Source: Polyangiaceae bacterium (GTDB taxonomy: Bacteria > Myxococcota_A > Polyangia > Polyangiales > Polyangiaceae). Taken from it: 50,281 bases of DNA. Under the pieces are notes generated by a model. That model made no database searches. It saw only the letters and a list, made by a program, of their open reading frames with translations, and had not been told where the DNA came from. The stretch's first letter is position 1, and every line of letters starts with the position of its first letter. The position numbers were made by a program, and so were the translations under genes. Of the stretch, positions 1 to 50,281 are shown in pieces. Location of the stretch: assembly GCA_050287085.1 (NCBI GenBank), contig JBNKBE010000032.1, forward strand, positions 1-50,281. Reading direction: 5' to 3'.

Positions 1-339
1 CGGCTCGTTTGGGAGCGGCCTTGGAGCGTGACGCCGCAGTGGGCATTGTTCGGGCGTGTTGGCATGGGGGTTGAAGCGCGTCATCGCGGGAGTCCGGCGG
101 CGAGTCTTGCTGCTGTGCCAACACGCGCCCGAGCCGCTTTCAGTTTGAGCCCCGAGCTCGGGGCTGGGCTCTCACGCCGTTGGAGCGAGCACCACGCCAT
201 CGCCTTGCTCGCCACCTTGGCCACCTACCTGACCCCACCGGAGTATCAGTTGGCTGACAGCTCGGGTCAGGTGGTCGCACGGCTAGCCTTCTACCGCTGG
301 CACGGGGGGCTCCGCCTGCTCTGGACTGCGTCGTTTTGA
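1..339 (+). CDS. Partial (5'-truncated) hypothetical protein, probably the C-terminus of an outer-membrane beta-barrel
   Basis: Frame is open from base 1 (RLVWERPWSVTPQW...) to TGA at 339. Alternating hydrophobic strands and a C-terminal aromatic signature (GLRLLWTASF). Confidence 0.55.
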   Translation, partial: RLVWERPWSVTPQWALFGRVGMGVEARHRGSPAASLAAVPTRARAAFSLSPELGAGLSRRWSEHHAIALLATLATYLTPPEYQLADSSGQVVARLAFYRWHGGLRLLWTASF

Positions 340-436
340 CTCGGTGGTTCGCGTTCGAGTCAAGCGCAGCGGTATTCCGTCAGAAAAATGTCGGTTGCCC
401 CTGACCGCTTTTTGGAAGTGGTCGCTCTATCCCCGC

Positions 437-1639
437 ATGCACCAGTCGCAGTCTGCTTCGTTGTTGTCGCCCATGCTCCGACGTCCCATTGCTTCGTCGG
501 GGGTTGGACGGGCGCGGCTCTCGCTTGGAACGCTTGCTTTCGTGGGCTTGCTGCTGGGGGGCTGCGCGGCCAAATCGGGTGACGACGAGTCCAAGGCCTC
601 AGCGGAAGACCGGGACGGAGGCGAGTCCTCTCAGGGCTCCCCGTCGGCAGGCGACAAGCCCCCGGCGGATGGGGCCGATGGGGATGAGCTCATCACAGAA
701 GACGACACTTCGGGTGAGCCGAGCTTGGCTGATGGCGGCGTGGGCGCCGCCCCAGTCGGTGGGGATGGCGGACTCTCTCCCGAAGAAGAGTTGGTTGATT
801 CCCTGCTCGGCGATCCCACCGCGGTCTTGCCCGGCGGGGGCTTCGTCGACATTGTCGAGGACGAGAACGGCGTTGTTCAGATCCTGTGTGGCACGGACAT
901 ATGCCAGTGTGCGGACGGAATCGACAACGACGGCGATGGCGAGACGGACAATCTGGACGGCGAGTGCACCAGTCCGTTTGACCACGACGAAGGCACCTTC
1001 GCCACGGGAGTGCCCGGCGATAACAGCGATCCCAACTGGCAGGATTGCTTCTTCGATGGCAACTCAGGCGCCGGCGACGACCGCTGCCGTTACCATACCG
1101 ACTGCATCACCGGTGATGCGGCACCCGATGACCAGCGCTGCCAGGTGGCCGACGAATGCGTCAAGTTCTGCGAGCCGTTGGCACCTCCCGGCTGCGATTG
1201 TTTCGGCTGCTGCGAGGTCCCATACGGCGAGGGCATCATCGGTATTCTCGTGAGTGAATCGTGTTCGCTCGACATGATTGAAGATACCGAGGCATGCCCG
1301 CGCTGCACTCCGAGTCCGCTCTGCAACAATGAGTGTGGCGAATGCGAAGTGTGTGTCGGAAAGGGGCTCCAGGATCTGCCGGACCACTGTTTCGAGCAGA
1401 CCCCACCGGATGACACGACGCCGCCGCCGGATGACACGACGCCGCCGCCGGATGACACGACGCCGCCGCCGGATGACACGACGCCACCGCCGGATGACAC
1501 GACGCCACCGCCGGATGGCACCGGTTCGCCTGGGAACGTTTGCGACGGTGGGGCAACAGCCTGTGTGGTTAGCAGCGACTGCGGGGCGTTTGCCTATTGC
1601 GCCTTCGGCTGTTGCCAAGCGCTACCGGTCATTCAGTAG
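437..1639 (+). CDS. Cys-rich acidic lipoprotein with DxDxDG Ca-binding-like motif and Pro/Asp/Thr repeat stalk (myxobacterial surface protein)
   Basis: Lipobox LLLGGC after a hydrophobic stretch; CQCADGIDNDGDG motif; many Cys; PPDDTTP repeats; C-terminal Cys cluster. Start uncertain: the ORF opens at 344, ATG 437 or 473 is more plausible. Confidence 0.75.
   Translation: MHQSQSASLLSPMLRRPIASSGVGRARLSLGTLAFVGLLLGGCAAKSGDDESKASAEDRDGGESSQGSPSAGDKPPADGADGDELITEDDTSGEPSLADGGVGAAPVGGDGGLSPEEELVDSLLGDPTAVLPGGGFVDIVEDENGVVQILCGTDICQCADGIDNDGDGETDNLDGECTSPFDHDEGTFATGVPGDNSDPNWQDCFFDGNSGAGDDRCRYHTDCITGDAAPDDQRCQVADECVKFCEPLAPPGCDCFGCCEVPYGEGIIGILVSESCSLDMIEDTEACPRCTPSPLCNNECGECEVCVGKGLQDLPDHCFEQTPPDDTTPPPDDTTPPPDDTTPPPDDTTPPPDDTTPPPDGTGSPGNVCDGGATACVVSSDCGAFAYCAFGCCQALPVIQ
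1406..1519 (+). repeat. Coding tandem repeat, 21-bp unit ccggatgacacgacgccrccg x5 plus a partial unit
   Basis: Directly visible; encodes (PDDTTPP)n; no spacers between units. Confidence 0.95.
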
Positions 1640-1680
1640 GCCCATGTGACGCCACGCGCGTGTCGCCGCTTCTGCGGCGC

Positions 1681-1736
1681 CGGCGCAGGGTGCCCTGCGC
1701 CGCGGACTGCCCTGCGCCGCGGACTGCCCTGCGCCG
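1681..1736. repeat. GC-rich hairpin whose right arm is tandemly repeated (17-bp unit tgccctgcgccgcggac x2.7), between convergent genes
   Basis: cggcgcaggg (1681-1690) is the reverse complement of ccctgcgccg, which recurs at a 17-bp period in 1691-1736. Possible terminator or REP-like element. Confidence 0.7.
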
Positions 1737-1752
1737 AGCATTGCTGCCCGCG

Positions 1753-4700
1753 TCAAGACGAGGCCATGGTCGGGTCGAGAGCCGCCTGCGTCTTGTGGGT
1801 TAGCCGGCGCAGCAGCACAAAGCCGCTGGGCACCACCAGCAAGGACAGCAAGGTGGAGACCGTGAGGCCACCGAGCACGATGGTGCCGACTCCGCGGTAG
1901 AGTTCGGAGCCACTGCCATCGCTGAGCACCATCGGCAACAACCCCGCGAGGGACGTCAGTGTGCTCATGAAGATGGGACGAATGCGCGCGCGAACCGCTT
2001 CGCCGGTGGCGACTTCCAGGGCTTCGCCGGCGCGCAAGCGTGCCAGCGCGCCATCGATGATCAGGATGGCGTTGTTGACCACGATGCCGAACAGGATCAG
2101 AAAGCCGAGGGCGGCCATGAGATCAAATGGCTGAGGCTCAAGCACTAGCTCAAAGAGTTTCAAGCCGAGAACTCCGCCGGCGGCCGCTAGCGGCACCGTG
2201 GTAAGCACGACGAGAGGGGCAAGAAAGTCCTCGTAGAGCGCCGCCAAGAGCAGGTAGAGGATGAGCAATGCAATCGCCAAGATCCCAGCAAATTGCTTCT
2301 GAGCAGCGGCCAGATCCCCGGCTGAGCCGCCCAGCTCGACGGTGATGTTCGCCGGAATGGCGCCTTCCTTCTGGAGCTTGTCCAGGTGCGCGCCGATCTT
2401 TTCGATGGCGACTTCCAACGGTGTGTCATCGGGGGGGGTGACTTGGAGTACCATCGCCCGATCCCGTTCCAGGCGTTTGATGACCGTGGGACCAAGCTCT
2501 TCTTTGATGTCTGCCAGCACTGAAAATGGCACTACTTCCCCGTTCGGGAGCGCAACTGGCGCCGTTAAGAGCGAGCCATCGTCGAATGCGGCGTCCGTTT
2601 CCGCATTGCGCAGCACGATGTCGAGCTTGCGTCTGCCTTCCTCGCCAAACTCGCCCAGAATAGTGCCGTCAACATAGCTGTCAGTGATCAGTCCGAGGTC
2701 CAGCGGCGTGAGCCCAACCCGAGCAAGTTCGTCTCTGCGCGGGAGCACGTGGAACTCTGGCGCGCCAAAATCGAGTACGGGGTCTGGGCGCACCTGGGCG
2801 CCGGATACCACTGTCCGCAGCTCTCCAAATAGCCGGCGGCTCACTTGTACGAGGGTACGTAGGTCAGCTCCTTTGAGTTCAACGCGCACGGCCCGGCCCT
2901 CGCCGATGCCGCGGGCAAAGAGTGCGGCCTGCGATGCAAAGGCGATCGCTCCCGGAATGCGTGCGTGTAGCGTGCGCATGTAGTCCCTGAGGGCGAGCAC
3001 CTCGTCCGGATCTTCCGCCACACCACCGACGAATAGTAGCCCCGGTGTACCTACGAAGAAGCTGCGCTGGACAGATGGAACGCCATCGACGCGCCTGTGC
3101 GTATGCGCCATCATTTCGGCTTGGTTCTCGAAGCCGATCTTCTTCAGCTCGGGAACGCTGGCTCCAGGGGGAGGCAACACGATACCGAAGATCAGATTGC
3201 GGTTGCCAGTCGGAAGGTATTCCATCTTGGGCAGCCAAGCGATAACCACCAGTGCGGACAAACCCAGCCCCAGCGCAACGGCTGACAGCGCGCGAAAACG
3301 GCTCACCGCAACCCACGTTGTAAGTTGCGTCACCCGGTCGCGGAATACCGCGGCCGCCCGTATCGGGCTCAGAAAGGCACGGCGATCCGGTGCTCGCTCA
3401 CTTGTTTCCGGTTCTGCCTTGGGACGCAGGACGCGCGCCGCGAAACTCGGGATGGCGAGCACCGCCACGAGAAGTGATATCGACACCGAGAGCGCAATGG
3501 CGTAGGCGATGTCGCGCAGCAGCTCTCCGACCTGCCCTTGCCAGGTCATGATCGGTATGAACACAGCCGCGGTAGTTGCCGTTGAAGCGAGCAGCGCTCC
3601 CCAGACCTCCACGATGCCATGGTACGCTGCTTCACGGGGCGTCGCGACCCGAGCGCGCCAGGTGTCAATATTCTCCAGCGCCACGATCGAGTTGTCGACC
3701 ACCATACCCACGGCGAAGGTGATGCCCGCGAGACTGACGACGTTGACGCTTCGGCCAATCAGCGCCATGCCTAGCGCTGTTACTGTCACACACAGCGGAA
3801 TGGCGAGCGCCACGATCAGGGAAGCTGCGAGACTGCGCAGGAAGAGCAGTAGGATCAAGGTGGCGAGGACCGCACCCAGGAGCAGGTTGTTCCGTACCTG
3901 CTCGAGCGCTTCATAGATATAGCCGCTTTGATCGTCGACCACTTCGAGGAGCAGGCCTTCCGGGGCAAAGCGTTCGCGATTGAGCCGCTCAACCTCAGCG
4001 TGGATGCGTTGGGTCAGCTCCAGCACGTTGGAACCTGCTTCGCGTCGCGGCAGTAGCGCAATCGACTCCCGATCGTTGCCGATTGCAAAGCCATCGGCGC
4101 GTCGCAAGCCTAGATGTACGCTTGCGACGTCTCGAAGGCGCACGACGCCCCCCTGTGGATCCGTCTTGACCACAAACTGCTCCAGGTCTTCGACATGGGG
4201 CGCAGCGGTCAAGGTGCGAGTCAGTATCGTCCGCTTGCCGATTTCGAGTTCACCTGCCGAAAGATGGCGCAGTTGACCCCGCAGTTGGGCTGCGATGCTG
4301 GGTATGGTCAATCCCCTGGCGGCCAGCGCGCCCGTGTCGAAGTCGATCTGCAACTCCGAGACCCGCCCACCTCTGATGAACGTGCTGGCGATGCCAGGAA
4401 TGCGTTCCAAGATGGGGACAATCTCCTCCTCGACCCAGGTCCGGTAAGGATCGACGGTCTTGCCATCAAGGTGCTTGACGAGCAATACAGCAAGAGGCGG
4501 GCCCGCCGCATTGGCCGTGCTGACGATCGGCTGCTCAGCACTTTCCGGATAGCGTGGCACTTGGCTGAGCTGATTGGTGACTCGAACCAGGGCCTGTTCC
4601 AGATTTGTTCCGACCTTGAATTCAAGCGTGATCTCCCCACTGCTCGATCGCGCCACCGATTCCATGGTGAGTAGGCCCGGCACTCGCTTGAGCACTTCCT

Positions 4701-4920
4701 CTTGAGGCTCCAGGAGCTCACTTTCAACCTCGATCGGCGCAGCGCCAGGCCACAGAGTGGTCACGGCAATAGTCGGCTGCGTGATATCCGGTGTGAGCTG
4801 GATGGGGAGGCGAAAGATCGACAAGACCCCGAAGAACACCGCCAAGATCAGAATCGCCGCCACGCTGACTGGGCGTGCGATGGCCCGACTGATCAGGCCG
4901 CTTTCTGGCTGTGTACTCAT
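1753..4920 (-). CDS. RND efflux transporter permease (AcrB/AcrD/AcrF family)
   Basis: 1055 aa; LPIQLTPDITQP N-terminal motif, WPGAAPIEVE, GMVVDNSIVALEN (TM4), RIRPIFMST (TM11). Confidence 0.95.
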   Translation of the reverse strand: MSTQPESGLISRAIARPVSVAAILILAVFFGVLSIFRLPIQLTPDITQPTIAVTTLWPGAAPIEVESELLEPQEEVLKRVPGLLTMESVARSSSGEITLEFKVGTNLEQALVRVTNQLSQVPRYPESAEQPIVSTANAAGPPLAVLLVKHLDGKTVDPYRTWVEEEIVPILERIPGIASTFIRGGRVSELQIDFDTGALAARGLTIPSIAAQLRGQLRHLSAGELEIGKRTILTRTLTAAPHVEDLEQFVVKTDPQGGVVRLRDVASVHLGLRRADGFAIGNDRESIALLPRREAGSNVLELTQRIHAEVERLNRERFAPEGLLLEVVDDQSGYIYEALEQVRNNLLLGAVLATLILLLFLRSLAASLIVALAIPLCVTVTALGMALIGRSVNVVSLAGITFAVGMVVDNSIVALENIDTWRARVATPREAAYHGIVEVWGALLASTATTAAVFIPIMTWQGQVGELLRDIAYAIALSVSISLLVAVLAIPSFAARVLRPKAEPETSERAPDRRAFLSPIRAAAVFRDRVTQLTTWVAVSRFRALSAVALGLGLSALVVIAWLPKMEYLPTGNRNLIFGIVLPPPGASVPELKKIGFENQAEMMAHTHRRVDGVPSVQRSFFVGTPGLLFVGGVAEDPDEVLALRDYMRTLHARIPGAIAFASQAALFARGIGEGRAVRVELKGADLRTLVQVSRRLFGELRTVVSGAQVRPDPVLDFGAPEFHVLPRRDELARVGLTPLDLGLITDSYVDGTILGEFGEEGRRKLDIVLRNAETDAAFDDGSLLTAPVALPNGEVVPFSVLADIKEELGPTVIKRLERDRAMVLQVTPPDDTPLEVAIEKIGAHLDKLQKEGAIPANITVELGGSAGDLAAAQKQFAGILAIALLILYLLLAALYEDFLAPLVVLTTVPLAAAGGVLGLKLFELVLEPQPFDLMAALGFLILFGIVVNNAILIIDGALARLRAGEALEVATGEAVRARIRPIFMSTLTSLAGLLPMVLSDGSGSELYRGVGTIVLGGLTVSTLLSLLVVPSGFVLLRRLTHKTQAALDPTMASS

Positions 4921-6122
4921 GGCGTGGGTTCGACGTTCGCGCCTTGTTGCGCAGGGGCGTCTCCGCCGAAGGTGCCGGTGGTTGACAGCAGCTGTCCAGG
5001 GCGCAGGCGCTCATTGCCTTTGGTGACCACTTCGTCGCCGAGCGAGAGCTCACCCTTGATCAGTGCGTGACTCTTGTTGTGTGCTAGCACTTCGACTTGC
5101 ACCGGCTCGGCCTTGCCGTCCTTGACGCGCACGACCCGTATACCCGCAACGCCGCGCACGAGCGCGTCGCGGTGCACGACCATACCCCCGCCGCGCATCA
5201 ACGCGAAGACCACGTCTACGGTGGCCCCAGCGCGGAGCCAATCGTGTCGTTCGCTCGGGATGACGCGCAGCAGCGCTGTTCGGGTTTGGCGGTCGAGGGC
5301 GTCGACCACACCGGATAGTTCGCTCGGCACGCTGTGGCCGTTGCCCTGTAGAGTGATGGTCGCGATCGACCTGCGCTCATTCAACAGCGGCTCTGGCACT
5401 CGTACCAACACGAAGACTGCGGCGTCCGTCACGAGTTCGAGTGCCAGCTGTCCGCTTCCGAGCCAATCGCCCGGATCGACCGCTCGCGCTGCTACCGTAC
5501 CGTCAAATGGCGCGAAGATTTGCAGCTGTCGCAAGCGCTCTTGTTGGAGGTGCGTGGCGGCTTGGGCGCTCTTGTTGGCGGCGTCCAAACGAGCCGCCTC
5601 ATCGGACTCGCGGGTTGCTTCCAGGTTCGAAACGAGCTGTCCGTCGGCGAGCTCGCGATAGCGCTCGGCCTCGAGGCTTGCTTGGGCTTGCTGCAGGGCA
5701 AGTTCATGCTCTGCGGCTTGCGCTCGGGCGAGCTCTGCTCGGGCAACCCGATCATCAAGGGAGACCAAGGTATCACCCCGGCGAACGCGCTGTCCTTCTA
5801 CGACGCGCACGCTACGCACGCGCCCGGGAAGTTCCGCGCGGACTTCGGCGCGGCCTTCTGCAAAAACCTCGCCGAGGAAGCGCTCCTCGATCATGAGTTC
5901 CGTGGCATTGAGCCGGCTCGTCACCACGGCGGCTGGTTGGGCCTGGGGTGCTGCCGCAACCTGAGCCGTGGGATCACTTTTGCAGGCCGCGGTGCTCAGC
6001 AGGAGCGTCACAGCAACGGCGGCAGGGCGCTTCAGACTCGCTCCCAGGAAAGAGCGGCGACGAGGCGACAACGCAAGAACACGCACGCGGGCATTTCTCG
6101 GGCCAAACGAGCCCCCTGGCAA
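4917..6122 (-). CDS. RND periplasmic adaptor (membrane fusion protein)
   Basis: Lipobox-like STAAC; lipoyl halves (GRVRSVRVVEGQRVRRGD, IFAPFDGTV); alpha hairpin; 4-bp overlap with the RND start. Exact start uncertain. Confidence 0.92.
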   Translation of the reverse strand: MPGGSFGPRNARVRVLALSPRRRSFLGASLKRPAAVAVTLLLSTAACKSDPTAQVAAAPQAQPAAVVTSRLNATELMIEERFLGEVFAEGRAEVRAELPGRVRSVRVVEGQRVRRGDTLVSLDDRVARAELARAQAAEHELALQQAQASLEAERYRELADGQLVSNLEATRESDEAARLDAANKSAQAATHLQQERLRQLQIFAPFDGTVAARAVDPGDWLGSGQLALELVTDAAVFVLVRVPEPLLNERRSIATITLQGNGHSVPSELSGVVDALDRQTRTALLRVIPSERHDWLRAGATVDVVFALMRGGGMVVHRDALVRGVAGIRVVRVKDGKAEPVQVEVLAHNKSHALIKGELSLGDEVVTKGNERLRPGQLLSTTGTFGGDAPAQQGANVEPTP

Positions 6123-6195
6123 GCGATGGTGAGCGCCTCACGGGCCGTTCGCCCGACGGAATCGCCGTGGCGGACCGGCTTGCGTGTCTACGCCG

Positions 6196-7077
6196 CTACC
6201 CGTGGCGCGACTCTGGCGCCGCGGGCCGAATGATGCTCTCGCGAGTTGGCGCTGGCGCAGCTTGAGCCGTGTTTTCCGCCACCAGGTGCTTTGCTTGTTT
6301 AACCCACTCTTCCCGAACGATCCTGCCTTTGAACCCCTCCAAATGACGGCCTACGTACTCCAGGTCATCGGGCGTCCAGTCAGCGATCTGGCGGAAATAG
6401 TAGATGCCTAAGTCATTGAGGGTGCGTTCCAGCTTGGTCCCAATCCCGCTGATCCGTGTCAACGGATCTGGTTGTCCCGACGGGGCTATCGACTCCGTGG
6501 CTGAGGGTATGGACGCGGGCTCCTGCGCCATCTGGGCCTGCAAGTCGCGTACGGCTTGAGCTAGGCGGTCGACATCTGAGGACGAGGGGAGTCGGGACTC
6601 CAATGCGTTCAGGCGCTCCAGCACCTCCGTGCTTCCCGATGCTGGTGCCACGGGCGGGCGCGACGCGCGCACCAGCGTTGACTCCATTCGCGACATACGA
6701 TCGCTCAGTGCGTCTAGGTGGCCAGGCCGCGGGAGGCTCGACTTGAGCGCTTCCATACGCGTTGAAAGCTTGGCCAGCTCAGGTAGCGCCTCGTTCACTT
6801 TGTCCGGTATTTGGGACAACTGTTTGGTCACAGCGGCGGCGAGCGCGGTGTTGTCCCTCTTGAGATCTTCGATCTGCGTCTTCAGCTCTCCCAGGTCAAG
6901 AGCGGACGGCGTTGCGATTCGTTGGGTCTCCACGTCTCGTCCGGCACTCTGTTTGAGAGTTTGATATTCCTGAGTCACGTCGGTGAATTGGCGACGCAGC
7001 CACCAGTGGCTGAGCGCGGCGCCGAGCAGAGCCGCTAGCACCAACAAGACGGCCATCTCTGCAAGCAAGTATCCCAT
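6196..7077 (-). CDS. Membrane-anchored coiled-coil protein with C-terminal helix-hairpin-helix-like (COG3743-type) domain
   Basis: N-terminal TM helix, central coiled coil, C-terminal DPLTRISGIGTKLERTLNDLGIYYFRQIADWT...GRIVREEWVKQA motif. Confidence 0.75.
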   Translation of the reverse strand: MGYLLAEMAVLLVLAALLGAALSHWWLRRQFTDVTQEYQTLKQSAGRDVETQRIATPSALDLGELKTQIEDLKRDNTALAAAVTKQLSQIPDKVNEALPELAKLSTRMEALKSSLPRPGHLDALSDRMSRMESTLVRASRPPVAPASGSTEVLERLNALESRLPSSSDVDRLAQAVRDLQAQMAQEPASIPSATESIAPSGQPDPLTRISGIGTKLERTLNDLGIYYFRQIADWTPDDLEYVGRHLEGFKGRIVREEWVKQAKHLVAENTAQAAPAPTRESIIRPAAPESRHG

Positions 7078-7094
7078 TCCATGTCTCCAAAGTG

Positions 7095-8447
7095 CTATTC
7101 AGCGGCCGCGGTCCGACCTGGGGCGCTATCCGTCGTGGCTGGCTCGGTATCGTTGTGGTGGGCTATAGCCGGCTTCGATGGCGCGGACGGGCTGGCCATG
7201 TGTACTTCGATCCGCCGGTTCCGGGCTCGACCTCTTGCCGTTGCGTTCGACGTCAATGGCTCGTCCGGGCCGAGGCCTACGGCCTGTAGTCGATCCGCGG
7301 CTATTCCGCGCTGCGTTAGCGCGCGAACGACGGCGTCAGCTCGCTGGTGGCTGAGGGTGATGTTCTCGTCGCGTGTACCGCTTGCATCGGTGTGCCCTTC
7401 TATTCGGAATGCTCCGGGGCAGTCGCTCATTTCCTTGGCGAGCAGGTCGAGGGTCAAGCGACTGCTGCCCAAGAAGTGCTCGCTGCCCGGTTTGAAGCGG
7501 ATCTGAGACTGCTTCATCGCAAGGGCAAAAGCTGTCTCGCAGCGCTTGATGTCTTCCAGGGGCACTAGCCGGACGGTTCCGACCTGCACTGCGCCAAGGT
7601 CGCTTGAGGTCAGGCTTTGAGCGTCTGAAAGCTTGCTCTTCGGCAGCTGACAGTCGACGGATAAGACCCCTTCGATCAGGTCGACCTCGCCCGTCGTGCA
7701 GTGCGCGATCAGCGTGGCCACGCGCTCCGCCGCTTCTGTCCAACCGGGTACAGCGGGCGTAGCAGATACTTCGAGTTCGTCAGTGATCTGGATATCCGGC
7801 GCGGCTTGACGCAGCTTTTCGCTCAGGGCCTGACGGGCCGCAGGTCCTGGCGCTTCACCACGCAGCACTGTGCCTTTGGCGCTGCGCAAGGCCTGCAGTG
7901 GAAGCCATCGCGCGGGTTCGACTGGCGCTGCGCTCGGGGCGGGGATAGCGGCTTGCGGCGCGGGGTCTTCGCCGGCCAGGGCTTGCCCGGCGCTCGGGGC
8001 GGCCGCTTCACTGGCGGGCGACGGAAGCGGGCTGGCTGCTGGGGGCTGGTTGGGCGCAACGGTCAACGCCAACGTCACTTCGCGAGCGCATGGCAGCGCG
8101 CCGAGCCAGGTGTCGCAGGTAGCCGCTCTCACAGCGCGCCCGAGACGTTGGCCTTCGGCGGGGTCCGCGACAAGGCCGCTCAAGAGCACCCGCTGTCCGG
8201 TGACACGCACCGCCACGTCGGGGCGCTTCTCGGCTGCGAGCACCCGGCTGACTCCGTTCTTCACCTCGGATTCCAGCTCATGCGCAAAGGTGCCGACCGA
8301 ATAGGCCAAGAGTGCGAGCAGACCGGCGCTTGGAAGCGCCCCGCGCCACAGAAAAGGTACGCCGGGTTTGGCGGGGCGTACGCAGTGTGGGATCGGCATA
8401 GCGCCGTCGCGATGGCGAGTCGGTGTCGCGGCGCTGTTCCGTGCCAT
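7095..8447 (-). CDS. BON-like + OmpA-like peptidoglycan-binding domain protein (ArfA/Rv0899-like architecture)
   Basis: N-terminal TM; BON-like segments (VAVRVTGQRVLLSGLV, TVLRGEAP...ITDELEV); OmpA C-domain IRF..GS, IEGHTDASG, N..LSHQRADAV, RARNRRIE. Confidence 0.85.
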   Translation of the reverse strand: MARNSAATPTRHRDGAMPIPHCVRPAKPGVPFLWRGALPSAGLLALLAYSVGTFAHELESEVKNGVSRVLAAEKRPDVAVRVTGQRVLLSGLVADPAEGQRLGRAVRAATCDTWLGALPCAREVTLALTVAPNQPPAASPLPSPASEAAAPSAGQALAGEDPAPQAAIPAPSAAPVEPARWLPLQALRSAKGTVLRGEAPGPAARQALSEKLRQAAPDIQITDELEVSATPAVPGWTEAAERVATLIAHCTTGEVDLIEGVLSVDCQLPKSKLSDAQSLTSSDLGAVQVGTVRLVPLEDIKRCETAFALAMKQSQIRFKPGSEHFLGSSRLTLDLLAKEMSDCPGAFRIEGHTDASGTRDENITLSHQRADAVVRALTQRGIAADRLQAVGLGPDEPLTSNATARGRARNRRIEVHMASPSAPSKPAIAHHNDTEPATTDSAPGRTAAAE

Positions 8448-8680
8448 GGTTGAACAGTATCGAGCCCGTTGCCGCGGGCCTAGCTCAAAAGTGGCGTATA
8501 TCTGGTCGTATGATCAGTGGTTGCAGCCCCGAGGGAAGTTGCTGCACTTGTGAAAACGTCAGCTGTTCGCTTTCGGCGCGATGACGTGGTCTGGCGTTAT
8601 TCCTGGTCCAGCGACGGGTTCTGAGACCGAGGTGGGGGCAACTCTCTGTCGCAAAGGCGGCTCCAGCCCCTCCGCGGGCT

Positions 8681-9256
8681 CTAGGACATGGAATGGGGCT
8701 CGGGAATGGATTCGATGAGCGCGCTGAAATGGGCCGCCACAATGCCTGGCTCATGCAGAGCGTGGCTTAGGAGACTGGCCCCCTGCATTGCGGCGTAGAG
8801 TGTTTGGCTGCGCGCGGCTGCGGGCTTCGGGGCGCAACCCAGTTGCTCGAACTGCAGGGTCAGCCACTCAAGCTGGCTCTCGATCAGACGACTCGCCGCC
8901 TGGCCCAGCGGCGAGGGCTGTTTCGCAAGCTCTTGTGCCAGCGTTCCGAAGGGGCAGCCGTAACGCGCGACGTCGTCTGGATGGCGTCCGCTCTCGGCAA
9001 TGAAGCCAGCCAGACGTTCGCTGGGTGTTGCGAGTTCGTTGAGCCGGTCTAGCTTGTCGTCGATGTCATATTGCCGGGAGGTGATGACGGCTGCCGCGAG
9101 CTCCTCTTTGGTTCTGAAGTAGTAGTAGACGTTTCCCAGCGGCACATTGGCGCGGGCGGCAAGATCGGCAAGAGTGGTTCCGCGGAGACCCTGCTCGTGG
9201 ATAGCCGCACGCCCTGCCTCTAGCAGTCGTTCTCGCTTGTCCGACCCCCGTGTCAT
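8681..9256 (-). CDS. TetR/AcrR family transcriptional regulator
   Basis: N-terminal HTH (GTTLADLAARANVPLGNVYYYFRTKEEL); GCPFG motif in the C-terminal domain. Confidence 0.95.
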   Translation of the reverse strand: MTRGSDKRERLLEAGRAAIHEQGLRGTTLADLAARANVPLGNVYYYFRTKEELAAAVITSRQYDIDDKLDRLNELATPSERLAGFIAESGRHPDDVARYGCPFGTLAQELAKQPSPLGQAASRLIESQLEWLTLQFEQLGCAPKPAAARSQTLYAAMQGASLLSHALHEPGIVAAHFSALIESIPEPHSMS

Positions 9257-9258
9257 TT

Positions 9259-9293
9259 AGTTAGAGTTCTAACTTTGCCCAGCGATCTGTCAA
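9259..9293 (-). promoter_or_regulatory. tetR promoter (TTGACA-16 nt-TAGAAC) overlapped by a palindromic operator AGTTAGA-GT-TCTAACT (9259-9274)
   Basis: Minus strand reads TTGACA gatcgctgggcaaagt TAGAAC tctaactaa ATG. The 7-bp perfect inverted repeat ends 2 nt from the start codon. Confidence 0.7.
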
Positions 9294-9514
9294 GTCCGCA
9301 AATTTAGGCACGTCGTGGGGCAGAGCCGCGACTCGTGCATCCGAAAATGGGACAGGGGGCCCCCCGAGGGAGTGCCCTTGCGGGTCTTTTAACTCCTTGG
9401 TTGCACGGGTTCGCCAAAGCCCGCTACGCTTGTTGAGTGAGCTGGGTTCGGGAGCGCCCCCCCGGGGTGCTCCGGTCAGGGGCCTCACACAATGTGTCTG
9501 TTGTTGCCGTCGCC

Positions 9515-10078
9515 ATGCGGGGTGTTTTCCGCGTGAGTCGTTTGCGTGGCCTTCGCCTTCCGTTTTGCGTGTTGTGTTGCGCGCTGGGCTTTGTGGCGCC
9601 GGCGGACGCAGGTGCCGGAGACGTCGCATCGTTGAGCGCGTTGAAGGCCGCCTACGCGCTTCACTTCGTCAACCTAGTACGCTGGGAACAGCCGCATTCT
9701 AAGTTGCGCTTCTGTGTCTTCGGTGAGTCCGAGAGCGGCGACCGAATGCTGGGCACGCTCCACAATCGAGTTGTGCACGGCCAGACGATCCGAACTCGTC
9801 CCATGCGGCGCGACTCGGTGCGAGAGCGTCGCTGCGACGTCGTTTTCATCCCCAACAGCTACGCCATTCACGCTCCTGCGCTGCTCACGTACTACCGAAA
9901 TAGTGCGACCCTCACCATCAGTGACATTCCGGGCTTCGTTGCCGACGGGGGGGTCATTGGCTTTGTTGTCGTCGGAGATCGGCTTCGATTCGACATCAAC
10001 CAAGGCGCAGCGGACAGAAAGCGGCTGAGCGTTAGCGCGAAGCTACTGGAATTGGCCCGGGAGGTCGTTAACCAATGA
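9515..10078 (+). CDS. YfiR family (DUF4154) periplasmic protein
   Basis: Signal peptide; [52 protein letters not shown]. Start uncertain (ORF opens at 9437). Confidence 0.88.
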
Positions 10079-12288
10079 CCTCCGCGGGGCGAGCTAGCGG
10101 TCGCTCGATACGCTTGCGACTCACGATGGTCATCATGGCCACCGTCACCGCGACGCTTCTCGTCGGATACGTATCGCTTCTGGTTTACGATGACGCGCAA
10201 AGTCGACGAGCGTTGGTTTCGGAAGCGGAAACCCTGTGTGGAATCATTGCCGATCGTACCGCCTACGCCCTGGCCTTTGGCGACGCGGAAGCGGGGCGTA
10301 GCAGTTTGGCGGTGCTCGCGAGCCACCCTTCCGTTTCAGCAGCTGCGATACTAGACGCCGAGGGCGCGATGTTTGCGAGCTATGCCCATGAGGACGCTAC
10401 GGCGACATTTCCGGCAATCAAGGCATGGCCCCAAACCACCTTCTTTCAGGATGATGCCATCTGGACACTGCAGACCATTGAGGCTTCCGGGCAGCGTGTT
10501 GGATACGCGGCGCTGCGCATGAGTCAGGAGGCGCTTCACCGTCGGGCCCGGGATCTGATCGCGATTGTTGGGCTGGTCCTGGGTGCGTCCTTGGTTCTGG
10601 CATTCCTGGTTTCTTGGTCACTGCAACGCATTATCACTGCGCCAGTGCTTCACTTGGTACAAGTCGCGCAGCGAATGTCCCGCGCCGATGCGGCTGCTGG
10701 CGAGCGCGCCAAGCGAAGCGGCGTTACAGAACTCGACGTACTAGCGGACGCCTTCAACGTCATGCTCGCGGGGATTGAGCAGCGCGACGAAACGTTGCGT
10801 GAGGCCAACCAAGAATTAGAATCGCGAGTTGCTCAGCGTACCATGGAGCTGGTTGCCGCCAAGGAAGAGGCGGAGCGCGCCAATCGGGCAAAGAGCGCGT
10901 TTCTGTCCAACATGAGCCACGAGCTCCGGACACCGCTGAACGCTGTGCTTGGCTTTTCGCAGCTGCTGCGCGACGCTCCAGATGTTACCCAGGAGCAGGC
11001 GCAGAACCTCGATATCATCAAGCGTAGTGGGGAACGTTTGTTGAAGATGATCAACGACGTTCTCGAAATCGCTCGCATCGAAGCGGGCCGATTGCAGCTG
11101 CAAGAGATGGCGTTTGATCCACGTGAAGTGCTCAACGAAACGCGTGCGCTGATGTATGTCAAGGCGGCAGAGAAGGGCCTTGCGTTCTTGTTGGAGCTAG
11201 ACCCAGGGCTTCCTGGTCGCATCCGCGCAGACGAAAGAAAGCTCGAGCAGGTTCTGCTCAATCTGGTGGACAACGCGATCAAGTATGCAGGTGCGGGTAG
11301 CGTGAGCCTTCGTGCAAAGGTGGTGGCGCGGCGGCTCTCAGGACGAGTGAAGATCCGGTTCGAGGTGGAGGACACGGGGCCCGGCATCGCGGAACAGGAT
11401 ATCGAGCGGGTGTTTTCGCCTTTCGTGCGCCTGACGGAGCATCAGTCGTCCGAGGCGGGCACCGGACTTGGGCTCGCGTTGTGTCGCGAATATGTCGAGT
11501 TGCTGGGGGGCAAGATCGCGGTCGAGAGTCGACCCGGTAGTGGTGCTCTATTTCACTTTGAGCTGGAGGTGGACGTCGCCCAGGCGGACACTCGTCCTCC
11601 CTCGGTACGCAAGCAGGTGAGCGGATTGGCGCCCGGACAAGCGCGTTATCGTATCCTGATCGCCGAAGATGAGTTGGAGTCGCGTCAGCTGCTCAGGCGT
11701 TTGCTCGAGCCCCTCGGTCTTCCCGTGCGTGATGTCGCCAATGGAATGGACGCTGTTAGGGTGGCTCACGAATTTTCGCCGCATCTGATCTTCATGGACA
11801 TCCGCATGCCCGTCATGGACGGGCTGGAGGCAGCACGCTTGATTCGTGCCAGTCCCGAGGGGCAGAGTATTAAGTTGGTGGCGGTGACCGCTCATGCGCT
11901 CGAGGAGGAGCGGCAGCGGATCCTATCGGCAGGATTCGACGGGTTCATTCGGAAGCCGTATCGGGACACGGACATTTTCCGCGCCATCGAGATCCAGTTG
12001 GGGGCTGTCTTCAAGTTTCACGAGGGCGACGAAGCCGCCGCACCGACAAAGTCTCCAACCGTAGACGAGTGTGTGTTGACTCGGTTGCCCCCCGTGGTGT
12101 TCGATGAGCTGATGGCCGCGGTTGAGTTGTTGGACAGCGCGGCCATCCTCGAGGCCATCGAGCGCGTATCGACCATTGAGCCCGGGCTGGCAGAAGGGTT
12201 GCGCGACATGGCGCTCGCACTTCGCTATCGCGAGCTCCTGACCGTGCTCGACCGGGTGGGCGCATCGAATGCGTCGAGAGCCGTGTAG
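10075..12288 (+). CDS. Membrane hybrid sensor histidine kinase (periplasmic sensor-HAMP-HisKA-HATPase-REC)
   Basis: Two TM helices, HAMP, H-box [15 protein letters not shown]-box [10 protein letters not shown]-boxes DTGPGI/GTGLGL, REC ([12 protein letters not shown]). ATGA overlap with yfiR. Confidence 0.93.
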
Positions 12289-12376
12289 ATTGAGGGTTTC
12301 GCTCGGCCGGTGTTCGGGTTAACGTCCGCCCCCGTCAGCAGTTTCGCTGACTACCAGCGCTTGGTGAGTTCGTGCA

Positions 12377-12417
12377 TTTGGAGCGACAGTCTTTCGAGCG
12401 ACAGTCTTTGGAGCGAC
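12377..12417 (+). repeat. 15-bp direct repeat (tttsgagcgacagtc) x2.7 in the intergenic region
   Basis: tttggagcgacagtc tttcgagcgacagtc tttggagcgac is directly visible about 50 bp upstream of the next kinase start. Confidence 0.8.
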
Positions 12418-12468
12418 GTGCCATCGATAGCGGGAGCCCCCCGCGTGCGCGACCCGGAGGAGTCCCGC

Positions 12469-14976
12469 GTGAACGAGACTGAGGCCGAGCAAGTGCTCGT
12501 CGTGGACGATACCCACGCGAGTTTGAAGCTGCTTGGCGATATCTTGACCGAGGCGGGCTACCGAGTCCGTCTTGCCTCCGACGGTGAAGTAGCCCTTCGC
12601 AGTGCATTGCAGCATGCTCCAGCGTTGATCCTGCTGGACATCAGAATGCCGGGGATGAATGGCTACGACGTATGTAAGCAGCTGAAGGCGGACGAGCGAA
12701 CTCGTTCCGTACCCGTCATCTTCTTGAGCGTCGTTGATGACGAGCGCGAGAAGACCCTCGCCTTTCAGCTTGGCGCCGTCGACTACGTCAGCAAGCCTGT
12801 CCGCGCCGCGGAGGTGCTTGCGCGGGTCAGCACCCACCTTGCGTTGCGTCGCGCCCAGCACGAATTGGAGGTGCGGAACGCCGAGTTGGAGGCGGGGCGG
12901 CAGCTTCTGGAGAGGCGCGTTCGACAGCGCTCCGCTGAGCTGGAAGAAGCCAATCGTAGACTGCGGCTGCAGATGAAAGAGCAATTGCAGCTACATGACC
13001 AACTGCGGGAGTCTGAGGGGCGGCTCGCTCAGATTATCGACTTTCTCCCGGATGCCACCTTTGCGATCGATCTGGAAGGCAAGGTCATCGCGTGGAATCG
13101 CGCAGTAGAGGAGATGACGGGTGTTAAGGCCGTGGCGCCAGACGGCGGCGGCATGATCGGGCAGGGCGATAGAGCGTACGCACTGCCGTTTTACGGCCGA
13201 CGGCGCCCCCTCTTGATTGATCTGGTGCTCGACTCCACGGAGGAAGCCTCGTACGTGCGGTGTCAGCGCGTCGGAGGGCGGATAATAGGCGAGGGCTACG
13301 CCGAGTCCCCGCGCCTTGCGGGGGTCTACTTGCTCGGAACGGCTGCGCCTCTATACGACAACGAGGGGCGCTTGATCGGTGCGATCGAGTCGCTTCGAGA
13401 TATCAGCGATCGGAAGGAGAGCGAGGATGCGATTCGTGTGGCCAACGAGCGCTTTGCCTCCGTGCTTCGAGCCGCGACTGCGTACTCGATTATTGCTCTG
13501 CGGCCCGATGGCATCATCGAGGTCATGAATGAGGGCGCAGAACTCATGCTCGGCTATAGGGCGGATGAGCTGGTCGGAAAGGCGACTCCCGTGCTTTTTC
13601 ATGAGGCGGGGGAACTGGCAAAGTGTGCGCGAGAGCTCAAGTTGGAGCCGGGGGTGGAAGTGGTTGTGGGCCGGGCGCGGCGTGGCGAAATCGATACCCG
13701 CGAGTGGACCTACGTTCGGCGTGATGGCGCGCGATTGACCGTATCGTTGACCGTGGCGGCGATGCGGAGTCAAGTGGGCGCGTTTGCCGGTTTCATATGC
13801 ATTGCGCGCGACGTAACCGCTGAGAAGGCGCTCGAACAGCAGCTACTTCAGTCTCAGAAAATGGAGTGTTTGGGGTTGCTATCCGGCGGGGTAGCGCATG
13901 ATTTCAACAATCTGCTGACGCCTATTATGGGCTACGTGGAGTTGCTCAAGGGAGCCGTGGGGGACAATGGACCAGTGCTCGACGACCTCCTTGAGATCGA
14001 GCGTGCCGCGGTCAGTGCCAAAGAGCTGACGCAGCAGTTGCTCGCATTCGGTCGCAAGCAGCTGATCGAGCTGAAAGCGGTGGAGCTCCGCTCGGTGATT
14101 GAGCGGGCGGCAAACATCTTGCGTCGCACCATTCGCGAGAACGTTGCGATTGAGTTCGAGCTGGCCGCGTCACCTGCGATCGTGATGGCGGATGCGGGAC
14201 AGATCGAGTTGGTGCTCGTCAACCTGTCCATCAACGCGCAGGACGCGATGCCTCAAGGTGGAGTGCTTCGAATCGCGACCCGTCATGTTCAGCTCGAAGG
14301 GCATCGTGACATCAAGTGCGTCGAGCTCTGTCCAGGACCCTACGTAGTGCTTTCAGTGAGCGACTCGGGCGTGGGGATGGACCAGGAGACGGTTGAACGG
14401 ATCTTCGAGCCCTTCTTTACGACCAAGGAAGTCGGAAAGGGCACGGGTCTCGGGTTGTCCACGGTTTACGGCATTGTCCAACAGCACAGTGGCACCGTCA
14501 AGGTAAGCTCGGAGCCCGGGAAGGGCAGCACGTTCGACATCTACCTACCAGAGCTCAGCGATGTGGCGCCGACTCAGTATTCGGAACGTCCGGACACCGT
14601 TGAGCCGGGGACAGAAACGATACTGGTGGCGGAAGACAACTCCATGGTGCGTACGCTATTGGGGAGACTGCTGCCGGGTCTAGGTTATCGTACGATAATG
14701 GCGTCTAGCGCGGCTGAGAGTATCGACCTTGCGATGAATCGCAGGGAAGCGATCGATCTCCTGCTGACCGACGTCGTTATGCCAGATCTAAACGGGCGCG
14801 AGCTGCTTGAGCGAGTGCGACAGTATCGTCCACACATCAAGGTGCTGTTCATGTCTGGCTATACGACGGACGTGATTGGCCATCATGGTGTGCTGGATGA
14901 GGGAGTGCACTTTCTTTACAAGCCCTTCACGCTATCCGCCCTGTCGCTGAAGCTTCGAGAAGCTCTCGACGGCTGA
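12469..14976 (+). CDS. Cytoplasmic hybrid kinase REC-PAS-PAS-HisKA-HATPase-REC (CckA-like kinase core)
   Basis: GTG 12469 follows a GGAGGAG Shine-Dalgarno (the ORF track starts at 12310). REC ILLDIRMPGMNG, two PAS/PAC domains, H-box GVAHDFNNLL, FFTTK..GTGLGL, C-terminal REC. Confidence 0.93.
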   Translation: MNETEAEQVLVVDDTHASLKLLGDILTEAGYRVRLASDGEVALRSALQHAPALILLDIRMPGMNGYDVCKQLKADERTRSVPVIFLSVVDDEREKTLAFQLGAVDYVSKPVRAAEVLARVSTHLALRRAQHELEVRNAELEAGRQLLERRVRQRSAELEEANRRLRLQMKEQLQLHDQLRESEGRLAQIIDFLPDATFAIDLEGKVIAWNRAVEEMTGVKAVAPDGGGMIGQGDRAYALPFYGRRRPLLIDLVLDSTEEASYVRCQRVGGRIIGEGYAESPRLAGVYLLGTAAPLYDNEGRLIGAIESLRDISDRKESEDAIRVANERFASVLRAATAYSIIALRPDGIIEVMNEGAELMLGYRADELVGKATPVLFHEAGELAKCARELKLEPGVEVVVGRARRGEIDTREWTYVRRDGARLTVSLTVAAMRSQVGAFAGFICIARDVTAEKALEQQLLQSQKMECLGLLSGGVAHDFNNLLTPIMGYVELLKGAVGDNGPVLDDLLEIERAAVSAKELTQQLLAFGRKQLIELKAVELRSVIERAANILRRTIRENVAIEFELAASPAIVMADAGQIELVLVNLSINAQDAMPQGGVLRIATRHVQLEGHRDIKCVELCPGPYVVLSVSDSGVGMDQETVERIFEPFFTTKEVGKGTGLGLSTVYGIVQQHSGTVKVSSEPGKGSTFDIYLPELSDVAPTQYSERPDTVEPGTETILVAEDNSMVRTLLGRLLPGLGYRTIMASSAAESIDLAMNRREAIDLLLTDVVMPDLNGRELLERVRQYRPHIKVLFMSGYTTDVIGHHGVLDEGVHFLYKPFTLSALSLKLREALDG

Positions 14977-15544
14977 TTCTTGCGGCTGAAGGAAAGGGCC
15001 GACGGGTTTCGGTGGGCTGTTTTCGACAAGCCACTCCCCACAGAAGCATGAATGTCTCGACGGGTCGATTCCATCGAATTTCGGCCCAGAAACTGGCACT
15101 GACCAAAGATTTTTCCTACGCGCTTTTGACTCCGGGTGGAGCAGCTGGGGATTTGCAGGAGCGAGCGTCTCACGCCGAGTGGTACACGCCGCTGGTACAC
15201 GCTTTCCTTGATTGGCAGCTTCAGGTGGAGCCTGTGGCGTGCGATAAACGGCCCATGTCCACGGCGCTTCATACTGACTTGGCTCTGAGGTCAAGCGCGC
15301 AGCGCAGGGCTCGTTCGCCGGGGTGGGGGGCGTGTCAGCATGAGTCAAGGCGGCCGGAGTATGACTTCGGCATCGTCGAGTGCTGGCAATCGGGAGCCGG
15401 AGGCGTGCGATACGCCGTTGACAGCTTACTAGAGACCACTAACGGGAAAAGAGGCCGCGCGAGGGCAGAGGAAGGCGCGTGTTTCCCCTGGGTCGCGGAC
15501 GGCGGTGCGTGGCGGGAGGCACGCCCGTCGTCCCGCGTCTAGGG

Positions 15545-17281
15545 TCAAAGCTGATTGGCTTTGCGGCGTCTTCCGTCGTAGTCGAACAAGCGAGCCTGAA
15601 CTCGCAAGCCCCGCTTGAACTTGCGTGCAACGACGAAGTCTGGGCCGCGGAAGGTGCGGGCAGCGATGGCCTCCGCCTTCGATGCGACTGGCAATGGCTC
15701 CCCATTCACCGTTCTTCGGGCGAATAAACGATAGAAGATGGCTCGTTGCGAAGGATTGGCGACGTCGAAGCGCTCGCTCAATTCCGAGCCGTCTTCATCG
15801 TGGTAGGTGACCACCACATGCGTGCCGACGGCGCGCAGCGTCATGCCAGCGGTGCGCTGCACGCAGGCGTCTTTGAGTCCAAGTGCTGCTTTGAGGATAT
15901 CGTCCGGATCGCTGAGTGCAGCGGAGCACTCGCTGCAAGTTCGCGCCGCGGTGTCGTTCTCAGCGCCGCAGCGACCGCATTGCTTGAAGCGAAAGCGGAA
16001 CGTGCACTGCTTGCGGACGTTGTGTTCTGCGGTGATGAGCCCATGACATCGCCGGCCGAAGTGTTCGAGGACCTCTCCGCCTTCGCCCATGTGCCCCCAG
16101 AACGTGTTGTCATGACCACACTGCGGACAAGGCACCGAGACGGGTACGCTGCTTGAGTCTGGACGAGCCGTTCCGACTTCGGCGTGAAAGACGCTGAAGC
16201 CGTTGCCGGCATAGTCGACGACGAGGCAATCAGCCTTGCCAGGGCTTGGGCGGAGGCCGCGTCCCACAATCTGTTGCCATAGGGCAACCGACTCGGTACT
16301 GCGCAGGATGGCGATGAAGTCCACGTGGGGAGCATCGAATCCGGTGGTGAGGACCGCCACGTTGACGAGAAATTTCAGCTGCTGCTTCTTGAACAGTGCA
16401 ATCGTCTGGGCGCGCTCTCCGGCCGCAGTCTCACCTACAATCAGTGCGGTTTGCTCGGGCGGCAGGTAGCTGTATAGCTCGCGAGCGTGTTCCACCGTCG
16501 CGGCAAATAGCATCACGCCTCTGCGTTTGGCAGCGAGCGCTAGCACCTGTTCCGCGATGGCTCGAGTAACTCGTGGATGACGCATCACCAGTCGGTTCGC
16601 CGCTTTTTCTTCATTGCCGTGCTCAGCGAACTCATATTCCGCGATCGGCGCATCAACGATGCGCGGCGGAATCAGGTACCCGTCTCGTAGCAGCTCGGCC
16701 AGCGTCAGGTCGTAGACGCAGCGCACGAATGGTGTTGTGCCTTCGGTTGCCACCGCGCGCCGCGGGTGAGAGCGATACACCCACCCCAGGTCAAGGCGGT
16801 AGGGGGTCGCCGTCAGCCCTAGCAGCCGCAGGCTCGGATTGGTCTGGCCGAGCGCTGCCAATAGCTGTTGATACTGACTGTCCTCTTCCACGCCCACGCG
16901 GTGGCACTCGTCTACGATCACCAGGGAGTAGCTGCTCGTGAACGAGTCGAGGTTTCGATGCGCAGATTGAATAGTGGCGAAGGTTGTCTTGGCGCTTGCG
17001 TTCTTGTGGCCAAGCCCGCCGACAAACAAGCCAGCATCGACACCGAGCGCACTGGCTTTCTCAAAGTTCTGGCTGCAGAGCTCTGCAACGTGGGCGAGCA
17101 CGAGCACGCGACCGCGCGCGATCGCCGCCAGCTCGGCGATGACCACGCTCTTGCCGGCGCCTGTGGGCAGCACCAAGCAAGCGCTGTCGGTGCTCGAGCG
17201 GAAATGGGCCAGCACGGCTTGAACCGCGTCGCGCTGATAGGGGCGCAGCGAGTACGTGGGGCTCGGTTGGGGCGGCAGCAT
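15545..17281 (-). CDS. radD: SF2 DNA repair helicase RadD/YejH-like with C-terminal Zn finger
   Basis: LRPYQ, LPTGAGKS, DECH, GLTATPYRL, VLTTGFDAP, QIVGRGLR, CPQCG...C...C and CGRCG..N....RTCSEC. Closely resembles E. coli YejH as recalled. Start taken at ATG 17281 because the upstream codons overlap a terminator. Confidence 0.85.
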   Translation of the reverse strand: MLPPQPSPTYSLRPYQRDAVQAVLAHFRSSTDSACLVLPTGAGKSVVIAELAAIARGRVLVLAHVAELCSQNFEKASALGVDAGLFVGGLGHKNASAKTTFATIQSAHRNLDSFTSSYSLVIVDECHRVGVEEDSQYQQLLAALGQTNPSLRLLGLTATPYRLDLGWVYRSHPRRAVATEGTTPFVRCVYDLTLAELLRDGYLIPPRIVDAPIAEYEFAEHGNEEKAANRLVMRHPRVTRAIAEQVLALAAKRRGVMLFAATVEHARELYSYLPPEQTALIVGETAAGERAQTIALFKKQQLKFLVNVAVLTTGFDAPHVDFIAILRSTESVALWQQIVGRGLRPSPGKADCLVVDYAGNGFSVFHAEVGTARPDSSSVPVSVPCPQCGHDNTFWGHMGEGGEVLEHFGRRCHGLITAEHNVRKQCTFRFRFKQCGRCGAENDTAARTCSECSAALSDPDDILKAALGLKDACVQRTAGMTLRAVGTHVVVTYHDEDGSELSERFDVANPSQRAIFYRLFARRTVNGEPLPVASKAEAIAARTFRGPDFVVARKFKRGLRVQARLFDYDGRRRKANQL

Positions 17282-17312
17282 GAGGGTGCGATAGGTGATC
17301 CCGAGAAGCCAC

Positions 17313-17345
17313 AAAAAAGGAAGGGGCCGCAACCAGTGCGGCCCC
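17313..17345 (-). terminator. Rho-independent terminator of the RRM gene
   Basis: Minus strand GGGGCCGCA-ctggt-TGCGGCCCC-TTCCTTTTTT, about 30 nt after the RRM stop codon. Confidence 0.88.
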
Positions 17346-17377
17346 CGTTCACCTTTAGTGATTAGACAATAGAAATC

Positions 17378-17776
17378 TTACCAGTCTTCGCCTCTACCCC
17401 CTCGGCTACCACGATCACCTCCACCGCGACGGCTACCCTTGCCGCCCCGGCGACGATCACCGCCACCACCACCACCAAAGCCGCCGCCACCACCGCCACC
17501 GCCGCCGCCGAAGCCGCCCGCACGGGGGGCACGCTCCTGTGCTTCGTTGACCGTTAGCCGTCGTCCATCCAATTCCGCACCGTTCATTTGCTCAATCGCT
17601 GCCTGCGCCATGGCATCTTCAGCGAAGCTCACGAATCCGAAGCCGCGAGAGCGACCCGTTTCACGATCCGTGATGACCTTTGCGTCTTCAACGGTCCCAA
17701 ATTGCTCGAACGCGGCGCGAAGCCCATGGTCGTCCGTGTCCCAGCTGAGACTGCCTACGAAAAGTCGATTGCCCAT
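17378..17776 (-). CDS. RNA recognition motif (RRM) RNA-binding protein with Gly/RGG-rich tail
   Basis: RNP2 LFVGSL, RNP1 RGFGFVSF, LTVNEA, Gly-rich C-terminus. ATG 17776 is preceded by AAAGGAAG. Confidence 0.95.
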   Translation of the reverse strand: MGNRLFVGSLSWDTDDHGLRAAFEQFGTVEDAKVITDRETGRSRGFGFVSFAEDAMAQAAIEQMNGAELDGRRLTVNEAQERAPRAGGFGGGGGGGGGGFGGGGGGDRRRGGKGSRRGGGDRGSRGGRGEDW

Positions 17777-17796
17777 TGTCTTCCTTTTTCTCACGT

Positions 17797-18083
17797 GGGC
17801 AGGTTCATTATTAGTTGATCGAACCTGCCCTTTCTTACCTAGCGCCCTATCTGTTACTCGGGGTTGCGTACCGACAAGCATTCCGCCGTATCGTGCACCA
17901 CAAGCGGTGGCACCTTCTTGCGCCCTCGCCTTGTGGCGTGTGATGCTTCAGCATTCCGATCTATCAGTGTTCCGAACAACCTATTGGCCAGTCCTAGCTC
18001 CGACAAATGGCTGCCCGAGTAGGATCGACGCTCGCAGGCCGTTGCTAGTTCTGAAACGGGGTACGTCCTAACGACAGCCTGCG
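17797..18083 (-). other. Long structured putative 5' leader of the RRM gene (three or more hairpins)
   Basis: Stems: 17797-17830 (10-bp perfect), 17898-17936 (imperfect) and 18033-18083 (~16 bp with G-U pairs on the minus strand). TGCTATATC -10-like element near 18096-18104. Confidence 0.45.
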
Positions 18084-18287
18084 GGACGCAACTGGGATAT
18101 AGCACGGTCGTTTCGCCGGAAACTCCACATTTCGCCCTCGCCTTGGCGTTTTCCAGGGGTGCCGGGGGCTTCGTTTGCCCCTTTTTGTCCTGCTATTCTG
18201 TATAGCTGTGGCAGCTGCGCCAACGTGCCGCACCCCATGGGAGCTCCACCCACCCCGCCTCTCGGGGCGCGAGCTTGGGGCCCCAGA

Positions 18288-19298
18288 TCATCCGCCGATG
18301 TACGACATTTCGACTCTTGGGGGCAGGTTTCGGGTGCGGCTGGTGCGGAGCTCCGAATAAGCGTCACCGCGCGCCTGCCACAGCGCGGAAAGGGCGCTGC
18401 GCACCGCTTCCGCGGGGTCCGGTCCCCGCAGCTGGGGCCTCAAGTCCGTTCCGCGACTGGCAAATAGGCACGTGAAGAGATGTCCGTCGGCACTCAGTCG
18501 CGCGCGCGTGCAGCTTCCACAGAAGGGCGCGGTGACCGACGTAATGAGCCCGATTTCCGCCGAGCCGTCCTGATAGCGGTAGCGGCGAGCGACTTCACCT
18601 GGGTAGTTGGGATCGATGGGGGCGAGCGGCCCAACCGAAGCGACGAGGCTGAGCAGTTCGGCCGCTGTAACAACTTCCGCGAGCCGCCAGCCATTGGTCA
18701 AGCCCACGTCCATGAACTCGATGAAGCGTACGGTGATGCCGCGCTCTTTGAAGTAGCGTGCAATTTGGGGCACTTGATTCTCATTTTGACCCCGGCGTAC
18801 AACGCAGTTCACCTTCACGCCTAGGCCTTGGGCTTGGGCACACTCGATGCCCTCAAGCACCTCCGATGGGGTGTGGGTCGTCGCGCTCATTCGCTGGAAG
18901 ACCTCATTGTCCAGCGCGTCCAGGCTCACCGTGACCCGTTGTAGGCCGGCGTCGCGCAGTGCTTTGGCCCGCCCGGCGAGCAGCACTCCGTTGGTGGTCA
19001 GGGCCAATTCGGGTCCGAGCTTGGCCAGCAGCGCCACCAATTTCGGTAACCCATTGCGTAGGAGCGGTTCGCCGCCGGTGAGGCGCAATTTGCGGACCCC
19101 TAGCTCCGTTGCCGTTTCAGCCACCAGAGCGATCTCTTCAAAGGTGAGGATGCGCGGCTTGGGTAGGAAGCGAAAGCCAGGACCAAATACCTCTCGCGGC
19201 ATGCAGTAGTCACACCGGAAGTTGCAACGGTCCGTCACGGAGATCCGAAGGTCCCGAAGGGGGCGGGCGCGTGAATCGACGACGGGGGGTAGCGGCAT
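18288..19298 (-). CDS. moaA: GTP 3',8-cyclase (radical SAM, molybdenum cofactor biosynthesis)
   Basis: LRISVTDRCNFRCDYCMP, LTGGEP, RFIEFMDVG, FCGSCTRARL...TCLF, C-terminal MSYIGG. Confidence 0.97.
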   Translation of the reverse strand: MPLPPVVDSRARPLRDLRISVTDRCNFRCDYCMPREVFGPGFRFLPKPRILTFEEIALVAETATELGVRKLRLTGGEPLLRNGLPKLVALLAKLGPELALTTNGVLLAGRAKALRDAGLQRVTVSLDALDNEVFQRMSATTHTPSEVLEGIECAQAQGLGVKVNCVVRRGQNENQVPQIARYFKERGITVRFIEFMDVGLTNGWRLAEVVTAAELLSLVASVGPLAPIDPNYPGEVARRYRYQDGSAEIGLITSVTAPFCGSCTRARLSADGHLFTCLFASRGTDLRPQLRGPDPAEAVRSALSALWQARGDAYSELRTSRTRNLPPRVEMSYIGG

Positions 19299-19374
19299 GG
19301 TGGACTGGAGGGGCGGGGGGCTTGTAGCTCTGCCCTAACGCAAATGCGGGGTCTTGGGCAGAGGCGGTACCAAT

Positions 19375-20682
19375 TCAGCGTTCGTATTTTTCGCTCGGCA
19401 CTTCACGGGCGGGCCAGGGCGTCGCGTTGGGGGTTGTAACAATGGCGAATCCATCCTTGCCGAGCACCACGGTGGGAGACCCTTGTTTCGTACGTCGCCC
19501 AGTCTCGCTTTCGGTGTCAAACCTGAGTTGATAACGGGTCGCGAGCACTTGCAGCCAGGTCTCCAGCTGGGCCAGGGCGGCTTGCTTCGCAATCACCTCG
19601 GCGCTCGCGACGGTCGCCAGCGTACGACCGTGTTCTGTTTCGGTGATCGCGATGCGATCTTGCTGCCACTTGAGTACAATTTCGACGAAAGGCGAAGGGC
19701 CCTGCGCGCGACTTTGCACAAACAGTCGGGGCTGATGGCCGTCGTGCCCCGCGAGCACCCGCACGCCCTCCCCCCATCGAGTAGCGAGAGCGTCACTGAT
19801 GACGGCATAGGGGTATTGGGTCCAGAGCTCCAGCGGTGTAGTGCCTCGCAGGCCGGGCTGACGTTTCAACTCGATGTCCGCGTTGCCTGGGTCGCAGGGC
19901 TTGTCTATCAACGCCCCTTCGACGAGCAAGCTACCGACGAGGTCGTGTTCATCAGCTTGTAGATCGTAGTTCACGCTCTTGAGCCGAAGGCAGCGCTTAC
20001 CTCCAAACAAGCGCTCGCTGAGGCGTGCTTGCTCTCGTGCGATAGCCTGGCGCAAGGGGGGGGCTATCAGCTCGGCTGAGCGTGTTAGCTTGTGCTCCTG
20101 TTTATTTCGTTGCTCTTCACTTATTCGTCGCAGCGTTGGGCTCACGTCCAAGCCGAGCGGCTTGAGGCGACACCCCTGCGTTAGCTCGAGCTCCAACTGT
20201 GGGCGGGTTACCCAATTGTGGTGTTCGGGCCAGGGAAAGGTCGTGAGGCTGCGCCACTGAGGTCTGCAGCGCCCATATTCGATGCAGGCAGCGCCGAAGG
20301 GCTTGCACAACCGGAGCTTCCCTTTCAGCGTGGTACTGGCAAGCACTCCCTGGGCGTTGACATCCCAGGTAATCGGTCCTCGCACGATGCGATACCGCGC
20401 TCTGCCCGCTGGTCCCAACGCTGCTCTATGGGCTTCCGCCATCACCTTGGGCACGAGCGTATCGCTGTGCTCACTCAGTTTCACGCGTGCTATCTGGCCC
20501 TGGAGTGCCAGCCGCAACGGGGGTGCAACCAGGGGCGGCAGGGGGCTGAGTTCCGGGAGTCTCGGCTCACTCGTCCTTGCCCCGTGCGCGCAGCCGTATA
20601 GCAACAGCCAGAGCAGGAGCGGGACGACCCAAGACCGCGGCAGGATCCTTCCACGTTTCGGAAAGTGAGCCCAACGTCTCAT
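19375..20682 (-). CDS. Hypothetical lipoprotein, possibly DUF4403-like
   Basis: Hydrophobic stretch and lipobox LLLYGC, followed by a beta-rich body. Family assignment is weak; start uncertain (ORF opens at 20799). Confidence 0.55.
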   Translation of the reverse strand: MRRWAHFPKRGRILPRSWVVPLLLWLLLYGCAHGARTSEPRLPELSPLPPLVAPPLRLALQGQIARVKLSEHSDTLVPKVMAEAHRAALGPAGRARYRIVRGPITWDVNAQGVLASTTLKGKLRLCKPFGAACIEYGRCRPQWRSLTTFPWPEHHNWVTRPQLELELTQGCRLKPLGLDVSPTLRRISEEQRNKQEHKLTRSAELIAPPLRQAIAREQARLSERLFGGKRCLRLKSVNYDLQADEHDLVGSLLVEGALIDKPCDPGNADIELKRQPGLRGTTPLELWTQYPYAVISDALATRWGEGVRVLAGHDGHQPRLFVQSRAQGPSPFVEIVLKWQQDRIAITETEHGRTLATVASAEVIAKQAALAQLETWLQVLATRYQLRFDTESETGRRTKQGSPTVVLGKDGFAIVTTPNATPWPAREVPSEKYER

Positions 20683-20868
20683 TCTTGAGCAAGAGGGGGA
20701 ACCTGAATTCTCATCACGGGGGGAAGTCATGACGTGCGATCGCGAATAGCGCCTGAGGGTGGAGCGAGAACGAGAGGTGCGCTCCGGCAGTAGCAGCATA
20801 CAATCGCACTACCGTTTGACGAGTGTTTCACGAGTTGCAGCCACGGGCTTGCGAAACACGTCGACTGC

Positions 20869-22254
20869 ATGGCTGCAGGAGACGGCGTGGTGCTAGGCTG
20901 CAGGCCTATGCGCAAGGGCGGGCAAAGGGCGAGCATTCGCGGCGGGGCGTGGCGACAATTGCGGTATTGGGCGCTGCCGGGTGGGATTGTCCTGCTGTCC
21001 TGTGGTGGGGCGACTGATCTGGACCTTGAGCGAGGGGGCGTGTTCGTTGGGCCGTGCGCGGTGGAGCCGTGTTTCGGCGGCGCCCGCGGGGGGGACCTCC
21101 CCGAGACCAGCGCGGCTGGGCGTGCTTCCGATGCCGCAGCAGATTCGACTGGGGGTACTTCCGGAGGGTCGTCAGCGAGCGGCGGTCAGCCTACCCTACC
21201 TCAGGCGTCCGATGCCGGGAATGCCAGCGGCGGTCATCTCGAAGCGCCTGTCCCCACGAGTTCCGCGTGCACCGAGCAGCGTTATGTAGGAGAGGATCAG
21301 GTCGCGATCCGTTTGGAGCGGTTGCTGTGGCAAAGCTCGGGCGTAGAAACTATCACGGAATTGGCCTCGGGGGCTCTGTCGCTGCGTACGCCTGAGGACA
21401 TCTTTGAGCGCGCTCGCTTCATGCTGACGGACGAGCGCGCGCGAGCTGGGGTGGTCGCATTTGTTCGCAGTTGGCTCGGGTTAGACGAGCGCGAGCTCAA
21501 CCGGCCCGACATGGACGCGCACAACTTCACAGAGACGACACGTCAGACGATCGAAACCTTGATTTTCGAGAATCAGGAAACCGGGGCTAGCCTCTTCTCG
21601 AGCGATCAGGCTGTGCTCACCGAGCCGATGCTTTCGTTCTACGGTGGGGGCACCCCAGGGCTCCAGTCCATTGGACCTGAGCGGGTGCTCGGGCTTCTCA
21701 CTCAGGCGGAATGGCTCAATCGTCAACCTTCGCCAGCGTCTCGGGGGCAGACTATTCAGTGGCATGTGATGTGCCAAAGAATTCCGTCTGCCCCGCCGGG
21801 TGTGGAGCTCAGTCTAGACTATCCGGAAAGCAAGACGCGGCGACAAGCGTATCTCGATAGCGTGAGCTCCGATCCGGTCTGTGCTACGTGCCACACGTAC
21901 ATAGCTCCGACAGGTCTCTTGCTCGAAGGATTCGATGAGCTCGGGCAATGGCGTACGGAAGACCATGGCCAGCCCATTGACGACAGCGGGGGGTTGCCTC
22001 CGGGGGACCTGGTGTTTGAAGGCCCACAGGGGCTCCGGGAGGCCCTCCTCATGCCGGAGAATATGGCGACCGCGACGCGCTGTGCGGGGGCCAACGTTGT
22101 GGCATATGCATCTGCGTTGGCTGCGGCAGCCCCTTCCTGGCTTCTGGATGAGTGCGTTTTGGAGACAGCCAAGGAGTTGCCCCCCCTACACGGCATGCCC
22201 TTTCTCGATTGGCTGGCGGCCGTAGCGGCCCATCCTCTATTTCTCCTGGACTAG
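20869..22254 (+). CDS. DUF1592/DUF1588-domain lipoprotein with a CxxCH motif
   Basis: Lipobox LLSC, low-complexity linker, RLERLLWQS...FVRSWLGL (DUF1592-like), GLLTQ..SPASRG...C..IPSAPP...CATCH...FDELGQWR (DUF1588-like). Confidence 0.8.
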   Translation: MAAGDGVVLGCRPMRKGGQRASIRGGAWRQLRYWALPGGIVLLSCGGATDLDLERGGVFVGPCAVEPCFGGARGGDLPETSAAGRASDAAADSTGGTSGGSSASGGQPTLPQASDAGNASGGHLEAPVPTSSACTEQRYVGEDQVAIRLERLLWQSSGVETITELASGALSLRTPEDIFERARFMLTDERARAGVVAFVRSWLGLDERELNRPDMDAHNFTETTRQTIETLIFENQETGASLFSSDQAVLTEPMLSFYGGGTPGLQSIGPERVLGLLTQAEWLNRQPSPASRGQTIQWHVMCQRIPSAPPGVELSLDYPESKTRRQAYLDSVSSDPVCATCHTYIAPTGLLLEGFDELGQWRTEDHGQPIDDSGGLPPGDLVFEGPQGLREALLMPENMATATRCAGANVVAYASALAAAAPSWLLDECVLETAKELPPLHGMPFLDWLAAVAAHPLFLLD

Positions 22255-22285
22255 CAGGCCATCTGAGTCAGAGCGGTGGTGGGGC

Positions 22286-22819
22286 TCATAGAACCGGCAG
22301 ATGGCGAGGGCCCGTCTGTGCTACCACGCCGCGGAGCGATTGCAGAAAGCTGCCAACCCGCTGACTGATGTCGCTGTGCTCGCGTTCGTTCAACGTCGCG
22401 GCAGAAAACGGAGCGCTCAGCTCAGACTCCAGCTGCTTTCGCTCCTCCTCTTGCTCTGGCGAGAGCTGCAGCTGTGCGGCCGTCGTCAGCAGCTGGCGCA
22501 ATTCTTGGACGTCGCGCAAGACGCGAAAAGCGCTCAGGGCGATGGGTAAGAGCGCGGGCTGCTCCAACCAGGAGCGACCCTCCAACACCTCCGAGGCTAC
22601 CCGCGCTCCGGCTCCAAGACATTCGTAGCGAGTGCAGCCGCTCAGTCCTTCGCGCGCAAGCGTCGCGTGAATGCGACACCGCGCCCCGTCCGTGAGGTGG
22701 CGGCAACGCTCTCCGGCGGCCTTATCAAAGGCAAAGTGCGGCCCCGCATCAAATGCCAGCGCAACGCAGCACAAGCCTTGGCATTGGGCACAGTTGGATT
22801 CGAAGGGGGCTTCGGGCAT
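22286..22819 (-). CDS. Small Cys-rich putative metal-binding protein (CxxCxxxCC...C...C...CxxxxC)
   Basis: CAQCQGLCCVALAF...DKAAGERCRHL...CRIH...GCTRYECLGAG. Resembles the N-terminal domain of YisX-like pentapeptide-repeat proteins but has no repeats. Start taken at ATG 22819. Confidence 0.75.
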   Translation of the reverse strand: MPEAPFESNCAQCQGLCCVALAFDAGPHFAFDKAAGERCRHLTDGARCRIHATLAREGLSGCTRYECLGAGARVASEVLEGRSWLEQPALLPIALSAFRVLRDVQELRQLLTTAAQLQLSPEQEEERKQLESELSAPFSAATLNEREHSDISQRVGSFLQSLRGVVAQTGPRHLPVL

Positions 22820-22896
22820 GAGCCCGTAGCATCTCGCAGCGCTTCGAAGACGGCAAGGCCGGCAAGCGGATACGGCCGAGGGGTAGCTTCCGAAGG

Positions 22897-23520
22897 CTAT
22901 AAGTGACGCAACTCCGAGGCCAAGTGTTCCAGATCGCCAACGACGTCGGCCTCCACCATGTCGAGTGCGGCGCGCGGCATCGTTGCGACCTCGGCTGTTT
23001 CGGGCGCTTGCACCATGACAGCTCCGCCCCAACGCTTGATACACCGACAGCCGTACGCGCCGTCCGCGTTGGCGCCGGTAAGCAAGGCTCCTACCAAACG
23101 ACCTCGCGTCGCGATCGCGGCGCTTTCGAATAACACGTCAATCGAGGGGCGCGAGAATAGTACCGGCTCTTCCTGAGACAACGCGAGTTGGTAGTGGGCG
23201 TGAGGTGCGAGAAAGCGGAACGAGCCTGCGGTCTGCGGGGGGCGGGCATGGCCGTCGGAGCGGTCGATGCCCAGGTGGTAGTCTGGGGGCGCGACGTAGA
23301 CCGTCCCTGGGATCATCCGCGCCTTGTCCATCGCTTGGCATACCCGGAGCTCCGTCTGGTTTTGCAGGAGCTTGGCCAATACGGAACGTCGACCTGGCAT
23401 CAGATGCTGTACCAAGGCAACGGGTAGGCCAAAGCTCTCCGGGAGCAAGGCTAGCAGTTTGGAGAGTGCGTTCAAACCACCCGCCGAAGCGCCCAGCACC
23501 ACCATCTCAGGGGCTGCCAT
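22897..23520 (-). CDS. cheB: Stand-alone CheB-type methylesterase (no REC domain)
   Basis: Catalytic triad motifs GASAGG, VQHL, LTGANADGA; RPSIDVLFES. ATG 23520 overlaps the cheR stop. Confidence 0.9.
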   Translation of the reverse strand: MAAPEMVVLGASAGGLNALSKLLALLPESFGLPVALVQHLMPGRRSVLAKLLQNQTELRVCQAMDKARMIPGTVYVAPPDYHLGIDRSDGHARPPQTAGSFRFLAPHAHYQLALSQEEPVLFSRPSIDVLFESAAIATRGRLVGALLTGANADGAYGCRCIKRWGGAVMVQAPETAEVATMPRAALDMVEADVVGDLEHLASELRHL

Positions 23521-24358
23521 CGGCCTCCGGACGGCACTTGCGATACAGCCGCGTGCTAGCATTGACACATTGGAATTGCTTGCGCAGCCAAGCACCCGGA
23601 AGGTTTTCGCGCAGCCCGAGCCATAGGTAACCGCCGGTCTCCAGTGCGTCGTAGAATAGTCCGAACGCGCGCTCCTGAAGCTGCCGGTCGAAGTAGATAA
23701 GGACGTTGCGACAGCATATGAGCTGGAACGTGCCGAAGTTGTTGTCGGTTGCCAGGTTGTGGTCGGAAAAAAGCGCTCGCGCTCGGCAATGGCTGTTGAT
23801 TAGAGCCGCGCCATAGTTTTCAGAAAAGTGGTCGCGCAGTCTTCCTGGCAGACCTAACTCGGCGAAGCGCGTGCTGGCCGCGTCGATCTGGGTGGCGTCG
23901 TAGACACCCTCGCGTGCCGTTGCAAGGGCTACGGGGTTGATATCGGTGCCATACAGACGGCCCCGGTCCAATATCCCCGTAGTCCGCAGCAGGATGGCGA
24001 GCGAGTACAGCTCTTCTCCAGAGGCGCAGCCCGCATGCCAGATCTTGAACTGAGCGAAGGTCTGCAGGTAGGGCACGACCTCTTGCGCTATCGATGCATA
24101 CGCCTCAGCATCTCTGAAGAACTCCGTGACGGAGATACTGAAGATGCCGAGGAACTCGGTGAAGGCGTCCGGCTGGTGTAGCAGAATGTGCTGGAGTTGG
24201 CTAAGTGTTCGGCAGCCAAGGTGGGAGGCGACGAGCCTCAGGCGGCGCAGCTGCGAGCTCGCTGAGTAGTTTCGGAAGTCGTATCCGAATGCCTTGTGGA
24301 TTACATTGATGAGAGCATCTGCCTCGATCAGTTCCACGGGTCCTAGCGGCTCATCCAT
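23507..24358 (-). CDS. cheR: CheR-type protein-glutamate methyltransferase
   Basis: GYDFRNY, SVTEFFRD, IWHAGCASGEELYS, GTDIN, HNL, ICCRNVLIYF, GGYLWLG. Confidence 0.93.
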   Translation of the reverse strand: MDEPLGPVELIEADALINVIHKAFGYDFRNYSASSQLRRLRLVASHLGCRTLSQLQHILLHQPDAFTEFLGIFSISVTEFFRDAEAYASIAQEVVPYLQTFAQFKIWHAGCASGEELYSLAILLRTTGILDRGRLYGTDINPVALATAREGVYDATQIDAASTRFAELGLPGRLRDHFSENYGAALINSHCRARALFSDHNLATDNNFGTFQLICCRNVLIYFDRQLQERAFGLFYDALETGGYLWLGLRENLPGAWLRKQFQCVNASTRLYRKCRPEADGSP

Positions 24359-27300
24359 ACGCGCATTAGCCCCAGCAGCTCGTCGTTGCGAATTGGTTTG
24401 CTCAAGTAGTCATTGGCACCTGCATCGAGACACAACTTGCGATCTCCCATCATCGCTTTCGCGGTCAGCGCAATAATGGGAACATCGACACCCTCAGAAC
24501 GGGCTCGAATTCGGCGAATCGTTTCATAGCCATCCATCTCTGGCATCATGATGTCCATGAGAATGCAGTCGAAAGGCGCCTCACGTTCGAACTTCGATAG
24601 AGCCGTCTTTCCCGATTCTGCGGTTTCTATCTTCATTCCGGTACTACCCAGTAGGGCACGCAGCGCGAAAACGTTCCTCACGTCGTCGTCGACGACCAGA
24701 ACTCGCTTGTTGGCGAACAGCTCGTCCCGATGCCGTATCGGCTTCGTGGCGAGACGCGGCTTACTGCTGTGCAGAAGCAAGCGCAATTCGTCGACCAAAC
24801 GCTCGCTGGCGCGGGCTCCCTTGATCACAATCGCGTGCGAATGGCCCTGGAGCTGAGCTTCCTCTTCCGGGGTCAAGTCCTTTCCGGTGTGGACGATGAT
24901 CGGCGGCGTTTCTCCAGGAAGTGTCTCGAGAGCGCGCAGCAGTTCGAAACCGGAGCCCCCTGCGAGCTTCAGGTCTAAGATGATGCAACGAAACGTCTGC
25001 TCACGGCACCGTTCCAGAGCTTCGCCCGGGCTGCTGGCAGTCACGACGGTGAGAGCCCGAGTGCTCAGCAACTTGGAGAGGGCGAGCTGTGTGGTCTTGT
25101 CGTCTTCCACCAGCAGCAGCGTGTCGGGGCCCTTGACCGCGGTGATTGCGGGCCCGGGAGCGACGCTTTCCCGGATCGGACTGGGAGGCGTCGGGTTCGG
25201 CTCTGCTTGCGTCCCGAAGTCGTACCTGACGGGCACTACCAGCGTGAAGGTGCTGCCTTTCCCTTCCTCACTCTTGAGATGGATCTCGCCGCCAAGCTGC
25301 TCTGCCAGACTGCTGGAAATCGACAAGCCGAGGCCGGTGCCTCCGAACCTCCGACTCAGCGTGTTGTCCGCCTGCTGAAACGCTTGAAATATGAGCTCGT
25401 GCTTGTCAGCCGGGACGCCGACGCCAGTGTCGGAAACTTCGAAAAGAAGTGCGTCTCCTGGCATAACATCGGGGCGTTTCGTTGGGAATTCGGGAGTCAA
25501 GTTGCTGACTCGCAGCGTGATGGCGCCGTGCTCCGTGAACTTGTTGGCATTGGACAGCAAGTTGCGGAGGATTTGCTGCAAGCGCTGACCATCGGTATAG
25601 AGCGTGCCGGGGAGATCGGCTGCGAATACGCAGTCGAAGTGCAGTCCTCTTGCGGCAATGATGGGCGCAAAAGTCTGACGAAGGTTCTCCAAAATGTCGG
25701 AAAGGACGACCTCGTGGGGAGCGAAGCGCAACTTTCCGGCCTCGATCTTGGAGAGGTCGAGGATATCGTTGATGAGGTTGAGCAGATCTTCCCCAGAGCC
25801 GGCGATGACGCGTAGCGAATCCACCTGGTCTTGCTCCAGGCTGCCGCTGCGATTCTCGGCTAATACCTTGGCTAGCACCAGAATGCTGTTGAGTGGTGTC
25901 CGCAATTCGTGGGACATGTTCGCCAGAAATTCTGACTTGTAGCGGCCGGCTTTTTGCAGTGCTTCCGCCTTCTCTTCGACCTCGCGCTGCGAGCGTTCGA
26001 GATCGGTATTGGTCATTTCCAGACGTGCCTTCTGCTCAGCCAGCAGTTCGTTGGTCGTCTCCATCTCTTGCTGTTGCGCTTGGAGTTCTTGGGCTCGTTG
26101 GTCGAGCTGTTCGTTTGCGACCTGCAATTCCTCCATCTGTGCCTGCGACTGAGCAAGCAGTCGTTGGATTCGCTGCGAGTCGCGCAGTGTGCCAAGAATG
26201 GCGGCTACGGCTGACGGCGACGTGCGGAGATAGCGAAGCACGCGCCTCTCGGGGGGGGCCTGATAGGCGAGCTCCAAGGCTCCGACAACTTCTTCATTGT
26301 GAAGCAGCGGGATCAGCGCGAGCGCCGCCGGGACCACGGTGCCAAACGAGCTCGCAATCGAGAACTGCTTGGTGACAACGTCGACGAGCCGAACTTCTCG
26401 GTCTTGGACGGCCTGTCCAAGCAGCCCTTCACCAGCGCGAATGCGGGCGGGCAGCAGGTCCGCGGCAGGGGCGGAATTGCGGGCAACCAGTCTCAACAAC
26501 TTGGGGTCGCTGTCTTCGCTCAGATATCCGACGGCCGCAATGGCGCCGGTTTGGCGCGACAGGGCATCGACCAGCGCTTGGCACGCGCTTATCAGAGTTG
26601 GAGCTTCACGTAGTACTTGGTTGAGTTCGAGCTGGTGCTTGGCGAGCCAAGTGGTTTCCTCGAGCTCGGCATTGGCGACCCGCAGAGCGTCTTCTTTTTC
26701 GCGGAGCGCCGAAATGTCCCGCAGGATGCCGGTGAAGTACTGTTCGCCATCAACTTCGAATTGGCTTACGGATAGCCAAGCGGGAAAGGTGCTTCCGTCC
26801 TTGCGCTGAGCGCGAACTTCGCGGCCTATTCCGATAATATGGCGTTCACCTGTGAGTAGTGTGTGGGCCAGGTACTCATCGTGATGTACCGCCACCGTGG
26901 AAGGCATCAGGCGTTTGACATTTTGCCCGAGGACTTCGGGCCGCGTGAAGCCAAAGAGCTTTTCTGCGGCGCCGTTGAAGGATTGAATGATGCCAACCGC
27001 GTCGATTGTTAGGATGCCATCGGCCGCGGTGTCGAGCACCGCTTCGTTGCGCAATCGGACGGCTTCGACCTCGCTACGCACCCGAACCAGTTCGCGAATG
27101 TCGCGGCACAACCCAACAAATACGCGACGCGAACCCACCTGCGCTTCGCTTAGCGAGAGGTGGATGGGGATCAACACCCCCGACTTGTGCAGCGCCTTGA
27201 CCTCGCGTCCTGAGCCGATGATCTTGCGTTGCCCCGTGCTCAGGTAGTTGCCGATATAGCCGTCGTGTGCTTCACGGTCCGGTGACGGCATGAGCATCCT

Positions 27301-27453
27301 GACGTTTTTTCCCACGACCTCGTCAGAGGTGTAGCCCAGCAGCTTTTCTGCGGCTGGGTTGAAGCTCTCAACGATACCCTCTTCTGTGATGGCGATGATA
27401 CCGTCGATCGCCGTCGCGAAGATCCCCTCAAAAAGACCATCTCGCTCTGTCAC
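24343..27453 (-). CDS. Soluble hybrid histidine kinase PAS-PAS-GAF-coiled coil-HisKA-HATPase-REC-REC with FixL-type heme-PAS motifs
   Basis: Both PAS domains carry NV..LMP.....HD.Y......TG...IIG.GREV. H-box [14 protein letters not shown]; two C-terminal REC domains; no TM segment. Confidence 0.93.
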   Translation of the reverse strand: MTERDGLFEGIFATAIDGIIAITEEGIVESFNPAAEKLLGYTSDEVVGKNVRMLMPSPDREAHDGYIGNYLSTGQRKIIGSGREVKALHKSGVLIPIHLSLSEAQVGSRRVFVGLCRDIRELVRVRSEVEAVRLRNEAVLDTAADGILTIDAVGIIQSFNGAAEKLFGFTRPEVLGQNVKRLMPSTVAVHHDEYLAHTLLTGERHIIGIGREVRAQRKDGSTFPAWLSVSQFEVDGEQYFTGILRDISALREKEDALRVANAELEETTWLAKHQLELNQVLREAPTLISACQALVDALSRQTGAIAAVGYLSEDSDPKLLRLVARNSAPAADLLPARIRAGEGLLGQAVQDREVRLVDVVTKQFSIASSFGTVVPAALALIPLLHNEEVVGALELAYQAPPERRVLRYLRTSPSAVAAILGTLRDSQRIQRLLAQSQAQMEELQVANEQLDQRAQELQAQQQEMETTNELLAEQKARLEMTNTDLERSQREVEEKAEALQKAGRYKSEFLANMSHELRTPLNSILVLAKVLAENRSGSLEQDQVDSLRVIAGSGEDLLNLINDILDLSKIEAGKLRFAPHEVVLSDILENLRQTFAPIIAARGLHFDCVFAADLPGTLYTDGQRLQQILRNLLSNANKFTEHGAITLRVSNLTPEFPTKRPDVMPGDALLFEVSDTGVGVPADKHELIFQAFQQADNTLSRRFGGTGLGLSISSSLAEQLGGEIHLKSEEGKGSTFTLVVPVRYDFGTQAEPNPTPPSPIRESVAPGPAITAVKGPDTLLLVEDDKTTQLALSKLLSTRALTVVTASSPGEALERCREQTFRCIILDLKLAGGSGFELLRALETLPGETPPIIVHTGKDLTPEEEAQLQGHSHAIVIKGARASERLVDELRLLLHSSKPRLATKPIRHRDELFANKRVLVVDDDVRNVFALRALLGSTGMKIETAESGKTALSKFEREAPFDCILMDIMMPEMDGYETIRRIRARSEGVDVPIIALTAKAMMGDRKLCLDAGANDYLSKPIRNDELLGLMRVWMSR

Positions 27454-27568
27454 CCGCGCCTCCTTGCGCGGACGTGGCAGTCGTCCGCGCGAGGACTAAC
27501 TTACTCAACCCCAGATGCTGCTGTCTCGGTCGATACGTCGGTCGCCGTGCCAGGCGGAGCTTTTTCTT

Positions 27569-29677
27569 CTAGGCGACCGCGCACCGTCTGGAGTTTGGGC
27601 TTGGCTTGAGGGGCGTGGTGAAGTCGCGCCCCGAGACTGCGCGTCCGAACAGGTAGCCCTGGAGCAAGTGGCATCCTTCGCCACACAGCATTTGACGCTG
27701 CGCTTCGTCTTCGACGCCCTCAGCGACGACTTCCAGCCCCAGGCGAGAAGCCAGCTGAATGATACCTCCTACGAGGCGCTTGTGGCGCGGGTCGTCACAC
27801 AGGTTCTTGATGAAGCTCTTGTCGATCTTGACGGCACTGATTGGGAAGCGCTGCAGGTGCGACAGGGAGCTATACCCCGTTCCGAAGTCGTCGAGCACCA
27901 GTCGAAAGCCCAGCTCATGGAGCGCGTGAAGGCTTTGCGTGGCCAGTGTTTCGTCTGTGATGAGCGCCGTTTCGGTCAGTTCCAATTCCACGTCGTTTGG
28001 AATCAGTCCGGCTTGTTCGATCGCTCGTTGCACCTCGTCGGCTAGCCCGGGGCGCGCGAGTTGCTTGGCCGAGAGGTTGACGGCAATGTGGGGCACCTCG
28101 TAGCCATCGTTGCGCCATTCGGCGAGCTGTCGGCAAGCAGCGGAGAACAGCCATGGCCCTAGGCCGACGATCAACCCGGTCTCTTCCAGGATCGAAAGAA
28201 ACTGTTCGGCTGGCACCAGGTTGCCGTCGTCTTGTTGCCAGCGCAGCAGTGCTTCAGCCCCCCTGAGGGCCCCGGTGGACGCGTATTGCGGCTGATAGTG
28301 TAGCAGCAGCTGCTTGTTTTCGACCGCGTAGCGCAGGGCGGTCTCCATCCGAAAGCGCTCCGCGATTCTGCGCGTGAGTTCGATGCCGTGTAGTCGAAAG
28401 CCGTTGCGTCCCGCCGACTTGACCTCGTACATGGCGGCGTCGGCCGCCGCGAGCAGAGTGTCGCAGTCGGTACCCGAGTCAGGGAATAGAGCTCCGCCGA
28501 TGCTGGAGGTGGGCTGCAGGGTGATCCCGCTCAAGGATAAGGGACGCCGCAAGGCATCGAGGATGCGGCGACCGAGCAGCTCAGCATCGCCGGGTTCTGT
28601 GATGGGCTCAGCAATGACGGCGAACTCGTCACCTCCGAGGCGCGCCACCGTATCTGTTTCGCGAACTGCGCCTTGGAGGCGTTCAGCCATCTGTTGCAGA
28701 TAGGCGTCGCCGGCGTCATGGCCGAAGGCGTCGTTGACCGACTTGAAGCGGTCCATGTCGAGCAACAACACGGCGAAGCGGTCACCGCTGCGTCGCGAGC
28801 GGGCGAGGGCCTCCGCGACGCGCTGCCGAAACAGCGTGCGATTGGCAAGTCCGGTGAGTTGATCGCGAAATGCCATGTTCGCGAGGCGGAGCTCGGCATT
28901 TTTCCGCTCCCGCGCGTAGCGCAGCGCTTTGGCGATGGTGGCACCACCGACCTGCCCCTTGATGAGATAGTCCTGGGCTCCGGCTTGGACACAATGCAAC
29001 GCAAGCTCCGGATCAGAGCTTCCGGAAAGGACCACCAATGCGAGGTTCGGGGCTTGGGCTTGCAAGCGTGCGACAGTGCGCACTCCGTAGGAGTCGGGCA
29101 ACGATAGATCCACGGCGGCCACGTCGATCTCGTGCATGTCGAGGCGCTGTTCGGCGTCTCGCAGGGACTCGGCAGCTGTAACCTTGAACACCCCGCTCCC
29201 GTTGAGGCGCAGCGCCGTTTGGAAGAGGGCTGCATCGGCAGGGTCGTCATCCAGTACGAGTACGCGCATGGCGGGCTGCTGGCGGCTCGGCGGGGGCGGC
29301 ATCGTCGACATGCGGTCATTGCCCGACGAGGTCAGCGCCCGCTCCAGCGCCTCTTCACCCCATGGCTTGCGCAAGACAACCGAGGCGTGGCCGTGAGGGA
29401 AAGACTCAGCCGCGATATCTGGGTTGCCCGTCACAACAATGAAGCGAGCACCCCGCTGGGTGGGACTCAGGCGTTGCAGCAGCGCGACGCCCCCCATGCC
29501 AGGCATGTGCAGATCGGTTACTACGGCGCGCAGCGCCACCCCCTCCGCCAACGCCAACGCTTCTTCCCCGCTCGCGGCTACTATCGGCTCCAGCCCGAGA
29601 GTACGGATAGAGCGCGCCAGTGCGCTGCGCACCTGCGGCTCGTCGTCGACGACCAAAACCTGACCAGGAAGCCCCAC
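27569..29677 (-). CDS. REC-REC-GGDEF-EAL diguanylate cyclase/phosphodiesterase
   Basis: Two REC domains; DQLTGLANR, RETD (I-site), RLGGDEF; EALLRW, ELELTE, LDDFGTGYSSL, KIDKSF, EGVE, QGYL. Confidence 0.95.
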   Translation of the reverse strand: MGLPGQVLVVDDEPQVRSALARSIRTLGLEPIVAASGEEALALAEGVALRAVVTDLHMPGMGGVALLQRLSPTQRGARFIVVTGNPDIAAESFPHGHASVVLRKPWGEEALERALTSSGNDRMSTMPPPPSRQQPAMRVLVLDDDPADAALFQTALRLNGSGVFKVTAAESLRDAEQRLDMHEIDVAAVDLSLPDSYGVRTVARLQAQAPNLALVVLSGSSDPELALHCVQAGAQDYLIKGQVGGATIAKALRYARERKNAELRLANMAFRDQLTGLANRTLFRQRVAEALARSRRSGDRFAVLLLDMDRFKSVNDAFGHDAGDAYLQQMAERLQGAVRETDTVARLGGDEFAVIAEPITEPGDAELLGRRILDALRRPLSLSGITLQPTSSIGGALFPDSGTDCDTLLAAADAAMYEVKSAGRNGFRLHGIELTRRIAERFRMETALRYAVENKQLLLHYQPQYASTGALRGAEALLRWQQDDGNLVPAEQFLSILEETGLIVGLGPWLFSAACRQLAEWRNDGYEVPHIAVNLSAKQLARPGLADEVQRAIEQAGLIPNDVELELTETALITDETLATQSLHALHELGFRLVLDDFGTGYSSLSHLQRFPISAVKIDKSFIKNLCDDPRHKRLVGGIIQLASRLGLEVVAEGVEDEAQRQMLCGEGCHLLQGYLFGRAVSGRDFTTPLKPSPNSRRCAVA

Positions 29678-29772
29678 ATATGCAGCTTACGGTCGAAGCT
29701 TGGGGTTCTTGAGCACCACCGACTAGTTAAGCCTCACCCCCTGGATAGTCCGCGGTGGCTAGCCGCTAGTCC

Positions 29773-32652
29773 CTACCCCGGATCCGGTGCAAACGCGAAT
29801 AGTATCAGTCGGTTACCGGTCTGCGGTTCCCGTTCGGGGCGAACGTTCATGCGCACAACCTGGCTGCGCCCGTCCGGGAGCGGGACTTGGCGTTTCACTG
29901 AGAACGGAAGTGCTTCCCCTGCGCGGAGGCGCTCAAAGAGCTTGTCCGCCGACTCGCGCTCCGCGGGGCCCAGCGCGGTCATGAACTCGTCGAGGGTCAT
30001 GGCGGGCGCTTCGTCGCGCCCGAGGAGTCGTTGCGCGACGCGCGAGAATTCGATCGTTTCCTCATCGAGATCCACAATAGCGTAGCCCACGCCTGTGAGT
30101 TCAGCCGCAAGCTCATGGGTTGCGGCGAGACGACGTGTGTTGATCTCGTTGCGTTTGACGCCGGTGATATCTCGCAACGTGAGGATGACGCCGCTCTTAT
30201 CCCCGGGCGAGGCGGCAAACGCCCGCATGGATACCAGCCACCAGGTGTTGTCGCGGGCGTCGAGCTCACGGGTGAGAGCATCTTGGCCGGCGAGCACGGT
30301 TTGGACGTCCGCTTCGAGCTCGGGGTAGTTGGCGTGAAAAGCGATTTCGCGAATGGGTCGTCCCACATCCTCTCGGCGCACGGGGAGGAAGCGCGTCGTG
30401 ACTTCGTTGTAGCGGCGAATGCAGAGCGAAGAGTCGAGAAAGAGAACGCCCGCGTCGATCGACGTCAGCAGACTTTCGAGATCGGCGTTGAGTTCTTCGA
30501 GTTCGCTGATCTTCTGCTGATACTCAGTGTTCACTGAGTACAACTCTTCATTGACGCTCTGTAGCTCTTCGTTGGTGCTTTGCAGCTCTTCGTTGGACGC
30601 TGTTAGCTCTTCGTTCGTCGCTTGAAGTTCCTCATTGGCGCCCTCGAGGTCTTGCACCGCGGCGTGTAGGTTCTCGCGGGTGACAACCAGTTCATCCTCG
30701 AGCTCTCGAATGCGTCGCACCGCCGCATCATCGAGCTGCTTCTCGTGAACGCCCTCGTCGGCGGTGTCTTGTTGCTCCTCGAAGAAGATCAGAAGTCCGG
30801 TATCGATACCCGGCAAGTCATGAGTGGGAATTAGGCGGACATCGACGCTGGCGAGGTGGGAGTCCCCGACGTGCACCCCTGGGATACGCACTTCAGAACC
30901 CTTGCTCAGCGCCTGTTTGCCGGCAGAACTCAGCAGCACACTCAGCGGCTGGGGGACCATGCGAAGCAGGTTCAGACTGAGGCGTCCCGGGGAGAGCGTC
31001 ACGTAGGGAGCAACGCGTCCGAAGACCTGTACGATGGAGAACTGCGAATCGACAGCCACCCCCGGTGGCACATAACGCGCGAGGACAGCTTCGTAGAGCA
31101 GCTCGGAAGAGGACGTTTGCGAGGGCTTCACGGCCGGGTTGGCCTGCAGATCATGCAGCTCGGGCTTCGTTCGAAACGGCGCGCGCTCGGAGGGCAAGGC
31201 CACGAAGAGGTTGCCGCGGCCGGTCATGTGGCGAAAGCGAGTGGTGGGTGAGTCGGTGACCGCTTCGCTCGAGCCAAGCATTAGAAAGGCGCCATCGCGC
31301 AGCGAGGAGCGCAGGCGTGCTACGACGCGTTGCTGTCCTTCCTTGTCCAGGTAGATCAGCATGTTGCGACAGGTGGCGAGATCCAAGCGTGTAAACGGCG
31401 GATCCGTCAGCAGATTGTGCGGCGCAAATGTGATTGCGTCGCGCAGGGAGCGTCGCACGACGAGGTTCTCCCCCTGCCGTTCGAAGTAGCGTTCTCTCAG
31501 CTCGAGTGGCACGTGGCTACACGCGGCTTCCGGGTACTCCCCGCGCCGAGCGAAGCTGAGCGAGTCACGTCGGATGTCGGTTGCGAAGAGGCGAAAGTTG
31601 CGGGTCGGGCTCTTGGTGCTCACCAGGTGGGAGTGCAGGAGCATGCCCAACGTATAAGCTTCTTCGCCAGTGGCGCAGCCCGCTACCCAAACGCGGATTG
31701 TTTCATGTTCGGGAACACGCTCCGTAATGCGGGGCAGCACTTTCTCCGCGAGCGCCTTCCAAGCGTCGGGATCGCGAAAGAATTGGGTAACTCCGATGAG
31801 CAGCTCGCGACATAGGTGCTGAGCTTCTTCCTCGTCCTGACGGACCGCTTCGGCGTAGTCACTGATGGACGCATGGCCTAGCAGGCTGGTGCGGCGTTGG
31901 ACTCGTCGCCAGATCGTACCCGGCTTATAGGAGCCAAAACTAATTCCGGTGCTCCGGCGCAGGTGCTGCATCAGCTCGCGCATCGCGGCGGCCGCTTCGG
32001 ATTCCTCGGCTTCGGTCTTGCCCAGGACGGGGTGTGTTACGAAGCTTGCCAGCCGCGTCGCCATCGCCGGAGCTGGCAGCACGAAGTCGATCAAGTCGGT
32101 CGCGATGGCGCTGTTGGGCATTCCGTCGAACTTCGCCGTTCGCGGATCCTGCGCCATCGTGAGGCCACCGCTTTCCTTGATGACGCGAATGCCATGAGTG
32201 CCATCGGTGCCAGTGCCGCTCAGGATGATGCCGGCGCACTGATCGCCCTGCCCGTTGGCCAGCGACTCGAAGAACAAGTTGATGGGACGGGTTAGGTGCG
32301 CCGTTTCGCGATCGGCCAGTTTGAAGCGCCCGTTTTCCAAGAAAAGCGCCTTCTTTGCCGGGAGGATATAGACCCGGTCCGGAACCGGTACCGTGTCGTG
32401 CTCAACTTCGGTCACACGCAGTCGCGTGTGCCGCTGGAGCAGCTCGGTCATCATGCTCTTGAAGTCGGGCGACAGGTGCTGCACCACGACGTAGGCGATG
32501 CCCGCGCCGGGCACCACCCCGCGAAAGAACTCCTCCAATGCCTCCAACCCGCCGGCAGAGGCACCTACGCCGGCGATGAAGAAGGGCAGGCGGGCCTGGG
32601 CATCCAGCTCGGAGGTCTCATCCGATGCCGTTCGACTGAGCACACCGCTCAT
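29773..32652 (-). CDS. CheB-CheR fusion protein with PAS domains and an NEEL-repeat coiled coil
   Basis: CheB: GASAGG, VQHLSP, SGTGTDG. CheR: VTQFFRD, WVAGCATGEEAY, CRNMLIYL. Then PAS, a NEELQ/NEELT heptad run and C-terminal PAS domains; no kinase domain. Confidence 0.93.
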   Translation of the reverse strand: MSGVLSRTASDETSELDAQARLPFFIAGVGASAGGLEALEEFFRGVVPGAGIAYVVVQHLSPDFKSMMTELLQRHTRLRVTEVEHDTVPVPDRVYILPAKKALFLENGRFKLADRETAHLTRPINLFFESLANGQGDQCAGIILSGTGTDGTHGIRVIKESGGLTMAQDPRTAKFDGMPNSAIATDLIDFVLPAPAMATRLASFVTHPVLGKTEAEESEAAAAMRELMQHLRRSTGISFGSYKPGTIWRRVQRRTSLLGHASISDYAEAVRQDEEEAQHLCRELLIGVTQFFRDPDAWKALAEKVLPRITERVPEHETIRVWVAGCATGEEAYTLGMLLHSHLVSTKSPTRNFRLFATDIRRDSLSFARRGEYPEAACSHVPLELRERYFERQGENLVVRRSLRDAITFAPHNLLTDPPFTRLDLATCRNMLIYLDKEGQQRVVARLRSSLRDGAFLMLGSSEAVTDSPTTRFRHMTGRGNLFVALPSERAPFRTKPELHDLQANPAVKPSQTSSSELLYEAVLARYVPPGVAVDSQFSIVQVFGRVAPYVTLSPGRLSLNLLRMVPQPLSVLLSSAGKQALSKGSEVRIPGVHVGDSHLASVDVRLIPTHDLPGIDTGLLIFFEEQQDTADEGVHEKQLDDAAVRRIRELEDELVVTRENLHAAVQDLEGANEELQATNEELTASNEELQSTNEELQSVNEELYSVNTEYQQKISELEELNADLESLLTSIDAGVLFLDSSLCIRRYNEVTTRFLPVRREDVGRPIREIAFHANYPELEADVQTVLAGQDALTRELDARDNTWWLVSMRAFAASPGDKSGVILTLRDITGVKRNEINTRRLAATHELAAELTGVGYAIVDLDEETIEFSRVAQRLLGRDEAPAMTLDEFMTALGPAERESADKLFERLRAGEALPFSVKRQVPLPDGRSQVVRMNVRPEREPQTGNRLILFAFAPDPG

Positions 32653-33101
32653 CCGTGCACGCCTCTCTTCTTGGTATTGTCCAACGCCACGAGGTTCATC
32701 CAGAAGCTATCCAAAGCATTCACCAGTTCGATTAGGGCGCTCAGGCTCTCCGGCTTTCGCACGACGGCATTGGCGTGGCGGAGATAGCTTTCACGGTAGT
32801 CCGCCTGGTTGACTGACCCTGTGAGTACTACAACGGGGATGTTTCGCGTTGCGGGGTGCTCCTTCAGTCTACCGAGCAACTCGAATCCCGACATTGTAGG
32901 TAGCGTCAAGTCGAGCAAGATGAGTCCGATCTCGGGAGCGGTCTCGTGGGGCGGGTTTCGCTCCAGGAAGAGCAGGGCTTCTTCTCCGGTCCGAACCTGG
33001 TGTAGCTGCTCGCTCGTAACCTCCGTGCCCGACAGGGAGGTCTCAAGCATGGTGGCGTCGATAGGATTGTCTTCGACGTGGAGAATATGAACTTTTTCCA
33101 T
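32649..33101 (-). CDS. Single-domain response regulator (Rcp1-like)
   Basis: ILHVEDNPID, LILLDLTLPTMSG, IPVVVLTGS, ANAVVRKP, FW near the C-terminus. ATG 33101; 4-bp overlap with the CheB-CheR fusion. Confidence 0.9.
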   Translation of the reverse strand: MEKVHILHVEDNPIDATMLETSLSGTEVTSEQLHQVRTGEEALLFLERNPPHETAPEIGLILLDLTLPTMSGFELLGRLKEHPATRNIPVVVLTGSVNQADYRESYLRHANAVVRKPESLSALIELVNALDSFWMNLVALDNTKKRGVHG

Positions 33102-33267
33102 GAAGGCGTCGCTCGCACCTAGACCCAAAAGATACGCGCACGTAGAGAGCGTGGCTCCTGCGGAGAAGCAGGGTAACCTCGACCGCGCCCGCCGCGAAAG
33201 GACTATTGTCGCAGGTTGAAGTGGACTGACCTCGCCGCGTGTATTATGCCTTCCGCTGGGGGCTTGG

Positions 33268-35976
33268 ATGAGCGAAGTCGCAACCACGGCGCTGCTTGTT
33301 GGGCGCGAGAGGGCTGTTGCTCTCGCGAGCCAACTAACGGAGTGTAAGCTCCGCTTTGAGATCCATACCTCGCTCATGGGGCTCGGGGAGCGCATTGCCG
33401 AAGGCGGCGTCTCGGCGGTGCTATTCGTGGACGAGGGTGGGGCCCCGCCGTCGCCCGTGCTCATTCGCCACGTTCGCAGTATGGACCCGGTAGTGGTCGT
33501 CGGCATCACCTGCCGCGGGTCGCTGGAAGAGGCAGAGGCCCGCGGCCTATGGGCCGGCGCGGACGGAGTGTTGGAGGAGCGGGCAGGGGCGCGCTGGTTC
33601 GACGTCCGTATCGCGCACCTGGCGAGTCGCAGGCGGCGGATGCAACGCGATCGGGTGAACCGCTGCGGGCCCGTCCGAGTCGTCTTGGCGGGGGCGGAGC
33701 ATCACCTTGGGCTACCTTCGGTCATGGACGCCGTGGACCGGCGTGCGATTCAGCTCTCCTACGCGCGCACTCCGCGAGAAGCGCTGGTTAGCGTGCACGA
33801 GCGGCTTACCTCCGTAGTCGTGTTGGAGCAGACCGCGTTGCAAGATCAGTTGGCGGACGTTGTGGCTGCTCTCGTCGCGTTCGACCCCGACGTATTTGTG
33901 CAAGTTGTGGGGGATCCCGCTACGATCGGCGTGACGCAGGCGATGCTGGCCGGCGCTCAGGAGGCGCTGTGGGCACCCCTGGGCCGTCACCAGTTGCGTT
34001 GGGCCCTCGGGCGTGCGGTTGACGCTATCGATACTTCGACCCAGGTGGTGGCTTCCGGCCGCGTTGTGTTGGTGGGGCGCAGGGGGCATGCAACGGCGCT
34101 TGCGCGGCGCACGCTGATGGATGCGGGGATCGACGCCGTAGTGATCGAGGCGGAAGGCGTGCCCAGTCTTCCGTCAGCGGTGGCGGCGGCGCGGGCGGAC
34201 GCGGTTGTCGTCTGGCTTGAATCAACCACCACCGAAGGCGTTGCTCGGGAGTTCGTGCGAACGATTGTGGGTATCCAAGGTGTACCTCTGCTCGCATCGG
34301 TGGTTGAACCGACCAGCGAAGCCATTTGGAGATTGGTGGCCTTGGGGGCGTACGATGTGCTGGACAGCACCTCGCTTGCGCGACAAAGCTTGCCGGTGCG
34401 GGTGGTGGCCGCACGCAGCCGCTTCTCGGAGTGGCAGAAGTATCGCCTGGCGGTTTCAGACCTTCAGGCGCGCGAACTGGGGCAGCGCAGTATGCTCGAG
34501 CGCAGCGCAGATGGGATGGTGGTGCTCGGTCCGGACGATCGCGTCCGCTACGCAAACCCCGCCGCCGAGCGCTTGTTTCAGTCGGTGACTGGGTCGCTGA
34601 CGGGTCAGCTCTTCGCCTGGCCTATCGTCTCCAGCAAGCCAGTTGTTCTGCCGCCGTCGGCGCGTTGTCCGGAGGGGCACCTCGTCAAGCTCTCGTTCAC
34701 GGAGATCGTCTGGGAGGACAGCGCCGCGCGCTTGGTCAGCGTGCGCGAGATCACTGACGAGGTTCGCACCGCGGCGCTGCGGGAGAAGCTTCTCCACACC
34801 GAACGTCTCGCGGCGATTGGGCAGCTGGCAGCGGGTATCACCCACGAGATCAACAATCCTGCCTCATACGTGTTTGCCAATCTGGTTGCGATGCAGCGAG
34901 CTCTTCGGGCGCTGTGGGAGTCCGACGCTCAGATCCCCCCCAGCTTCGAGGAGCTGCATCAAATGGTCAGCGACAGTCTCGAGGGCATGGCGCGCATTCG
35001 CGAAATAACCCATGACCTTAGAACTTTCGGGCGTATCGAGACCGACGAAGTCGAGCGCATCAGCATCAATTCCGTTGTGGAAACGGCGTGCAATATCGCG
35101 TTCAACGAGGTGCGCTACCGGGCTAAGTTGGTCAAGCAGCTCCGTCCGGTGCCGCAGGTATCGGGTGCTCCTGGCAAACTGGGTCAGATCGTGACCAATC
35201 TTCTGGTCAACGCAGCTCAAGCGATGGAGGAGGGGCACGCGGAGCGCAATCAGATCATCGTCACTACCGGGTCCGACTCGCGGGAGGTTTGGCTGGTTGT
35301 GGAAGACACCGGTTGCGGCATTCCGGCCGACATCCGGACGAAGGTCTTTGAACCGTTTTTTACCACCAAGGAACGGGGGGTGGGTACCGGTCTGGGGCTT
35401 GCGCTGTGCGCGGACATCATTCGCCAGCACGGGGGCAGTATCGCCCTCCACGACCGTCAGCCGCGAGGCACTCGTGTTGAAGTGCGTCTGCCCATTGCAA
35501 GCCCGCTCCGCGCGGTGGAACGGGTCAAGTACCAGGCTACGGAACGCTCCCGCTCGCTCAGGATATTGGTCATTGATGACGAGCCGCTGGTGCTCCGCGG
35601 TCATCGTCGCCTCCTGCGCGAGCACGACGTGGTGACGGTGGGCAGCGGTCGTGAAGCCCTGGAGCTGCTGACCCGTGACAATCGTTTCGACCTCGTATTG
35701 TGCGACGTGATGATGCCGGAGATGGACGGGGTTACGGTGCATGAGCAGGTGACGGCCAGTCTGCCCGCGCTGGCGAAGCGATTTGCTTTCTGCTCTGGGG
35801 GAGCGCTCAGCCCTCGCGCTAGAGGCTATCTCGCTCAGAGTCGCACGCCGATGGTGGACAAGCCCATCCGGCCGGAATCTCTGGACCGCGTACTGCTGGA
35901 TATCGACGCGCTGGCTGACGAGCTAGTCGAAAGCGGCGTTGAGCGTGGCGCGCTGGCGCGTGACGTCAGCGCCTGA
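33268..35976 (+). CDS. Hybrid histidine kinase with degenerate N-terminal receiver-like domains, PAS, HisKA, HATPase and REC
   Basis: H-box GITHEINNPA, NLLVNAAQA, DTGCGI, FFTTK..GTGLGL, C-terminal REC (LCDVMMPEMDG). The N-terminal ~390 aa look like three decayed REC folds. Confidence 0.88.
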   Translation: MSEVATTALLVGRERAVALASQLTECKLRFEIHTSLMGLGERIAEGGVSAVLFVDEGGAPPSPVLIRHVRSMDPVVVVGITCRGSLEEAEARGLWAGADGVLEERAGARWFDVRIAHLASRRRRMQRDRVNRCGPVRVVLAGAEHHLGLPSVMDAVDRRAIQLSYARTPREALVSVHERLTSVVVLEQTALQDQLADVVAALVAFDPDVFVQVVGDPATIGVTQAMLAGAQEALWAPLGRHQLRWALGRAVDAIDTSTQVVASGRVVLVGRRGHATALARRTLMDAGIDAVVIEAEGVPSLPSAVAAARADAVVVWLESTTTEGVAREFVRTIVGIQGVPLLASVVEPTSEAIWRLVALGAYDVLDSTSLARQSLPVRVVAARSRFSEWQKYRLAVSDLQARELGQRSMLERSADGMVVLGPDDRVRYANPAAERLFQSVTGSLTGQLFAWPIVSSKPVVLPPSARCPEGHLVKLSFTEIVWEDSAARLVSVREITDEVRTAALREKLLHTERLAAIGQLAAGITHEINNPASYVFANLVAMQRALRALWESDAQIPPSFEELHQMVSDSLEGMARIREITHDLRTFGRIETDEVERISINSVVETACNIAFNEVRYRAKLVKQLRPVPQVSGAPGKLGQIVTNLLVNAAQAMEEGHAERNQIIVTTGSDSREVWLVVEDTGCGIPADIRTKVFEPFFTTKERGVGTGLGLALCADIIRQHGGSIALHDRQPRGTRVEVRLPIASPLRAVERVKYQATERSRSLRILVIDDEPLVLRGHRRLLREHDVVTVGSGREALELLTRDNRFDLVLCDVMMPEMDGVTVHEQVTASLPALAKRFAFCSGGALSPRARGYLAQSRTPMVDKPIRPESLDRVLLDIDALADELVESGVERGALARDVSA

Positions 35977-35983
35977 GCGCTAC

Positions 35984-37141
35984 CTACTTGAGCACCCGAA
36001 CCAGCACCGGTTCGCGGATGGGCTGCCGTTCTGCAAACTGCTGAATCTGCTCGAGCAACGCTGTCGTCACTTCGTTTTCGGCGGCCGCGATCGTGAGGCC
36101 CCCCTTCGTCTTCAGCGGTTCGGCTAGAATCATTCCGGGTTGGAGGAGAGCGAGCGCTACACGGGTTTCCTCAGCGGCCTCGTGATGCTCGTAGAGACGC
36201 TTCAGCGCTTGAGCAATCTTGGGGGAGCGAGACTTGTTCCGGCGCGCGACGGAGGCGATTGCGACGCGTGCAGAAACTCCGGCTTCGACCAAACCGGAGT
36301 ACTCGAGCGATTCCCGCACAATCAGCGCTTCCAACGACACCTGAGCGTCCGCCTCTCCGTCGAGGCGACCAGCTTCGCGGATCAGGTCTCTCACCCGCTC
36401 CAGACGCGGCACTTGCGCCACCATCCGCTGCGCAACCCAGTTGCAACGGCGGACCATGAGCTTTTCCTCGGCCGAGTCGAGTCGACCTAGTCGGTTGCGA
36501 TCGGCGACGTCGGGGGGCAGCGTCATGCGTGAGATTTGCCAAAACATGGCAGCGAGCTCCACGTGCCAGGATTCTTCCAGTTGCAGGATCTGCGCAAGCG
36601 AGCGTACGAGGCTTCTAAGCCGAAGCAAGGGCGTCAACAGCTCTGGGGTCAGCAGTCCCAGGACGTCCGTAACGAGCCCCAGTGCACCTCGCAAGGTTTG
36701 ATCTAGGAGGACATGTTCACTCTCGGCCAGCTCATGCTGGCGGACGGCGTCGCGCAGGGCTTTTGCGAGGGCTTCGCGAGTACATGGCTTGGTCAGAAAG
36801 CGAAACACCTCGCCTTCGTTTACCGCGGCCATGGCCGACTGGAGGTCGGCGTGCCCCGTCAGTAACAGGCGCACCACGTTGGGCCAGCGCACCTTCACTT
36901 CGCTGAGCAGGTCAGCGCCGTTGCGACCCGGCATGCGCATGTCCGACATCACCACGGCGATGTCCTCTCGCTGGGCGAGCGTCTCGAGCGCTGCGGCCGC
37001 TGAGGTCGCTGATAGGACGTCAAACTCACGGCTGAGCACCCGCGTGAGGCCCGACAGCACACCGGGCTCGTCGTCGACGCATAGAATTGTGGTTTTGCGT
37101 GCGGGCTTGCGCGTCGTGGATTCGGGCCGAGATTGGGTCAT
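35984..37141 (-). CDS. Response regulator with a degenerate HD-type helical output domain
   Basis: REC (ILCVDDE, MSDMRMPG, LLTGHAD, FLTKP). The C-terminal helical region follows the RpfG/HD-like layout but has no HD or GYP motif. Confidence 0.8.
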   Translation of the reverse strand: MTQSRPESTTRKPARKTTILCVDDEPGVLSGLTRVLSREFDVLSATSAAAALETLAQREDIAVVMSDMRMPGRNGADLLSEVKVRWPNVVRLLLTGHADLQSAMAAVNEGEVFRFLTKPCTREALAKALRDAVRQHELAESEHVLLDQTLRGALGLVTDVLGLLTPELLTPLLRLRSLVRSLAQILQLEESWHVELAAMFWQISRMTLPPDVADRNRLGRLDSAEEKLMVRRCNWVAQRMVAQVPRLERVRDLIREAGRLDGEADAQVSLEALIVRESLEYSGLVEAGVSARVAIASVARRNKSRSPKIAQALKRLYEHHEAAEETRVALALLQPGMILAEPLKTKGGLTIAAAENEVTTALLEQIQQFAERQPIREPVLVRVLK

Positions 37142-38514
37142 CCAGTGGCCTCGCTTGGGTTGGCCTTGTTTCGGTTGGGCTCGCTTGGCGTGGGCTCGCT
37201 TGGCGTGGGCTCGTTTGGATTCGAGTGCCGCACGCTGGGAACGGGTTCGTGTGGTAGGCGAATGTGAACGGTGGTGCCCTCCCCCGTTTGGGACTCTACC
37301 AGGACCTCACCACCGTGCAACTTGACGACAGTTCCGTACACTAGAGAGAGACCCTGACCCGTGCCCTTTCCCAGTGGCTTGGTCGTGAAGAAGGGATCGA
37401 AGATGCGGTGCCGGTGCTCGGGTGGGATGCCAACGCCGGTGTCTCGAATTGTGATGTAGACGCCTGCACTATCCGAGTGCGCTGATACTTCGATCGTTCC
37501 CCATTCCCCATCTTCACGCGCTGCGACCGCGTGTGCCGCATTGACAATGAGGTTGAGGAGCGCGCGGCGTAACTCATCGGGATAACACAAGACGTCGTCG
37601 ACGTTTCGCGCCTCCACCAAAGACGCCGTTGCAACGTGTTTCCACTCGTTGCGAGAGAGCACCAATGCGTCCTCGATCAGTGCACCAAGCGCTACGCGTG
37701 CCAACTTGCCCTCGCTAGGATGGGAGAAGTCGTTCATAGCGCGTACTATCTCGGCGACGCGACGAGCGCCATCTAGCGCTTGTTCAACGGCGCTTGCGAC
37801 CTCTGTACGGTAGAACTGAACAGACTCTGGTGGCAGGGTCAATGCTAGCTCGCGGGCAGTGGCCGTCTCACCTTTTTGCAGATGCACACATACATCTAGC
37901 GCCACCTTCATAACTTGCGCCGCGTCTCCAAGAAACGTCAGGTTGTCGTGGACGAACTGCATTGGCGTGTTGATTTCGTGAGCGATGCCCGCCGCAAGCT
38001 GCCCGATAGACTCCATCTTGTTGGCTTGTTCTAGCCGCTGCTCATACCGCTGGCGCTCGAGGGCGTTACGACGGCGTTCCGATGCGCCGTTGAGTTCTCG
38101 TTCGAGCACTGAGTTCAGCCGTTGCAGGCGCTCCTTGGAAACAAAGTCCGCGGCGCCTAGCCGCATGACCTCGACGGCCGCGTCCTCTCCGGCATAGCCG
38201 GACAAGACCACGACCGGCACATCCATTTGCAGCTGCTTGAGCGTTCCCAGAACCAGGCTGGGAGACAGCAATATCAAGGAGTAGTCGCAGAGTACGATGT
38301 CCCAATCTTTTTCTGCAACCGCGCGTCGAAAGGCCTCGAAGGATTCAACCCGCTCATAGGACATGACGGGGTAGGTGTGAGCCACGTGCTGTATCAGGAT
38401 CTGGCTATCCACCTCGGAGTCGTCGACCAGCAACAGACGGAGCCGCCCGTCGTCGGCGCGGCTCGAACTTGGAAGTGGCATCTGTTGCACAGCCATCTTG
38501 TCCCCTAACGGCAC
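37138..38514 (-). CDS. REC-HisKA-HATPase histidine kinase
   Basis: REC (LLLVDDSEVD, VLCDYSL), H-box GIAHEINTP, NLIVNAAHA, DTGVGI, FFTTKPLGKGTGQGL. Start may be 38496. Confidence 0.9.
   Translation of the reverse strand: MPLGDKMAVQQMPLPSSSRADDGRLRLLLVDDSEVDSQILIQHVAHTYPVMSYERVESFEAFRRAVAEKDWDIVLCDYSLILLSPSLVLGTLKQLQMDVPVVVLSGYAGEDAAVEVMRLGAADFVSKERLQRLNSVLERELNGASERRRNALERQRYEQRLEQANKMESIGQLAAGIAHEINTPMQFVHDNLTFLGDAAQVMKVALDVCVHLQKGETATARELALTLPPESVQFYRTEVASAVEQALDGARRVAEIVRAMNDFSHPSEGKLARVALGALIEDALVLSRNEWKHVATASLVEARNVDDVLCYPDELRRALLNLIVNAAHAVAAREDGEWGTIEVSAHSDSAGVYITIRDTGVGIPPEHRHRIFDPFFTTKPLGKGTGQGLSLVYGTVVKLHGGEVLVESQTGEGTTVHIRLPHEPVPSVRHSNPNEPTPSEPTPSEPNRNKANPSEATG
37146..37220 (-). repeat. 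Degenerate 15-bp coding tandem repeat (EPTPS-like units) in the kinase tail
   Basis: tgggctcgcttggcg x2 plus diverged flanking copies. Confidence 0.75.
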
Positions 38515-38842
38515 AAAACCCTTGAGCCTGAACCGTCGGCGTCGAAGAGTCGCGACTCAACCACTACTACGGAGCCCGCAATACCTCGCCTGCACCATTT
38601 GATGGTTCGGACGGACCTATGCGGAACGACCGGTAGGGTCCAGGCGCGCCACCTGGCTGCCGTCTGCGCTCTCAGGGCCCGCGAATGGGAAAGTCACACT
38701 ACGCCGGCCGCCCCCCTGGCTTGGCGGGCGGGCTCGTCGCTGCAAAGCGCCGAGCAAATGTGCGCGAACGTAGCAGTATCGGGGCGCCCACCCCCTTTGG
38801 GCGGTCGTCGGCTTCGGGCGCGGCCGCGATGCCGCGACGGTG

Positions 38843-40294
38843 TTAGGTAGCAGGGGGGCGGGCTCGGCCGCCGGCTCTTCGGGGGCGCTTGTCCACCCCG
38901 GAGGGGGCTTTTGCGTTTCTCGGGGCGGCGGGGCCGTGCGGTCCGGGGCGGGTTTCGCCACCATTGGCCCGAGCTCCCTGCTGTCCGCGCGCGGCGCTTC
39001 GCCCGCGCGCTCCGGCTCCGCCTCGTCCGCCACGAGCGGGACGTCCAGGATCCCCCTTCGGCTTTTGGCTATGTCGCTTGCGCGACGTCAGATCCGTGTC
39101 CGGGGGCGGGGGCTCGGCGGGGGGATAGGGGTGTGATGTATCACGCGGTATGTTGAGCGCGATCAGCTTCTCGATATCTTCGAGGAATGCGCGTTCTTCA
39201 TATTCGCAGAAGGAGAAGGCTTTGCCCTCTCGCCCGGCTCGCGCCGTTCGACCGATGCGGTGTACATAGGTCTCTGGGACGTTCGGGATGTCGTAGTTGA
39301 TGACGTGTGTGACGCCGTCGACGTCGATGCCGCGAGCCGCAATATCGGTTGCCACGAGCACGCCCAATTCGCCGGAGCGGAATCCGTAGAGAGCCCGCGT
39401 CCGTGCTCCTTGACTCTTGTTGCCATGGATTGCGGCGGCCGGGATCTGTGCCCTGTCCAGGGTCTTGACGATGCGATTGGCACCATGTTTCGTTCGGCTG
39501 AACACCAGTACACGCTCGCACTCGGGCGCGCGTAGCTTTTCGATGAGGAGCTGCGGCTTGTCGCCCTTGTCGATGAAGTAAACGGTCTGCGCGATCTTCT
39601 CCGCGGTAGACGACACAGGATCGACACTGACGAAGACCGGCTCCGACAGCAGACTGTCGGCCAAACCTCGGATCTCCGCGGGCATGGTGGCGCTGAAGAA
39701 GAGCGTTTGCCGCTTACGCGGAAGCGCCTGGGTTATCCTGCGCACATCGTTGATGAACCCCATGTCCAGCATGCGGTCCGCCTCATCTAGGACAAACACT
39801 TCAATCGCGCTGAGATCCACGAAACCACGCGACATCAGATCGAGCAGGCGCCCCGGAGTGGCCACCAGAATGTCGAGGCCTTCTTTCAACGCTCGGATCT
39901 GTGGCTTCTCGTTGACGCCGCCGAAGATCACGGCGTGCCAGAGGTCCAATCCCTTGCCGTAGGTCGTCAGACTCTCGCCGATTTGGGCGGCAAGCTCGCG
40001 GGTGGGCGTCAAGATCAGGGCGCGAATCTTCGGGTCATCCCCAGCGGATTGATCGATGCGCTGCAGCACGGGCAGTGAGAAGGCGGCAGTCTTGCCGGTC
40101 CCGGTTTGTGCGCAACCCAGGATGTCCCGCCCTTCGAGTGCAGGGGGGATAGCGGATGCTTGGATTGGCGTTGGAGTCTCGTACCCCGCCGCGGCCACGG
40201 CCTTTTGTAGTGGCGCAATCAACTTCAGTTCGGTGAAAAGCACACGCGGCAGGTCGCACAGTAGGGGCTCAGGGTAAAGGCCTAACTTTGCCAT
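38843..40294 (-). CDS. DEAD-box ATP-dependent RNA helicase (RhlE-like)
   Basis: [48 protein letters not shown]; basic Gly/Arg tail. The true start is probably GTG 40243. Confidence 0.95.
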
Positions 40295-40459
40295 TCGGTC
40301 TCACCCCGTGTCGTTGCGTGGTGCCAGAATGCTCCTTCGCGGCGAAGAGGTGTGTCATTATTGGCTCTTCTACCCGCGACAACACGTCACCGCCGGGCCG
40401 TTTTTTCGACTCAATTTTCGCGCTAGCGTTGGGTGCGGCCACGGCTCTATGCTAGGCCC

Positions 40460-41353
40460 ATGCACCTGTACGCGCTCGATCAAGCCGACGGGAGTCTTGA
40501 GCTCTTGCCGATGGCTGCGCGCCGTGCGTTGGACAAGGCCGGCGTCAAGTTGGGGCTCGCCGAATGGCAGAAGGCGAGCCATGCCCTACGTTCTCGCTTG
40601 GTGGAGCTCGGTTCCCAGACGGCCGTAGACAGCGACGCAGTGCGCGTCACTTTGGGGCCCATAGCACGCGTTTTGTCCCCCATCGCTCCGGTGACGGAAC
40701 CCCCAGCTCATGCGGTTCCGGACGCAGTGCGAGCCGCTTTCGGCCCTGAGCGACCGATCCCGGACGCTACGTGGACGGCGCTTTCCGCTCTCGATCGCTA
40801 TGTGTTGTGGAAGGTGGCTGGGAAGGCCAGGCCAGAGCGATTACAGGCCGCCTACGATGAAATCGTGGGTGCGTCGGCCATTTCCACCCATCTGGAGCCT
40901 CGAGGTGGCGTGCGGATGGTCGATGTCGCCGCAAAAGCGGTCACTCATCGCACGGCCGTGGCGGTGTCGCGGGTGTTGTTGAGCCCCGAGGCATTTTCAA
41001 AGTTGCACGACAACCCGAAGGGTGACGTGCTCGCGACCGCGCGGCTTGCGGGCATCATGGCGGGAAAGAAGACCTCGGAACTGATCCCTCTGTGTCACCC
41101 CTTACCCCTTACCAAGCTATCGGTGGAGCTGGAACCGCTGGCGGCGTCCAGAGAAGTGTTGGTGCGTGCCCGCGTTGAGTGCATTGCGCGCACCGGTGTC
41201 GAGATGGAGGCTCTCACGGCGGCCTCCGTGGCGGCCTTGACGCTCTACGACATGCTCAAAGCTTTCGACAAGGGCATCGTGATAGGGCCTACCCAGCTGG
41301 AAGCCAAGACCGGAGGCCGCTCTGGGGACTACACGCGGCCGAAGTCGTCGTAG
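40460..41353 (+). CDS. moaC: Cyclic pyranopterin monophosphate synthase MoaC with an N-terminal nitrate-reductase-associated (NarM-like) domain
   Basis: C-terminal half: STHL...RMVDVAAK, KGDVL, LIPLCHP, GVEMEAL, LYDMLKA, KTGGRSG. N-terminal half: LELLPMAARRALDKAGVKLGLAEWQ...W..LS.LDRYVLWK. Confidence 0.88.
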   Translation: MHLYALDQADGSLELLPMAARRALDKAGVKLGLAEWQKASHALRSRLVELGSQTAVDSDAVRVTLGPIARVLSPIAPVTEPPAHAVPDAVRAAFGPERPIPDATWTALSALDRYVLWKVAGKARPERLQAAYDEIVGASAISTHLEPRGGVRMVDVAAKAVTHRTAVAVSRVLLSPEAFSKLHDNPKGDVLATARLAGIMAGKKTSELIPLCHPLPLTKLSVELEPLAASREVLVRARVECIARTGVEMEALTAASVAALTLYDMLKAFDKGIVIGPTQLEAKTGGRSGDYTRPKSS

Positions 41354-41380
41354 TGGGTGGTCGAAGCGTTGGAGCTGGCT

Positions 41381-41857
41381 ATGGGTGAAAGCAAGCACAA
41401 GCGGTTTGAGGTCGTTGCGGGTCCGCTTTCGGTGGATGCTTGTCAGCGCTTGGTGTCCCGACCGGAGGCGGGAGCCGTCGCTCTTTTTGTCGGAACCGTG
41501 CGAAACCACAATCAAGGGCAAGACGTCGCTCGCCTCGAGTACGAAGCCTATGCCTCCATGGCGGAGAAAGAGATGGCCCGCATCGCCGAGGAGCTTCTTG
41601 CCAAATACGTCGGGGTGCAGCTGGCTTGCCAGCACCGGGTTGGCCTCCTCGAGGTGGGTGATGCGGCTGTTGTGTGCGCGGCCAGCGCTGCACATCGTGG
41701 TCCGGCGTTTTCCGCGTGTCGTGAATTCATCGATTGCCTCAAGGCTCGAGTTCCCGTTTGGAAACGTGAACATGGGCAAGCGGGTCCGTATTGGGTTGGG
41801 TGGGAGGACGCTCGCGTCGGTGCCGAAGGCGAGTCAAGTTCAGAGCCGCAGCGGTAG
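41381..41857 (+). CDS. moaE: Molybdopterin synthase catalytic subunit MoaE
   Basis: GAVALFVGTVR, LEYEAY..MA, HRVGLLEVGD, SAAHR, LKARVPVWKRE. ATG 41381 follows GGAG. Confidence 0.93.
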   Translation: MGESKHKRFEVVAGPLSVDACQRLVSRPEAGAVALFVGTVRNHNQGQDVARLEYEAYASMAEKEMARIAEELLAKYVGVQLACQHRVGLLEVGDAAVVCAASAAHRGPAFSACREFIDCLKARVPVWKREHGQAGPYWVGWEDARVGAEGESSSEPQR

Positions 41858-41877
41858 CGCGGGGTGATGGTGATGAT

Positions 41878-42492
41878 TCAAGCGGGGAAGCGCCGGATGT
41901 CTTCTGGTGTGTCCCAGTCTTGCAACGCGTGCGCTTCGCCCGCCGGCAGAGTTATGCGTGCTGCGTTCATCGCGACGAGCAGACGGCGCACGCTGTGCTG
42001 TGATTGAGCGAGCGCGCGCTCAACGAATTGAAGCGCGTCCGTCGGGCGGTAGGCGGCGCACAAGGGCTCGAGTTCCGCTCCGCGAGCGTACGCAAGGGCG
42101 GACTTTAGCGGGTGCGTCAGCAGGCTTTGGAACATCGGGACGCTGACATGTGGCATGTCTCCAGCGACGGTCAGCACCCGTGAAGCGTTGGAATAGGAGA
42201 GCAGCAGCGCGTGCAAGCCCCCCATCGGGCCGACCCCCGGGGGGGCGTCAGGCAAACGCTGGTAGGTCAGAGCTTCAAACTCGGGTTGCCCTCCCAGCAG
42301 TACGACGTGGCCCGCTGGGGCCACGGAGCGAAAACGCTCTGCAAGCGTTTGAACGATGGGGCGTCCCGTGCGGGTGGGCAACAGGCCTTTGACAACATGA
42401 CCCATCCTCTTGCCTTCACCTCCAACGAAGATGCCCAGCACAGGGGGGGGAGCGGGCGCGCTGGGGAAATCAGGGTCGTCGGGCGTCAACAC
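41878..42492 (-). CDS. mobA: Molybdenum cofactor guanylyltransferase MobA-like
   Basis: VGGEGKRMG..KGLL, GPMGGL, AGDMP, EPLCAAY, DWDTPED. Confidence 0.85.
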   Translation of the reverse strand: MLTPDDPDFPSAPAPPPVLGIFVGGEGKRMGHVVKGLLPTRTGRPIVQTLAERFRSVAPAGHVVLLGGQPEFEALTYQRLPDAPPGVGPMGGLHALLLSYSNASRVLTVAGDMPHVSVPMFQSLLTHPLKSALAYARGAELEPLCAAYRPTDALQFVERALAQSQHSVRRLLVAMNAARITLPAGEAHALQDWDTPEDIRRFPA

Positions 42493-42512
42493 TCAAGTCC
42501 TTCCGAGCCCAC

Positions 42513-43721
42513 TCAGAGGTCTGCGAGACGCAACACCGACACGCGACTCCCCGCGGGGAGGTCTCCGGACTCTTCGGGTACAACCGCCAGGGCATCGGCC
42601 CACGCAAGCGATCCAGCGGAGCCCGAGCTCTGATTTCCGTCCGGGAACGCTCTGTTGCCTCGCAAGTGCACGCGATAGAAGCCCAGTCGCCCGGGTGTAT
42701 GGGAGAGCGCGCTTTCCAGCACTGCCATCCGCTCTTCTGGGAAGATCCGCGGCTGGCCTTGCATGGCCCTCAGCAACGGCATTCCGAAGAGGCAAAAGGT
42801 CAGCTGGGCACTCACTGGGTTGCCAGGAAGGCCTAGAATTAGCGTTCTAGCTGCGGATCCGAAGGCAATTGGCTTACCGGGCTTGATTCGCACCTTCGAG
42901 AACTCTAGCTGAACACCCACTCGTGATAGGGCTGTTCGGACGACGTCATGGTCGCCCACGCTTATGCCGCCAATGGTGACCACGAGATCGCTGTCGTTGA
43001 TGGCGTCGGCCAGTGCTTTCACCGTGTTGTCTTCATTGTCGCCAACGTGAGCGACGCGGGTCACTTGCGCACCAGCTCGGTCGCAAAGGCCTGACAGTGC
43101 GATGGTATTCGATTCCGCGAGCATTCCGGCCGGGCCCTTGGTACCCGGTGCTCTTAGCTCGTCGCCTGTTGCAATCAGCGCGACTCGAGGGCGGGCTGAG
43201 ACGTTTACCTCGGTCATGTCGAGGGCGGCGAGCAGGCTCAAAGCGAATGGCGTGAGCACCGCTCCGGCCTCGAGCGCAACCGCCCCTTCCTGCAGTTCAC
43301 TTCCGGCGCGGCGCACGTTCTGAAACGGGTGGATTGGGCCTTCGAAGCGGATACCGTGTTCCGTCCGCTCGCACTTCTCTTGGATGACAACAGCGTCAGC
43401 CCCTGGGGGCAGCACGGCCCCGGTGAAGATGCGACAAGCCTTGTCCGCGGCCAGCATGCCGAGGGGGACGCCCGCCCGGCTTTCGCCCTCAACGGTCAGT
43501 TCGAATAGACCCGCACTGCTAGCATCGCGGGAACTCAGGGCATAACCGTCCATGGCGCTTGCGTCGAAGGGGGGAAGCGGGGCCGGTGATACAACGCTCT
43601 CGAATAGGGTGCGCGATCGCGCTTCGGTCAGTGGCACTTGCTCTGACCCAACCCGCGAAGCGCGAGCCACGATACGCTCGCGTGCCTCGAGAAAGCTAAG
43701 GTTGGACTGGGCGTGGTTCAT
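42513..43721 (-). CDS. moeA: Molybdopterin molybdotransferase MoeA (Glp)
   Basis: PPFDASAMDGYA, IFTGAVLPPGADAVV, ATGDEL, GGISVGDHD, IKPGKP, GLPGNPVS, QSSG. Confidence 0.96.
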   Translation of the reverse strand: MNHAQSNLSFLEARERIVARASRVGSEQVPLTEARSRTLFESVVSPAPLPPFDASAMDGYALSSRDASSAGLFELTVEGESRAGVPLGMLAADKACRIFTGAVLPPGADAVVIQEKCERTEHGIRFEGPIHPFQNVRRAGSELQEGAVALEAGAVLTPFALSLLAALDMTEVNVSARPRVALIATGDELRAPGTKGPAGMLAESNTIALSGLCDRAGAQVTRVAHVGDNEDNTVKALADAINDSDLVVTIGGISVGDHDVVRTALSRVGVQLEFSKVRIKPGKPIAFGSAARTLILGLPGNPVSAQLTFCLFGMPLLRAMQGQPRIFPEERMAVLESALSHTPGRLGFYRVHLRGNRAFPDGNQSSGSAGSLAWADALAVVPEESGDLPAGSRVSVLRLADL

Positions 43722-44004
43722 AGGACTGTGCAGTATTCATCAGTTCAGCACGTCTTTCAACTCGCGGTGGAGCGACGCAAAGAGCGGAGCTGGATCGAGC
43801 GTTGCCTTCTTTGGCGAGGCGTCTTGGAATGAAGGCCGCGCGGCGCGGGTATTGAGCTACTTCAATCTTCTGGGCTGCTGAGATCGCGTTTCGGGGCCCC
43901 AATGGGTTTCGCCTGTGGCGCGGAAGAAAGCGGCCGGGCCGGTAGTATGTGGCTATGGTATTGTACCGTGTCGTCCTCGGCGGCACTGCCATTGGGACAT
44001 CGCT

Positions 44005-45849
44005 ATGAATTATCAACAAGGCGCGCCTGCGCTCGACAGGGCCAAAACCTCCCGCCTGCACGGTCGCTCCGTGAACCTGTGTCTGGCCGGATTGAGCTTT
44101 CTCCTCGTCCTGGCGTGTGCTCCGACGCTTGCGGCAGGTGCGCCGCCCGAAGCCGCGCCGCCCGAAGCCGCGCCGCCCACACCCAACCGGATTCTGATAG
44201 CGCCCAGCGGGGCCGTCGGCGAAGCGCCGATGCCGCCAGGCTCCGATGCTGAGGCAGTGGGCTCGAGGCCAGCCAACGACTCGGAAACGATAGACGCGGA
44301 GCCCATGCCCTTGCCGGAGAACGAGGCCGAGGCTGAGGACGAATTCTATTTCACCGGAGCGGATGGTATTCCGCGCGATGAGAGCGGAGCCCCACTTGCT
44401 TCGCCTCCGGTTGGGCAGAACGCACAAGCAGACGCGGATGTGGCTGACGAGGAGGTCGCAGATACCGACCCCAGCGCGCTGACGGATTTTCGAGCCGAGC
44501 TGGACGCCTATGGGCGTTGGGTGGACCATCCCGAATACGGCACGGTTTGGGTGCCGGACGAATCAGCTGTGGGAACGGACTTTGCGCCCTACGTGACACG
44601 CGGACGATGGCGTCTCAACACTTCCAACGCCTGGGTCTGGGACAGCAGCTATCCCTTCGGTTGGGTCGTTTTCCACTATGGTCGCTGGGCCTACGTTCCG
44701 AGCTATGGCTGGAGCTGGTTTCCGGGGCGGCGTTATGCACCAGCCTGGGTGACCTTTAGGGTGTTTCCTGGTGGCGGCAGCTACATCGGCTGGGCCCCAC
44801 TATCCCCTGCCTTCTATTGGCGGGGCGGGAGCGCCGTCTTCTTTGGGAGCGCCTTTGCCTCGAGTTGGGTGTTCTGTCCGTCGCGCTACGTGTTCTCGGG
44901 CAGTCCGCGTTCACACCTCGTGCGCGAGCGCTACCGGGTGCGAAAACTGGCCAGTGGCACCCGTCCTTTGCCGTTGAGTCGGGCACGCAGGCCTATCAGT
45001 CCTGCTACGCGTGCGCTTGGAGCTTTTGGAGGGAACATACCCAAGACGCGAATCAGTGGCGATCCGAGGGCCTTGGCTGCACGCCGCTTCCGAGGTCGCT
45101 TGGGTGCGGCTTCTTCGGGGGCTGGCCCGCAAGGACGGCTCCAGGCGGCAAGCGGCATGCCGTCGCTGGTTAGGGCTTCCAACCAGGACCGCAGGGCAAC
45201 GCGCCTGGCCTCGGGGCGCGTCATGCCGCCCACCAAAACCGTCGCGTCGCGTGTCGGTCGCGTAGCGAGCGTCAGCCATGCAACACGTAGCGCGCTTCCT
45301 CAGACGCGGTTCCGCTCGAGCACAGGCCGTCCGGCGCGCAATTCCATCACGGCTTCTCGAGCGGCGCTTCGCAGCTGGGCCCGACAGGCCAGCACGCGTC
45401 GAGCCAGCGCCAATGCCGGAGCTCCGGGGGCGGGTAGAGTCGCTCCGATCGTGTCGGCTCGCCCTTCCAATCGCGGTGGGAATTCCTCCCATCGCGTGAA
45501 CTCGTCGATCGTTTCCGCCGGAAGGGGGGCGTCGACCGTGGTTCGGCGTTCATCCGCGCGTCGGAGCGCACAGGGGCCGCAGATCGTTCGTCAAAGGGCT
45601 TCTTCTGGTCGTGTCGCAACGCCGGCTGCTGCGACCCGGGTGCGCGGCGCGCTTAGGTCGGGACAGTCCACGGGCGCTCGTCCTGCACTGAAGCGTGCTG
45701 CCTCACGCCCTGCGTCGCGCGCCCGTCCGGCCACCGTCCGCTCGCTTCCCGCCGCGGCCGCTCGCGTTCCGCGTAGCGCCGCGCGCGTGCGCCCTGCCCG
45801 TTCCTACCGCACCTCGGGAGGAGGGCGTCGTGGGGGCTCGCAGCGCTGA
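44005..45849 (+). CDS. Secreted DUF6600-like protein (aromatic YG/WG repeats) with a long Arg/Ser/Ala-rich tail
   Basis: Signal peptide, acidic linker, LDAYGRWVDHPEYGTVWVP...FAPY..GRW...PFGWVVFHYGRW...YAPAWV...IGWAPL. Start uncertain (ORF opens at 43915). Confidence 0.8.
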   Translation: MNYQQGAPALDRAKTSRLHGRSVNLCLAGLSFLLVLACAPTLAAGAPPEAAPPEAAPPTPNRILIAPSGAVGEAPMPPGSDAEAVGSRPANDSETIDAEPMPLPENEAEAEDEFYFTGADGIPRDESGAPLASPPVGQNAQADADVADEEVADTDPSALTDFRAELDAYGRWVDHPEYGTVWVPDESAVGTDFAPYVTRGRWRLNTSNAWVWDSSYPFGWVVFHYGRWAYVPSYGWSWFPGRRYAPAWVTFRVFPGGGSYIGWAPLSPAFYWRGGSAVFFGSAFASSWVFCPSRYVFSGSPRSHLVRERYRVRKLASGTRPLPLSRARRPISPATRALGAFGGNIPKTRISGDPRALAARRFRGRLGAASSGAGPQGRLQAASGMPSLVRASNQDRRATRLASGRVMPPTKTVASRVGRVASVSHATRSALPQTRFRSSTGRPARNSITASRAALRSWARQASTRRASANAGAPGAGRVAPIVSARPSNRGGNSSHRVNSSIVSAGRGASTVVRRSSARRSAQGPQIVRQRASSGRVATPAAATRVRGALRSGQSTGARPALKRAASRPASRARPATVRSLPAAAARVPRSAARVRPARSYRTSGGGRRGGSQR

Positions 45850-46130
45850 CGGCGTGAGCCGTGGTTTGAGCCCCAAGATCCAGACGGCTGGCTCAGCACT
45901 GGCGCGCTTCCGTTGCCGGTGGAATCTGCTTGGAACCGATGCCACGAGGGATCGGCGACCCAGCAACTAGAGAGAGCGCCGATCAAAGTGGCCAAAACAG
46001 CAGCATCGGGGCGGCCCCATCCTTGGGGTCGACGCGATGCTGCCGCGTTTTCACGTTCGGTCCCATGCCCTCGGGGATGGGGCCCGCCGCGCTGGGGTCG
46101 GGCTCTTTGGCCAACCATTCCGTTCGGCTT

Positions 46131-46159
46131 TTAGCATGAGCTGGCAGGGTTGCTATGGT
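46131..46159 (+). promoter_or_regulatory. Putative sigma70-type promoter for prkA (TTAGCA-17 nt-TATGGT with extended TG)
   Basis: ttagca at 46131-46136, TGc-TATGGT at 46151-46159, GGAGG at 46196-46200. Confidence 0.4.
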
Positions 46160-46204
46160 TAGGCACCGTGACGCCGGTGCGTCGCGCAAGCAATTGGAGG
46201 CCCG

Positions 46205-48274
46205 GTGGTGTTTGAGATTGGTAACCTGACGTCAGAGATCGCGCAGCTACAGGACTACGACTTGTATCGCGACTTGTCGTGGGAGGGTAGCTTCGAGGAA
46301 TACCTGGAGCTCATCAAAGAGCGGCCGAAGATCACTCGTAACGCCTTCCAGCGCGTTTACGACATGGTGCTCTCCTACGGGACGGAAGAGTACATAGACA
46401 ACAAGAAGCGGCTCGTTCGCTACATGTTCTTTCAAGACCCGATCGACAATGGAAAGGATGCAGTCTTCGGGCTCGATATTCCATTGATGCGACTGATGAA
46501 CGTCTTGAAGGCTGCTTCTGCTGGCTATGGTCCTGAGAGACGCGTCATTCTGTTGCACGGTCCTGTGGGGTCGAGCAAGAGCACGATCGCACGTTTGCTG
46601 AAGAAAGGTCTCGAACGATACTCACAGACGCCTGACGGCGCCATGTATACGTTCAAGTGGGTAAACCTGAAGGGTACCGGATTGGCCGGCGAGACCGAGG
46701 ACGAGTTCGACTCGCCCATGCACGATGAACCGCTGCGACTGATCCCTCTGGAGTGGAGAAAAGCGGCACTGGGCAAGCTCAGCGTTCCCGAGGGGCCATT
46801 CAAGCTGCGTGTTGAAGGTGATCTGGACCCAGCGAGCCGCTTCATCTTTCAGGGCTTGATGGCCAAGTACGGCGGCGATTGGGGCAAGGTAGTTGCCAAA
46901 CACATTCGCGTGAGGCGACTGGTTCTCAGTGAAAAAGACCGGGTAGGCATTGGTACCTTCCAGCCCAAGGATGAAAAGAACCAAGACTCGACCGAGTTGA
47001 CCGGGGACATCAACTACAGAAAGATCGCTACCTACGGCTCCGACTCGGACCCGCGGGCATTCAACTTTGACGGCGAGTTCAACATTGCCAACCGTGGCAT
47101 CGTCGAGTTCGTGGAGATGCTCAAGCTGGATGTGGCATTCCTCTACGACCTGCTCGGTGCTTCGCAGGAGCACAAGATCAAGCCGAAGAAGTTTGCGCAG
47201 ACTGACATTGACGAAGTCATCATCGGTCACACCAACGAAGCTGAGTACAAGCGACTCGTTACCAATGAGTTCATGGAGGCCTTGCGTGACCGCACCATCA
47301 AGATAGACATACCGTATATCACGCGCTTGTCCGACGAGGTGCGGATCTATGAGAAGGAGTTCAACGCTCAACGCGTGAAGGGCAAGCATATTGCGCCCCA
47401 TACCGCCGAGGTAGCCGCGATGTGGGCGGTTCTTACCCGCCTAGAAACTCCCAAGAAGCACAATCTGCAAGTTCAGCAGAAGATGAAGCTCTACGACGGT
47501 AAAGTGCTTCCCGGCTACACACAGGACACCGTCAAGGAGCTGCGGAAAGAGAGCGCGGAAGAGGGCATGTCGGGGATCAGTCCTCGCTACGTTCAGGATA
47601 AGATCAGCAACGCATTGGTGAGTGAAGTCGCCGAGGGCACCATCAATCCCTTCATGGTTCTGAATGAACTGGAAAAGGGGCTGACCAACCACTCGTTGAT
47701 AACCAACGAAGACCAGCGAAAGCGCTACAAAGAACTCATCGGCGTTGTTAAGTCGGAATACGACGAGATCGTCAAGAATGAGGTGCAGCGGGCGATCAGC
47801 GCGGACGAAGAGGGCATCTCCAAGCTTGCCGCCAACTACATCGACAACATCAAGGCCTACACCCTCAAGGAGCGAGTCAAGAATCGCTACACCGGGCAGG
47901 ATGAGGAACCGGATGAGCGCTTGATGCGCGCAATCGAGGAAAAGATCGACATTCCCGACAACCGCAAGGATGATTTCCGGCGGGAGATCATGAATTACAT
48001 CGGCGCCAAGGCCATTGAGGGTCAGAAGTTCGACTGGCAGAGCAACGACCGCCTACGCCGAGCGCTCGAGCTGAAGCTATTCGAAGACCAGAAGGACAGC
48101 ATCAAGTTGAAGACCTTGGTCAGCGCGGTCGTTGACAAGGAAACTCAAGAGAAGATTGATATCATCCGAGGCCGACTCATTCGCTACTTCGGGTACAACG
48201 AGGTGAGTGCGACCGACGTGCTCAACTACGTGGCTTCGATCTTCGCTCGCGGTGACGTCAAGGGCGGCGAGTAG
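46205..48274 (+). CDS. prkA: PrkA/YeaG family AAA+ serine protein kinase
   Basis: [12 protein letters not shown]alker [62 protein letters not shown]. Confidence 0.95.
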
Positions 48275-48288
48275 CTGCTCTCGCGCTT

Positions 48289-48451
48289 AGGGCCCGCGGG
48301 TGGGAAAAGTCCCACTCCGTCGGCCGAGCCTCTTGCTGCGGCGGGCGGGCTCGTGGGGCTACTCCAGTAGCCCCACGGTGCTCGCCCTTCACGCACCCAC
48401 CTCGCGGCGGCATCGACCGGCTCACGACTGGCTTTCCCATCCGCGGGCCCT
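48289..48451. repeat. 163-bp element bounded by 19-bp imperfect inverted repeats, with internal hairpins
   Basis: agggcccgcgggtgggaaa (48289-48307) versus tttcccatccgcgggccct (48433-48451), one mismatch. Internal perfect stem cgtggggctact/agtagccccacg (48352-48377). Confidence 0.7.
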
Positions 48452-48455
48452 TGGC

Positions 48456-49190
48456 TCAAGGCAGCACCCCGTGGGCCCGGAGCTCAGCGAGTGCCTTGTC
48501 CAGGGCCGCGGGAGAGCTTGGCAGCGACGCCTCTGGATCGGCGAGCCGCGCTATCGCCATGATGCCAAGCGACGTTGGATGGAAGGCACGGCCAAGTCCG
48601 GTCTTTGGATCTCGATATACGAGTAGAGTTGTCTGACGCGCCTCGGGGGTATGGGGCTGCTCGTCCGTGCTGTGCTTGGCGGGGGAAGGGGTGTCGTTGT
48701 GCTGCAGCCGTCGCCGAGCGTCGCGTGCAAAGTCGACCACGGCGAAGTCGTACTGGCGCACGAAGAGCGTTCGCTCCAGCCCCGGGTCTTGGGGGCTCGG
48801 CACGTGCTCAGAGACAGACGCGGCGTACAACAGCCATTCGTAGTCGGCCAGTTCGGCTGCGGCTGGATGGTCTGGGTGGTGTTCTTCGATATAGGTCGCG
48901 AGCGACTCGCCGAAGCGGTTTGGGTCGTAGTGTGAGGGCGGGTACTGTTGCTCCATGCCGGCTATGATCGCCGGCCAGAGATTGTCCTTGCGGCTCTCGA
49001 AGTACCATCGCGTTGCGGGCTGCAAACGATTGAGTATGTGGGTGACGTTGCGTTGGATCAACGTACGGTAGAAGCTGAACCGCGCCACGCCGGAGGGGCT
49101 GGGTCCAAAGGCTGCGCTGAAGTCATCAGCTCTCGTTCGCCCTGACAGGAAGTCCCGCATTTGCTGATGGAAGACTTCAAGCGACACCAA
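48456..49190 (-). CDS. MNIO partner protein (DUF2063-like, BufC/HvfC-type)
   Basis: FHQQMRDFL...RFSFYR..I..N...IL....PAT...PP...FG..L..Y...ELADYEW pattern; overlaps the MNIO stop by 14 bp. Confidence 0.85.
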   Translation of the reverse strand: MVSLEVFHQQMRDFLSGRTRADDFSAAFGPSPSGVARFSFYRTLIQRNVTHILNRLQPATRWYFESRKDNLWPAIIAGMEQQYPPSHYDPNRFGESLATYIEEHHPDHPAAAELADYEWLLYAASVSEHVPSPQDPGLERTLFVRQYDFAVVDFARDARRRLQHNDTPSPAKHSTDEQPHTPEARQTTLLVYRDPKTGLGRAFHPTSLGIMAIARLADPEASLPSSPAALDKALAELRAHGVLP

Positions 49191-50181
49191 CTACCTCGGG
49201 CTGTGGGGACACTTCAGAAAGTACACCGGGTTGCTTCTGAGGGAGAGTGCGAGCGCCGGCGGCGGGTTCGACCTTCATCTGACGCCAGTGGTCCTGCGCT
49301 TGTCGGAATAGGAGCTTTGCGCGATCGGCTTCGTTCAGTACGACGTCAAGGGGCGGAATGTTTGTGTCCCATTCGATCAACGTTGGTACTGGTCCCAGCT
49401 GACGTAGCACTCGCTCGTAGAGCGCCCAAACCGGATCAGCAATTGGCTCGCCGTGGGTGTCGAGTAATACATCACACTCCACGTCCTGAGCGTGACCGGC
49501 CAAATGGATTTGGACGCTGCGTTCGAGTGGCAATGACTGCATCAGCGTCCACGGATCGCGCTTGTGATTGCGGGCGTTCAGGTAGGCGTTGTTGACGTCC
49601 AGCAGCAACCACGCGTCGGACTCTGCCAACACGGCGCTCACAAACTCCCCCTCGCTCAAGAGCGACGAAGGCTCGATGTCCCTGCTAGCGGGCATTTCAG
49701 CGTAGTAGGTGATGTTCTCGAGAGCGATGGGCCGCTCCAAGCGTTCAGAGGCTTCTCGCACGCGTTGTGCCACGTGACGCACGGCCTCTTCCGTAAACGG
49801 AAGGGGCAACAGATCGTGAAAGTAGTGGCCCGCAATATGCTGGTAGCACAGATGATCAGAAAAGAAGGGCGCCTCGATTCGATCTAGCAGCACCTTGAGT
49901 CGCCTCAGGTAGTCACCATCCAACGGATCGGGTCCCCCGATATTCAACGCTACGCCATGGGCCAGTAGCGGGAAGCGCTCCTCGGCCTGCTTGAGGGCTT
50001 GTTGTCGTGCTCCTCCTTGGGCGATGAAGTTTTCTGGGATGAACTCCAACCAGTCGAGTGAGCGTTGAGTTGAAAGAATACTCTCGTAGAGCTCGCGTCT
50101 GAAGCCGATACCCACGCCGAGTTCGCGCTTTATGGGCGCTCCACTCGGCGCACGTCGGGCACAATCCGCGGACGTGGGCAA
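49177..50181 (-). CDS. Multinuclear non-heme iron-dependent oxidative enzyme (MNIO, DUF692 family)
   Basis: GVGIGFR, WLEFIPENF, HGVALNIG, SDHLC, DLLPLP, ALENI, LLLDVNN, QIHLAGH, DTHG, LIEWD; TTG start. Confidence 0.95.
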   Translation of the reverse strand: MPTSADCARRAPSGAPIKRELGVGIGFRRELYESILSTQRSLDWLEFIPENFIAQGGARQQALKQAEERFPLLAHGVALNIGGPDPLDGDYLRRLKVLLDRIEAPFFSDHLCYQHIAGHYFHDLLPLPFTEEAVRHVAQRVREASERLERPIALENITYYAEMPASRDIEPSSLLSEGEFVSAVLAESDAWLLLDVNNAYLNARNHKRDPWTLMQSLPLERSVQIHLAGHAQDVECDVLLDTHGEPIADPVWALYERVLRQLGPVPTLIEWDTNIPPLDVVLNEADRAKLLFRQAQDHWRQMKVEPAAGARTLPQKQPGVLSEVSPQPEVVGVA

Positions 50182-50281
50182 TTAATTGCCCTGCCCTGGA
50201 CACCCCGCTTGCCCAGGGCATCCAGCGTCCAGAGCGGAAGCGCCGCCGGTCCCCGGGCAACCCGCATCCCCCGGGCAGCCG
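50182..50281 (-). CDS. Partial (5'-truncated by window edge) putative RiPP precursor with GCPG repeats
   Basis: Manual translation of the minus strand from 50280 gives GCPGDAGCPGTGGASALDAGCPGQAGCPGQGN-TAA. The stop (50184-50182) directly abuts the MNIO TTG start. The repeats differ only at synonymous positions. Confidence 0.8.
   Translation of the reverse strand, partial: GCPGDAGCPGTGGASALDAGCPGQAGCPGQGN

What the first reader, a model, noticed from the sequence alone, without database searches (positions are those of the whole stretch)
48456..50281. MNIO (DUF692) RiPP cluster with an unannotated precursor carrying tandem (D/Q)AGCPG cores
Seen: the last 100 nt on the minus strand encode ...GCPG-DAGCPG-TGGASAL-DAGCPG-QAGCPG-QGN*, which the ORF track misses. 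The four GCPG units are coded ggc tgc ccg ggg / ggt tgc ccg ggg / gga tgc cct ggg / ggg tgt cca ggg, so only synonymous positions vary, as expected for selection on this peptide. Its stop abuts the start of an intact DUF692 enzyme, which overlaps a DUF2063-like partner gene. Established: precursor-MNIO-partner is the layout of bufferin (BufABC) and HvfABC clusters, where Cys residues become copper-binding heterocycles; MbnB and ChrH also act on Cys. Inference: this is a distinct precursor family. Its Cys are paired six residues apart in a G-C-P-G context, unlike HvfA EGKCG repeats, the ChrA CPACG motif or MbnA. Pro after every Cys removes the downstream amide NH and so constrains the chemistry. 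Likely product: a multiply modified metal-binding peptide from a probable myxobacterium. I cannot confirm novelty without a search.
Basis: partly seen in the sequence, partly recalled or inferred. Interest (0 to 1): 0.9.

Follow-up and report, generated by a model that had tools for sequence, protein, structure and literature searches.

The report
Cys-Pro repeat lipopeptide with two cytochromes
This is the tail of a membrane-anchored peptide with many Gly-Cys-Pro repeats, part of a five-gene myxobacterial cluster (iron enzyme, partner, two haem proteins) that probably turns the cysteines into metal-binding rings, and its prolines offer a natural test of how those rings form.

Summary
The window is a whole contig that breaks inside the precursor. 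A matching 5' half (RBS, lipoprotein signal, 10 more GCPG units) ends contig C34; the join is inferred from gene order, not bridged by a contig.

The locus belongs to a Myxococcota family of five parts kept together in shuffled orders: lipoprotein precursor, BufB/HvfB-type MNIO, partner, an unnamed CxxCH protein and a cytochrome P460-like domain. The P460 domain is fused to the precursor in 7 of 36 cases.

Across 36 precursors, Gly precedes 263 of 265 core Cys and Pro follows 220. GCPG and six-residue spacing are not family traits, and 3 precursors have no Pro.

No precursor HMM hit; a bufferin control did. I found no description in the papers searched; one relevant dataset was unseen.

Best reading (0.55): a lipid-anchored poly-5-thiooxazole copper binder working with the two haem proteins. 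Cys-Pro lacks the N-H needed for the azetidinone route favoured for FonB, so modification here would exclude that route for this enzyme. No chemistry is shown. The scan earlier noted a Cys-Gly lipoprotein MNIO locus on other Polyangiales DNA, probably another family. Verdict: new variant of a known kind.

The parts
50182..50280 (-). 3' end of the precursor gene: four GCPG units, short tail and stop. The 5' part is inferred to be G000:C34:42600-42935 (L001 15601-15936): RBS, ATG, lipoprotein signal with Cys24, 10 GCPG units, open at the contig end
   Evidence: join inferred from gene order of L002-L005; no bridging contig
50251..50280 (-). core units 1 and 2 (GCPG, DAGCPG)
   Evidence: codon table
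50194..50229 (-). core units 3 and 4 (DAGCPG, QAGCPG)
   Evidence: codon table
49177..50181 (-). MNIO (DUF692) of the BufB/HvfB subfamily. The His/Glu/Asp/Asn positions expected to bind iron and the EWD Asp are present; exact start codon uncertain
   Evidence: PF05114 322 bits; NF050167 BufB 300.5 bits vs cut-off 310, ChrH 43, MbnB 31; column counts
48456..49190 (-). MNIO partner (DUF2063/HvfC-like, PME type 1)
   Evidence: NF050145 E 1.7e-10, PF09836 E 0.001, both under cut-off; a family profile finds it directly after the MNIO in related loci

Best explanation
A five-part operon makes a lipid-anchored, many-ringed metal binder that works beside two haem c proteins. (1, shown in sequence) The precursor has a conserved leader/signal (M-K-K-x-L-x-x-[VI]-L-E-x-A), a lipobox Cys, an acidic flexible linker and 2-16 (A)GC(P) units; here at least 13-14. 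(2, inferred) In the cytoplasm the MNIO-partner pair binds the leader and oxidises each core Cys to a thioaldehyde. The carbonyl oxygen of the invariant upstream Gly closes the ring directly to a 5-thiooxazole (-4 Da each). The downstream Pro nitrogen has no H and takes no part. (3, inferred) The chain is exported by Sec, lipidated at the lipobox Cys and displayed on a membrane, where its thiooxazole thiolates bind copper, as in bufferins and fontiphorin. (4, coupling shown, role inferred) A cytochrome P460-like domain that keeps the cross-linking Lys, and an unnamed exported mono-haem protein ('CYT'), act in the same compartment. They most likely deal with the redox side of metal stress (thiol or Cu redox state, NO or peroxide).
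For: Enzyme type: all 25 family MNIOs scanned hit BufB and HvfB models; the window enzyme scores BufB 300 bits against ChrH 43 and MbnB 31. This subfamily makes 5-thiooxazoles (10.64898/2025.12.15.693703, part 1 of 2 read; PMC13097082, sections 12-15). Substrate signature: Gly at -1 in 263 of 265 core Cys while +1 varies (P 220, A 31, G 12, S 1, H 1), as expected if the upstream amide forms the ring. Enzyme-substrate covariation: enzymes with Arg29 (inferred equivalent of FonB Arg16, proposed to contact the acidic -3 residue) go with D/E at -3 in 91 of 188 Cys, against 8 of 53 without it. Arg29 is in 24 of 32 family enzymes and 3 of the 34 other rows (kin are not independent). Coupling: CYT-first searches found precursor+MNIO+partner in 15 of 18 fetched genomes of the order, with P460 in 14 of those 15. 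All five parts were in 7 of 8 new genomes across the phylum, and precursor and MNIO each in 25 of 28 new loci of another family. Gene order is reshuffled many ways. Precursor-P460 fusions occur in 7 of 36, plus 2 more. A lipobox-position Cys lies at residue 23-28 in 36 of 36. The invariant Lys of the P460-like domain aligns with Lys78 of M. capsulatus P460, the haem cross-link.
Against: No product was observed. FonBC, the best-tested relative, did not process Pro at any repeat position and preferred a small residue after Cys (PMC13097082 section 12). No characterised thiooxazole site that I read about is followed by Pro. No copper gene, DoxX or sigma/anti-sigma pair is conserved around the cluster (an ECF sigma-like gene groups in 5 of 36 loci). 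The host already carries a canonical BufA2 cluster on C5, so a second copper sponge may be redundant. The cores have almost no His or Lys. The family MNIOs form only a moderately supported set (SH-aLRT 85, quick tree) that excludes L047 and includes L091, which has an SCG precursor and no CYT. CYT also occurs without an MNIO in 4 loci.
Confidence: 0.55

Rival explanations
1. The repeats are the MNIO substrate, but Cys-Pro is turned into something other than a 5-thiooxazole (an arrested thioaldehyde/enethiol, a Cys-Cys thioether macrocycle as in ChrH products, or a change to Pro itself). This clade would then be a new MNIO chemistry.
For: FonBC rejects Pro. Family enzymes share a loop just after the E-N motif (M163-P164 in 31 of 32) seen in 3 of the 34 other rows, and N197 is changed in 7 of 32. 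ChrA-type motifs also begin Cys-Pro (PMC13056109 passages), and Cys-x-x-Cys spacing makes up 20 of 229 spacings.
Against: The ChrH model scores 43 bits against 300 for BufB. Spacing is unconstrained (3-17) and one precursor has a single visible unit (L144), which argues against paired-Cys chemistry. Pro-free members use enzymes nested in the same set.
Confidence: 0.2
2. The rings are thiooxazoles, but the chain is mainly a redox or sulfur-carrying arm for the haem proteins (a tethered multi-thiol carrier), not a copper sponge.
For: The P460-like domain and CYT accompany nearly every locus, and the P460 domain is repeatedly fused to the repeats. CYT has invariant Arg/Asp residues besides CxxCH in 174 of 174 sequences, which looks more like an enzyme than an electron carrier (inference). 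Three of four MNIO-less CYT loci (two from one genus) lie beside rhodanese/MBL, YeeE-type sulfur transport or DsrE genes. The host has a separate bufferin.
Against: No sulfur gene is conserved at the MNIO-bearing loci. The thiooxazole peptides in the papers read are described as copper binders. The sulfur neighbours rest on two genera.
Confidence: 0.15
3. The repeat lipoprotein is not an MNIO substrate: it is a disulfide-linked or collagen-like surface protein, and the MNIO acts on another target.
For: The C34 half hits Pfam Collagen (29.8 bits) because Gly falls every third residue in its 6-mer units. In L044, L046 and L050 the MNIO is on the opposite strand from the precursor.
Against: Most family units are 7, 8, 4, 5 or 9 residues, which breaks the Gly-X-Y register; the other five precursors miss the Collagen cut-off. 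The precursor is directly upstream of the MNIO in most loci, has a conserved leader, and covaries with the enzyme.
Confidence: 0.07
4. The window fragment and the C34 end belong to different genes, so the window precursor is of unknown length and may lack a lipoprotein signal.
For: No end overlap was found between the contigs. The Logan contig starts at the same base as the window end and gives no bridge.
Against: These are the only two GCPG arrays in the genome, both at contig ends, in complementary halves. The C34 end stops inside an 18-bp tandem. The join recreates the order P460< CYT> precursor> MNIO> partner> of L002-L005. Other assemblies break or carry gaps in the same repeat (L052, L139, L155, L161).
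Confidence: 0.03

Closest known systems
Captophorins: fontiphorin FonABC, oxazolin HvfABC, gonophorin (EGKCG family; PMC13097082; 10.64898/2026.07.17.739211)
   Same: Repeat precursor with one Cys per unit, exported; MNIO of the same subfamily with a DUF2063-type partner; an acidic residue three before Cys in many units.
   Different: Unit is (D/T/E)-A-G-C-(P/A/G), with no Lys. FonBC rejects Pro at all sites. Lipoprotein signal in all members. Two haem c proteins instead of DoxX.
Bufferins Buf1 (DUF2282) and Buf2 (BufA2, NF050166) with BufB/BufC (10.1101/2024.03.18.585515, listing only; PMC12452194)
   Same: Gene order precursor-MNIO-partner. BufB is the best-scoring model (300.5 bits, just under its cut-off of 310). 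About 16% of Buf2 are predicted lipoproteins, and rare Buf1-cytochrome c fusions are reported.
   Different: No 4- or 6-Cys bufferin domain and no HMM hit, while the host's own BufA2 does hit. Low-complexity chain with 2-16 Cys. No conserved DoxX or sigma/anti-sigma genes.
DAG-RiPPs, e.g. lipo-NedABC and DybAH (PMC13056109)
   Same: MNIO precursor with a lipoprotein signal, predicted to be lipidated and membrane-anchored.
   Different: Different core motif; GCP does not occur in the main text; no cytochromes mentioned. The paper's dataset of MNIO-linked lipoproteins was not seen.
Chryseobasins ChrA/ChrH (CPACG motif)
   Same: Contain a Cys-Pro dipeptide; some myxobacterial members.
   Different: ChrH model 43 bits against cut-off 600; no CPACG motif; many independent units.
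Cytochrome P460 / c'-beta family, PF16694 (PMC11928373)
   Same: 19 of 19 cluster domains hit PF16694 at E<=0.01; C-terminal CxxCH; Lys at the cross-link position.
   Different: Those scored singly fall under the Pfam cut-off (15-27 bits against 27). Lipoprotein-like or fused to a RiPP core. No link to MNIO clusters found in print.

Membership tests
Bufferin (Buf1/Buf2) | Precursor matches DUF2282/BufA1 or BufA2 model | tested here: not met
   No such hit for the window fragment, 6 precursors or 7 more; control L008 ORF hits NF050166 at 74.4 bits, cut-off 60
Bufferin (Buf1/Buf2) | MNIO passes the BufB equivalog cut-off | tested here: inconclusive
   300.5 bits against 310; best model by far
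Bufferin (Buf1/Buf2) | Gene order precursor-MNIO-partner | tested here: met
   window; most related loci
Bufferin (Buf1/Buf2) | DoxX and ECF sigma/anti-sigma genes in the cluster | tested here: inconclusive
   No conserved DoxX-like group among neighbours of 36 loci; an ECF-like group in 5; found by all-against-all BLAST, not by a DoxX profile
EGKCG family (oxazolin, fontiphorin) | Repeated EGKCG (Lys-Cys) motif | tested here: not met
   Residue before Cys is Gly in 263 and Ser in 2 of 265
Captophorin class | MNIO with a DUF2063 (PME1) partner | tested here: met
   Partner hits NF050145 (E 1.7e-10; 7e-16 and 1.5e-12 in two relatives) and PF09836 weakly, under cut-offs
Captophorin class | Cys converted to 5-thiooxazole | not testable with these tools
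   needs MS/NMR
Captophorin class | Product binds copper | not testable with these tools
   needs titration and growth tests
DAG-RiPP | Lipoprotein signal with lipobox Cys on an MNIO precursor | tested here: met
   Basic N-terminus, hydrophobic stretch and [GAS]-Cys at 23-28 in 36 of 36; pattern only, no signal-peptide predictor; for this locus it rests on the inferred join
DAG-RiPP | Lipidation shown | not testable with these tools
   needs MS
Chryseobasin | CPACG motif and ChrH-type enzyme | tested here: not met
   NF050165 43 bits against 600; motif not seen in the precursors printed
Methanobactin | MbnB-type enzyme | tested here: not met
   TIGR04159 31 bits against 325
'CxxxxC' MNIO precursor family (PMC12452194; cluster X of PMC13056109) | Match to the authors' CxxxxC profile; DoxX and Lactamase_B_2 neighbours | tested here: inconclusive
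   Profile and alignment figure not available; that spacing is 18 of 229 here; those neighbours are not conserved at MNIO loci
Cytochrome P460 (cluster domain) | P460 fold, CxxCH and Lys at the cross-link site | tested here: met
   profile hits 14 P460/c'-beta sequences of the PDB at E<=0.001; invariant Lys aligns with 6hiu Lys78
Cytochrome P460 (cluster domain) | Haem-Lys cross-link formed; hydroxylamine oxidation | not testable with these tools
   needs spectra and assay
Cytochrome P460/c'-beta fold (CYT protein) | Same fold | tested here: inconclusive
   Model pLDDT 93.9; best match 7s5o Z 5.3, rmsd 4.2, 127 aligned; five P460/c'-beta entries in the top 11 but tied with unrelated rows; profile comparison probability 9%

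The most novel reading that the evidence does not exclude
A self-contained periplasmic module in which an MNIO clade adapted to Cys-Pro builds a lipid-anchored chain of thiooxazoles (or a new Cys modification) without using the downstream amide. The chain serves as a tethered metal or redox cofactor for a lysine-cross-linked cytochrome P460 and a new family of haem enzyme. In the fused forms one polypeptide would be a lipoprotein, a RiPP and a haem enzyme at once.
Probability: 0.3. Interest if true: 0.85.

Novelty: new variant of a known kind. Interest (0 to 1): 0.66.

Why it matters
How MNIOs close the 5-thiooxazole ring is open. PMC13097082 (section 15) draws two routes, one through a four-membered azetidinone that needs the N-H of the residue after Cys and one by direct attack of the upstream amide, and leans to the first. 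A 2026 preprint calls the steps after oxygen activation unclear. A natural substrate with Pro after most Cys cannot use the azetidinone route, so one co-expression experiment decides the route for this enzyme, or reveals new chemistry. The cluster also ties RiPP metallophores to a cytochrome P460-like domain of unknown role and to an unnamed haem protein family of about 370 clusters at 50% identity. A named record of Enhygromyxa salina matches one such locus, which offers a likely culturable system. The repeats break assemblies and most hosts are MAGs, which may be why annotation-based mining missed the family (inference).

Tried and rejected
Bridging the contig gap: no end overlap. No RNA holder was listed and one DNA run, possibly the source, holds the stretch. 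Its contig starts at the window's last base.

CYT-P460 binding prediction: no answer, score 0.00; not evidence either way.

CYT fold: Foldseek found nothing at E<=0.001 for either model. VIA-align gave best Z 4.4 and 5.3. The PDB sequence search hit only around CxxCH. The single fused domain of L048 found no PDB relative; the profile did.

ESM Atlas: CYT's best hit is an unnamed Myxococcota cluster (0.93, low recognition); the precursor had nothing over 0.77.

Promoter and terminator scans found nothing above chance.

A collagen reading was rejected (see rivals). P0054, an apparent partner-CYT fusion, was set aside because its linker looks like off-frame read-through.

Literature searches with no hits: DUF692 + cytochrome P460, thiooxazole + Cys-Pro (83), Enhygromyxa + DUF692. 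MNIO + Myxococcota + precursor listed four papers; MNIO + cytochrome c + fusion listed nothing relevant; captophorin + proline gave one paper whose only mention concerns fragmentation.

Earlier-scan look-ups by CYT sequence found nothing; by MNIO sequence one unrelated EGKCG-type note (108).

Rows dropped before counts: G160 and G055 (short matches with stops) and G123 (unpublished); L051 and L059 (near copies of L003 and L058) from the precursor set; L055, L058 (partial) and L059 from the tree.
Full report
OBSERVATION. The last 100 bases of the window, read on the minus strand, are an open frame of 32 codons with four GCPG units and a stop at 50182-50184. The stop is followed at once by the TTG of a 334-aa DUF692 protein (PF05114, 322 bits), which overlaps a 244-aa DUF2063/HvfC-like gene. 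The window is the whole of contig C32 of a 6.2-Mb, 160-contig genome. Two GCPG motifs within 12 residues occur in the six frames of that genome only here and at the 3' end of contig C34. Over the 14 units of both ends, first and second codon positions never vary and all four third positions do.

THE MISSING HALF. C34 ends in a 3'-open frame with an AGGA ribosome site, ATG, a basic N-terminus, a hydrophobic stretch, L-V-A-C at residues 21-24, an acidic linker and 10 GCPG units. It stops inside an 18-bp tandem. No end overlap with C32 was found, and the one sequencing run that holds the stretch has a contig starting at the window's last base, so the join is inferred. Joining gives the order P460-like gene (opposite strand), CYT, precursor, MNIO, partner, exactly as in L002-L005, which include the two nearest enzymes in the tree. 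The precursor would carry at least 13-14 units.

THE FAMILY. An MNIO-first scan gave 6 loci. Five have a lipoprotein-type ORF with GCP repeats and a conserved 350-aa CxxCH protein (CYT); the sixth has a Lys-rich precursor and no CYT. I then searched with CYT. It matched 22 of 301 genomes of the order, counting the host, one unpublished genome (G123, on which only this tally rests) and two spurious short matches. Of the 18 others fetched, 15 have precursor, MNIO and partner; 14 of these also have a P460-like domain, and the fifteenth lies at a contig end. A phylum scan matched 12 of 401 genomes, 8 of them new; 7 of the 8 have all five parts. In one other family 37 of 73 genomes matched; of 28 new loci returned with 1.5-kb flanks, 25 show the precursor and 25 the MNIO. 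Ten metagenome loci agree where they are long enough. As a control, 34 other MNIO loci, mostly with 1.5-2 kb flanks, showed no CYT or P460 hit, and the upstream ORFs printed for them carry SCG-, bufferin- or Lys-rich motifs rather than GCP arrays. Presence is patchy: the one same-genus genome has no CYT match. Named relatives are Polyangiaceae and Polyangia MAGs. A CYT record named for Enhygromyxa salina (KIG13442.1) is 99.7% identical to the CYT of L146, which lies beside an eight-unit precursor and an MNIO.

THE PRECURSOR. Among 36 precursors with 265 core Cys, position -1 is Gly in 263; -2 is Ala in 206; +1 is Pro 220, Ala 31, Gly 12, Ser 1, His 1; +2 is Gly in only 121. Pro follows every Cys in 27 precursors and none in 3. 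Spacing runs from 3 to 17, with 7 commonest and 6 in 20 of 229. So the family unit is (A)GC(P), not a GCPG pair. All 36 have a Cys at 23-28 after Gly, Ala or Ser, and a leader consensus M-K-K-x-L-x-x-[VI]-L-E-x-A. Seven are fused at the C-terminus to the P460-like domain, on separate branches of the enzyme tree, and two more fusions appear. No NCBIfam or Pfam precursor model hits 13 precursors tested in NCBIfam and 6 in Pfam. The host's own bufferin on C5 hits BufA2 above cut-off.

THE ENZYME. BufB is the best model (300.5 bits, cut-off 310), then HvfB (281); ChrH and MbnB score 43 and 31. The His, Glu, Asp and Asn positions expected to bind iron are invariant in 32 family enzymes, and the EWD Asp is present in 31 (the mapping to FonB residues is inferred from motifs). 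In a quick tree of 66 enzymes, a set with SH-aLRT 85 holds 27 of 28 GCP-linked and all 3 Pro-free enzymes, plus L129 (later found to be GCP-linked) and L091 (SCG precursor with the same leader, no CYT). L047 falls outside on a long branch. One origin is likely but not shown. Family enzymes share M163-P164 (31 of 32, against 3 of the 34 other rows) and Arg29 (24 of 32, against 3 of 34); the other rows include L129 and L091. Arg29 goes with an acidic residue three before Cys (91 of 188 Cys, against 8 of 53). This matches the contact proposed for FonB Arg16 (PMC13097082 section 14). Kin are not independent, so this is supporting, not statistical, evidence that the repeats are the substrate.

THE HAEM PROTEINS. 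All 19 P460-like domains aligned hit PF16694 at E<=0.01. Their profile finds 14 solved P460 and c'-beta sequences, and the invariant Lys aligns with Lys78 of M. capsulatus P460, the haem cross-link (10.1101/2024.12.21.628999, passages). c'-beta from Thermus has Phe there. A conserved His in an SPHG-like motif is also present. CYT has no Pfam or NCBIfam family and 373 representatives at 50% identity. CxxCH, two Arg, two Asp and one further Cys are invariant in 174 of 174 sequences, and three more Cys nearly so. Of 131 full-length sequences, 107 have an N-terminal hydrophobic stretch. Its model is confident (pLDDT 93.9), but kinship to the P460 fold is inconclusive. CYT also occurs without the MNIO in 4 loci, 3 of them (two genera) beside rhodanese, sulfur-transport or DsrE genes.

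MECHANISM. Shown: anatomy, conservation and coupling. From papers: enzymes of this subfamily make 5-thiooxazoles, leaving the Cys carbonyl bonded to the next residue, by a mixed-valent di-iron centre that needs the partner (10.64898/2026.07.17.739211, discussion and passages). Inferred: the ring forms from the invariant Gly carbonyl, the Cys nitrogen and the Cys alpha and beta carbons. An oxazolone-thioamide, or a thiooxazole made through the azetidinone, needs the N-H after Cys, which Pro lacks, so direct closure is the route left. The chain is then lipidated and binds copper near the two haem proteins. Against this, FonBC did not accept Pro at any position, no copper or DoxX gene travels with the cluster, and the host has a separate bufferin. 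I give this reading 0.55, different chemistry at Cys-Pro 0.2, a redox or sulfur-carrier role 0.15, non-substrate 0.07 and a wrong join 0.03.

COMPARISON AND NOVELTY. It works like a captophorin and has the layout of a DAG-RiPP, both described classes. It fails the precursor tests for bufferins, EGKCG peptides, chryseobasins and methanobactins. What I saw of the literature: PMC12452194 (abstract, sections 13, 15, 17, term searches in text and in two supplements, one cut when stored: no CPG, AGCP or P460). PMC13097082 (sections 12-15, passages, and its table of Cys-rich ORFs: no GCPA or GCPT; 21 of 25 AGCP rows seen, all one unrelated 294-aa ferredoxin-type protein family; GCPG in three rows, two of them Lys-rich precursors with one or two GCPGK). 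PMC13056109 (abstract and passages; supplements not seen). PMC11928373 (passages). 10.64898/2026.06.05.730506 (one passage). Other papers as search listings only. Searches finding no description. The unseen DAG-RiPP dataset and the CxxxxC alignment figure could list some members; most subscription papers are not in the library. An earlier scan note on a Polyangiales Cys-Gly lipoprotein locus with a zinc peptidase probably concerns the SCG-type loci that sit on another branch here; I could not check that directly.

VERDICT. Real, conserved and apparently undescribed as a family: a new variant of a known kind. Its interest lies in a direct test of an open mechanistic question and in an unexplained, tightly coupled pair of haem proteins. 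Interest 0.66.

Noticed in passing
L008 (G000:C5) 1384-3747: The host has a canonical bufferin cluster: MNIO, partner and a BufA2 gene (74.4 bits) lying downstream on the opposite strand.
   Followed up: partly
L010 (G000:C13) 1378-3198: A third MNIO in a 606-codon open frame that seems to run on into a partner domain, with no precursor seen within 1.5 kb.
   Followed up: no
G000:C18:116621-117430 (L131, L132): Two tandem cytochrome P460 domains in one 417-codon frame.
   Followed up: no
L097 2994-3404 (-): An MNIO precursor candidate without a signal peptide, with a double-glycine-like leader end and GGC/ASC repeats; its genome G278 has 8 MNIO matches. No Pfam or NCBIfam hit.
   Followed up: partly
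L092-L095, L098, L100-L102, L104-L106, L108: A second myxobacterial lipoprotein precursor family with (E)ASCG/GSCG units beside MNIOs of another branch, without the cytochromes.
   Followed up: partly
L091 3882-5276: Family-like MNIO and leader but SCG cores, divergent precursor gene, no CYT or P460; a thioredoxin-like DUF255 gene is nearby.
   Followed up: partly
L033, L039, L034: CYT without MNIO beside MBL-rhodanese and YeeE-type sulfur transport genes (L033, L039) or DsrE (L034).
   Followed up: partly
L148 precursor: GCP/ACP repeats run on into a Cys-rich domain; a different fusion.
   Followed up: no
P0111, P0071: CYT at the end of a 1544-aa protein with di-haem peroxidase- and RoxA-like parts, and CYT before an amidase domain; real fusions or read-through not checked.
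   Followed up: no
window 41878-48274: Neighbours unrelated to the cluster: MobA-like, MoeA, a DUF6600 protein with a long basic tail, and PrkA convergent on the partner gene.
   Followed up: no
L044 precursor: One of eight units has Arg in place of Cys, so single units can decay.
   Followed up: no
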